Source: Macrostomum hystrix
Lineage: Eukaryota; Animalia; Platyhelminthes
Assembly (NCBI GenBank): GCA_950097015.1
Contig: CATNEN010000039.1
Span: forward strand, 19,158,001 to 19,222,000
Direction of reading: 5' to 3'
DNA length: 64,000 nt
Below the pieces are notes generated by a model. That model made no database searches and was not told where the DNA came from. It saw nothing but the letters and a program-made list of their open reading frames with translations. Below, piece by piece: positions 1-64,000 of the stretch. Both the position numbers and the translations under genes were made by a program. How positions within the stretch are numbered: the first letter of the stretch is position 1; each line of letters opens with the position of its first letter.

Positions 1-1497
1 ATTCGGCTCTGAAGCTGCTGGTTCGAGTCTGTGTCCGTGTGTTCAATGAGGCTAAGACTGGACCACTCCATACCAGTTGGCGCCTCCTTCGTGCCATCAA
101 AGTCACAGAGCAGCTGGCCGAAACTGCGGTGCTTCACGATCATCTTCAGCTCATCTGTGAATTCGTCAAAAATACTTTCTCGTTCTTCCATACCTAGGTC
201 TAACTGACGAATGACAAAAGTGGGCGCCGCGTAGCCGCAAATGATGTAGGCATGGCTGTAGCCATCCGGCAACGGCTTATCTAATCGGACGAGGTAGGCG
301 GGCATTTGTTTTGCGTAGCCGGAACTGCCAAACACCAGGCAAAGGTCTGACTTTCCATCGGTAATCTTGTTACATTCTGGAAAAAGCTGGCTGGGATATG
401 CCTCAAATTCCGCCCGGCCGCGCAAAATTGACTTGTTCAACAACAGAAAGTACTTTGGGATGACCAGAATTCGGCTGGGGTCAATTTTAAAACTGCTGCA
501 TTTCAATTGGTCGTCTATTTGTTCTCCGATTACTCTAGCCAACCTCGGCAGGATGCTACTGAGGAATCCCGTTACCAACTGCCAGGCAAAGCTTTCTCCA
601 CGACTGCTGAAGCTACTTGGCTTCGGTTCTGCAGTTGATTGAATTCAATTCAAACTTGTACGCTATTGTTAACGTAAAAATAACCATAATTAATTCAAAA
701 CTTTAATAATCTGAATTCCTACCTTCAGTCAGGGCATTGAGAAAGTTTTCTACACTCTGACTTTCCAGATCTACGAAGTGAAGCATTCGTAACGCTCGTT
801 TACCAGCGTGTAAAAGATTGATGCTCCTGCCTCTGAAGTTCTTAACGACATAGGCTCTACGATTTTTCTGCCTATCGCACTGAAAATAGCAATAAATTTA
901 ATATTAATATTTAATATGGTCTCGAGTGTGCTCCCGAATAAGTAAGAGCGTAAATAGCCGTTGGCTTTTTAAATCCTTTACAGACTACTAAAATGACAGA
1001 AAGGAACAGTAGTAAAAGAAAATGAAGTCACATAGATCAGCTCACCCAGTGCATGACACGCCTGTAGAGATGACACAAGTACTTTAACTTTGGAGGCTCG
1101 TTAAAAATGACAACTAAACGAATGTTGGAATAGCTGTCTTTTGGCAACAGCAGCTCATCCCAGTCACCTGGACTTTCTGGCCATGTTTTAGTTGTCGTTG
1201 CGAAACTACTTATGCGCATTAGATCTTCAAGCTTGGACTCGATCGCACAGCCGCTTTGTTGGGATCCGTACCCGACTAGGACAATCTCTGGACTCGCTGA
1301 ATCGAAGGCAAAGGATTGTTGATTCAGAATATATGATAACTTTGATTGGCTAAAGAGTGCTTCAGAAACGTCATACAGGTACAGAAGCGCACACGTTCAT
1401 AATGACAAACTTTACCTGACGCATCTAGAGCTGGTATACTGGGCTGGACAAGCATCGCAACCTCCCCTGTCAAACTGCCATTTGACAATGCAGCCAT
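1..1497 (-). CDS. Soluble STING-domain protein with N-terminal alpha/beta (possibly TIR-like) domain; 4 exons (1497-1416, 1296-1046, 879-723, 628-<1), 3' end outside window
   Basis: GT-AG introns with consistent phases (1,0,1) give an uninterrupted frame. Exon 4 reads SRGESFAWQLVTGFLSSILPRLARVI...IPKYFLLL...YIICGYAAPTFVIRQL...GMEERESIFDEFTDELKMIV, collinear with STING motifs [20 protein letters not shown] / RLYILLP / CVLEYATPLQTL / [21 protein letters not shown]. Confidence 0.75.
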
Positions 1498-2331
1498 TGC
1501 AGAATCTCAATTAGTCGCTAAAGCCTGTATGAAAAGTTTTAACCCGGTTGCTAAGGGCCAAAGTCTCGATTTGTTCTTTTCCAGATTCAGGACGGCCAGT
1601 GTTACTTTAATCGATGGTTTGTCTGGAAACTCCGGAGCTATTCCATGGATTTCCCGTGGTGGAGCCTCGAAGTGAATCTCGCCGTAATTTCTATAAATAT
1701 AAAATCTTTGTTTCAAGAATAGGATGCTGATGTTGCTAAACTGGAACTCAAACAGCTTTTGTATCGATTATAATATTTACTATTGTTTATTACAATGACA
1801 CCCATCAGTCATCAGAGCGGAGAGAGATACTTTTAAAAAGGCTTGTGAACGGTGTGAGCACCTCGGTCTTGAGCACTAAGTGCAAGCACCAAATCTTAAT
1901 AGCCGAACCATGTCAAGCGCAGACTGCAGAAAGGGGAGAGCACTATAGGACCCTCGGTCTCACCTTCAAAGTTCAACTGTAGACCTCCAGTTTATGCAGG
2001 TTTCGTGGCGTCTCACAGACAGACATAAAGAGCGCAATATTCTAATATAATGATGACGACAGTTGCTATATTAAGCTTTGCTGTACAACAAAAAAAACAA
2101 AGCCCATGCACAGCTTGCCAGGGTGAACCGTACATTTCATTGTTCTTCATTGCACTAAATTGCATTGTACACAGAGCTCTTTCTACCTTCTGCTTTTATA
2201 GTGCCTTATTAAAACATCTACTTGACGATGTAAAAGTGGCTGCATTTCGTTGCTTTTTGCATGCTATGCAGTAGGCTAGAATCGCGCCAAGTTTTGCAGA
2301 TCTGTGGCACATTGGCCTAAATAATTTCATC

Positions 2332-5300
2332 ATGAGCGGAGAACTAATAAACAGTTTGAAAACAGCAGTTGAGCAGTTAAAACATGATAAAAGGCTACTA
2401 AAAGAACAATGCAGCAATTCTGATGCTGAAATCCAGCGTCAGAGCAGTCAAATCGCCGAGCTGGAACGACAGGTGAAGGAGCTGTTCAACAGTCTTCGGG
2501 AGGAGCAGAACAGCAATGCCAAGCTCCGCGATGATTTAGCTGCTGAGCAGGAGAGCCACCGAGGTGACGCAGAGAGGCTGAACAAGTCGATGCAGGACCA
2601 GCTTGCTCAACTGGTCGAACAGCATCGTCGCGAGCTGGACGCGGAGCAGTTGAGCAACCAATCACGGCTGGAAGCAATGTACACGCTTCATAGAAAGACT
2701 GAGGAAGATTCGAAGGCCAAGCACCAGGTGGAACTGGCCGATTCGAATCGGCGATTGGAAGAGTCGGAGCAGGAGCTGAGCAGACTCAGAAAGAGCTGCG
2801 CATCGCAAGAGTCCGACTTGCAAGACCTGCTGAGCAAGTTCAAGGAGCCGGACTCCCTTTGTACACCCGAGCAGAATGATCCTCTGACAGGCAACGCTGA
2901 AAATCAGAAGCCGGCGAGACAGTGAGTGACGCAGCTTGAAGTTAAACATTTGTTAAACTTTTAAACACTTGCGCTGCATCCGACTCCGCTTGCCCGCCAG
3001 GACGAGTTTGTCATAGTTTGAAACGAATTCAATAGACACTTCACTGGACTAGTGTTTTATATCAAAACGATTCCCACTCATGCGCCATTCTTTCAATTTA
3101 GGCTCGTCGCGGCCAGCGATGAAATCGGTCAGCTCAGAGAGCGCCAGAAACAGCTCGAGGAGCAGCTCAGCGCTGAGCGGAGAAGGTGAGACTGTGTGTG
3201 TGATGGTCATTCGAGCTATAGCTGTCTAGAAACAGCGTTGCTGACGACCATGGGAACACATTCATTCAGCTTGTGATTGAGTATCTAATGACAGCCAATG
3301 ACATACACAGCTTTCGATTTTTCAGTCGTGAGCGAGCCAGCTTCGAGTCCGAGCAGCTGCGTCAGCAGGTCACAACGCTGGAGAGAGAGCTCAGAACTGA
3401 GCAAGAACTGCTTCGGTGAGGCCCTGACTCTCAACCAGATTTACTGTAATTTAGCAGAGACTGCTAGAATGCGTCTCTGGACCTTGCTTTTCAATCCCTG
3501 AGTCTGCTCAAAGTCCCATCTCATACCCCTTTGTCTCTTACCAGCAAAGCCAAGCAGAACAATGAGACCGAGCTGGGCTTGGCGCGACGGGACGTCGACT
3601 CCAAGACGGCCAAGCTTGTCGCCATTCAAGACCAGTTGAGGCAGGCAACGGACGCGGCTGCCACCGCGAACCAGGAGGTCGCGAAGCTGCAAAAGCAACT
3701 TGAGACGCTTCGAAATGCCTCGGCGAGTTCCATGGCAGACTTGCAACTTCGGCTGGTCAAAGCTGAAGACAATGTGGCTGATGGAGAGAGGAAGCTGGCG
3801 GAAGCTGAGGCCTTGCTAGCCAATAATCGGAGGAAGCTGGCGGAAGCGGAGGCTTTGCTGGCTGATAATCGGAGGAAGCTGGCGGATGCTGAGTTTTCAC
3901 TGGCTGATAATCGGAGGAAGCTGGCGGAAGCGGAGGCTTTGCTGGCTGATAATCGGAGGAAGCTGGCGGATGCTGAGTTTTCACTGGCTGATAATCGGAG
4001 GAAGCTGGCGGAAGCTGAGGCTTCGCTTGCTGATAATCGGAGGAAGCTGGCGGAAGCTGAAGAGAAGGTGAGCTAATTAGCAATGGAAATGACAAATAAG
4101 TGTGTTTCTTGGGACTTTAGAGTCCAGGCTACGCGGACGGCTAATGAAACTACGAGACAGGGAGCCATAGCCGGCAAGGAGGCAATTCTGTTCATTTCGC
4201 TGGCTCCTGAGCACACACGAACACATCATACAGGAGTTTTAATCTGCCCTGACTTTCTCATCGTCAGGCGGTGTTCACTTTGGCTGTGCCTTGGAGATTG
4301 GCCTTCAATGGTGTAAGTTGCACGACAAGCTCCTGAGCCCTCTCTCCGCGGCTGCGCCCCAAACGAATGTGGTCTCATTGCGGAATCGAGCTCTGCAGAG
4401 ACCTTTTGTGTGAGAGACAAACGCGTTAGGACCGCTCTACTACTCACCCCCAATAGAAGCATATAGAAGCAATATACTTGTATTTTATGCCTCCAAGCGG
4501 ATGGATCGCCACAATGGAGTACGAAAGAAAGCTTATTTATGAATAAAATCTACGATACAGTGCCGGTTGACGACGAATGAGTTGAGCAGTTTGCGCAGTC
4601 GGGTCAACCAGCACGAGAGACGAGAAGAGCAGCTCAACGCCAGGATAATTGAGGAGACTCATAAACGAATGGAGGCTGAGAAGGTGAGAAAATGAACTCG
4701 ATGTTTATGATTAAGGAGTTAATATGTATTCTGAATATGCCGACCACTGATATGTAGTTTCATTTGTTGTTGGGTCTACTGAAAGAGGCTATTTAATTTG
4801 AATGTAAGATACTAGGATGCGATTTTTGACGCCACGTTGGGAGGTCAGAAGGTCAAGAGACGGAAAATGACACATTGGAACAAGATGTAGCGCATTGGAA
4901 GTCGAGACAAGGTGTGATACATTAAGACAAGGTGTGATACATTAAGACAAGGTGTGATACATTAAGACAAGGTGTGATGCATTAAGACAAGGTGTGATGC
5001 ATTAAGACAAGGTGTGATGCATTAAGACAAGGTGCGATGCATCGAGGCAAGGTTTGACACAGTGTGACAAGGTGGGTCAAGTTGAGACAAGATGGACGCA
5101 TCAAAACAAGGTGCGGTGACGCCAGTAGACAATTTGGGAGGACTACTAAAAAGCCGTTATTGCTTTATCGTATTTATTTAAGTAGCACGTTCGTAATTTC
5201 TAGTGTTCGCTCGTACATCTGTGGTCATTGTCGACAGGGATTTTCCAGCAATATGATTTCGCTCCGCCTTGCCATGTCTCTTTTCTTAGAACGTCAGGGA

Positions 5301-5697
5301 CCTCGAGCAGCAATGTGCTCAACAGCGCGATTTGCTGGATAATACGCTCTCCGAAGCGACCCAGAAGATACGTGCAGCGGAGCGGCTACGAGATGAAGCA
5401 ATCAACACTAGAGAGCAGCTGCTGATCCAGCTGGACCAGCTAAATCAGGAGAACTCGATTCTCCAGCGAGAGCGTCGCGGAGTCCAGGACCGACTCGCTC
5501 AGCTGCAGGCTCAGCTGGACAATGCTCAGGAGAAGCTGCGGCAGTCGAAGGAAAAAAAGAAGCTGCTAAAGACAACTCTGAGAGTTATTGAGCAAGAGTT
5601 TGCCAGGGAGCGAGAGAAGCTCAATGTGGATTGCAACCAGCTGCGTGAGACCCTGCGTGAGACCCTGAATAGGCGGAGGTGGCCTTTCGGAAAATGA
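2332..5697 (+). CDS. Long coiled-coil protein, paralog A; exons 2332-2921, 3102-3185, 3326-3415, 3545-4067, 4561-4683, 5290-5697
   Basis: Heptad-rich E/Q/L/R ORFs joined by phase-consistent GT-AG introns (2,2,2,0,0); homologous to the gene at 9044-12599. Confidence 0.8.
3787..4065 (+). repeat. In-frame 42-bp coding tandem repeat (14 aa, RRKLAEAEALLADN), about 6.5 copies
   Basis: Directly visible; paralog B has two fewer units (exon 523 vs 439 bp, difference 84 bp). Confidence 0.9.
4120..4450 (-). mobile_element. tRNA-derived SINE (family 2), in intron 4 of paralog A; ends approximate
   Basis: Minus-strand head with degenerate A/B boxes; body (ggcgcagccgcggagagagggct...cctgacgatgagaaagtcagggcaga) shared with 9800-10106. 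Confidence 0.6.
4904..5050. repeat. 20-bp intronic minisatellite (gacaaggtgtgatacattaa)
   Basis: About 7 tandem copies with degenerate flanks. Confidence 0.9.
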
Positions 5698-5885
5698 AGC
5701 GTTAAGGCAACAAGTGTTTGGCTTAACCCGAATCTAACTGAGCTTAGATTTAAACTTTCGAACTCTTGATCCGAAAAAATATTTATTCTTTTTTTATGAC
5801 CTAAAATTAGCCAGCAGACTACAATCGTGTCAGCTGAAGTCTCCGGTTTAATCTCCGAGCTAAAAACATTACAACATAAAAACTA

Positions 5886-7541
5886 TTCCTTTTTGCATCC
5901 AAATAGACACTGCGAGCACTCAATTTAACACCAAGTGGCAGAACGCATGCGCTGCAGTCGCTGCTGCCTCATGTCTGTGGCCAAAAGTGTGGTGAAGGAG
6001 CAGCCAATTTAACACTCGGGGCACCAATTTCGTCCTTGTGTTAACTCTCTTTATTAAGCTACGCTTTTACTAATTAAAATGTTAATTAAACCGTTAGTTT
6101 AACGCATTAAAAAAGTTGAATGCAACGCAATATGCAAACAATTAAAGGGAACAGAAAGTGTCCGGCGTTACTCGCAAAAAAAGCGTAACGCCATTCAGTC
6201 GTCAATCGGGTGCTCTGCCAAGCAGGCCGGAACTCGTCGCAGCATCTGCCTGAACCAGCCGCCGCATTTGGCAGGAGTCACCTCACCAGTGGTCTCCTCT
6301 GCAATCCTGTGCAGCACCAGAATCCGCCACTGCCACAGCGGAGTGTCCAGAGGTGGCAGGTCCAGCTCTCTCTGCACTTCAGGCTGGGAAAGCTCGCGCT
6401 TGATCGCCGCTTTCACGCAGGAATGCGCATTTTCTACAGGGTTGAGGAAGGGCGAGTAGGGAGGCAGCGTTACGGCCCTCCAGTTAGCAGCGTACTGCTC
6501 CGGAATCTGCATTCGACCGTGAAATCGAGCACCGTCCATCACAATGTGCATCTGGTCAGCGTCTCCGATGTCGTTCCGATTGCTTACAACCTCCAGTAAC
6601 TCCTCCTTAAATGTCTGAAATCTTTCTGCGGTCATCGTGGCTGCTACAATCTTGTGATGCAGAAGACCTGCCGTTGGTGACACGGCCTGTACCAGATTCA
6701 CCTGCACCCCTCGCTGAGTGACAACGACCCTTCTCACTCGTTGCCCACGTCTGCTGCGCCCTTGTGACCTTCGAGTCCATAAATTGAAACCCGTTTCATC
6801 GATGAAGACAGGGTGATGATCGGGTGGCAATTCGGTCAGCCATTGAGCGAATTCGCGCCTTCGAAGTCGATTCTCCGGAGTATTGCGCGCTACAGGCATG
6901 TCGGCATCCCGGCTTAGACATTTTAAGGTGAAAAGCTGCTTGTCTAAAGCTCGACTGATTGTAGCAGTGCTGACTTGAAGACCTTCAAATCTGCCTTGTA
7001 CCGATCGTGCCATCTCTGCCAGCGTCATCATTGGGTTCCGGTCAAGCTGTTGCACCAGCCACTCTGTATGTTCCTCGCCCAGCTTTGCGCCGCGAGTTCC
7101 GCCACGCGGACGCCGATTTCTGTCCTGTTGTCTCGTATCGCTTCTGAATGGAGAAGACGGTGTTTTTGTTGAGCTGCAGCCAGCGCGCAATATCCACCGG
7201 TCGCTCGCCTCTTTCTAAAGCATCCACAACGAGATTGTACCGCTCATCGCTTATTCTATCGTACGGTCCTCGGCGCAGTCCATCTCCCTGTTCATCTGGA
7301 GCAGTTTCGTAGCTTTGGCGGCTTGATTCGTCATCAGACAGAAGCTCCTGATCGCTCATGGCAGTGAGATTTTAAGCAGCGCAAATCAAAAATACGAAAT
7401 TGGTGCCCCGAGTGTTAAATTGGCTGCTCCTTCACCACACTTTTGGCCACAGACATGAGGCAGCAGCGACTGCAGCGCATGCGTTCTGCCACTTGGTGTT
7501 AAATTGAGTGCTCGCAGTGTCTATTTGGATGCAAAAAGGAA
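5886..7541 (-). mobile_element. IS630/Tc1/mariner-superfamily DNA transposon
   Basis: 148-bp terminal inverted repeats (5886-6033 and 7394-7541), identical by eye, flanked by TA at 5884-5885 and 7542-7543; internal transposase. Confidence 0.95.
6195..7359 (-). pseudogene. DDE transposase split by one frameshift near 7110-7125
   Basis: ORF 7359-7042 gives the HTH start (...DIARWLQLNKNTVFSIQKRYETTG). ORF 7190-6195 continues RPRGGTRGAKL...FIDETGFN...MDGARFH...LPPYSPFLNPVE, with 33 residues between the second D and the E. Confidence 0.85.
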
Positions 7542-9043
7542 TAATATTAGTTAGCGGGCCTGTCACCGCCCGTCCCTTGTGAATGTCTATGGAATTCGAC
7601 CATAGACAACAGCAGAGGGCGGGCTAGCTGCCGTTAGTTTCAACCTCGTTTTGGCTCGCTCAGGTGTGCAATAATATCTCAATACTTAGATTAACCGAAG
7701 ATTGTTACTCGTGACTGCCATTATTTAACTGCAATAAGCAATATATAAAACCATGTTCAAGGCCTCTAGCTCTCACGGTATTAGTCTTAGTCTTTCTAGA
7801 GTGCAAGCTCATTCTTTATACTGATGGCGTATACGTGTACGTCAGGTGCGTAATCAACGTTTAATGGATATATCGCGCTAAAACTACATTATATACTTTC
7901 AATTTGATTTTAACAGGACTCGCGTTCGTTTTTAGGCAAGCTAACCAATTAGCATTGCTAATTATCATTTTTAATTCACGCTTTTTGGAAATGCTTCAAT
8001 CAATTTATCCCGTAAAACTATTTTAAACAGAAAGCAATTAAACAACAGTCTTCTGTACGGCGCTCGTATCTTCATAATTATTTTTCGCTACACGAATGAT
8101 AAAAAGACTCAGGAATTCTAACTGAGCACGCGATTTTATCATTTTAGAAGGATTTTTTTGTAGTCACCAATTCAGTTATGTTGCACGCGTAGAATGTCTA
8201 TGGCCACGACCTTGCTACTTCTGAATTGCTAAACAGATCATAACTTTGGCCATAGACATTCGGAGACTGGCTAAAAATTTCTGTTGCGCCCTTAAAATGT
8301 CTTTGAGTAAGAGGCATTGCCCATAATTATTCCTATCTCTTAAATACAATTTGATGTTGTGAACTTATCGAGTTTTTGTAAGCGCACCATTAAATAAACC
8401 GTGACTAGAATGCTTCTGACATGGGAATCTATAGATTTTCTATGATCTTTTAAAATCTATATTTCTAAGGCTGCTAAATATTCACTTTGCAGGACTCATA
8501 TATAGAGCTTAAACTTATATGATTAGTAAAATTTAGGAATTAAAAGTAACTAACAGCTAGTTTTTTCACGCCTAATCGAATTCTCTGTGCTTTTCGTAAT
8601 TGAGTACTGACGACAGTGTTATTTTAAGGCCTCCCAGTAAAGCTAGTAAGCACAGCTGTTTGCTAATTAAGCTAAAAAACAAGTAACTAAAAGAACAGTC
8701 AAGAGCTGTTCCCAGAATTCTGTTACACACTTCGCTGTGTCCTGCAAGTACATTCAATTTTTAGTCAGACTTTAATGTACTTGACCTAGCCTGTACTCTA
8801 ACATGCAAGTACAAGTACGCAAGTATAACTGCACAACAGTACAGTCCTTGAATTTCTGTCTCTGATTGTACCGCATCAGTCGGAAACACATTACCAAACA
8901 CCATTATCGCATAAAAGTACTACACGTACGTAATATAAAAAAAATTAAAACAATTACATCTATTGCATTTGTCGTAAACGACAATCACCTTGTTGGGATT
9001 GCTTTACATTCGCCCTATCTACAATTCAAGCAGCAACGCAGCA

Positions 9044-12000
9044 ATGCTCAACCAAGTGAATGCACAGTTTCAGAGGTTCAAAGCGACGTTGGAGGCAAAG
9101 GATGTGGAGATTCAGAAGCTACGCGAACAATGCAGCAATTCTGATGCTGAAATCCAGCGTCAGAGCAGTCAAATCGCCGAGCTGGAACGACAGGTGAAGG
9201 AGCTATTCGACAGTCGGCGGGAGGAGCAGAACAGCAATGCCAAGCTCCGCGATGATCTAGCTGCTGAGCAGGAGAGCCACCGAGCTGAAGCAGAGGGGCT
9301 GAACAAGTCGATGCAGGACCAGCTTGCTCAACTGGTCGAACAGCATCGTCGTGAGCTGGACGCGGAGCAGTTGAGCAACCAATCACGGCTGGAAGCAATG
9401 TACACGCTTCATAGAAAGACTGAGGAAGATTCAAAGGCCAAGCACCAGGTGGAACGGGCCGATTTGAATCGGCGATTGGAAGAGTCAGAGCAGGAGCTGA
9501 GCAGACTCAGACAGAGCTGCGCAGCGCAAGAGTCCGACTTGGCCCGCCTGCTTAGCGATCTCATGCAGTTCAGTACGTCAGATGGCTGCGAGGCGGCTTG
9601 CGAAACGGCCAAACCTCAGGCCAGTCCGAAGACGGTGGTCGAGAAAGCAACCGTGCCAGGCTGCTACCAGGCGTTGGACGCCAGTGAACTTCAGACGTTT
9701 GAGAAGGATGAACTGCGAGAACGGTGGGTATCGCACTAATTAATGAAAAAATTATAATAATTGCAGGAGGGCTGCTGGCAATGGCAGATCATTTAGTGAC
9801 ACTAGACCCGCAGCCAACGAGGAGACAATTCTGCCCATTTTGCTGACTCCTGAGCACACACGCACACAGATACTGTACGTAGGCACACACACAGGTGTGT
9901 ACATCTGCCCTGACTTTCTCATCGTCAGGCCTTGTACACTTCACTACCTTGGAGGTTGGCCCTCTAGGGCGTAAATTGCATGACAAGCCCCCCAAGCCCT
10001 CTCTCCGCGGCTGCGCCTCAAATAAATGTAGCCTGTCCGTGGAATCGAACATAGGAACCTTGGCGCGAGAGGCAAACGCGTTAACCACTCTGCCACCGAC
10101 ACCCCTCGCACTGATTAGCAATCTTCTGGTACTCATGATCGTTATCAGTACAAGTAACTGCTCAATTTGTAGCTGTTTTTGAGTATTGTGATTTGAGAAA
10201 TCTTCGCTGCGTAGTGTTCAATATTTACAGAAGAACGCAGAGAGATATTGAAAATGTCCACCAGAATATTTGCGGCTGTGACTCTTCATTGAGCTTTACA
10301 CAGTGTGCAATCAACTAGGTTTCGTGAAAAATATTCTGATTGTTTCAAATCCACGACTTTTTTCTCACTAATTTAGGCTCGTCGCGGCCAGCGATGAAAT
10401 CGGTCAGCTCAGAGAGCGCCAGAAACAGCTCGAGGAGCAGCTCAGCGCTGAGCGGAGAAGGTGAGACTGTGTGTGTGATGGTCATTCGAGCTATAGCTGT
10501 CTAGAAACAGCGTTGCTGACGACCATGGGAACACATTCATTCAGCTTGTGATTGAGTATCTAATGACAGCCAATGACATACACAGCTTTCGATTTTACAG
10601 TCGTGAGCGAGCCAGCTTCGAGTCCGAGCAGCTGCGTCAGCAGGTCACAACGCTGGAGAGAGAGCTCAGAACTGAGCAAGAACTGCTTCGGTGAGGCCCT
10701 GACTCTCAACCAGATTTACTGTACATTAGCATAGAGACTGCTAGAATGCGTCCCTGGACCTTGCTTTTCAATCCCTGAGTCTGCTCAAAGTCCCATCTCA
10801 TACCCCTTTGTTTCTTACCAGCAAAGCCAAGCAGAACAATGAGACCGAGCTGGGCTTGGCGCGACGGGACGTCGACTCCAAGACGGCCAAGCTTGTCGCC
10901 CTTCAAGACCAGTTGAGGCAGGCAACGGACGCGGCTGCCACCGCGAACCAGGAGGTCGCGAAGCTGCAAAAGCAACTCGAGACGCTTCGAAATGCCTCGG
11001 CGAGTTCCATGGCAGACTTGCAACTTCGGCTGGTCAAAGCTGAAGAGAATGTGGCTGATGGAGAGAGGAAGCTGGCGGAAGCTGAGGCCTTACTAGCCAA
11101 TAATCGGAGGAAGCTGGCGGAAGCGGAGGCTTTGCTGGCTGATAATCGGAGGAAGCTGGCGGATGCTGAGTTTTCACTGGCTGATAATCGGAGGAAGCTG
11201 GCGGATGCTGAGGCTTCGCTGGCTGATAATCGGAGGAAGCTGGCTGAAGCTGAAGAGAAGGTTAGTTCAAATTTGTCAATATCAAATGTAGTGGAGCAAG
11301 CGTAGCAACCGTGGAACACAATTCACAATATCAGCTGGCCGAGGCGAAGAGGCGCGATGAGCAGCTCTACGCCAAGATGAGCGCAGAGGTGCAGAAGCGA
11401 AATGAGGCTGAGCAGGTGAGAACTTTGAACTCTTATGGATTAGCAAATTCTGGTCACGCAGATGCACTCTTGTTATGGTGGTATGGTAGCATAGGATGAT
11501 CAAAAAGCATCATCATTACATATTAATAGGAATTATAATTAATACATTGATTGGAATATTTATTAGGGGTGGCAACCTGGTGGTTAGAGCATGGAAATTG
11601 GGGGTTCGAATGCAGACTCTTAACTCTGCATTGCTTCATTTTTACCCAGCTGTTTTATGGGTACCAACATCAGCTTGGTGTGGCGTTGGTGTGGCGACCC
11701 CCAGTCCATGGACTGAGCAGCACTATGCAGTCTTCAGATGCGCCGCGTAATTAGCTGCGGCTGTGCTGTCGGCTGCACATCTGACTCATTTGGGGCAGGT
11801 GTAATCAATTATCGCAGAAGCTTTTAAAGAAACGGAAATTTACGATCCGCGTGACACTGGAACGCGATGAAAAGAGGAAGTGAGGAAGGAACTAAAAACT
11901 AAATTGGAGACTTGGTCTTGAAAAGATTATCTAAAGGAATTTTCCAGCACTAAAACCATCTCGCTTTGTCTTATTAAGGCCCTGGCGATCTCCCAGCAGC

Positions 12001-12502
12001 ATGCTCGCGATCTTCGCGAGTCGCTCGACTCAGAGAACCAGAAGTTGCAGTCGGCGAAACAGCTGCAGGAGACGGCAATCAGCACTGGAGAGCAATTGCG
12101 CCAGCGAGTTGAACAGCAGGAGGTCCGGCAGAAACAGCTGGAACAGGATAATCTGGCACTGCAGCGAGAGAACGGTAAAGTTCGCGAAAATAGTCGCAGA
12201 GTCGACGATCGGCTAGCTCTACTGCAGGCTGAGTTTGATGATGCCCAACGAAGGCTGAGGCAATGCGGAAATCTTCGTGAAAACTTGACCCAGCTTCAGA
12301 CACGGCTAGAAGATGTTCAGGAGAAGCTGAAGCAGTCGGAGGGAACGAGGCAGCTGCTGGAGATTGCTCTAGGAGAGCACGAGCGAGACTTTGCCAGGGA
12401 ACGAGACGAGAAGGAGAAATATAGGGCCGACTGCAACAAACTGCGCGAGAGCCTGAATCGCCGAATCGACGAGGCCACACGGGAGCAGCAGCCGGTGCTA
12501 CC

Positions 12503-12561
<59 letters not shown>

Positions 12562-12599
12562 ACATTGGTACATTTTTTGACAGGCACCGAAAGGCTTAA
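9044..12599 (+). CDS. Long coiled-coil protein, paralog B, with C-terminal polyQ; exons 9044-9723, 10377-10460, 10601-10690, 10822-11260, 11335-11415, 11979-12599
   Basis: Same exon/phase layout as paralog A; near-identical internal exons; start codon inferred. Confidence 0.75.
9800..10106 (-). mobile_element. tRNA-derived SINE (family 2), in intron 1 of paralog B; ends approximate
   Basis: Minus strand ggggtgtcggTGGCAGAGTGGttaacgcg...TGTTCGATTCC (A and B boxes); body homologous to 4120-4450. Confidence 0.7.
11566..11775 (+). mobile_element. tRNA-derived SINE (family 1), degenerate
   Basis: A/B-box-like head (tggcaacctggtgg...ggttcgaatgc); body homologous to the reverse complement of 28224-28450. 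Confidence 0.6.
12504..12557 (+). repeat. (CAG)18 coding polyglutamine tract
   Basis: Pure CAG run in the last exon of paralog B. Confidence 0.95.
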
Positions 12600-13877
12600 A
12601 TTCAGCAATGATGGTCTGCCTTGCTGGGCAGGTAAACTAAGGGTCACTAGTGCGTGTATTGTTTAAAAACTGCGACTGAAAGTTAAGGTAGATAATTTCT
12701 TAGTAAACCATATAATCTAAAAACCATATAGTCAGAAAATATAATCTAAATCGTTGGTTATTTGTGTGGAAAAAACATACGATGCAATTTCCGCCTGTAT
12801 CTCTGTCTCTATAAGGAATTGTTTTTTCTTTGCCCCCAACGCCCCAACGTGTTTTCGTTTTTTCCTGTCCTAATTTTAACTTTATAACTTTTTGTATGTA
12901 CATGTCCAGCTTTTCAGTATAAATTATTACTTTTCTGTTATTCAATATAGATAAAAACCCGGGTGTATATAATTTGTCGAACTTGTGAATGGAACGTTTT
13001 ACGGCGCGTTACATGTGTATGCTAAGGAAATGTACAAGGGCTGACCTGCAGTCCAGATTGGACAAGGCCGTTTAACAACAAGGAAATGTATAGTTTTGTC
13101 ACAATAAGTAAAGATCTCTTTTGCATACGTTTCGTCGTTTTTTACCTTTCTATCTTAAATTATTTTTTTGAAAAATGGTAAGCAAAATAACGTTTTTGTC
13201 TGTATGGAAGAAATAATATATGTGCATGCTATACTATACATAAACACTCACGCTCATTTTAATTTTTATGAATTTTTTTATTTCGAATTAGGAGCTTTTT
13301 AGCCAAATTGATCCAAATGTATATAAACTCAAATAAAATACATATACTCTAATGCTCTTAACTAAGCAAAATAAAATGCTCTAGTCCCAGGAGATCGGTT
13401 CGAATATATATAATATATAAAATAAAATTGACTTATAAAATTGACTAATAGCGCTACGAAAAGTATGAAGATATAATTTTCTCGGTATTATTTACCTACC
13501 TGAGTATTTCATTCCGTGTTCTTTATTGTTGGTTAGTTTATTGTGTACTATTGTGTCGTAAAAAATTATTTCCGGAGTTTTCAGAGCGAGTTTTAACAAA
13601 CTACACTAAATACGACTAAGATTAAAATGACAAGCGAACAGGCTTGAATGTCTAAGAGAATAAAAAAGCTTAGTTTTAAAAGTATCCTACATTTTTTTTC
13701 TCATGGTTAATGTGTCAAACTTTTGACATGAGAAGTAGCAACGTTTTTACTGTACCTGTCTGCAGACTTTAGTATTGTCTAACTAGCAAGTCTTGCCCCC
13801 CTTCGGGGAGCAGAAATACTTTTAATTCGTCTAGTATATACTCTTTAGCAGCTGAATTTACAGCTTTTTAAAGCTAC

Positions 13878-15480
13878 AATGAACCCCTAGTTGACAATGA
13901 TCCCCCGGTTGACAATGATCCCCCAGTTGACAATGAACCCCCAGTTCACAATGAACCCCCTGTTGACAACGATCCCCCAGTTGACAATGATCCCCCATTT
14001 GACAATGATCCCCCAGTTGACAATGATCCCACAGTTAACAAAGATCCCCCAGTTCACAATGATCCCCCTGTTGATGAAGTCTCCCCATTGATGATGATCC
14101 CCAGTTAACAATGTTCCTCCAGTTGACAATGTTCCCCCAGTTGACAATGATCCCCCAGTTGACAATGATCCCCCAGTTGACAATGAACCCCCAGTTGACA
14201 ATGATCCCCCAGTTGACAATGATCCCCCAGTTGACATTGAACCCCCAGTTGACAAATATCCCCCAGTTGACCATTACCCCCCAGTTGACAATGATCCCCC
14301 AGTTCACAATGATCCCCCAGTTGACAATGATCCCCCAGTTTACAATGAACCCCCAGTTGACAATGAACCCCCAGTTGACAATGATCCCCCAGTTGATGAT
14401 GATCCCCCAGTTGACAATGATCCCCCAGTTGACAATGATCCCCCAGTTGACAATGAACCCCCAGTTGACAACGATCCCCCAGTTGACAATGATCCCCCAG
14501 TTGACAATGATCCCCCAGTTGACAATGATCCCCCAGTTGATGATGATCCCCCAGTTGAAAATGATCCCCCAGTTGACAATGATCCCCCAGTTGAGAATGA
14601 TCCCCCAGTTGACAATGATCCCCCAGTTAACAAAGATCCCCCAGTTCACAATGATCCCCCAGTTGATGAAGTCTCCCCATTGATGATGATCCCTAGTTAA
14701 CAATGTTCCTCCAGTTGACAATGTTCCCCCAGTTGACAATGATCCCCAAGTTGATGATGATCACCCAGTTGACAATGATCCCCCAGTTCACAATGATCCC
14801 CCAGTTGATGATGATCCCCCAGTTGATGATGATCCCCAGTTGATGATGATTCCCCAGTTGACAAATATCCCCCAGTTGACCATTACCCCCCAGTTGACAA
14901 TGATCACAATGATCCCCCAGTTGACAATGATCCCCCAGTTGACAATGATCCCCCAGTTGACAATGATCCCCCAGTTGACAATGAACCCCCAGTTGACAAT
15001 GATCCCCCAGTTGACAATGATCCCCCAGTTGACATTGAACCCCCAGTTGACAATGATCCCCCAGTTGACAAAGATCCCCCAGTTCACAATGATCCCCCAG
15101 TTGATGAAGTCTCCCCATTGATGATGATCCCTAGTTAACAATGTTCCTCCAGTTGACAATGTTCCCCCAGTTGACAATGATCCCCGAGTTGATGATGATC
15201 ACCCAGTTGACAATGATCCCCCAGTTCACAATGATCCCCCAGTTGATGATGATCCCCCAGTTGATGATGATCCCCAGTTGATGATGATTCCCTAGTTGAC
15301 AAATATCCCCCAGTTGACCATTACCCCCCAGTTGACAATGATCCCCCAGTTGACAATGATCCCCCAGTTGATGATGATCCCCCAGTTGACAATGATCCCC
15401 CAGTTTACCAAGCTCCTCCAGTTGACGATTATCCCCCAGTTTACCTTGATCCCCATTTTGATGATGACTCCCCAGTTGAC
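13878..15480. repeat. 18-bp satellite (gttgacaatgatccccca); other arrays about 16230-16820, 18120-18790, 21085-22070, 41690-41910 (inverted), 47948-48630
   Basis: Direct tandem repeats; source of the spurious LTMIPQ/NWGIIV ORFs. Confidence 0.95.
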
Positions 15481-15489
15481 GTTGATTTT

Positions 15490-16225
15490 TCAAACGCTGG
15501 GTTAGCCAAGATTCAAACTCAGGTTTCGCCATGTTTTAAACCCTGGTGTAGCCATGATTGAAACTCTGGTTTCGCCTTGATTCAAATTTAGCCATGATTC
15601 AGACTCTAGGTTAGCCATGATTCAAACGTTGGTTTAGCCATGATTCAGACTCTGGTTTAGCCATGATTCAAACTCTGGTTTAGCCATGATTCAAACTCTG
15701 GTTTAGCCACGATTCAAACTCTGTTTTAGCCATGATTCAGACTCTGGTTTAGCCATGATTTAAACTCTGGTTTAGCCATGAGTCAGACTCTGGTTTAGCC
15801 ATGATTCAAACTCTGGTTTAGCCATGATTCAAACTCTGGTTTAGCCACGATTCAAACTCTGGTTTAGCCATGATTCAAACTCTGGTTTAGCCATGATTTA
15901 AACTCTGGTTTAGCCATGATTCAGACTATGGTTTAGCCATGATTCAAACTCTGGTTTAGCCATGATTCAGACTCTGGTTTAGCCATGATTCAGACTCTGG
16001 TTTAGCCATGATTCAGACTCTGGTTTAGCCATGATTCAAACTCTGGTTTAGCCATGATTTAAACTCTGGTTTAGCCACGATTCAAACTCTGGTTTAGCCA
16101 TGATTCAGACTCTGCTTTAGCCATGATTTAAACTCTGGTTTAGCCATGATTCAGACTGTGGTTTAGCCATGATTCAAACTCTGATTAAGCCATGATTCAG
16201 ACTCTGCTTTAGCCATGATTCAGAC
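15490..16225. repeat. 23-bp satellite A (tctggtttagccatgattcaaac); other arrays about 16830-17440, 18945-19225, 22072-22475, 48780-49930
   Basis: Direct tandem repeats. Confidence 0.95.
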
Positions 16226-18023
16226 GCTGGTGATCCCCCAGTTGATGAAGTCTCCCCATTGATGATGATCCCTAGTTAACAATGTTCCTCCAGTTGACAA
16301 TGTTCCCCCAGTTAACAATGTTCCTCCAGTTGACAATGTTCCCCCAGTTGACAATGATCCCCCAGTTGATGATGATCCCCCAGTTGACAATGATCCCCCA
16401 GTTGACAATGATCCCCCAGTTGACAATGATCCCCCAGTTGACAATGAACCCCCAGTTGACAATGATCCCCCAGTTGACAATGATCCCCCAGTTGACATTG
16501 AACCCCCTGTTGACAATGATCCCCCAGTTGACAAAGATCCCCCAGTTCACAATGATCCCCCAGTTGATGAAGTCTCCCCATTGATGATGATCCCTAGTTA
16601 ACAATGTTCCTCCAGTTGACAATGTTCCCCCAGTTGACAATGATCCCCGAGTTGATGATGATCACCCAGTTGACAATGATCCCCCAGTTCACAATGATCC
16701 CCCAGTTGATGATGATCCCCCAGTTGACAATGATCCCCCAGTTTACCAAGCTCCTCCAGTTGACGATTATCCCCCAGTTTACCTTGATCCCCATTTTGAT
16801 GATGACCCCCCAGTTGACGTTGATTTTTCAAACGCTGGGTTAGCCAAGATTCAAACTCAGGTTTCGCCATGTTTTAAACCCTGGTGTAGCCATGATTGAA
16901 ACTCTGGTTTCGCCTTGATTCAAATTTAGCCATGATTCAGACTCTAGGTTAGCCATGATTCAAACGTTGGTTTAGCCATGATTCAGACTCTGGTTTAGCC
17001 ATGATTCAAACTCTGGTTTAGCCATGATTCAAACTCTGGTTTAGCCATGATTCAAACTCTGGTTTAGCCATGATTCAGACTCTGGTTTAGCCATGATTCA
17101 AACTCTGGTTTAGCCATGAGTCAGACTCTGGTTTAGCCATGATTCAAACTCTGGTTTAGCCATGATTCAGACTCTGGTTTAGCCATGATTCAGACGCTGG
17201 TTTAGCCATGATTCAGACTCTGGTTTAGCCATGATTTAAACTCAGGTTTAGCCATGATTCAGACTCTGGTTTAGCCATGATTTAAACTCTGGTTTAGCCA
17301 TGATTTAAACTCTGGTTTAGCCATGATTCAAGCTCTGGTTTCGCCATGATTCAGACTCTGGTTTAGCCATGATTCAGACGCTGGTTTAGCCATGATTCAG
17401 ACTCTATTGTTGCAATGATTCAAACTCAGATTAGCTATGATTTATGATATTTTATTTACGAAATGAAAAAAATAAATCAAAATAATCTTCAATCACTATT
17501 GGCTGAAAATTAGTCTAAATGATTTGACGCAGTGCAGAATCGAACCCTAGCCTAGCCTAACCTATTCCTAGTGCCTACACATCGGCTATTCCGACTGTTG
17601 GTTAGTGGGTGCAAAAATCTGCCTTATAAAATGAATTCTCAAAGTTCTGGCTTTGTACAATGAAGTAAGAAAATAGAGTACACTCAGTCTCGCGGTTGGT
17701 TGTGTACATTTATTTCAAATTTGTCTCCAGAGTGCAGGCTTCAAATTCAATCAGCTAGGGGTTGTTGCGCAATTTGACGATGCAATTTCAATTCAGTGGC
17801 AGTGAGTAAAATTCTCAATATGGCCAAGATGGTTTGACCTTTGAAAAAATCATGTTTTTCGAATATTTAATCCTCTTAGCAATAAAGTTAAGCTTAATAA
17901 AAATACGTGTAAAATTGTCCCCATATTTGGCATCTTTTGGTGAAGAAATTGTGAAAATTGGTTGAGCCGTTCGGGAGAAAATCAATTACAAGCAAGCAAG
18001 CATTTCATTTTTAGTATAGTGGA

Positions 18024-20990
18024 CTAGCAAGTTTTGCCCCCCTTCGGGGAGCAGAAAAAATTTTAATTCGTCGAGTATATACTTTTAAGCAGCTGAATTT
18101 ACAGCTTCTTAAAGATAAAATGATCCCCCAGATGACATTTATCCTCTAGATGAGATTGATCCCCCAGTTGACAATGATCCCCCAGTTGACAATGATCCCC
18201 CAGTTGACAATGATCCCCCAGTTGACAATGATCCCCCAGTTGACAATGATCCCCCAGTTGACAATGATCCCCCAGTTGACAATGATTCCCCAGTTGACAA
18301 TGATCCCCCAGTTGACCATGATCCCCGATTTGATGATAATCCCCATTGATGATGATACTCAGTTGACAATGTTCCCCCCGTTGACAATGATCCCTCAGTT
18401 GACAATGTTCCCCCCGTTGACAATGATCCCTCAGTTGACAATGATCCCCCAGTTGATGATGATCCCCCAGATGACAATGATCCCCCAGTTGACAATGATC
18501 CCCCAGTTGACAATGATCCCCCAGTTGATGATGATCCCCCAGTTGACAATGTTCCACCAGTTGACAATGATCCCCCAGTTGACCATGATCCCCCAGTTGA
18601 CCATGATCCCCTATTTGATGATAATCCCCATTGATGATAATCCCCATTGATGATGATTCCCAGTTGACAATGATCCCCCATTTGACAATGATCCGCCGGT
18701 TGACAATGACCCCTTAGTTGACAATGATCCCCCAGTTGATCATGATCCCTCATTTGATGATTACTCCCTATTGATAATGATCCTCAGTTGAAAATTTTTG
18801 CCTGTTGAATATTTATATTAGCTGCTTTTGTAGAAAATTGAGAAGTACAACAATTAAATGAATTAATTGAATATCATTATGATGATATAACACAACAAAA
18901 TCAAAAGTTAGAGAATTCGATTCAATGACAAAATATAATTTTTTCCATGATTCAAACTCTGGTTTAGCCATGATTCAAACTCTTGTTTAGCCATGATTCA
19001 AGCTCTGGTTTAGCCATGATTGAGACTCTGGTTTAGCCATGATTCAAACTTAAATTTAGCCATGATTCAAACTCTGGTTTAGCCATGATTCAAACTCTGA
19101 TTTAGCCATGATTCAAACTCTGGTTTAGCCATGATTCAAGCTCTGGTTTAGCCATGATTCAAGCTCTGGTTTAGCCATGATTCAGACTCTGGCTTAGAAT
19201 GATTCAAACGCTGGTTTTGCCATGAGAACTAATTTACCCAGCAGCAGAGAACTAATACTCCCAGCAGCAGAGAGCTAATTCCCCCAGCAGCAGAGAACTA
19301 ATTCCCCCAGCAGCAGAGAACTAATTCCCCCAGCATCAGAGAACTAATTCCCCCAGCAACAGAGAACTAATACTCCCAGCAGCAGAGAACTAATTCCCCC
19401 AGCAGCAGAGAACTAATTCCCACAGCAACAGAGAACTAATACTCCCAGCAGCAGAGAACTAATTCCCCCAGCAGCAGAGAACTAATTCCCCCAGCAGCAG
19501 AGAACTAATTCCCCTAGCAACAGAGAACTAATTCCCCCCAGCAGCAGAGAACTAATTCCCCCAGCAGCAGAGAACTAATTCCCCCAGCAGCAGAGAACTA
19601 ATTCCCCCAGCAGCAGAGAACTAATTCCCCCAGCAGCAGAGAACTAATGTTCTCCAAACAGAAGAGAACCTCCATAATACCAGAATGGAGGCTACTTGCA
19701 GGCTACCAAACTCGCAGCAAGAAATTTTCGCCCTTTTTCTTTGACAGGAAACCATTGCCCCAAAATAGCATAGAAACGATGTGTCCATCGTTTTACTCAG
19801 CCCAGAAGGCAACAAATATCTCCTGTTACATCTCCTGTTACATGTGGCACGGTAGATACATTTAGAAAACTGTTGGACACATTTAGAAAATCGTTGGACA
19901 CATTTAGAAAATCGTTGAGCACTTTAGAAAACGGTTTCGATCAGTGTTCGTCGAATAAAGTTTTATAATTATTATTATTAAATAAGCTATTTTTTGATCG
20001 AATAACGCTTAAAACAATGCTCAAAAAATAGAAAAATTTGAAATAATTTACGCTCTTAGCTGCGCTCAATATTTTTTTCTTGCAGTTCTCAATTGTGATA
20101 ACGCCTGCAGCTATGCACAAAAATATTTCCGAAGTTTTATTATCGAATAAAGCTTGCTGCTTTACTCGAAAACGAATACTATTTTCTGAAAGCGAGTACA
20201 GGAATAATAAAGCTAACAAATATCTGCTTCGACAGTAGCTAACCAAAAGCGCTTACTATTTATACTCGAACCAAAAATGCCCAAAAAATACTAATAAACA
20301 GGAACTTACGTTTTTAACTGCTGATGTTTAGAAGATTAGAAGAAAAAGAAGCAGTAACAAAACCGATGCTGAAATTCTACCTGCATTCTACAATAGCATT
20401 AAAGTACTTTACTTCGGAGCTAGATGAAAAGAAAGCGGCACAATGATCGAAGTCGAGACAAGGTTTGACAATAGAAAGGCTGCAGTTTTATGGATAGAAA
20501 GGAGGAGGAGAGGTCTCGCTAGCATTGAGCATCATAAAAGCCCAATCATGAAATCTGCTATGTACTCGTACGTCTGAAATCACTCAATCAGCCAAGAGAC
20601 AAATTTATCAACGCACGTACGGGTCGAAAAGCATTGACGCAATCGCATTCAATTGAGAGTATCGGGCCCTGTTCTGTGCTATACCAATGCACGCGCGGGC
20701 GAGAAAAAGCACCGATGCAATCTAATAAAACTTACAGTGCCCGGACCTATTCCAATTTAACCTTGTTTGGCCTCCTATTGAAAGCAATAGGAAAACTCGT
20801 TTTTCGAATATTTAATATTGTTAGCATTGAAGCAGACTAACGAAATTTTCAAGGTCTCATGCCAGTAAAATTTGGCATGTTTAGCAAAAAACGCGATCAA
20901 ATTTGGTTGAGGCATTTAGCCTGTGTATCGAAATTCCACAGACAGACAGACAGACAGACAGACAGACTTTAGAGATTTAGTATAGTTGGA
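18024..20990 (-). mobile_element. Non-autonomous Helitron copy 2 (5' module Y; 18-bp, 23-bp A and 23-bp B satellites)
   Basis: 5' TCcaactatactaaa followed by (GTCT)n; 3' hairpin + CTAG abutting the TC of copy 1. Confidence 0.85.
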
Positions 20991-23900
20991 CTAGCAAGTT
21001 TTGCCCCCCTTTGGGGAGCAGAAATATTTTTAATTCGTCTAGTATATACATTTTAGCAGCTGAATTTACAGCTTTTTAAAGCTACAATGATCCCCCAGTT
21101 GACAATGATCAACCAGTTGACAATGATCCCCCAGTTGACAATGATCCCCCCAGTCGACAATGATTCCCCAGTTGACAATGATCCCCTAATTGATGATGAT
21201 CACCCAGTTGACAATGATCCCCCACTTGACAAAGATCCCATAGTTGACAATGAACCCCCAGTTGACAAGGATCCCCCAGTTGACAATGATCCCCCAGTTG
21301 ACAATGATACCCCAGTTGACAATGATCCCCCAGTTGACAATGATCCCCCAGTTGACAATGATACCCCAGTTGACAATGATCCCACAGTTGACAATGATCC
21401 CCCAGTTTACAATGATCCCCCAGTTGACAATGATCCCCCAGTTTACAATGATCCCAAAGTTGACAATGATCCTCCAGTTTACAATGATCCCAAAGTTGAC
21501 AATGATCCCCCAGTTGACAATGATACCCAGTTGACAATGATCCCCCAGTTGACAATGATACCCCAGTTGATGATGATCCCCCAGTTGACAATGATCCCCC
21601 AGTTGACAATGATTCCCCAGTCGACAATGATCCCACAATTGATGAAGATCCCGAGTTGACAATGATCCCCCAGTTGACAATGAACCTCCAATTGACAACG
21701 ATCCCCCAGTTGACAATGATCCCCCAGTTGATGATGATCAACCAGTTGACAATGATCCCACAGTTGACAATGATCCCCCAGTTGACAATGATCCCCTAGT
21801 TCACAATGATCCCCCAGATGATGATGATCCCCCAGTTGATGATGATGCCCCAGTTGACATTGATCCCCCAGGTTACAATGATCCCCCAGTTGATGATGAT
21901 CACCCAGTTGACAATGATCTCCCAGTTGACCATGATCCCCCATTTGATGATGACTCCCAATTAAATGATGATGATCCCCATTTGACAATGATCCCCAGTT
22001 GACCATGATCCCCCATTTGATGATGATTCCCCAGTTTACAATTATCCCACAGTTGACGATTATCCCCCAGTTCTGGTTTAGCTATACTATGATTCAAACT
22101 CTGGTTTTGCCATGATTCAAACTCTGATTTTGCCATGGTTCAAACTCTGGTTTAGCCATGATTCAGACTCTGGTTGGCCATGATTCAAACGCTGGTTTAG
22201 CCATGATTCAAACTCTGGTTTAGCCATGATTCAAACTCTCATTTAGCCATGATTCAAACTCTTGTTTAGCCATGATTCAAACTCTTGTTTAGCCATGATT
22301 CAAACTCTGGTTTTGCCATGATTCAAACTTAAATTTAGCCATGATTCAGACTCTGGTTTAGCCATGATTCAGACTCTGGTTTAGCCATGATTCAGACTCT
22401 GGTTTAGCCTTGATTCAGACTCTGCCATGATTCAGACTCTGGTTTAGCCATGATTCAAACGCTGGTTTTGCCATGAGAACTAATTTCCCCAGCAGCAGAG
22501 AACTAATTCCCCCAGCAGCAGAGAACTAATTTCCCCAGCAGCAGAGAACTAATTTCCCGAGCAGCAGAGAACTAATTCCCCCAGCAGCAGAGAACTAATT
22601 CCCCCAGCAGCAGAGAACTAATTTCTCCAGCAGCAGAGAACTAATTCCCCCAGCATCAGAGAACTAATTCCCCCAGCAGCAGAGAACTAATTCCCCCAGC
22701 AGCAGAGAACTAATTCCCCCAGCAGCAGAGAACTAATTTCCCCAGCAGCAGAGAACTAATTTCCCGAGCAGCAGAGAACTAATTCCCCCAGCAGCAGAGA
22801 ACTAATTCCCCCAGCAGCAGAGAACTAATTCCCCCAGCAGCAGAGAACTAATTCCCCCAGCAGCAGAGAACTAATTCCCCCAGCAGCAGAGAACTAATTC
22901 CCCCAGCAGCAGAGAACTAATTCCCCCAGCAGCAGAGAACTAATTCCCCCAGCATCAGAGAACTAATTCCCCCAGCAGCAGAGAACTAATTCCCCCAGCA
23001 GCAGAGAACTAATTCCCCCAGCAGCAGAGAACTAATTCCCCCAGCATCAGAGAACTAATTCCCCCAGCAGCAGAGAACTAATTCCCCCAGCAGCAGAGAA
23101 CTAATTCCCCCAGCAGCAGAGAACTAATTCCCCCAGCAGCAGAGAACTAATTCCCCCAGCATCAGAGAACTAATTCCCCCAGCAGCAGAGAACTAATTCC
23201 CCCAGCAGCAGAGAACTAATTCCCCCAGCAGCAGAGAACTAATTCCCCCAGCAGCAGAGAACTAATGTTCTCCAAACAGAAGAGAACCTCCATAATACCA
23301 GAATGGAGGCTACTTGCAGGCTACCAAACTCGCAGCAAGAAATGTTTGCCCTTTTTCTTTGACAGGAAACCATTGCCCCCAAATAGCATAGAAACGATGT
23401 GTCCATCGTTTTACTCAGCCCAGAAGGCAACAAATATCTCCTGTTACATCTCCTGTTACATGTGGCACGGTAGATACATTTAGAAAACTGTTAAACACAT
23501 TTAGAAAACTGTTAAACACATTTAGAAAATCGTTGAGCACTTTAGAAAACGGTTTCGATCAGTGTTCGTCGAATAAAGTTTTATAATTATTATTATTAAA
23601 TAAGCTATTTTTTTGATCGAATAACGCTTAAAACAATGCTCAAAAAATTTTGAAATAATTTACGCTCTTAGCTGCGCTCAATATATTTTTCTTGCAGTTC
23701 TCAATTGTGATATCGCCTGCAGCTATGCACAAAAAATGTTTCCTAAGTTTTATTATCGAATTCCCGATACTCGAAAAAACTAATACTATTTTCTGAAAGG
23801 GAGTACAGGAATAATAAAGCTAACAAATATCTGCTTCGACAGTAGCTAACCAAAATCGCTTACTATTTATACTCGAACCAAAAATGCCCAAAAAGTACTA

Positions 23901-24596
23901 ATAAATAGGAACTTACGTTTTTAACTGCTGATGTTTAGAAGATTAGAAGGAAAAGAAGCAGTAACAAAACCGATGCTGAAATTCTACCTGCATTCTACAA
24001 AAGCATTAAAGTACTTTACTTCGGAGCTAGATGAAAAGAAAGCGGCACAATGATCGAAGTCGAGACAAGGTTTGACAATAGAAAGGCTGCAGTTTTATGG
24101 ATAGAAAGGAGGAGGAGAGGTCTCGCTAGCATTGAGCATCATAAAAGCCCAATCATGAAATCTGCTATGTACGTTTTGCGTATTCAAATCAAATCACTCG
24201 ATCAGCCAAGAGACAAATTTATAAACGTACGTAGGGGTCGAAAAGCAGTGACGCAATCCTATTCAATTGAGAGTATCGGGCCCTGTTCTGTGCTATACCA
24301 ATGCACGCGCGGGCGAGAAAAAGCACCGATGCAATCTAATAAAACTGACAGTGTCCGGCCCTATTCTAATTTAACCTTGTTTGGCCTCCTATTAAAAGCA
24401 AAAGGAAAACTCGTATTTGGAATATTTAATATTTTTAGCATTGAAGCAGACTAACGAAATTTTCAAGGTCTCATGCCAGTAAAATTTGGCATGTTTAGCA
24501 AAAAACGCGATCAAATTTGGTTGAGGCATTTAGCCTGTGTATCGAAATTCCACAGACAGACAGACAGACAGACTTTAGAGATTTAGTATAGTTGGA
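20991..24596 (-). mobile_element. Non-autonomous Helitron copy 3 (5' module Y)
   Basis: Host A|TCcaactatactaaa at 24597/24596; 3' hairpin + CTAG abutting copy 2; the ~1.3-kb unique module is nearly identical to that of copy 2. Confidence 0.85.
22475..23266. repeat. 23-bp satellite B (actaattcccccagcagcagaga); other array about 19225-19648
   Basis: Direct tandem repeats, present only in module-Y Helitrons. Confidence 0.95.
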
Positions 24597-25792
24597 TGTA
24601 CTAAGAATCTGTACTTTTTGTTATGCTAAAGAAGGTGTTGAATCGTTTAATTTAATAATAACAATTTTGTATCCGATTAATCATGATACATTCATAAATT
24701 CAATCCACCATACTCTGCACTTGTTGCCACTGCAACGTGCGTCGAAAGACACTGAGAATATTTTGCTTAGTTTTTAGTTTGTTTGATAAAAGTATGATAA
24801 AAATCCTGTTCCTACCTGCCTAATATATGTAGCATAAAATTTTAACATAAATTAAACATTTATGCTTAAAAGCTAAAGTAAAATTAAGCTAGATAAGATC
24901 CTGTTCTGAACTGTATCAACTATAGCCTAACTAAAAATAAAAAGTGTGTGTTATGCTAAAAATGTAAACTATATTTATGCTGTGTATCTATTAGTCAGGG
25001 GTATCTACATAAACTATCAGCCATCTGCCAATTGTAAATTGCTAACCTAAATATCCAAATGACACATAAATTTTTGATCAAGTTCATATTTAAATATTCC
25101 TTTTAAAAAAGAAAATAAACTTTTTTGAATTGTATTTGTATGCCATGTCATGGTCTGTAAAGTCAAATAAGAGTCACGGGGATAATAATATGCAATCCAA
25201 TACTAGTTGCGAAACTGATGCTTGGGCCTCAGAGAAGACTCGGTGCCACATGAATTCCTGGAGGTATGTCTCAAATAGACAAACAGTACATATATACTAT
25301 AGATGTAGATAGTTGCCAATTTAAATATAATATAGTGCTATCTTATATAAAGATGAATTTTTATATTGAAACAAAACAGTACTATTATGTTTTTTTTTTA
25401 ATTATAATTTAGTATTTTTATAGTTTTCTTTTTTAGTATAATTTATGTTATAAACCCAGAATTTTTGTTATGACTTCTTATAAAATTTATAGAATAATTT
25501 GAAAGTACTGTTAATAAAAGTGTAGTTCATTGCAATAAACCTAGCTATGATAATTATGATCAGCTATACTCTATATAATTTCATTTATTTCTTGTCATAC
25601 TTATATATAGTAAATTACACAAAAAAGCCTAATTATTACTCATAGTTACAATTTTGTTTTGTGTTTTTTGTTTTTCATTGCCATTACATTAAGAAGTGTC
25701 ACTCTCAAGGCTCTTCACAGAGACATAAGATGATAGTTTAAGACACTTCAAACAACCCTCAGCCACAAAAGCCACTGCTGCCGCAGCTGGTG

Positions 25793-28700
25793 ATGCTGCT
25801 TCTTATCAGCGGCTGCTACCCACCAGTCCAGTATCCCGGTCTGCTGCTTCAGGCCTCGGCATCAACGCACTGGGTTGCTTCGCCTGATGGTGGCCTGCCA
25901 CGGCCATTGCCTGTCGAACAGTCTCGACTTTCTATGCGTCGTCCAGCTGACTTGGCCGAATGGCTTCGCCAGTGGGAGCGGCTGCAGCTGCTGGATAGTC
26001 TTGAACGAGAATTGGCCGAGTCTGACGCTGCGCTGGAGGCCATGCCAGCCAGGGATGACACCTTCGTTGAACAGTTTCAACGGAGCAATGCCGACTGTGT
26101 AGCCGCGGGCAAGCCGCTGCAGGACCTGGACCTGTTCGTCTCTGTGCCACTGGACCCTGGCCTAGATCTCGGCGCCAAGCCTGACACCTCTTGGCGCGCT
26201 GTCAGTCTGCTAGTAGGTGCTCTGTCTGCTGCTTTTTCTATTACAATGTCCAGGTTTCTCTTTCTCTCTCGTTTATCCCTGTCTCACCTGTCTCTCTGAT
26301 TATCTGTCTCTCTGTTTTACCTATCTTTCTGATTCTCTGTCTCTCTGTCTCTCTGTCTCACCTGTCTCTCTGTCTCACCTGTCTCTCTGTCTCTCTGTCT
26401 CACCTGTCTCTCTGTCTCACCTGTCTCTCTGTCTTACCTGTCTCTCTGTCTCACCTGTCTCTCTGTCTCACCTGTCTCTCTGTCTCACCTGTCTCTCTGT
26501 CTCACCTGTCTCTCTGTCTCAACGGTCTCTCTGTCTCACCTGTCTCTCTGATTATCTGTCTCTCTGTTTTACCTATCTTTCTGATTCTCTGTCTCTCTGT
26601 CTCACCTGTCTCTCTGTCTTACCTGTCTCTCTGTCTCACCTTTCTCTCTGATTATCTGTCTCTCTGTTTTACCTATCTTTCTGATTCTCTGTCTCTCTGT
26701 CTCACCTGTCTCTCTGTCTCACCTGTCTCTCTGTCTCACCTGTCTCTCTGTCTCACCTGTCTCTCTGTCTCACATCTCTCTGTCTCACCTCTCTCTCTGT
26801 CTCACCTCTCTCTCTGTCTCTCTGTCTCACCTGTCTCTCTGATCCCTGTCTCGCCTAACCAGGTGCCCGACTGTGAGGCTGCGATGAAGCTGACCTTCTC
26901 CATGGACTCGCTGGATCACGTGGAGTCGTTGCGTCATCGAGACAGCTTAGAAACTTCGCCAGACATTTTCCTGTACCGGACCGCCGTGCCAGGCAGCTTG
27001 ACACCCGACCAGTATGGCCACCTGATTGGCGAGGCCCTCACCGTCAATGCCAGCTCCTGGCAGCTGCACAACATGGCCAGCTACTATTGGCGAATCAAAG
27101 GCGACGCTCCTAGGGCTGCCGAGTGCGCTCTCAGGGCTTTCAGGCTGGCCAGGTCTGTACGTCTGTCTGTCTCTCTGTCTGGCTGTCTGCCTGTCTGTCC
27201 ACCTGTCTATTTGTCTGACTGTCTGCCCCCGTCTGTCTGTTCTATGTACGTTTCTGTCCGCCTGTAAGTCCTTCGGTCTTTCTCTCTGCTTACCAGTCTG
27301 TATTTTTATATCCCAGAACTGTCCTGCATCTATCTATCTCTATCTATTTGCAGGGGGGCCGGGGCACTTGTCGCACAAGCGACGGAGCGGCACGCCCCCA
27401 GACCGGCGAACTAGGCGCTTAGCGCCCATCGCGCCGCCTCCCCTGAGCAGGCACCACGCACAGCAGCACAGACCAGCCGGGGAGGGCAGGAGGCACCCAG
27501 AATAGGCAGCAGTGCCCCCCACCCCAGGCCCAGCCCCACACGCACAGAGCAGACCAAGCCGGGGCGGAAGGCTGAAAAGAAATCAGTCCTCAGGGGAGCC
27601 GGGTGATGAGTGTACACTTATCCAATCGCGCTGACGGAATTCCAGAAAGCGCGCGGCGGTGTACACCCGCCCCCCAGCCACCCCCACAAGGCCTCACGCC
27701 CCAGCGCCAACGCACACAACTCACACAACGCAGAACAGGCACACAGAAGGTAGGAGCGAAGCTATTATTTCAAGCTTTGATTGCACGAAATATGGTGCAC
27801 CTCCGCCGGTCGCTACTGTCCAAACCCTCTAACAAGTCCCGATATTAATCGTGACTTAAAGGGAGAATCGAACTAGCGTCCTTTGGAGTGCGAGGCAGCG
27901 ACGCTAGCCGCTGACCCACTCGCCCTCCAACTGTCCTGCATATTAACTATCAGCATTTTCATTCGCTCGTCAGCCATCAGAGCCGGCACTCGGTGCTGCT
28001 GAACCTAGCCAGCCTGCTTCACGCAGCCAAGCGTCACTCGGACGCGCTCGTCCTGCTTCACGCCGCCCTCGCCATGAATCCGCGATCAGAAGCTGCTTTT
28101 GTGTTGCTAGGCAACGTACTAACCCTTCTAGCCGACTTTCCCGCCGCCCTGCGAGCTTATCAGGTGAATATTTCTTATTTTATTCCCTATTTTGGCTGTT
28201 CAAACTACTTATAGTAGTGTAGAGGCGACAGCACAGCCGCAGCTATTGTGCGACGCATCTAAAGGCTGCGTACAGCTGTTCAGTCCATAGACATGGGAGG
28301 GGCCGCCACACCCATCCTTAATGACCCCAGCTGATTCTGGTATTAATTTAACAGCGGGGTGAGCTGAAGCCATGCCAAGTTAAGTGGCATGTAAATTGTA
28401 AAAGGACACAAATTGTTCCAGTGGAGTCGGGAATCGAACCCCGACCTTCAAGTCATATGTCCGAACAGTGGGTACAATTCCTAATTATCTTTTTTTGCTT
28501 TTAGTCTGCCCTGACTTTGCCGACGAAAGTTACTAAATCTGTTCAGCAGCAGCAGTTGATCAGCAGCAGCTCCTCTTTGCGATCATGGCCTTCACAGTCA
28601 GCCAGCGCTTTGGCCGGTCTGCGGGCAGACGCTCAAAGAAAAGCGGCCGCCGTGCGCTGCCAACTGGGCCTTGAAAACAGCCTGCGCCAGCAGAATCGCG

Positions 28701-31700
28701 AGGTCGGCGCCGCGATGTCACGGGTCAGACGCTTCCATGACAGATCTGAGGCGCTGGCCAGAGCCAAGGAGTTGGCGGCCAGCGAGGTGGCGCCCCTGCA
28801 GGTGAGCATTTAGATGCCAATGTTTCAACTCTCATCACCAATGTTTCAACTCTCATCACCAATGTTACAACTCTCATCACCAATGTTACAACTCTCATCA
28901 CCAATGTTACAACTCTCATCACCAATGTTTCAACTCTCATCACCAATGTTACAACTCTCATCACCAATGTTTCAACTCTCATCACCAATGTTACAACTCT
29001 CATCACCAATGTTACAACTCTCATCACCAATGTTACAACTCTCATCACCAATGTTACAACTCTCATCACCAATGTTACAACTCTCATCACCCATGTTACA
29101 ACTCTCATCACCAATGTTACAACTCTCATCACCAATGTTACAACTCTCATCACCAATGTTACAACTCTCATCACCAATGTTACAACTCTCATCACCAATG
29201 TTACAACTCTCATCACCAATGTTACAACTCTCATCACCAATGTTACAACTCTCATCACCAATGTTACAACTCTCATCACCAATGTTACAACTCCCATCAC
29301 CAATGTTACAACTCTCATCACCAATGTTACAACTCTCATCACCAATGTTACAACTCTCATCACCAATGTTACAACTCTCATCACCAATGTTACAACTCCC
29401 ATCACCAATGTTACAACTCTCATCACCAATGTTACAACTCTCATCACTAATGTTACAACTCTCATCACCAATGTTACAACTCTCATCAATATTCTCATTG
29501 CCATGGCTAAATCCTTTGCTCTTCCTTTCTTCCCAGGCCCGCAAAGCCTCTGAGGCGGCCTACCAGGAGTATTTGGCTCGCAATCCTGCACTATCCGCCT
29601 CCTGCCAATCGTCGTCTACCTCGCCCGTCGGTTCGTCGACGACCATTCCGTCTTCGCATTCGCCGGCCGCCGACCTGAGCCAGCCCCGAAGGCCGCGGGT
29701 GCACTTTATGATCAGGGCTGAGCTGCCAGAGTCTCTGCGATATCTGAGCAATGCCAGCGCCTTTCCGGAGCAGACTGAATGCCGCACCATCTTAGAGTCT
29801 GCTGCTGCTGCTCAACTGCCGACTGAGCACGTGCCGCTTGAGAACAAAGGCTTCGACTCTTTGGCTATGGTGACAGACGGCCTCGGCATTCGACTGGGCG
29901 AGGAACATCCTTTGCCTTGGTGAGTTGTCTCAATAAGACATGTTGTTTCATATCCGTACACTTCTGTAGACTGACATAGCTACTCTATGAACTCAAAACT
30001 CATGGCATCTCTGAAATATACTATAGCATACCATACCATACCATAGCCAAGGACTCGTTTGTCGAGGGATGCGGTGAGCACAATCTTCCAGACTCTTTCT
30101 TCTTGGATCATTAGCATACCTTTCTCAGTGTCCATTTCAGGGTGAGCTTTGCTTAGTTTTTTCAGTTCCGCGGGGTCCGATGTTGATGGGGCTTCGACTA
30201 AATTATCTGTCTGCCATTTTAGCAGGATAGAAATGGCAGGGTCTTCGCGCTGGGCTTTGAGAATTTCATCTCGCTTCAGGGGGACTGGTAAAAAATCGGT
30301 TAATAATTTCTCGATTCTGGTCGCACAGTGGGGGGTCAATTTCCTCTGTACCTCGGCTCGGTTGCAGTTTGCTTGAGCTCTGTGAGGGCACATTTTCCGA
30401 GGGTTTGGACTCCGTTTGTACCCCTTTTTCTTGTTTGATTACAGGAGGAGGTCCAACGGGTTCAGGTCGCAGTTGGGGTTTTTTAGTCGGTTGATTGATG
30501 ATTCTGGGACTTAGCTCAATCTTTGGTGATTTAGGTTTGGGCAATTCCGATCATCAGGTCAGGTCATCGGGATGTTAGCTTCTTCCAGACCTCTGGAATC
30601 ACATCTCTGGTCAAATGCGGTCAACCATACTTGTATGTCTTGGCCTGGGGTGAATTTTTGGATCTTTACTTGTCTAGCGGGGGCAATCTCTAATCGATTT
30701 CGAATCTCTTCGGCTAGAAGGGCGATGACATCATTAATTCCTGCAGCTGGGAGAGGTTGGTTTCCAGGTGCTGCTGGGGGTAGGTTCGGAGGTTCCAGGT
30801 TGGGCTGGGGGTCATTTGATGCCATTTTGATACTCAATTTGATCGCGCTGTTCACCAGATTTCAATCCTTATCGCTGCCACCAAGTTGTAGCAGACCTCT
30901 CAGCTGTCTCTATTTGTTGGATTTGGGATTGGTGAGCTGAGTATTTGGGGGGATGGTAGCGTAAGTTATGAGGGTGAGAATAGGTATTTTCCACGCTGTT
31001 CGGGTTATACCTAAGGTAGCGCTAATGCCCGAGCGGCAAGACACTAGCTACTAACAATGGGAGAAGAATCGACTGCTGCTGGCACGAGGGCTTAGGTCAC
31101 TCACTGATCTGGGGCACACAGTCCGTGGGGCGGATCAGGATGGATTGAAGTTGCCTGCTGAACGTCCTTCGCACTCTCACTTACTTTCCTCTATGGGGTC
31201 CGGAATTAGTACAGTTTCATTGGGGGGATAAAGGCGGAGTTTTGGGACTTCAGGGGGGTATTTAGGGAACTTTAGGTGGACTTCAGATAGACTTCAGGTG
31301 GATTTTTAGATGGGATTTTAGGACGGTATATTGGGATTTCAAAGGGATCATATAATAGGGTGGATTTGGGTGAAGAAGGCCGATGAAAGATAAATGGGAG
31401 AGGATTGGGGAGGTAAAGGGATCTATCTGTTTTACTCATATTAGGAAAATAACTAAGGAACTCGGTTTATTTAATAGCGAAACAGGGAAAGAGGTAGGAA
31501 GTGGAATCGCTTATATTTCGTATAGGTTGTATCGAACGTAGAGCTAAACGTTGAGAACGTATAGAACGTAAAGCAGGTCAAACAGGGTAAACAGGGTCAA
31601 GATCGCATTATATTATTCCCTGTATATATATACCAAAATTGGGGTGGGTGCATGTTTCGCTTGAGTGCGCACACAACGAACAAAGAGCGCTGCGTGAGGT

Positions 31701-34700
31701 TACGACAAAGAGCTAGTGCGTCAGAAAAAGTGGCGGGAATTCAAAATGAAAGTGTCCTAATTATTCACTGCCTCACAACTCTGAAACACTTCCATAGCAA
31801 CGGTAGCAACTCTGAAACATTCCATAGCAACGGTAGCATCTCTGAAACATTTCATAGCAACGGTAGCATCTCTGAAACATTTCATAGCAACGGTAGCATC
31901 TCTGAAACATACCATAGCAACGGTAGCATCTCTAAAACATATCATTGCAACGGTAGCATCTCTGAAACATACCATAGCAACGGTAGCATCTCTGAAACAT
32001 TTCATAGCAACGGTAGCATCTCTGAAACATACCATAGCAACGGTAGCATCTCTAAAACATATCATTGCAACGGTAGCATCTCTGAAACATACCATAGCAA
32101 CGGTAGCATCTCTGAAACATACCATAGCAACGGTAACATCTCTGAAACATACCATAGCAACGGTAGCATCTCTGAAACATATCATAGCAACGGTAGCATC
32201 TCTGAAACATATCATAGCAACGGTAGCATCTCTGAAACATATCATAGCAACGGTAGCATCTCTGAAACATATCATAGCAACGGTAGCATCTCTGAAACAT
32301 ATCATAGCAACGGTAGCATCTCTGAAACATATCATAGCAACGGTAGCATCTCTGAAACATATCATAGCAACGGTAGCATCTCTGAAACATACCATAGCAA
32401 CGGTAGCATCTCTGAAACATACCATAGCAACGGTAGCATCCCTAAAACATACCATAGCAACGGTAGCATCTCTGAAACATATCATAGCAACGGTAGCAAT
32501 CGGTATGCTATTTCTCCAGGTACCCACCTGACTGCTCAGAGTTCCCGGATCCACAGCCCAGCCGTCTGACTGGCGATCACCTCGACGCCGTCCAACTCGC
32601 TCGCTCGGCCGATGCCAACCTGCCATCGTCATCGTCATCGTCCAGGCATTATCAGCAGCGCGACGGATTCAGTTCTCTGCAGCCAGAGCCGCCGGAACCC
32701 CTACTTGGCGGCCTGTCTAGTCGACTGCATCTGGAAGATCTGGGTCAACGGCTGCTGACCGGCCTTCGGTCTGGTCGCGGCGGGCCGCACTGGGCCCTGT
32801 TCACCCTCGCCGGCGCCTACTGGCGCGTTCGAGCCAATCCGCGGCGCAGCGTCGACTGCCTGCGTCGGGCCATCTTTTTGGCGCCGGAAAATTTTAGAGA
32901 CGTCCCGCTACTGTGCCTAGCCGGCCTGCTGGGACGAGCTGGTCACCTGGCCGATGCTGCTAGCCTGACTGCTGACGCCTTGGCAACTGCGGGCTTCTTG
33001 GAGCCCGCTGTGCACGCTATGCATGCCCACTTGCTGGCTGGGTCTGTTCTTAACTCTAACTACCTGTGTGGATGACTGTTGTTGCTACCTGTGTAGATGC
33101 CTGTTGTTGCTGCCTGTGTCACTGCCTGTTGTTGCTACCTGTGTAGATGCCTGTTGTTGCTGCCTGTGTGGATGCCTGTTGTTGCTGCCTGTGTCACTGC
33201 CTGTTGTTGCTACCTGTGTAGATGCCTGTTGTTGCTGCCTGTGTGGATGCCTGTTGTTGCTACCTGTGTAGATGCCTGTTGTTGCTGCCTGTGTGGATGC
33301 CTGTTGTTGCTGCCTGTGTCACTGCCTGTTGTTGCTACCTGTGTAGATGCCTGTTGTTGCTACCTGGGTGGATGCCTGTTGTTGCTACCTGGGTGGATGC
33401 CTGTTGTTGCTACCTGTGTAGATGCCTGTTGTTGCTGCCTGTGTGGATGCCTGTTGTTGCTGCCTGTGTGGATGCCTGTTGTTGCTACCTGTGTAGATGC
33501 CTGTTGTTGCTGCCTGTGTGGATGCCTGTTGTTGCTACCTGTGTCACTGCCTGTTGTTGCTACCTGTGTAGATGCCTGTTGTTGCTGCCTGTGTGGATGC
33601 CTGTTGTTGCTGCCTGTGTGGATGCCTGTTGTTGCTGCCTGTGTGGATGCCTGTTGTTGCTGCCTGGGTGGATGCCTGTTGTTGCTACCTGTGTAGATGC
33701 CTGTTGTTGCTGCCTGTGTGGATGCCTGTTGTTGCTACCTGGGTGGATGCCTGTTGTTGCTACCTGTGTAGATGCCTGTTGTTGCTACCTGGGTGGATGC
33801 CTGTTGCTACATTTCCATCCTGTGCTTACCTAAATTTAAATGCCTGTTGTAAATACCTGTGTGAACAACATACCTGTTGCAGTTGGTCCAGTTTAAATTG
33901 GCCTGTAATATGTCCTCTCTGTCTCACCCACCCCACCACCAGGCTCTCAAACTACACAGGCGCGGACAGTCACTACCTGGCCGCGATACGCCAGGATCCC
34001 AAACGATCCGACAGCCTGGTGCCGATGCTGGCCGCAGCGCGCTGCCGCCGTAGAGCAGTCGAAGCCGCGGGAATCGGCTGCGCCGGCTCCAGCGCAGGGC
34101 CGTTCGATCCGGAGCGGCCCTGTCGGAATCGGCACGCCTGCGCTGAACTGCGGGCTTATTATCAGGAGAAAATTTGCGAACTGTACGCGCACTACATGCA
34201 GTACCCGGCCGCTTCTGAGTGCATTGCACCCGCCAGCACCATCGCTTTCAAGTGAGCTGCTTTGTACGGGGTGTCAGCGACTGGGTGTGTCCATGGTGTC
34301 TGACTGGGTGTGTCCATGGTGTCTGACTGGGTGTGTCCATGGTGTTTGTGACTGGGTGTGTCCATGGTGTCTGTGACTGTGTGTGTCCATAGTGTCTGAC
34401 TGGGTGTGTCCATGGTGTCTGTGACTGGGTGTGTCCATGGTGTCTGTGACTGGGTGTGTCCATAGTGTCTGACTGGGTGTGTCCATGGTGTCTGTGACTG
34501 GGTGTGTCTATGGTGTCTGTGACTAGTCTAGTAAAGTCCAACTCCAAGGTGGGATAAACGCCATTTCCGCAGGGTGCCGCATATTCACCTAATGCAGCGC
34601 AAGGACAGTGCCCTGGTGATCAAAGGCCTGCTGTACAACTCTGACCGCAGCGGAGCGGCTGCGGATCCTTCAGGAGCCGACTGCGTGGTGTTCAACGATA

Positions 34701-36267
34701 GCACACACTCGCCTGGCTGTCAGCGTTTTGCCGCCGCGCCCGTAGCCGCAAAAACTCTAGCCGACACCGTCGAGTTTGTCGGCAAGCTGCGGGCGTTGAT
34801 TAATCGGCACGCTGAGCTTCTTCGAGCTGGCAAACCGCCGCTCAGCCAGCTGAACTTGAACAAGTAACTCATTGGCCACTTTTCACTGCTTCCCAGATCC
34901 TCAGCCTTCCAGATCCTCAGCCTCCCAGATCCTCAGCCTTCCAGATCCTCAACCTCCCAGATCCTCAGCCTCCCAGATCCTCAGCCTTCCAGATCCTCAA
35001 CCTCCCAGATCCTCAGCCTCCAAGATCCTCAGCCTCTCAGATCCTCAACCTCTCAGATCCTCAGCCTTCCAGATCCTCAGCCTCCCAGATCCTCAGCCTT
35101 CCAGATCCTCAACCTCACAGATCCTCTGCCTCCCAGATCCTCGACCTCCCAGATCCTCAGCCTTCCAGATCCTCAGCCTCCCAGATCCTCAGCCTCCCAG
35201 ATCCTCTGCCTTCCAGATCCTCAGCCTTCCAGATCCTCAACCTCACAGATCCTCTGCCTCCCAGATCCTCGACCTCCCAGATCCTCAGCCTTCCAGATCC
35301 TCAGCCTCCCAGATCCTCAGCCTCCCAGATCCTCTGCCTTCCAGATCCTCAGCCTCCCAGATCCTCTGCCTTCCAGATCCTCAACCTCCCAGATCCTCAG
35401 CCTCCCAGATCCTCAGCCTTCCAGATCCTCAGCCTCCCAGATCCTCAGCCTTCCAGATCCTCAACCTCACAGATCCTCTGCCTCCCAGATCCTCGACCTC
35501 CCAGATCCTCAGCCTTCCAGATCCGCAGCCTCCCAGATCCTCAGCCTCCCAGATCCTCTGCCTTCCAGATCCTCAGCCTTCCAGATCCTCAACCTCACAG
35601 ATCCTCTGCCTCCCAGATCCTCGACCTCCCAGATCCTCAGCCTTCCAGATCCTCAGCCTCCCAGATCCTCAGCCTCCCAGATCCTCTGCCTTCCAGATCC
35701 TCAGCCTCCCAGATCCTCTGCCTTCCAGATCCTCAACCTCCCAGATCCTCAGCCTCCCAGATCCTCAGCCTTCCAGATCCTCAGCCTCCCAGATCCTCTG
35801 CCTTCCAGATCCTCAGCCTCCCAGATCCTCAGCCTTCCAGATCCTCAACCTCTCAGATCCTCAGCCTCCCATATCCTCAGCCTTCCAGATCCTCAGCCTC
35901 CCAGATCCTCAGCCTTCCAGATCCTCAGCCTCCCAGATCATCTGCCTTCCAGATCCTCAACCTCTCAGATCCTCTGCCTCCCAGATCCTCGACCTCCCAG
36001 ATCCTCAGCCTTCCAGATCCTCAACCTCTCAGATCCTCGGCCTCCCAGATCCTAGACCTCCCAACCTGCCAGATCATCCGCTAACCTCCAGATTAGAACC
36101 AATGTGACCTTCATCCGCATGTCCGCAGCTGTCCTTCAGCCACCGTCCTGGCTAGTCCTGCCGCACCCACCTGGCCTGGCGATGTGCTGCTCGACCGGCT
36201 GGCCAAACTGCGCGAGCGGCGTCAACAGTTTCTCAAAATTGGACGCCGACCAACTGCTGCCAACAAA

Positions 36268-36308
<41 letters not shown>

Positions 36309-37191
36309 AAGCAGTGTGGTTGGTACAATTCCAAAACATTCGCCAAGCAATTTCTTTGCCAGTAATTTAAGCTTTGTTCACGAATCGAATCGCACTGGAG
36401 TTGTGGATCTCGGCGCTCTGGCTTCTGGCACCGCGCCCTACTGCCCGACTACGGCAGCCGACCTAGTGGCCGAGGCAGCTAGTCAGCATCAGCTGCTTAG
36501 GCAGTCAGCCATATCAGCCGCGTCATCCGCGCAGTCGATATCATTCTCAGCATCGCCAGTCGACGATCAGAAGCGTCTGCGCCAGATTCTTTCCGACGCC
36601 CAGCTAAGCCGAACCTTCTTCCGACAGGAAGCCGAGCCGCTGATTGCCACGACGACGAAGGCCGACCGACTCGGCGACCAGCTTGTTGAGCTGCTGTCCA
36701 GCCTGGGACTGACCTGGTGGGATGTCGGCGATGACCTGGCATTTAATGAGGCCCTTGTGGCCCGCTTCGTGCCAGACAGGCGAACAGCTGCGCCGAGCTC
36801 GGAGGCCTGGGCCTCGGCTGCGGTGGCGGCGCTGCAGCACCGTCGTCATGGCAACCACACAGCCGCATTCGAATGCCTGCTGACTGCGCACGACTGGTCG
36901 CCTAGTGGCACCAGGCACGTGGCCCTCCTGGGCCTCGCCGAACTCCTCAGCCAATACGACGAAGATGGCCGACGGTTGGCATTCTCTCTAGTCGACTTGG
37001 TATTCGCCCAATCGCAGCCGACGGCGGCCGGTCACGTGACCCTGGCCAACATTCACGCAGCCGGTAACGACTGGCTGGAGGCGGCTAAGCACTACGAGAT
37101 AGCCCTTTCGCTAGATCCCGACCTAACCCTGGCTGATGAACGGCTTGAAGTACTGCGCTGTCTGATTCGCGAAAACAACATTGTGACCTGA
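25793..37191 (+). CDS. TTC17: Tetratricopeptide repeat protein 17-like; exons 25793-~26212 (alternative donor 26200), 26863-27152, 27974-28163, 28505-28801, 29537-29919, 32520-33041, 33943-34251, 34573-34863, 36129-37191
   Basis: TTC17-type motifs STHWVASPDG, DCVAAGKPLQDLDLF, SSWQLHNMASYYWRIKG, HPLPW|YPPDC, HWALFTLAGAYWRVRAN and C-terminal TPRs; all introns GT-AG and phase-consistent. Confidence 0.85.
26279..26840. repeat. 17-bp CT-rich minisatellite (ctgtctctctgtctcac), TTC17 intron 1
   Basis: Tandem copies plus a repeated ~45-bp variant. Confidence 0.9.
27340..27928 (-). mobile_element. Putative tRNA-derived SINE in TTC17 intron 2; 3' extent uncertain
   Basis: Minus-strand head ggagggcgagTGGGTCAGCGGctagcg...AGTTCGATTCTccc at 27861-27928; GC-rich body. 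Confidence 0.45.
28224..28450 (-). mobile_element. tRNA-derived SINE (family 1) in TTC17 intron 3
   Basis: B box GGTTCGATTCCC on the minus strand; body matches 11566-11775. Confidence 0.6.
28817..29488. repeat. 21-bp minisatellite (ccaatgttacaactctcatca), TTC17 intron 4
   Basis: About 32 near-perfect copies filling almost the whole intron. Confidence 0.95.
30047..31777 (-). mobile_element. Internally deleted, truncated Gypsy-type LTR retrotransposon: LTR 31777-30887, PBS, gag start, pol fragment
   Basis: Minus strand TGTGAG...GCTACA then act-TGGTGGCAGCG (PBS-like). Gag-like ORF KIQKFTPGQDIQVWLTAFDQRC; pre-integrase linker RDEILKAQREDPAISILLKWQ...IVLTASLDKRVL. No second LTR seen. Confidence 0.7.
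31780..32498. repeat. 30-bp minisatellite (catagcaacggtagcatctctgaaacatat), TTC17 intron 5
   Basis: About 24 copies, ending shortly before the acceptor at 32519. Confidence 0.95.
33061..33810. repeat. 25-bp minisatellite (gatgcctgttgttgctacctgtgta), TTC17 intron 6
   Basis: About 30 tandem copies. Confidence 0.95.
34279..34523. repeat. 23/25-bp minisatellite (gactgggtgtgtccatggtgtct[gt]), TTC17 intron 7
   Basis: About 10 copies. Confidence 0.9.
34891..36062. repeat. 16-bp minisatellite (cagatcctcagcctcc), TTC17 intron 8
   Basis: About 70 copies. Confidence 0.95.
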
Positions 37192-37211
37192 TGCCTTCTG
37201 ATAGTCCTTAG

Positions 37212-37227
37212 TGTCCTTAAAAGGGCC
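37212..37227 (-). promoter_or_regulatory. Orphan histone 3' stem-loop-like motif (GGCCCTTTTAAGGACA)
   Basis: Identical to the degenerate stem-loop behind the minus-strand H2B (38875-38890). Confidence 0.55.
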
Positions 37228-37758
37228 GCTTGAGCAACCCGCTAAATAGAATAAGTTTATGCTTTTTATGCTTAATCTTTCGTGGCTTCGCTTTAGACAA
37301 ATAATTTAGTGGCTTTTCCTTTCCACTGTTTTATATGAACATTTTTAGACAATTTTAGCATTTGCTTAATAGTTTAGGTCTCGATTGCTAGAGTGCTTGC
37401 ATCGATGATATATTGGATAAATAGCTTGGAATTCATTTTTTCAGACGATTTTAGTCGGCTTTTCGGTTCTTATTAAAATTTTGCTATGCCTATTATTTTA
37501 CTTTCTTTTACTATGCTTGAATATCTTGCGCAGGGTTTCTTCATAAAAGGTTAACTATGCATGTATTCCGTTTGAGTTTTTATCAGTTTAATCAGTTATT
37601 CAGAGCAATAAATAGGGTTGTATGAAATTTTTCGTTTGTGAGAGCTTTTACTAAAATGCGCCTTCAGTCTATTATCTCCATGCTCAGCCTTACTTTTGTC
37701 TAGCTTTGCTCTGTTGGCAACAGAAAATTTTCTGTCTAACATTTTTATTTATTCTAAC

Positions 37759-37774
37759 GACCCTTAAAAGGGCC
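37759..37774 (-). promoter_or_regulatory. Orphan histone 3' stem-loop (aaaacGGCCCTTTTAAGGGTC)
   Basis: Matches the histone stem-loop consensus including the upstream AAAC; no intact histone ORF precedes it. Confidence 0.6.
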
Positions 37775-38911
37775 GTTTTTGCTGCTCTCGTACTCAGTCC
37801 ACATTTGCCACGAATTACATGATTCCTTTGCCAATATGCCTGCCTGTCTGCCGTTCCGGCAGGTTTTGTGGACCTACTTGTCGTTAGGGAGTATTTTTAA
37901 ATGTTACTTATTCTTTCTGTTGAGTATTCATTCCACCGTCAACAAATATCAGAACATCGACTTTCACTTTCTGAGCTTTTTTGGGTCATTTCTTCTTCTG
38001 TGTGTTACTTTCATTCTTCTAAAGCTCTGGCCTTATCATTTATTTTCTTAAGCGGTCATTTCGCGCTTTTGTGTTCTAATCATTTTATTGATGTGTTCAG
38101 TCAATCTGTCCTGTCGAGTGTGCCTTTAAAATATTTTAAGTTTTTTTCATTTATTAGCCTATGATTTGTTTAATTTTTAGATGCATATCCATTCTCGTAC
38201 ATTACTAACAACGAATGTTGTTTGTTTTTTTATAAAACAATTTGTAATAATTTGTTCTATAACTTTTTGTCTTGTCAAACGTGTAATTTCTTACGGCTAA
38301 TACAGTACGTAATATTTTTTAACTATCAGTCTGCTTTTCTTTACTGTTCATTTAATAATGCTTCATTTTTTATTTTACTTTATAATAAATATATTTATTA
38401 CTTTCTGTCTATATTGAGATGTGCATTCTGCTGTATAACATTTAGACGCTGTTGGAGTGTAAATATAATTTATGGCTTTGCTATTTTCTAAATGTACAGT
38501 TTTAACTCATTACTGGTACCGGTACATGTAGTTGAAAATGTGGAACGAGATTTATAGAAAAAAAGCTTAGAACGAGTACTACAACATAAATAAGTTCGTT
38601 ATTTCGCATTTACCGATTTGACAAACTATTATTCCAATTTAATGAAAGTATTATTGTACGAATGGTTAAGTCAAAGTTTATTTCTTAGGAGTAAAACTGT
38701 ACTTGTACCAACTTGACAATGGATTTTGATGAAACAAATGAAACTACGCCTTAACAAAAGGAGTCAGTAGAAAATAGCAGCATTGTACAAATTGAAGAAA
38801 AGATAAATATTTGTTTATATCTGAAGTTTGGTTCTTCAGATTCTACATTCGTAGACGTAAAAAACACGAAATTGTGTCCTTAAAAGGGCCGTTTTAAGAA
38901 GCCGACAGTTT

Positions 38912-39280
38912 TTACTTGGCGCTCGTGTACTTAGTGACAGCCTTAGTGCCTTCGCTGACGGCATGCTTGGCCAGCTCGCCAGGCAGCAGCAGACGCACTG
39001 CAGTCTGGATCTCTCGGCTGCTGATGGTGCTGCGTTTGCTGTAATGGGCCAGACGGCTAGCCTCGTTCGCTATGCGTTCAAATATATCATTTATGAAGCT
39101 GTTCATGATTAGCATAGACTTGCTGGAGATGCCTGTGTCCGGGTGCACCTGGTTTAGCACCTTGTAGATGTAGATGCCGTATGATTCTTTTCTTCGCTTT
39201 TTCTTTTTCTTATCCCTATCGGATTCCCTGGCTGATGACTTGGCTGATTTTGCGGCCTTTCCGCTGACTTTGGGTGGCAT
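38912..39280 (-). CDS. H2B: Histone H2B (divergent copy, imperfect stem-loop at 38875-38890)
   Basis: [11 protein letters not shown]...[26 protein letters not shown]...AVTKYTSAK; intronless. Confidence 0.95.
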
Positions 39281-40308
39281 ATGGACGAATGGCAATTGTC
39301 TTGTTCACAGCACAGATAGGATTGCTGAAAAATGCTGCGCGTCAAGCTGTCGAGATGGACAGTGAAATACTGGGCGAAGTTTTAATTTAAATTAATGAAC
39401 GCCCGCCCGCACTTTCGTCAGCATCCAAATTAAATGCTACTTTAAAGTTACGACCGTGTGACCCTACTTGTGCTAGTAGTGTGCATAGAAATGTACAAAC
39501 GAACAAACCGGCTAATCTTTCAGCTCGAGCAAGACTGTTTCTGTGGGTAAGTCCTGTTCATTCAAAATTGCAAGCCTTAGAAGACGCGAAAAAGTACAGA
39601 AGATACAGCACGATAATTAAGCTAAAGTCCATTATACCAGTCCATTACATAACAGTATTTTTACAAGAAGCAATTCTCATGAATCATGATAGATGCGTCC
39701 AACTATATATATTTATAGTTGTCTACGAGTATATAATCTACAATAGCTATATATCTATGTCTATAAATGCTGCTGGTTGCACTATACTAACGGTTATTAA
39801 TTATTTCTAACTCAGAAATTCCATACTGTACATACACTCATAAATTGATTCTCGATTCTTATGATTCTTAAGAACTTAAGATTCTTAATAGAGCACACAA
39901 ATAACAGTACGCGTCTTAATTCCGTAACGATGGTTTCGTAGAAATCAGGATCTAAATTCATATCGTCCATTGTTTAGTCAATCAATAGCGATTTATTTTT
40001 GGGCGTTTAGTTCGCTCTCATCAATTAGCGGTGGCGAATCCTCAAATTCAAGCGCTTAACAACTATAGTCTTCGCTCTAGAGTTTGTAGCTTTTGGTAAT
40101 CTAAATGTTTTACTTTCTACTATGAGTAGACAATAAGGAAAGCAGTTTTTCTTAATCAATATAAAAACATAAGCATAGCCAATACCATTCCTTCTTCGTT
40201 GCTAAGATAATTTCGCTTTTCGTTTTGCTATATATATCATAAAATGCTCCATGAAATTAAATTTTATACTTTTAGCTAATCTACTACTTATCTTCGAAAT
40301 TTTCTACA

Positions 40309-40695
40309 ATGTCTGGACGCGGTAAAGGAGGCAAGGCGAGAAACAAGGCCAAGACCCGATCGTCCCGCGCTGGTCTGCAGTTTCCGGTTGGCCGTATTCA
40401 TCGTCTGCTTCGCAAGGGCAACTACGCTGAGCGCGTTGGTGCTGGCGCCCCAGTGTATCTGGCTGCTGTGCTGGAGTATCTAGCTGCTGAGGTTCTGGAG
40501 TTGGCCGGTAACGCTGCGCGTGACAACAAGAAGACCCGCATTATTCCGCGTCACCTACAGCTGGCTATCCGCAACGATGAGGAGCTGAACAAGTTACTCA
40601 GTGGAGTGACTATCGCCCAGGGTGGTGTCCTGCCCAACATCCAGGCCGTTCTTCTGCCCAAGAAGACCAAGGTGCCCGGACCTGGCAAGGCTTAA
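40309..40695 (+). CDS. H2A: Histone H2A (canonical, replication-dependent)
   Basis: [22 protein letters not shown]...; stem-loop at 40787-40802; no C-terminal SQEY. Confidence 0.98.
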
Positions 40696-40786
40696 GCCTA
40701 CCGTGCTACGATCCTAGTCTCTGCACACAGCGGCGGTCTAACACCAGCCGGCTACTCATGCCGCGCTAGTCTATTAACGTTAAAAC

Positions 40787-40802
40787 GGCCCTTTTCAGGG
40801 CC
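40787..40802 (+). promoter_or_regulatory. Histone mRNA 3' stem-loop (H2A)
   Basis: aaacGGCCCTTTTCAGGGCCacca. Confidence 0.95.
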
Positions 40803-41689
40803 ACCACATTCAAGTGATGAAATGTCTACGTCAGAGGCTTGGCCTCGCATCTTTAATCTTTCTATGTTCCATAGGCCTACCTTGAGCATTATGGCAGAGG
40901 CAGAGGCCAGGTTTGGTTGCATTGTACTAAAAAAGTTAATAATTGGAAATACATTCTTTAATACTAGCCCTAGGCCTAGGTCTATCCTATGTAAAATAAG
41001 CCTCATTGCAAAATTAGAGGCCTTCTACTAACTTTATCCATGCAACAATTTATGTTAAAAATGATTGTCTATTATGAAATAATTACAATAAGGTATGTTG
41101 GGTCATGCAAATTAAACGTCATAGCTAGCTATAGCGGTATCTAACTCTTGTCTGAATTGCATTAAATGTTAAATTTATTAAAATGTTCATCGTTTCTCTT
41201 ATATGTAAATTATCCATCACAACCTGATGTAAAATACACTAATGTCACTCTCCGGACACTAATTATAAGAGGGTATTCTAACAAGACTCGCCTTTATTGT
41301 TTAGAGTGACAATCAATATTCAGTGATATAGTTCAGTTCAGAGAATATTCACCAAATGGATAAAACAATTCATCTTAAAACATTTTAACAGACAATTTCA
41401 CAGCAGGCCCACATCCACAATGCTGATAGTGCTTAATCTAGATGTAGCAAAAACATGCAGTTGTTAACTACACAGTACACTTGTCTCAGCTAGCTGTTAT
41501 CAGCTGGTTGTTATCTGCTGGCAGTTCAGTTTCTCTCCAAATCCGTATTAGTTTCAATCTTAGGCAGGCAATATATATAGAGAAGAGAGAATTTAGCTTT
41601 TGATAAAAAAAATAAGCTGTAATCGGAGCCGCAGCCGCGTAGCCGTACAATATCTTAGTTTAACTAATTGTCTATAGGGATTCGGGAAG

Positions 41690-42006
41690 GATCATCATCA
41701 ACTGGGGGATCATCATCAACTGGGGATCATTATGAACTGGGGGATCATTGTGAACTGGGGGATCATTGTCAACTGGGGGATCATTGTCAACTGGGGGTTC
41801 ATTGTCAACTGGGGGATCATCATCAACTGGGGGAACATTGTCAACTGGGGGAACATTGTCAACTGGGGGATCATTGTCAACTGGGGGATCATTGTCGGCT
41901 GGGGGATCATCGTAGCTTTAAAAAGCTGTAAATTCAGCTGCTAAAAAGTATATACTTGACGAATTAAAAATATTTCTGCTCCCCGAAGGGCGGCAAAACT
42001 TGCTAG
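41690..42006 (+). mobile_element. 5'-truncated Helitron of the same family (18-bp repeats + 3' end), about 200 bp upstream of H3
   Basis: ctgctccccgaagggcggcaaaacttgCTAG|T at 42003-42007. Confidence 0.8.
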
Positions 42007-42193
42007 TACTCTACTAACAGTACAATATAGAGAAGACAAAATATATTTGCAGACTCTTCATGCAGCAAGTTTTCTAGCCAATAAAAATTCAAGTAATAAA
42101 TTATAGTAATGAGATCATCCCATATATATGTTAAAGAAAAGCCAAACATTTGCTCTCCATCAGCCAGAATTTTCTACAACACTCCTCTTGTGA

Positions 42194-42622
<429 letters not shown>

Positions 42623-42694
42623 GTTCTAGGAGCCGCCTTGATTTGGAATACAGCCTAGGCTAGTGTCCAATAGCCTTGAATAGAACGCTAAAAC

Positions 42695-42710
42695 GGCCCT
42701 TTTCAGGGCC
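42695..42710 (+). promoter_or_regulatory. Histone mRNA 3' stem-loop (H3)
   Basis: aaacGGCCCTTTTCAGGGCCacca. Confidence 0.95.
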
Positions 42711-43958
42711 ACCAAATTAAAATGAATGTTGAGTCGCATTTATTGTATTATTTATCCAGTCATAATTTCTTATGCATTACAGGTGAGAAACATTTCTCAC
42801 ATTGCCAAAATGTCTTTTAATAGTTAACATACTCAAAAAGCATTCATTGTCGCATTTACAAGGGTAAAAACTGTTTTCGTACGAACTACATTAAATATAA
42901 CGTAATATAACCTACAATGTTATACATGTATTTAATGCATTGTAATTTTAAAAAAAGCTCGTTATTGCTGGATTAAATTACTCTTCATGTGCTGTTCTGT
43001 AATAAATGGTCAATTATTTTGTTATAGGCCCTACAAGGCAAGCAAATATACACAAATTAGCCAGTTCCAAGGTGCTAAAAAAGTGAACCTTTGAATAATT
43101 ATTCATAGATGCAAATACGGTCTACTGAAACTAGGTAGGCCCTAGTTTACTAACAAGCACTGCATGTCTTTAGATAGTGCAGCAACAAGGGAATATACAT
43201 TCACTTCATCACCCTTTAAACACCTGGTGTATGGTGACTTCAAGTTGAATTTGTAGCACAGTAAACTTTGCAAAAAATTACTCCAATAATCCGATGTAAA
43301 AACTGGCCCTACTGTTTTTTTATTCACACTAAACGTTAACATTTACCCAAAACTGGAATTGAAATGCAAGGTAGAGTAAAGCAAACTAACGAACTTCCGA
43401 TATAACCATATAAGTCCTACTTGCAATCGAAATGATTCTATAATCCTTTTTTCCTCGATAGGGGTTGCGAGCCATCGATAGCTTACACGACAGGACTGCG
43501 TGTGCATATGCGTTAATGTATATAATGTTCTACTACAACACTAACTTCTACAACTATTTTGACCTACACTGAAAAAGACCCGATCCCAAGATAAAAATTA
43601 TATCCGATCCCACACAGTAAATTTATCCTGTCCGACATCGCACTGCAAATCAGAAGCTCTCGACCTGTATGCAAGAAGGACAGGCACAGACTGGCAATGT
43701 CCGCTTACCCAACAATCTAAGACTACGAAAGCGTTACATGCCGATATGAGTAGAGCAGTAAGGACATAGTAATTGCGAAATTTCTTTAAGAACTTGGAGA
43801 ACGCTTATTGGACGAGAGGAAAAGCCTATTTTATCGATTAGCTAAAAATTTAGCTTTTGCCACCCACGTTCAGCATATAAAAATAAAGACTGTACAATTG
43901 ACACGATCAAATTAGTGTGTTAATTCTGAAACTGTCTGCTTTCGAACCAACTATCGTC

Positions 43959-44324
43959 ATGCCTCCGAAGGTTAGTGGAAAAGCCGCCAAGAAGGCGAGC
44001 AAGGCCAAGGCCCCGAAAACGGACAAAAAGAGGAAGAGGCGCAGGAAGGAATCCTATGCCATCTACATCTACAAGGTTCTGCGTCAAGTGCATCCGGACA
44101 CTGGCATCTCGAGCAAGGCGATGATGATCATGAACAGCTTCGTCAACGACGTTTTTGAGCGCATCGCTGGCGAAGCTAGTCGTCTGGCCCACTACAACAA
44201 GCGCAGCACCATCAGCAGCCGGGAGATCCAGACTGCAGTGCGTCTGCTGCTGCCTGGCGAGCTGGCCAAGCATGCCGTCAGCGAGGGCACTAAGGCTGTC
44301 ACCAAGTACACCAGCGCCAAGTAA
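43959..44324 (+). CDS. H2B: Histone H2B (canonical)
   Basis: [17 protein letters not shown]...[20 protein letters not shown]...; TATA-like catataaaa upstream; stem-loop at 44375-44390. Confidence 0.98.
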
Positions 44325-44374
44325 TTTGGCAGTCTTGCTTGCGAGTGTGGTGAACTAATAATGAACGATAAAAC

Positions 44375-44390
44375 GGCCCTTTTCAGGGCC
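44375..44390 (+). promoter_or_regulatory. Histone mRNA 3' stem-loop (H2B)
   Basis: aaacGGCCCTTTTCAGGGCCacca. Confidence 0.95.
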
Positions 44391-45018
44391 ACCAAATTTA
44401 CTCGATGATTATGTCTGCTGTGTTCCTTCATAATCAACATAACAAATATCATAAATTTAATTCTGACCAATTACGATAGGTCATTCGGTTAATATTTACA
44501 ACAATTTACTAAATTTTAATTTGCAAATCTGGACTGTAAATATAATTAATATTAGCTGTCGCGTAAGAAAGCGTATTTCCTGAAGTTAATTAAAATTATC
44601 AATAAAACAACAATTGATCAACCGCATTTAGCCGGATGTTACAATCTTTAATAATCTGCAATATGCTCAGAAACAGAAACATTCTGATTATTCGCAGTAT
44701 AGCTGGCTTTTATTTTGTAACTCAAATGTAGATAGTCTGACATTAAATAGCAAAAATACACTTCACAATTACATGAATAGGATTCCTAATCAAATGTCGC
44801 GACTGTCCGCTGCAGTCGTAATAACTGACCTATGGCTAGGCCTACATGTAGGAAGGCCCCAGTATAGTTTCTCTAAAAACGTTCTCTATCTTTTGCATTT
44901 AGAGCAGCTTCGATATTTTGTAAGATAACCAAAACGTCGAATAGTAGAGGTCCAGCCCAAGTATAGAAACTCGGAGAGTAGTAAAACTCGGAAATTTCAA
45001 TCCTGTCCGACATTGGAA

Positions 45019-46141
45019 CATGGATGAATGAATAGAATGGATTGCTATTCTGGCTCTGGCTATTTTCGTTTTTGACTCTTGCATCCGGTTCCCCCCGTGC
45101 CTTTTCATTGGTTGATGATTGCCATAGACAATTTTCGGTCTTCGCCCCTTTCTTTCGATGCACAAGCGCAAAGAACTGAGAATGTCGGTTACTTGCAGAG
45201 ATTATCGATCGCTCGTTATTCTCTGGTCACTTGTTTGTCAATTGAAGTTGTTAATTGAAGCAGAGGAATGATAACAAATCCCCTGCAAATTACAACAGTA
45301 ATGATTTCAGATTTTCATGTCGAGGGTGATGATGAGGGTGCGATGACAATCCTACAATAATGGATTACTGGCGATGCTTTATCTGAATTTTACTATTGGA
45401 GTTATGAAATTGGTTTTAAAGTTCTATTTCAACACAAGTAACTTCTATTTCGCCCAGTAGGTGTTCCGGCTTTGGCACAGATCCGGGTCTTAGCCGCTTC
45501 CTGCAGTAGGCGCCAGGCGATTGTGTTCCCTGTGCGCTAATGATGAAGTCAGACGCAGTGTCGTCCCGCGTCCCCTGACTTGGACAGACATTCTAGTGCA
45601 GCACAGTAGCGCTTTGAGCCATTAGGCATGGTAGTGATAAAAGTAAAATAAACAGTGAGTAAACAACAAAAGAACGTCTAAACAAGCCTCTAAGCACGAA
45701 TCAGTCGATTTGTCTACTTTAAATTCTCAGTTGCTTTCGCTCGTGTTTTGAAATAAAGGGGGAAGACCTACAAGCACGATTCGAGAGTCGATTCGTCTAC
45801 AATAAAATCAGTTCTTTGCGCTTGTGCATCGAAAAACAACAACAACAAAATACGCAAGCCCCAAACGTCAGGGGGGCGGCGTCAAATGATGCGCCGCAGA
45901 GCCAGCGCGCGAACATGGTCCGCGCCGGAGGCAGTGTCGGGCGCCCTGGCGTCGCTCAGCAGGCAGTCGACGTAGCGGAGGGTCCGAGCCTGGCCGGCAT
46001 CGAAAGAAAGGGGCGAAGGCCGAAAATTGTCTATGGCAATCATCAACCAATGAAAAGGCACGGGGGGAACCGGATGCAAAAGAGTCAAAAACGAAAATAG
46101 TCAGAGCCAGAATAGCAATCCATTCTATTCATTCATCCATG
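45019..46141. mobile_element. Non-autonomous TIR element (P-element- or hAT-like MITE)
   Basis: CATGGATGAATG...CATTCATCCATG termini, ~160-bp inverted repeats, exact 8-bp TSD cattggaa (45011-45018 and 46142-46149). Confidence 0.85.
45835..45996 (-). mobile_element. 5'-truncated LINE 3' end nested in the right TIR of the MITE
   Basis: 9-bp direct repeat gcatcgaaa (45826-45834 and 45997-46005); ORF end GQARTLRYVDCLLSD...ALRRII*; (TTG)n tail. Confidence 0.65.
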
Positions 46142-46444
46142 CATTGGAAGTCCAATCGGAAACTGTCCAGCTGGAAAAAATAGAACCCTGGCCCGGCTAC
46201 ATCACGTACAATTAGAATCCTGGGATTTATCAGGTAAAATTGGAACCCACGTTTAATCAGGTAAAATTAAAGCCCAGGCTTTTCGAGGTACAGGTCCGCA
46301 TTCTAGACAAATGCGCATTTTTCGTCCTTATGTCAGAAAGAATAAATAAACACTATAAATAAACAAATAAACAAAGAAGAAACAATACTCAGCAATGTGT
46401 GACATTCGCGACAAAACTTATAACTTCTATTAAACTAACAAAAT

Positions 46445-47113
46445 TCATTCATAAAAATCCAGCTTTATGTCTTCGACAATCTCATCCAACTCCTCAGCCA
46501 GCTGACGTAGCCGAAGCAGCAATTGTTGTTCTTCGGCATCGCCTTCTAGTAAAGATCGGCAAGCAGCACGCTGCCAGCTGACAGCGACACTTAAGCGCTC
46601 AGCCTCCAGTTCTTGAAGCTTCTCGACATGTCGCAGCAGCTGCTGAGTCTGTTGAAGGTCTTCATTGATGCCTGGTTGCTGGCGCAGCTGCTGCATTACT
46701 GACAGCAGGCGGCTGGAGATCTTGGAAAATTCGACTGTGCAATTGCGAATGGCAGACATGTAGACAGCTTCTGCTACTGCGCTAGCATGGGTAGGCGCAC
46801 TAGCACTTGCACCAGAACATGTACCAGGACATGTACTAGCACCAGTACAAGAACCTGCAGAATTAGAATCATTGTGATTGGCAATTTCATTGCCATTTGA
46901 GACTCCATCTCTCTTTAAATTGCCAGAAGCAGTGACAGCATCTACTGTAGTAGGAGCAGCAACAGCAGCAGAATTGCTTGCTAGATAGCAATGAAAAGAC
47001 TTATTTAACCTGTCATGAGCTAAACAACGGCTGGACTGTAGTGCAATAATCTCTTGCACTGAGGTAGACAAGTTAGGCCTAGACGCTATATGATAATTGG
47101 AGGCCCCATCCAT
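46445..47113 (-). CDS. REX1BD: REX1-B domain protein (C19orf60-like) with a low-complexity A/S/T insertion
   Basis: LQSSRCLAHDRLNKSFHCYL...YMSAIRNCTVEFSKISSRL...VEKLQELEAERLSVAVSWQ...EELDEIVEDIKLD follows the REX1B helical pattern as remembered. Confidence 0.65.
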   Translation of the reverse strand: MDGASNYHIASRPNLSTSVQEIIALQSSRCLAHDRLNKSFHCYLASNSAAVAAPTTVDAVTASGNLKRDGVSNGNEIANHNDSNSAGSCTGASTCPGTCSGASASAPTHASAVAEAVYMSAIRNCTVEFSKISSRLLSVMQQLRQQPGINEDLQQTQQLLRHVEKLQELEAERLSVAVSWQRAACRSLLEGDAEEQQLLLRLRQLAEELDEIVEDIKLDFYE

Positions 47114-47853
47114 TTGGGCTTGTTGGACTGAAATTGTTAAAGAAATCAGTGACAACTATTTAGGGTAATAAAAAATTAATATGGAATATATAAGAAAAAA
47201 TAGTAGTTTCATATTTTTTGGTCATGTTACTTATAACTTAATACATATGTGTATACAAGTTATTTAAGCATAGAACAATAAAGTTATTTTTGTCTTCTGT
47301 ATTAATACCTTCTATTATAGCATAACACATTACATTGGAGTTTCTAATTATTTTTTTTATAATCAACCTTAAAATTAGAAGTTTCTCTATCCTTATAGAT
47401 AGTAAAAAAAACTCAGGAAACTCACTTAAAAGATTTATTGGTTTTAACTTATGTGTCTTCAATTGGGATAAAAGCTGAAATACTGCAGTTGTTTCATATA
47501 ATTTTTGTTTGAATTGGTGCCTAGTCATCACATAGAGTCTGAATTTGACCCAACTAGTCATGCCATGTCATCTGACTATGGCCAAAACCATAGAGTGTGA
47601 ATTGAAGCCAACTATAGTCATGCCTCATCATTTTTCTTGTCATCAAATTAAATAGTTTTGACACGTACATTAATTAAAACTGTAAAATAATTACATAAAA
47701 GATGATAAAACAAACTGCACTATTGTCCATCCTGAAAGCATGTATTCTATTTTTAAAAATAATTTAAAGAAAAAATTGGGCCTTGATTATGGATAAATTC
47801 ATTTTTCCTATTTTCATTTTTATCTTTTCTTTCTAAAGTTTTTAGTAAAAATA

Positions 47854-50534
47854 CTAGCAAGTTTTGCCCCCCTTCGGGGAGCAGAAATAATTTTAATTCG
47901 TCTAGTATATACTTTTAAGCAGCTGAATTTACAGCTTTTTAAAGCTACAATGATCCCCCAGATGACATTGATCCCCCAGATGAGATTGATCCACCAGTTG
48001 GCAATGATACCCCAGTTGACAATGATCCCCCAGTTAACAATGATCCCCCAGTTGACAATGATCCCCAGTTGACTATGATCCTCAGTAGACAATGATCCCG
48101 CAGTTGAAAATGATCCCCCAGATGACAATGATCCCGAGTTGACAATGATCCCCCAGTTGACCATGATCCCCCAGTTGACCATGATCCCCCAGTTGACCAT
48201 GATTCCCTATTTGATGATAATCCCCATTGATGATGATCACCAGTTGACAATGTTCCCCCGTTGACAATGATCCCCAGTTGAAAATGATCCCCCAGATGAC
48301 AATGATCCCCAGTTGACAATGATCCCCCAGTTGACCATGATCCCCCAGTTGACCATGATCCCCTATTTGATGATAATCCCCATTGATGATGATCCCCAGT
48401 TGACAATGTTCCCCCCGTTGACAATGATCCCCCAGTTGACAATGTTCCCCCCGTTGACAATGATCCCCCAGTTGACAATGATCCCAGATTTGATGACAAT
48501 CCCCATTGATGATGATCCCCCAGTTGACCATGATCCCAGATTTGATGACAATCCCCATTGATGATGATCCCCCAGTTGACCATGATCCCTCATTTGATGA
48601 TTACTCCCTATTGATAATGATCCTCAGTTTACAATTTTTGCCAGTTGAATATTAATATTAGCTGCTTTTGTAGAAAATTGAGAACAACAAATAAATGAAT
48701 TAATTGAATATCATTATGATGTTATAAGATAACAAAATCAAAAGTTAGAGAATTCGATACAATGACAAAAAAAATTTTTTGCCTTGATTCAAACCCTGGT
48801 TTAGCCATGATTCAAACTCTAGTTAGCTATGATTCAAACTCTGGCTTTGCCATGATTCAAATGCTGGTTTAGCCATGATTCAAACTCTGGGTTAGCCATG
48901 ATTCAAACTCTGGTTTAGCCTTGATTCAAACTCTAGTTAGCTATGATTCAAACTCTGGCTTTGCCATGATTCAAACGCTGGTTTAGCCATGATTCAAACT
49001 CTGGGTTAGCCATGATTCAAACTCTGGTTTAGCCTTGATTCAAACTCTAGTTAGCTATGATTCAAACTCTGGCTTTGCCATGATTCAAACTCTGGTTTAG
49101 CCATGATTCAAACTCTAGTTAGCTATGATTCAAACTCTGGCTTTGCCATGATTCAAACTCTGGTTTAGCCATGATTCAAACTCTGGGTTAGCCATGATTC
49201 AAACTCTGGTTTAGCCTTGATTCAAACTCTAGTTAGCTATGATTCAAACTCTGGCTTTGCCATGATTCAAACGCTGGTTTAGCCATGATTCAAACTCTGG
49301 TTTAGCCATGATTCGGACTCTGGTTTAGCCATGATTCAAACTCTGGTTTAGCCATGATTCAGACGCTGGTTTAGCCATGATTCAAACTCTGGTTTAGCCA
49401 TGATTCAGACTCTGGTTTAGCCATGATTCAGGCGCTGGTTTAGCCATGATTCAAACGCTGGTTTAGCCATGATTCAAACTCTGGTTTAGCCATGATTCGG
49501 ACTCTGGTTTAGCCATGATTCAAACTCTGGTTTAGCCATGATTCAGACACTGGTTTAGCCATGATTCAAACTCTGGTTTAGCCATGATTCAGACTCTGGT
49601 TTAGCCATGATTCAGACGCTGGTTTAGCCATGATTCAAACTCTGGTTTAGCCATGATTCAAACTCTAGTTTAGCCCTGATTCAAACTCTGGTTTAGCCAT
49701 GATTCAAACACTGGTTTAGCCATGATTCAAATGCTGGTTTAGCCATGATTCAAACTCTGGTTTAGCCATGATTCAAACTCTGGTTTAGCCATGATTCAAA
49801 CTCTGGTTTAGCCATGATTCAGACTCTGGTTTAGCCATGATTTAGACTCTGGTTTAGCCATGATTCAAACTCTGATTTAGTCATGATTCAAAATCTGGTT
49901 TAGCCATGATTCAAACTCAGATTTGCTATGATTTATGATATTTTATTTACGAAATGAAAAAAATAAATTTAAATAATCTTCAATCACTACTGGCTGAAAA
50001 TTAGTATAAATGATTTGATGCAGTGCAGAATCGAACCCTAGCCTAGCCTTACTTATTCCTGGTGCCTACACATCGGCTATTCCGACTTTTGGTTAGTGGG
50101 TGCAGAAATCTGCCTTATAAAATGAATTTTCAAAGTTCTGGCTTTGTACAATGAAGTGAGAAAATAGAGTACACTCAGTCTCGCGGAATTGGTTGTGTAC
50201 ATTTATTTCTAATTTGTCTCCAGAGTGCAGGCTTCAAATTCAATCAGCTAGGGGTTGTTGCGCAATTTGACGATGCAATTCTAACTCAGTGGCTGTCAGT
50301 GAATGAAATTCTCAATAGGCCAAGATGGTTTGACCTTTGAAAAATCATGTTTTTCGAATATTTAATCCCCTTAGCAATAAAGTTAAGCTTAATAAAAATA
50401 CGTGTATAATTCTCCCCATATTTAGCATCTTTTGGTGAAGAAATGGTGAAAATCGGTTGAGCCGTTTTTTCGAAAATCAATATCCTACCTAGATAGATAG
50501 ATAGATAGATACATCTCATTTTTAGTATATAGGA
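47854..50534 (-). mobile_element. Non-autonomous Helitron copy 4 (5' module X)
   Basis: Host A|TCctatatactaaa followed by (TCTA)n; 3' hairpin + CTAG|T; 5' module matches copy 1. Confidence 0.85.
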
Positions 50535-53500
50535 TTAAAGATGATTAGTAATCAGCCCCATATTGTATAAGGCTGTTACCTGGCAGGCAATACAATACTA
50601 GCTGATACTATAAGCAATATAGACAACTATTGCATAGGGTTACTGTTTTCATCAGTAAACTCAGTAAAAGAACTGCATATCTAATTTAGGCATGAGATTG
50701 TGGTATGGGCTAAAATGTTTCATTAAGATTGAATATGTTAGGCTGTTCCTCTACGTTCGGCATTGTAGCCGCCGTGTCCATAAGCAAGACACGAAAAAAA
50801 AATTGGGACACGGCAGCCGTGTCTATAATAATGTAGCTAATGTGCACCGTGGCCACGGCCGTACGCGATGTCGAAATCGCACGGATCGATGCACGCGTCG
50901 ATGTTCGAAGAAAAATTGCAAACTGAATTTGTCAAGTTCTGGTTTTTAGTGTTAGGACTATAACAATTATCCTCTTTGAAAGTTACCTAATTAGAGAAAA
51001 TTTGCTTTAAAATGCTTTAAAAATTTTAGACTTTTAAAGTTATTTTGAGGTCAGAAACGAAAATTTTGGAATAGTAATACGTCCTATTTTTGTATTTTTA
51101 ATTTCGTTTTTGGAATTTAATTGGTCTACAGCGATTCCTGTAAACTCAAATTAGCATCCGGTTTAATATTAAAAAGGCCCATATATTTATTTCAGTTTCA
51201 TGCGTTTGCCTGAAATAGCCATAGCCCCAAAATAGCCATAGGCCTTTATATAGTCTATAGAGTTTTTCTGGAAAGTGTAAGCTTAACCAGTCCTGTTTTG
51301 CTAAAGTTAGCCTAGCCTAATTGAAGTTGCTCGGCCTTAAACTGAAGTCTCAGGTCAAAGCAGGACAAGCTGTCATTTGTTTTATGTAATTATTTGCTCA
51401 CTTAACCTTGCTACTGGTCGAACTCACTTTGTTTAAATGTACACTTTGTGTTTTTTTCAATGCAACGACTGCTACTAATTTTGTTTCATAAATTTTGTTT
51501 CATGTCCAGATAACCATTCTAGCTAGCGAACTATACTGTAGTGTATTATACGAATATAAGTATAATAGTAACAGTAGAGTGAATTGCTTTTGGGCATTCT
51601 GTATTTAATAAGCCTACTATTTATTTTTTTCTGCTTTGTTATTCACATGATGTGATTGACATGTGCTGGTTCCTTACTAGACACTAGTATTCCTGGGACC
51701 TGACCTTTCTTCTGTTTGGCCATGGCCATGTATTTTTTCATTTCAGTTATTATGGCTTGCTATGTTATCATTGCATGGCAGTTATCATTGCATGGCAGTC
51801 ATACATGTGCAACCTCCCAAGTCTTAGCTGGCCATGTGACTTAGGTTTTGCTCTATTTACGACTTAGTTTGCTCTTATTTGCTCTATTTTTCTCTGCCCC
51901 TTTTCCTCTTCTTCACGCCTTCCTTTTTTGTCCCTTGGTCCCCCTTTGATTTTTTGTGCTTGGTTGATTGGTTTTTGCAACTTGTTTGGCCCTTGTTTCA
52001 CCCGGCCGGTTTGGCCAGGATTGGCTGGGTGTTGCACATATGTGATGGCAGTTATCACTAGCAAGCTAAAATGGATAAACTGGAGTTTTTCATTTTACTG
52101 GAAACAAAACTGAAGGAAATTAGGGTGTTGCATTTTGTATTCCTTAGTTAGGATCATGCTGGCCATATACCAGAAGAAATTTTATATGCTTTCTTCACTT
52201 TACACCAAATTACACAGAGTGGAAAACTTGCCCCAAAGCTTTACTCCAAATATGCAAAGTAGTCAGTATCAAAAAGTGTTTTAAACAGACAATTAATTTT
52301 TTTAATTAATGAGGCAGGCCCAAATTTTATCGTAGAATTATAAGTTGAATTCCCGCCAAATGCTTTTTCCCGATTTTCATTTTGTTATAATACACCGTAT
52401 CATCCACCCCAATTTTGCTATAAATATAGACGCAGTTTTGCCCAAAATCCCCAACCGGTGCCTCGCGCCCAGTTCTAAGCTGAATAAAGGAGAGTAAAGT
52501 TTTCAAAGTGTTCAAAGAGTTCTTATTTAGAGAGAGAGAGGAAAAGCAGGTCCGTGTTCATACACAAGCCAGGAATATTCGAAGGAATAAAGAAGGAGAT
52601 ATTGATCAAAAGCAGAATAGTGTTAAAACTAAAGGAACAGAGGGTAAACTCCCAGATTGGTGACTGGCACTGTGTGCAAAGTTGGACAACTCCAGTCCAT
52701 TGGAAGCCTTGAAGACTGGGAAACCAGAAAGCCAGATAATTGAGAGTAAGTAACGGGAGAAAGAAAGTGTCTTGCCGCTCGGACACTATTGAGAACGCTA
52801 CCATATTGGGAAAAGAAAGCAGCCTATCTGGTTAAGCTTAAAGCAATATATGCATATGAATTAAAAGGAAATTTAATAAGTGAAATTGTAAGGACTGAGA
52901 AGGGTCTATGACAACTTAGTGGCAGCTGTAAGATAAGTAAAGAGACCTACAACAAATTGGTGAAAGCAGTGGGAGTTAAGAAAGGAGCCCTACGACATTA
53001 ATAACATGAAAATATAAAATTAATAAACCAACAATGCTTTACTTTTGTGATTAAAAATATTTATGAACAGTATCAAACAGCAAAAAGGAGACATTAAATA
53101 AAATATATATCAAAGAAACTTTACAAAACAACAAAAATTTCTGCAAAGTTAATGAATTCACTTTACTTTATAGCATAATTGCATAATATGCTGTAACAGC
53201 ATAATTACTTTACAGCATAGTTACAAACAAAGTTATGCTAGGCCTAACAAATTGTTTTCTAGGCCTATTTTATGCAAAACATTGCAGCATTAAATTTATT
53301 TTAGAATATGTGCCCATTTTTAGCTTTGACATTTTATTCCAACTATACCAACATCATTTTGGCATCCATTTTTTAGAAAACTTTGGCATAGACTACTTGA
53401 TATGGACTATTGGTTGTATGTCCTTGTTAATTATGATTATATAAATTATAAATTATAAATAGCTATGATATTGGGCCTAAGTAAAGATTATGAACCAAAG

Positions 53501-54584
53501 GTGGATTTTAGTCTAAAAGTAATAGTAGTAACCAGAATGGATGTACACATGAAATGATATACTGAAACTCTTTTCCTTTGCTTCATAATCCCTAACAAAT
53601 ATTTGTTATATATCATTTTTATAGATAATTCTGGGAGTATTAAGTCATAAATCAAATGTCAAATATAATAGTTTGTTAAGTATAATATTATTTATTTTCA
53701 ATTGTAACTTGAATCTAGGAGCTAATAGTTGATATCTGTAAAATGTCAAAGTAAAGAATGAAATGTATTTATTCATTATTTTTTATTTCTTTATGTTTTC
53801 ATTTATTAATATTTATTTATTCATCTAGTGGAGTTAAATAAACTTTAAGTTAGCATTAAGTTAAAGTATGTTCTTTTAAAGTAACTTGAAAAGAAAAATA
53901 CAAAAAAATGTTTGTAGCTACAGCTAATTAAGAAATATTATCCTCTATATGTAAGCATAAACATTTAGCATAAATTTCTCCATGTTATATTATTTTTGAC
54001 TATTTAGTAAAACTTACTTAGGGCAATTGAGTAAGCACCTTGTGCTATTGAGCACATAGTCACTCAGTTCGCCAAGCTTGTATTAGTTACCAGAATATAT
54101 TAGTATATATATGATTTATTTTGGCATATATAGCAAACTCTTTGGTCCATAGACACAATTTTTTAATGCAGCCTTCAGAATTGATGCACAATAACTTTGC
54201 TTTTGGATGCTGGCTATACATTGTTAAACCATTGTATTAATTTTCCTTTGCATCTATCTACCAAATGTACTTTAAGAACAAAGTAAATAAAAACCACAAT
54301 TGCAGCTAAGAATTGTGCGGAAACACAAAAACATCAGCGTCAACAGTTATCTGCACCCAAGGACCCAGTTTGTTTGTAAAATCCAAGCTTCTGTTGCCAA
54401 GGCTAATAAAGTTATTAAATTAAAGCTTTCATTGACTAGCTTGCCCCAAGAAAATTGATAGACTCTTCAGCTGGCAGGCAATAAGGAAATCGACGCCGAG
54501 GTCGATAAGAGGGCCAGAAGGCGTAGGCATTCACGTCGATCTACCAGGGACCAGCAGCAGCAGCAGCAGCAGCAGCAGGCAACA

Positions 54585-56983
54585 ATGCCAAGCTTTGTAG
54601 CGGCAGTGAGCAGAAATCCTGCCTCTTCTAATAATCCTGGTTCTTCTTTGGCTGCTGCTGCCAGCGAGTTCAGCATTCAACAGGAGGACTTTCCAGCATT
54701 GCCCGGTGGCTCAAATAGCACAATTGGCGCCGCATCTATGATTGGTCGAGGCGATTTTGTTATTGACGACTTGACAGCTGCCGCCTTCTCTATTGACTAC
54801 CTCGGCGGTGGCGGCGGTGGCGGCAGTGTGGGCGGTCGAGTTATTCGCGACCAATTCGGCATGCTTGGCCTGCTTGCATTCATCCGGCTGTGCGAACAGA
54901 ATCGAGAAGAGACTCGCTATATTGGACCTGGAGTTGATCCGGGTAGTGTGGGACTGCCCATGACGCAACAGAGGTGAGCAAACTGCAATCCCTGCTTCTA
55001 AAATCTGCTGATTAGTAGGCGAATTATGGTTGGATAGAAAAAGCATGGGGCAGATTAGGTGAATGGTTTGGGACATCAAGATAATGGCTTTATTACCGTG
55101 CATATTTTAAAACAGAATTCAGTCGAACCTTATAGACTGCTCTTCCGTGTAGAGCTTAGGGCCACGTTTTTGTTTATCTGACCATCGACTGCTACTAACT
55201 GCTAAACTGCAGAATTTATGCCCGGTAGTGCAAAAGTTTAGCATTTGTTTATTAAGTTTAAATAGACTAGCTATGCGCTTTAAAAAGCATATGTTAGGCC
55301 AGTTTAAATTATATTATTCAGTATTTTCAGGTTTCAAGCTAGCTTTCAAGACCCGATTGACCTACTAGCCAATCAGATCTGGTCTTAAAGATAAAAACAA
55401 ATTGACCCACTAGCCAATAAAATCTGGTCTAAAAGATTAAAACAAATTGACCCACTAGCCAATCAGATCTGGTCTTAAAGATAAAAACAAATAGACCCAC
55501 TAGCCAATCAGATCTGGTCTTAAAGATAAAAACAAATTGACCCACTAGCCAATCAGATCTGGTCAATAAAATAAGAACAGATTGACTCGCCAGCCAATTG
55601 GTTCGGGTGTATAAGTTAAGAACAGATTGACTCGCCAGCCAATTGGTTCGGGTGTATAAGATAAGAACTGATTCACTCTCCAGCCAATTGGTTCGGGTGT
55701 ATAAGATAAGAACTGATTGACTCGCCAGCCAATTGGTTCGGGTGTATAAGATAAGAACTGATTCACTCTCCAGCCAATTGGTTCGGGTGTATAAGATAAG
55801 AACTGATTGACTCTCCAGCCAATTGGTTCGGGTGTATAAGTTAAGAACTGATTGACTCGCCAGCCAATTGGTTCGGGTGTATAAGTTAAGAACTGATTGA
55901 CTCGCCAGCCAATTGGTTCGGGTGTATAAGTTAAGAACTGATTGACTCGCCAGCCAATTGGTTCGGGTGTATAAGTTAAGAACTGATTGACTCGCCAGCC
56001 AATTGGTTCGGGTGTATAAGATAAGAACTGATTGACTCGCCAGCCAATTGGTTCGGGTGTATAAGATAAGAACTGATTGACTCGCCAGCCAATTGGTTCG
56101 GGTGTATAAGATAAGAACTGATTGACTCGCCAGCCAATTGGTTCGGGTGTATAAGATAAGAACTGATTGACTCTCCAGCCAATTGGTTCGGGTGTATAAG
56201 ATAAGAACTGATTGACTCGCCAGCCAATTGGTTCGGGTGTATAAGATAAGAACTGATTGACTCGCCAGCCAATTGGTTCGGGTGTATAAGATAAGAACTG
56301 ATTGACTCGCCAGCCAATTGGTTCGGGTGTATAAGATAAGAACTGATTGACTCGCCAGCCAATTGGTTCGGGTGTATAAGATAAGAACTGATTGACTCGC
56401 CAGCCAATTGGTTCGGGTGTATAAGATAAGAACTGATTGACTCGCCAGCCAAGCAGATAATTTCCCATGAATCCGCAGCGACATTCATCCACTGTTAGCG
56501 TCGCCCTTATCCGACTTGTGCCTTCGAAAGCCGCAGTACTCGGATCACCCAGTTCCTGTTGAATACCTAGTCGGGCCGCAGATTCGCGACCGTCTGCCGC
56601 CTCCGCCGTTGGACCAGCTGCCGCTGGAGACCCTGTTCTGGCTATTCTATGCGTGTGCGTGCGACAGGCTTCAATTGTGCGCAGCTAAGCAGCTTCACAA
56701 GCGTCACTGGCGCTGGGTCAAGGCTGACAAACTCTGGCTGACTAGATCTGGTGATACGCACGAACGACTACCTGGTTCTGATGGCGAACGCGGCCGCTAC
56801 CTGTGCTGGGATATGGACACCTGGTCTGTGCAGGCGCGAGATTTAGACATCAAATACGACCAGATTGATGACTCACCTGCCAACTTTCCTGACCCGACTT
56901 CTACTACTGTTCATACTAATAATAATAGTTCAGCTATTGTTGCAGCTAGCAATTCCACCAATGACTATCACCAGCAGCTGTGA
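54585..56983 (+). CDS. CNOT2: CCR4-NOT subunit 2 (short form); exons 54585-54973, 56479-56983
   Basis: EFSIQQEDFPALPG, DQFGMLGLLAFIR, HPVPVEYL...LETLFWLFY...LQLCAAKQLHKRHWRW (NOT box); phase-2 GT-AG intron. Confidence 0.88.
55355..56452. repeat. 45-bp minisatellite (gattgactcgccagccaattggttcgggtgtataagataagaact), CNOT2 intron
   Basis: About 20 homogeneous copies preceded by about 5 copies of a diverged variant. Confidence 0.95.
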
Positions 56984-57189
56984 TCTGGTTACTGATCGAA
57001 TTTTTTGTGCTTCGACACTTTCAGCCATGTAGCTTAGCTCGGAAAGTAATTTTTGTCATCGAAGATTCCCGGTTTAAAAAAACTGAAAGTTAGGTTTCTG
57101 TATGGCCATTAAAATTTAACGGCTAGTTATAATTGTGATACATCAATTGTGCATTTATTTTCTTCGACATCATTTTTTTCTCTCTTAGT

Positions 57190-58420
57190 CGTCGTTTTAT
57201 CCATAGATTATTATCGATCTCTCTGTGGGTCGTAGTTTTTTCCATAGAATAATATCGATCTTTTTGTGGGTCGTAGTTTTTTTCCATAAATTAATATCGA
57301 TCTCTCCGTGGGTCGTAGTTTTTTCCATAGTTTAATATCGATCTCTACGTGGGTCGTAGTTTTTTTTCATAGATTAATATCGATCGCTCTGTGGGTCGTA
57401 GTTCATTTTCCGTAGATTAATATCGATCTCTCCTTGGGCCGTAGTTTTTTCCATAGAATTATTTCGATCTCTCCGTGGGTCGTATTTTTTCCATAGAATA
57501 ATATCGATCTTTTTGTGGGTCGTAGTTTTTTTCCATAGATTAATGTCGATCTCTCCGTGGGTCGTCGTTTTTTCCATAGATTAATATCGATCGCTCTGTG
57601 GGTCGTAGTTTTTTCATAGATTAATATCGATCTCTCCGTGGGTCGTAGTTTATTTTCCGTAGATTAATATCGATCTCTCCGTGGGCCGTAGTTTTTTCCG
57701 TAAATTAATATCGATCTCTCCGTGGGTCGTAGTTTTTTCCATAGATTAATATCGATCTCTACGTGGGTCGTAGTTTTTTTTCATAGATTAATATCGATCG
57801 CTCTGTGGGTCGTAGTTCATTTTCCGTAGATTAATATCGATCTCTCCTTGGGCCGTAGTTTTTTCCATAGAATTATTTCGATCTCTCCGTGGGTCGTATT
57901 TTTTTCCATAGAATAATATCGATCTTTTTGTGGGTCGTAGTTTTTTTCCATAGATTAATGTCGATCTCTCCGTGGGTCGTAGTTTTTTCCATAGATTAAT
58001 ATCGATCGCTCTGTGGGTCGTAGTTTTTTCATAGATTAATATCGATCTCTCCGTGGGTCGTAGTTCATTTTCCGTAGATTAATATCGATCTCTCCGTGGG
58101 CCGTAGTTTTTTCCGTAGATTAATATCGATCTCTCCGTGGGTCGTGTTTTTTTCGTAGATTATTATCGATCTCTCTGTGGGTCGTATTTTTTTCATAGAT
58201 TAATATCGATCGCTCTGTGGGTCGTAGTTTTTTCATAGATTAATATCGATCGCTCTGTGGGTCGTTGTTTTTTTTCCAAAAAATAATATCGATCTCTCCG
58301 TGGGTCGTAGTTTTTTCCATAGATTAATATCGATCTCTCTGTGGGTCGTAGTTTCTTTCCATAGATTAATATCAATCCCTCGGTGGGTCGTAATTTTTTC
58401 TTTAGATAAATATCGATCTG
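57190..58420. repeat. ~41-bp satellite (gatctctccgtgggtcgtagttttttccatagattaatatc)
   Basis: About 30 copies; the variant pattern recurs at ~414 bp. Confidence 0.92.
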
Positions 58421-58583
58421 TCTGTGTGTGGCTGCTTTTTGCAGTTACAAAGGTCTGGGACATTTTTTCAATAAAATAAAAATTATATTTGTGTTTTTAG
58501 GTTTTAATTTTTGCAAATCTGTTCACATTTTCATCCTTTGCAGCACAACAGCGCGGAAGCGCCAATTAATTAACGAAGGAATC

Positions 58584-59875
58584 ATGGAGGCCGTTGCACT
58601 GCACGACTTTACCCCGTCTAATAATGACGAGCTGAGATTCAATAAGAATCAGCTGCTCAAAGTGCTCAGCATGGATGTTGACCCGGGCTGGTATCTCGCC
58701 GAGCTCAACGGTCAAACGGGCCTGGTGCCTAGCAACTATGTGCGCATGGCCGACCACTCCTGGTACGTGCCAAACTGCACTCGAAGCCACGCAGAAGAGC
58801 TTTTACTGCGCCGCGACGCCCGTGGCAATGTGGTACAGCCGGATGGCGCTTTTCTGGTGCGCACCAGCGAGACAACTGCGCCAGACTTCAGCATCAGCGT
58901 CAAGTTTGGCTCGCAGTTGCAGCACTTTAAGGTTTGTTGATTTTTTAGAGCTTTTGCATATTTTAAGCCGGATATTGGATAGAGTAGGGATAATAGAGGT
59001 GAATTTTGATGGAGTGAGGTGGGTATCGATGGAGTGAGACGGGTGTCGAAGGAGTGAGACGGGTGTCGAAGGAGTGAGACGGGTGTCGAAGGAGTGAGAC
59101 GGGTATCGATGGATTGAGGAGGATGTCGATAAAGTGAGGTGGGTGTCAATTAAATGATAAGTGTCTATTGAGGGAGGTGGATGCCAATGGACTGAGGTGG
59201 GTGTCAAGGAAGTGAGATGGCTATCAGTGGAGTGAGGTGGGTGTCATCTAAATGATTTGAATGTCTTTGCCTCTCGATAAAATGAGGTGGGTGTCAATGG
59301 AGTGATGTGGTTGTCGATGGAGTGAGGTGGTTGTCTATGGAGTGAGGTGGTTGTCGATGGAGTGAGGTGGTTGTCGATGGAGTGAGGTGGTTGTCGATGG
59401 AATGAGGTAGGTGTCTAGTGTGCGGTTCTTTATCTTATCAACATCGTTTCCGCAGGTGCTAAAAGACGAGACAGGCAAGTACTATCTGTGGTTCACGAAG
59501 TTTGAAAGCATCAACCAGATGATCCAGTATCATCGCCTGCACTCAATCAGCCAGACCAATAGTGCCATGCTTCTCCGCGACATGGTCGACCCGGCCAGCG
59601 CGGCTTCTGCTAACAATTTTAGTCGAAATCCGATTCCGGCTCCCACCGCGCCGACCACCGCCCTCGCGGCGTCCGCGCCAAAGGCGGTTGGGCCTCAGCG
59701 GGTTGTGGCGCTGTTCGATTTCAATCCGCAGGATCCGGACGAATTGCGATTCCGGCAGAATGACGTCATCACCGTGCTGGGCAAAGAGGACGAAAGTTGG
59801 TGGCTAGGAGAGACGGACGATGGACGTCGGGGAGTTTTCCCCTACAACTATGTGCAGCCGTACAGTAATAATTAA
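58584..59875 (+). CDS. GRB2: SH3-SH2-SH3 adaptor, GRB2/drk/sem-5-like; exons 58584-58931, 59456-59875
   Basis: MEAVALHDF...GLVPSNYV; WY...GAFLVRTSE...FSISVKFG...QHFK|VLKDETGKYYLW; VVALFDFNPQDPDELRFR...GVFPYNYV. Confidence 0.92.
59010..59415. repeat. Degenerate 20-bp minisatellite (ggagtgaggtggttgtcgat), GRB2 intron
   Basis: Tandem copies of variable fidelity. Confidence 0.85.
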
Positions 59876-59984
59876 ACTAAATTCTGGACAATTTCGCACC
59901 GCATGGAATCTTGTACATCTCTTGTTTTCACATATTTTATTTTGAAAAGTAGGTTAATGGTAGTGTTTGCTTGCATAACATTGC

Positions 59985-60288
59985 CAGCCAATCAGAGATA
60001 AGCGAAGGGGTTGGCTAATAACTTTTAGTAAATCAGTAGCCAATTAAATATTAGCGGAGTTAGGGTGGGTGATCTATTCTGTATAGATCGCCCGCCAATC
60101 GCACTCCAGCGGAGTAGGGGTGGGCTGCTTTTGGCGAATAAATAAACAATATTATATAGCAAATCAATGATCGTATCCGTCATTCTTCACATAGAAAATA
60201 CAACAATTTTCTTACTGGTTTATTAGCTCCTTCGTGCCGTTTCTCTTCAAGATGGCTGCTGCTTCTGCTGCCGCTAAAACCAATTTGG
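59985..60288 (+). promoter_or_regulatory. Putative promoter (CCAAT boxes, duplicated agcggagt(t)agggtggg) and candidate first exon MAAASAAAKTNL (ATG 60252)
   Basis: Three gccaat motifs, caagATGgc context and a following GT; downstream exons not identified. Confidence 0.35.
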
Positions 60289-60677
60289 TTTCTAATCGAT
60301 TGTTTTGTTGGCTGCCTGTTCTAATTGCGATTAGAATTTTTTCATTTGTTCTTTTTTATAGAATGAGTCCTCTTTTTTCTGATCATTTTTAGATCACATT
60401 TTCACCGTCTCGCGCTGTCAAAAGATCTGTCCTACCTTTAATAGCAGTCAGATCAGGCCGTTAGATTCTTTGCCTTTTATTGTGTTATTAAAATTAGTTT
60501 TTTAATGTCAAAACGGACAGTGGGATGATTTTAAATCTGCGACTAGGCTATTATAGTTTCGTTACTTGTTCTATGGGCTCTTCACTATATTATTTATTTA
60601 TTTTTGGCCTACCATCGATGAGACACAAGTAAGAATTTTTCTCTGGTTAATGGGTCATGGAAGTTTTTAGCCTCGAA

Positions 60678-62676
60678 AATCCCATTCACAAATTAATCCA
60701 AAGACCCAATATCCCAATTATCCGGTAAGATCCCATTCACAAATTAATCCAAAGACCCAATATCCCAATTATCCGGTAAGATCCCATTCTCAAATTTATC
60801 CCAAGACCCAATATCCCAATTGTCCGGTAAGATCCCATTCACAAATTAATCCAAAGACCCAATATCCCAATTATCCGGTAAGATCCCATTCTCAAATTAA
60901 TCCCAAGTGTCAATTTCCCAATTATCCGGTAAGATCCCATTCACAATTTAATCCAAAGACCCAATATCCCAATTATCCGGTAAGATCCCATTCTCAAATT
61001 TATCCCAAGACCCAATATCCCAATTATCCGGTAAGATCCCATTCTCAAATTTATCCCAAGACCCAATATCCCAATTATCCGGTAAGATCCCATTCTCAAA
61101 TTTATCCCAAGACCCAATATCCCAATTATCCGGTAAGATCCCATTCTCAAATTAATCCCAAGTGTCAATTTCCCAATTATCCGGTAAGATCCCATTCACA
61201 ATTTAATCCAAAGACCCAATATCCCAATTATCCGGTAAGATCCCATTCACAATTTAATCCAAAGACCCAATATCCCAATTATCCGGTAAGATCCCATTCT
61301 CAAATTAATCCCAAGTGTCAATTTCCCAATTATCCGGTAAGATCCCATTCACAATTTAATCCAAAGACCCAATATCCCAATTATCCGGTAAGATCCCATT
61401 CTCAAATTTATCCCAAGACCCAATATCCCAATTATCCGGTAAGATCCCATTCTCAAATTTATCCCAAGACCCAATATCCCAATTATCCGGTAAGATCCCA
61501 TTCTCAAATTTATCCCAAGACCCAATATCCCAATTATCCGGTAAGATCCCATTCTCAAATTAATCCCAAGTGTCAATTTCCCAATTATCCGGTAAGATCC
61601 CATTCACAATTTAATCCAAAGACCCAATATCCCAATTATCCGGTAAGATCCCATTCACAATTTAATCCAAAGACCCAATATCCCAATTATCCGGTAAGAT
61701 CCCATTCTCAAATTAATCCCAAGTGTCAATTTCCCAATTATCCGGTAAGATCCCATTCACAATTTAATCCAAAGACCCAATATCCCAATTATCCGGTAAG
61801 ATCCCATTCTCAAATTTATCCCAAGACCCAATATCCCAATTATCCGGTAAGATCCCATTCTCAAATTTATCCCAAGACCCAATATCCCAATTATCCGGTA
61901 AGATCCCATTCTCAAATTAATCCCAAGTGTCAATTTCCCAATTATCCGGTAAGATCCCATTCACAATTTAATCCAAAGACCCAATATCCCAATTATCCGG
62001 TAAGATCCCATTCTCAAATTTATCCCAAGACCCAATATCCCAATTATCCGGTAAGATCCCATTCTCAAATTAATCCAAAGACCCAATATCCCAATTATCC
62101 GGTAAGATCCCATTCTCAAATTTATCCCAAGACCCAATATCCCAATTATCCGGTAAGATCCCATTCTCAAATTAATCCCAAGTGTCAATTTCCCAATTAT
62201 CCGGTAAGATCCCATTCTCAAATTTATCCCAAGACCCAATATCCGAATTATCCGGTAAGATCCCATTCTCAAATTTATCCCAAGACCCAATATCCCAATT
62301 ATCCGGTAAGATCCCATTCTCAAATTAATCCCAAGTGTCAATTTCCCAATTATCCGGTAAGATCCCATTCTCAAATTAATCCAAAGACCCAATATCCCAA
62401 TAATCCGGTAAGATCCCATTCTCAAATTTATCCCAAGACCCAATATCCCAATTATCCGGTAAGATCCCATTCTCAAATTAATCCCAAGTGTCAATTTCCC
62501 AATTATCCGGTAAGATCCCATTCTCAAATTAATCCAAAGACCCAATATCCCAATAATCCGGTAAGATCCCATTCTCAAATTTATCCCAAGACCCAATATC
62601 CCAATTATCCGGTAAGATCCCATTCTCAAATTAATCCTAAGACCAAATATCCCAATTATCCGGTAAGATCCCATTG
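60678..62676. repeat. 51-bp satellite (ccaattatccggtaagatcccattctcaaatttatcccaagacccaatatc)
   Basis: About 39 copies; the variant pattern recurs every 408 bp. Confidence 0.95.
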
Positions 62677-63696
62677 TCAAATTGATCTCTAATATTCTTT
62701 AAGAATTCGTGTACTAGTAAGAAATTTCCTAAATAATCCCTGATGATACATTTCTCTTTTTTCCTGGAAAGCATATTTTGATTTTAGCGGGTATATTCAT
62801 TTTTTAATCCTGAGATTTGAAATATTTGAATCCTAGACTGTCTAAATAGATCTCCAGTTAATTTCATGCAAAGGAAGACTACTTAAAGTAACTAGGGTCT
62901 AGGATGCAAAACAGTGTTAGCATTGTCGGCAAGAATATGTTGATTTAAAATTAACTTCGCCTGGCTCGATGCCATGACGTGATCAATAGCCATGTTACCT
63001 GTCTTCTATATGTAAAAGGGGGACTAGTTTTGGTCCCTCTCCCAAAAAATTTTGTTACTACACTGCAGGTCAGTTGCAAAATAAAACAGAAAAGTTAACG
63101 ACTTTACCTTGATTTTTGCTGCCCCAACAATGCGCTAATTTGCCTACTGATTAGTAGGCATGTAAGTTTATTGCTATCCTTTTTATCGTTGCCCAAATTT
63201 ACGATAAAATTCTTCAGACTCAAACGATAAGTGTCACCTTCCACACTTTACCAAAAGCAAAATTAACACCTGCCACTTTTGTTGCTGATCGTGTGATAAA
63301 TTTAATTGTTTCTGTTTTTATTGTCCGTTTCAATTTATTCTAGACTTACTTTTCAAACTGCGAACCTATAGACTGATTGAGTTTACTGAGGTACATGTGC
63401 ACTAAATCATTTAGCCATTGTTCTATGCTAATTATTATTGTGTCCCATGTACAGTGTGACTAAGCGAATCCTTTTAATAATTGCAAGCAAAATTATATAT
63501 GCCGTTTTATGTAACACTTTTTAGCTAAGACAAATTAAAAACTACATTTGCTAACTATTCACCGCCTGTATAAACAGGAACTGCTCGTAGCCTTTTGGAG
63601 CACAACTCAAACAGCACTAGCGCTCTAGCCTTCTGCCTACTGTCATTGCTGATCAACTCATTTGCCTTCTTACCTCCTTTTCTATTGCTGTCAATC

Positions 63697-64000
63697 AAAC
63701 CTTCCCTGCTGTCAAACCTTCCCTCCCTGCTGTCAAACCTTCCCTGCTGTCAAACCTTCCCTGCTGTCAAACCTTCCCTGCTGTCAAACCTTCCCTGCTG
63801 TCAAACCTTCCCTGCTGTCAAACCTTCCCTCCCTGCTGTCAAACCTTCCCTCCCTGCTGTCAAACCTTCCCTCCCTGCTGTCAAACCTTCCGTGCTGTCA
63901 AACCTTCCGTGCTGTCAAACCTTCCCTGCTATCAAACCTTCCCTCCCTGCTGTCAAACCTTCCTTCCCTGCTGTCAAACCTTCCCTGCTGTCAAACCTTC
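63697..64000. repeat. 17/21-bp minisatellite (gctgtcaaaccttccct), runs off the window
   Basis: Direct tandem copies. Confidence 0.95.

Follow-up and report, generated by a model that had tools for sequence, protein, structure and literature searches.

A transcribed Macrostomum hystrix gene predicted to encode a soluble protein with two unlike STING folds

Described STING systems and the flatworm locus

The canonical STING nucleotide pocket lies between two identical chains, and the canonical animal protein (TMEM173; human 4KSY/6NT5, Nematostella 5CFL, coral 8EFM) is a homodimer with a four-helix membrane domain. Most animals are reported to have STING, with gaps noted, e.g., in nematodes (PMC8204762), and a cGLR other than Mab21-like proteins is said to be missing from most flatworms (Li et al., PMC9980059). 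Bacterial CBASS TIR-STINGs (Sphingobacterium SfSTING, 7UN8; Flavobacteriaceae, 6WT4) provide the template in which ligand binding leads to oligomerization and this to effector activation (PMC9402430, PMC8204762). Among mollusc TIR-STINGs (Crassostrea gigas, 6WT7), some oyster gene models have two annotated STING domains and as many TIR domains (PMC11103948). Finally, protist blSTINGs are diverged proteins in whose hosts no CD-NTase was found, and for which sensing of exogenous nucleotides has been proposed (Culbertson & Levin 2023, PMC10732462).

The window analyzed here, a 64,000-nt stretch of contig C39 of the macrostomid flatworm Macrostomum hystrix, holds the first exons of a gene that is of interest in that flatworms are generally regarded as devoid of the STING pathway. 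Its 747-aa product has the order N, A, M, B, where A and B are predicted STING ligand-binding folds and N and M are alpha/beta modules (Table 1). Canonical animal STING shares this ligand-binding fold (Z of 16 to 17 for A and ∼10 for B), which is nearer to animal than to bacterial STINGs; the signature of helix alpha1, xxAWxxxxG[FY]LxxxLPxL, is present in A, and the Y167 aromatic residue is retained in A and B. Unlike canonical animal STING, however, the gene lies below Pfam detection, has lost the E260 and T263 equivalents in A, has no membrane domain, and carries two unlike ligand-binding domains per chain, which ends ∼35 residues beyond the last strand of B, too short a stretch for a vertebrate-type C-terminal signaling tail. 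The layout looks like a doubled unit of alpha/beta module plus STING, and its order matches that annotated for the oyster double TIR-STING genes. The mollusc protein is likewise soluble, with no transmembrane (TM) segment and an alpha/beta module before the STING fold; domain B has 6WT7 among its structural matches (Z 9.0), and oysters and this flatworm are both lophotrochozoans. However, the oyster modules are recognizable TIR domains, whereas N and M match no TIR model, and sequence identity between oyster STING and this protein is only ∼12 to 19%. In bacterial CBASS TIR-STINGs a soluble STING is fused to an effector-like module, as here, but these proteins are structurally much less similar (domain B, Z 5.1 to 6.3) and differ in having one STING domain, an operon, and a cognate CD-NTase. 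The family can also be likened to blSTINGs, as diverged eukaryotic STINGs in hosts without a detected CD-NTase, although a blSTING is a TM-STING whose domain is of bacterial type, whereas the flatworm proteins are soluble, tandem, and of animal type.

A spliced seven-exon gene on the minus strand

The locus, within a 21-Mb contig, is an intact, transcribed seven-exon gene, with four exons in the window and exon 4 crossing the window start. The coding sequence (2,244 nt) has no internal stops, and all six introns are of the GT..AG type. An intron-less transcript contig from run X2 (2,394 nt, 0 mismatches) skips all six predicted introns, and the contigs from X3 and X4 are likewise intron-less with the same GT..AG joints; spliced transcripts thus joined occur in three samples, whose kind is unrecorded and which are treated as RNA solely because their contigs lack introns. 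A sequence-only reading of the window had proposed four minus-strand exons spliced in frame, and their joints match the X2/X3/X4 contigs at the exact bases. The 628 bp that it assigned to exon 4 proved to be the in-window part of a 959-bp exon with 319 open codons, which extends beyond window base 1 by 331 bp, as far as C39:19157670. It thus described the first ∼370 residues and missed exons 5 to 7 together with the second STING domain. The M. lignano protein P0001 aligns exon by exon with exons 2 and 4 to 7 (its residues 18 to 79 with exon 2). As also anticipated in that reading, the protein is soluble: a TM-like segment is absent from every exon (maximum Kyte-Doolittle 19-residue mean, 1.35), the N terminus has no hydrophobic core, and there is no signal peptide.

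Table 1. Exons, domains, and motifs of the gene (window positions, unless given on contig C39)
Feature	Position	Strand	Remarks
Exon 1	1416..1564	(-)	5′ UTR 1498-1564 + first 27 codons + 1 base; X2 contig; donor GTAAAG
Exon 1 CDS	1416-1497	(-)	ATG 1497-1495; transcript start near 1564
Exon 2	1046..1296	(-)	Contig joint; acceptor ATTCAG, donor GTGAGC; first half of N module (EIVLVGYGS...IRLVVIFN...)
Exon 3	723..879	(-)	Contig joint; acceptor TTTCAG, donor GTAGGA; second half of N module (RRAYVVKNF...LHFVDL...VENFLNALTE)
Exon 4, in-window part	1..628	(-)	Contig piece over whole exon, 0 mismatches
Exon 5	C39:19157347-19157563	(-)	Outside window
Exon 6	C39:19157150-19157257	(-)	Outside window
Exon 7	C39:19155967-19156436	(-)	Outside window; includes stop codon, at C39:19155967-69
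Predicted STING ligand-binding-domain fold A	1..605	(-)	Exon-4 residues 8-223; last 15 residues just beyond window
Helix alpha1 signature of A, GESFAWQLVTGFLSSILPRL	540..599	(-)	Corresponds to human STING A156-L175
Putative lid hairpin of A, GYAKQMPAY	294..320	(-)	Tyr, Lys/Arg, Tyr family-invariant (alignment column counts)
YAAP	222..233	(-)	Putative counterpart of human STING Y261-A-T263-P264; preceding E260 is Gly here
N	Exons 1-3		Alpha/beta module
A	Exon 4		Predicted STING ligand-binding fold
M	End of exon 4 + exon 5		Second alpha/beta module
B	Helix alpha1 in exon 6, remainder in exon 7		Second, very different predicted STING ligand-binding fold

Two predicted STING folds and the modules beside them

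By structure prediction, exon 4 adopts the fold of a STING ligand-binding domain. The AF2 model has a pLDDT of 73 to 96 per 10-residue block over residues 11 to 180, with lower values towards residue 223, and Foldseek returned at least 203 matches at an E value of ≤1e-3 (best, 2.6e-8), of which all those listed were STING. Domain A superposed on solved STING ligand-binding domains across its whole length (Z 16 to 17.4), with the duck protein (9whf) reaching a Z of 17.4 and an rmsd of 2.4 Å over 169 residues in VIA-align; the match to human STING covers residues 153 to 343, and the structural search found 238 chains at a Z of ≥8, followed by a sharp drop. All searches were run per exon or on natural M. 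lignano proteins. A paralog profile found 76 sequences in the PDB (best E, 3e-4), with STING accounting for all of the 60 listed, and domain A of 8 of the 12 paralogs matched Pfam STING_LBD (PF15009) with a best E value of 1e-5, below the gathering threshold of 27 bits. The PF15009 scan of the 220-Mb genome in six frames matched at two places only, both family loci, the better at 25.6 bits. Exons 4 and 7 of this gene gave no Pfam STING match at an E value of ≤10, and phmmer with single exons found nothing in the PDB. The paralog-profile and model results bear out the STING call, and more strongly than the exon-4 letters by themselves allowed; the peptides quoted for it (AWQLVTGFLSSILPRL, KYFLLL, IICGYAAP, and MEERESIFDEFTDELKMIV) all occur in the exon-4 translation.

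Helix alpha1 of domain A, in which SFAWQLVTGFLSSILPRL is present, keeps W161, G166, P173, and L175 of human STING, with Y167 replaced by F; its W, F, and P are invariant across 16 family sequences. Through this helix the family profile matches STING chains and nothing else (best E, 3e-4), and the profile of four full-length proteins against the PDB likewise retrieved STING only, via alpha1 of A, and no TIR. HMMER paired the YAAP block weakly with 'EYATP'/'EYAS' of coral STINGs.

Exon 7, together with a first helix in exon 6, is predicted to form a second STING fold. The exon-7 model (AF2; pLDDT 81, pTM 0.76) had 84 Foldseek matches at an E value of ≤1e-3, those listed being all STING, and aligned with residues 173 to 337 of human STING at a Z of 10.4 in VIA-align. 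In an unbiased search of 48,161 PDB representatives, ranks 1 to 15 were all STING (Z 9.9 to 5.1); animal and choanoflagellate STINGs scored 8.3 to 9.9, bacterial ones 5.1 to 6.3, and the best non-STING 4.6. Helix alpha1 of B carries a putative, weaker version of the signature, AYAMVANIWHGFAQHLL. No paralog was found with this helix and the rest of B in one exon or separated by a stop-free in-frame intron; every candidate contains a stop, so that B was folded without alpha1. AF2 predicted both folds from alignments of little depth, with 12 and 16 rows. Sequence similarity between A and B was not significant by BLASTP or hhalign (E 0.09), and the tandem-STING claim thus rests on structure.

The identity of the flanking modules is a different matter. 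Strand-like and helix-like stretches alternate in exons 2 and 3, which had suggested a TIR-like N-terminal module, an assignment that the searches did not support. Neither exon has a Pfam match; TIR and TIR_2 (PF01582, PF13676) had no match at an E value of ≤10 in the exons or in P0001 to P0006, PADLOC had none in this gene or its relatives, and none of the 38 TIR_2 and 18 TIR six-frame matches in the genome fell at family loci. Alignment with the TIR domains of this genome by hhalign gave an E value of 0.39 for N and, for M, an E value of 0.014 at a probability of 3% in the expected strand register. The N modules of the paralogs are too divergent to find one another, and the portion of M inside the exon-4 model has a pLDDT of 35 to 65. 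An ESM Atlas feature search with both modules provided no usable lead. The profile of the first half of M produced only chance coiled-coil matches in the PDB (NEMO, E > 0.1), which were discarded.

Several family-conserved positions fall where a pocket would be expected. The Y167 position is an invariant Phe in both A and B, and a basic-plus-aromatic pair is invariant in both hairpins, the lid equivalences being drawn by sequence position only; on this ground GYAKQMPAY would be the counterpart of the STING lid (R238/Y240 region). In the family columns of domain B, alpha1 has Asn for S162 and Gly-Phe for G166-Y167, the hairpin has an invariant Arg and after it Tyr/Phe, and the E260 position is almost always Glu. 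In this gene, Gly occupies the E260 position of A and Glu that of B; the T263 position of A holds Ala. Since the polar contacts of E260 and T263 are replaced by Gly and Ala in domain A, half of the pocket may be degenerate. Prediction of an A+B complex (M. lignano P0002, residues 152 to 390 with 396 to 582) scored 0.00 with ESMFold2, run without a family alignment and with the partner fold uncertain, and weighs neither for nor against pairing.

Family, pathway partners, and candidate functions

The search for paralogs that the sequence-only reading had suggested recovered at least 12 family members in the M. hystrix genome, which share the A...B layout and keep A and B consistently distinct. 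Consistently with the lineage specificity proposed there, relatives outside this genome were found only in Macrostomum lignano, and the full HMMER scan, across 1.84 billion representatives, yielded 3 relatives and no more; among the sequences searched, the family is specific to Macrostomum. Homologous-protein searches with exon 4 and with exon 7, in a length window that left out full-length relatives, found none, and we found no report of this family in the literature on STING in flatworms. Neither a canonical STING nor a cGLR was detected in the genome. The suggested search for cGAS-like/CD-NTase genes brought up the MAB21L1 ortholog only, as the single PF03281 (Mab-21) match (E 2.8e-174 to 5EOG), and SMODS had no match in six-frame searches, which score best candidates only and which diverged CD-NTase enzymes could escape. 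The failure to detect a cGLR agrees with Li et al. (PMC9980059). The prok_STING model had no genome match, but its control search also matched nowhere, so that this negative carries little weight.

Overall, the locus is probably best explained as a transcribed gene for a soluble double-STING protein, one of at least 12 paralogs, with cis-paired sensing through a single pocket. Its product likely functions as a cytosolic single-chain nucleotide sensor, for which we infer ligand, cis pairing, and output. Domains A and B, unlike each other but on one polypeptide, would come together around a single asymmetric pocket that takes a cyclic (di)nucleotide, ligand binding would cause closure or oligomerization, and the N and M modules might relay the signal, by analogy with TIR domains in TIR-STING proteins. 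A more specific version, in which the asymmetric pocket would detect a nucleotide that is non-symmetric or foreign (bacterial or viral) without cGLRs and signal via two diverged TIR-derived modules, is offered tentatively and may well not hold in all its parts.

Other readings account for some of these observations. The locus could encode a TIR-STING-type receptor with a single STING domain, in which exons 1 to 3 are a true TIR that acts as NADase or adaptor once exon 4 binds a cyclic dinucleotide. The STING fold of exon 4, which bears out part of what had first been proposed, the alternation in exons 2 and 3, and the register of M against the TIRs of its own genome speak for such a protein, but the latter alignment is of the low significance given above, the second STING fold on the transcript makes the model incomplete, and the TIR part found no sequence support: no profile match in the gene or its relatives, none at family loci, an insignificant score for N, and N modules that cannot find each other. 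We regard it as somewhat unlikely. The STING folds might instead be kept as a scaffold or for another ligand, nucleotide sensing having been lost and the cGLR side gone. The undetected cGLR and SMODS, the loss of the E260 and T263 equivalents in domain A of this gene, and a divergence so extreme that the gene has no Pfam match would fit; however, the best-conserved positions of the family are pocket-like (the Phe equivalent to Y167 and the basic and aromatic pair in both hairpins), and no host synthase is needed for cyclic dinucleotides of bacterial or dietary origin, as has been suggested for blSTINGs (PMC10732462), all of which makes this unlikely in our judgment.

Pairing could also occur between chains, like with like (A:A and B:B) or as A:B, so that ligand would drive polymers resembling bacterial TIR-STING filaments. 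STING domains are reported to dimerize and form filaments in all studied systems (PMC9402430), and in this gene A ends ∼180 residues before B starts, a stretch that takes in module M; yet in the P0002-type paralogs the gap is only ∼20 residues, which suits cis pairing, and the consistent difference between A and B across the family is as expected of fixed partners, so that we consider between-chain pairing unlikely. Only the absence of annotation-level matches would favor a pseudogene, a mis-joined model, or contaminant DNA, a reading to which we assign almost no weight: it is contradicted by spliced transcripts in three samples, an intact 747-codon frame with six canonical introns, the position inside a 21-Mb contig, and an exon structure conserved with M. 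lignano.

Cis-paired sensing by a soluble double-STING protein thus stands as the preferred explanation, and macrostomid flatworms, at least, retained the STING fold, in a form that is soluble, doubled, spread over about a dozen genes, and invisible to standard domain searches. Alongside the double TIR-STING models of oysters, the family bears on the age of a protein with a duplicated module-STING unit in lophotrochozoans. Transgenesis is established in Macrostomum lignano, a tractable model (PMC7053086), which makes the question testable. If the cis pairing is true, these proteins would represent, in natural single-chain form, a receptor that is normally a symmetric homodimer and would offer a handle on the evolution of STING ligand asymmetry and on the role of STING without cGAS, membranes, or interferon. 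If the single-chain reading is true, flatworms of this lineage would have an animal STING pathway that is soluble and needs neither membranes nor TBK1 nor cGAS, with about a dozen receptors differing in their pockets.

Gene structure and transcription

The sequence-only reading had placed a gene of four minus-strand exons at positions 1 to 1497 of the window, which spans G000:C39:19158001-19222000. These four exons are present and in frame, but the gene does not end there: the frame of exon 4 has no stop between bases 626 and 1, continues past the window edge, comprises 319 codons in total when the preceding DNA is included, and closes at a GTAAGC donor, past which lie exons 5 to 7. The coding sequence spans 2244 nt (747 codons plus stop), and all six introns are GT..AG. 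No exon encodes a membrane-like segment, in agreement with the solubility initially claimed for the protein, and the gene product has no signal peptide.

For the 4.2-kb locus (L030), four sequencing runs of one study contain ∼55% of its words, in line with its exonic fraction. A 2394-nt contig from one of them (X2) lies over all seven exons with no mismatches, and at each of its six joints the plus strand shows CT..AC, i.e., GT..AG on the gene strand. Because window positions equal L030 positions minus 2300, the block edges match the predicted exon boundaries to the base. Contigs from runs X3 and X4 contain identical joints, so that intron-less contigs of three runs uphold the junctions originally proposed. 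The kind of these runs is not on record; they were taken as RNA because their contigs lack introns. Independent support came from the Macrostomum lignano protein P0001, which matches exons 2, 4, 5, 6, and 7, exon by exon.

Features of the gene locus and of other places in the assembly (G000; C, contig; L, piece of the same genome)
Feature	Position	Strand	Remarks
Gene exons 1-7		minus	82 (coding part), 251, 157, 959, 217, 108, 470 nt (gene model)
Stop codon of the gene	C39:19155967-69		
X2 contig blocks	L030 184-736, 1450-1557, 1647-1863, 1970-2928, 3023-3179, 3346-3596, 3716-3864		mismatch-free
Intron 6 repeats	L030:815-1399 = G000:C39:19156515-19157099		outside window
Deeply covered segment	L030:1-210 = G000:C39:19155701-19155910		right after 3′ UTR, outside window
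Divergent neighbor, 197-aa coiled-coil ORF at its start	window:2332-2925	plus	835 bp upstream of the gene's start codon
Non-LTR retrotransposon remnant, GC-rich	L002:3000-6900 = G000:C39:19151000-19154900	plus	1-5 kb downstream of gene 3′ end, outside window
Family clusters	C2 8.97-9.11 Mb; C39 4.23-4.25 Mb		
Single family copies	C38; C7		
TIR_2 gene cluster	C38:17955229-17995979		spacing ∼7-13 kb
MAB21L1 orthologue, single exon	L029:1153-2508 = G000:C24:4852865-4854220	minus	E 2.8e-174 to human 5EOG

Intron 6 (713 bp) is full of tandem repeats (a 61-bp unit ×4.2 at 97% identity, plus 46-bp and 16-bp variants), and some X3 RNA contigs break off or jump within it. In the segment behind the 3′ UTR, the RNA-like runs show a summed contig depth of 1100-1800, versus ∼9 for the gene (100-200x); the contigs there are numerous, short, and mismatched, suggesting a repeat that is dispersed and highly transcribed. 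The 197-aa ORF has weak sub-threshold Pfam matches only (ADIP, Filament, Rab11-FIP3) and probably belongs, as first exon, to a larger gene that shares the intergenic promoter region. Farther downstream, the retrotransposon remnant matches PF14529 (endonuclease-reverse-transcriptase, E 3.8e-18) and, in an RNase H ORF, PF00075 (E 2.5e-9); numerous long ORFs overlap on both strands.

Domains A and B

All searches used single exons or natural database proteins as queries. Single exons had no match in Pfam, PDB sequences, or a length-limited protein search. A profile of 12 paralog copies of domain A (exon 4), A1, matched 76 PDB sequences at E<=10; every one of the 60 listed is a STING, headed by three from corals (E 3e-4 to 9e-4). 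The aligned stretch passes through helix alpha1 (family consensus EafAWqlatgFLrlilPnLe). Pfam STING_LBD singly matched 8 of the 12 copies (best E 1e-5) and did not match the gene's own exon 4. The AlphaFold2 model of exon 4 built with A1 (pLDDT 73-96 per 10-residue block, residues 11-180) retrieved at least 203 Foldseek matches at E<=1e-3, with only STING among those listed, in the order oyster (2.6e-8), human, duck, anemone, and coral. VIA-align superposed it on duck STING 9whf (Z 17.4, rmsd 2.4 Å, 169 residues) and on human STING over the whole domain (model 8-223 on residues 153-343); 238 chains scored Z>=8 and just one further Z>=5. The predicted structure of domain A is thus that of a STING ligand-binding domain, as first proposed, and the four alignment blocks then drawn by eye are collinear with the superposition.

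Sequence methods did not detect the likeness of domain B to STING. By eye, exon 7 offers YCFVIPSSGHYPD like LYILLPLDCGVPD, FEIP like LEYATP, and FRVVYWDD like CRLIAYQE. Modeled alone (155 aa, 16-row alignment A3; pLDDT 81, pTM 0.76), it retrieved 84 Foldseek matches at E<=1e-3, those listed being all STING, and VIA-align placed model residues 5-155 on human STING 173-337 (Z 10.4 over 134-138 residues). A Foldseek-independent search of 48,161 representatives ranked STINGs 1 to 15, with animal and choanoflagellate proteins at 8.3-9.9, bacterial ones at 5.1-6.3, and the best non-STING at 4.6. The first helix, absent from this model, is encoded by exon 6 (LLLMSAAYAMVANIWHGFAQHLLD), with family-invariant Asn...Gly-Phe at the S162...G166-Y167 positions of STING. 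As modeled, domain B is a second STING fold.

The pocket register was set by the helix alpha1 alignment (profile and superposition) and the YA[AS]P block. In domain A, W161, G166 (Thr/Ser in some paralogs), P173, A262, and P264 are retained; the domain has an invariant Phe for Y167, Gln/Asn for S162, Gly for E260 (Asp in the C2 cluster), and Ala for T263 (Ser in the C2 cluster). Ahead of the central strand, Tyr, Lys/Arg, and Tyr are invariant in G-Y-x-[KR]-x-x-x-x-Y. In domain B, Glu is nearly invariant at the position of E260, and the hairpin has an invariant Arg followed by Tyr/Phe. We infer lid equivalences from sequence position, not from residue-level superposition. The most conserved family positions thus appear from the alignments to coincide with ligand-holding places of STING, and to differ between A and B.

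Alpha/beta modules and the gene family

Modules N (exons 1-3) and M (exon 4 end and exon 5) read as alternating strands and helices, and the exon-4 model shows the first 70 residues of M, with low confidence, as beta-alpha-beta-alpha. The N-terminal module had been likened to TIR. Neither module, in the gene or the M. lignano proteins, matched TIR, TIR_2, any other Pfam family, or PADLOC at E<=10, and none of the 38 TIR_2 and 18 TIR six-frame matches in the genome lies at family loci. Against a profile of ten own-genome TIR domains, a profile of M aligned in the expected strand register (E 0.014, probability 3%) and N gave E 0.39; N versus M gave E 0.03, and N modules of paralogs did not detect each other by sequence. 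M may therefore be TIR-like; for N, such a likeness is not supported. On C38, no fewer than five near-identical genes in tandem, each bearing a strong TIR_2 domain (86 bits), form an expanded TIR family unrelated to the STING-like one.

The family is expanded and, as the sequence-only reading anticipated, lineage-restricted. The genome (220 Mb, 42 contigs) harbors at least 11 paralogous copies of exon 4 (32-44% identity) and 11 of exon 7, each exon-7-like piece shortly downstream of an exon-4-like one. Among 1.84 billion representative proteins, a full HMMER scan retrieved just three relatives; they and their close kin are all M. lignano proteins, unnamed or misnamed. The orthologues are 47-63% identical, which points to a macrostomid flatworm other than M. 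lignano as the source of this genome. The Pfam STING model, run over six frames of the whole genome, matched only two places, both belonging to the family (best score 25.6 bits, versus a cut-off of 27), which argues against a canonical STING elsewhere in the assembly. The C39 4.23-Mb paralog (L014:519-965) and its M. lignano orthologue P0003 (residues 1-127) carry an additional alpha/beta module ahead of N, as well as a 30-40-residue insertion within domain A; domain content is therefore variable in the family.

Candidate pocket and ligand

The gene is expressed, and its soluble product contains two unlike STING folds, both preceded by an alpha/beta module of their own. The ligand cleft of canonical STING is formed by a homodimer. 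Here, A and B would pair inside one chain to make that cleft, yielding a single asymmetric nucleotide pocket. Two observations speak for pairing in cis: P0002-type paralogs have just ∼20 residues between A and B, and the two domains differ consistently across the family. By analogy with TIR-STING, which forms filaments and has NADase activity (PMC9402430, PMC8204762), N and M would carry the output. The layout is not unprecedented.

SMODS was not found in the genome, where the only gene with a Mab-21 domain is orthologous to the developmental MAB21L1. This orthologue carries a Gly/Gln-rich N-terminal extension and adjoins a tandem array of ∼69-bp units, with the repeated peptide GSEYSLFWDQSIHCFGIRVFTVL in two frames. 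With no host synthase detected, a foreign ligand is possible, an idea previously put forward for the blSTINGs of protists (PMC10732462). Literature searches retrieved no paper on flatworm STING. This putative nucleotide sensor is of interest for the phylum in which it occurs, because it is soluble and escapes standard domain searches, and for a possible single-chain pocket.
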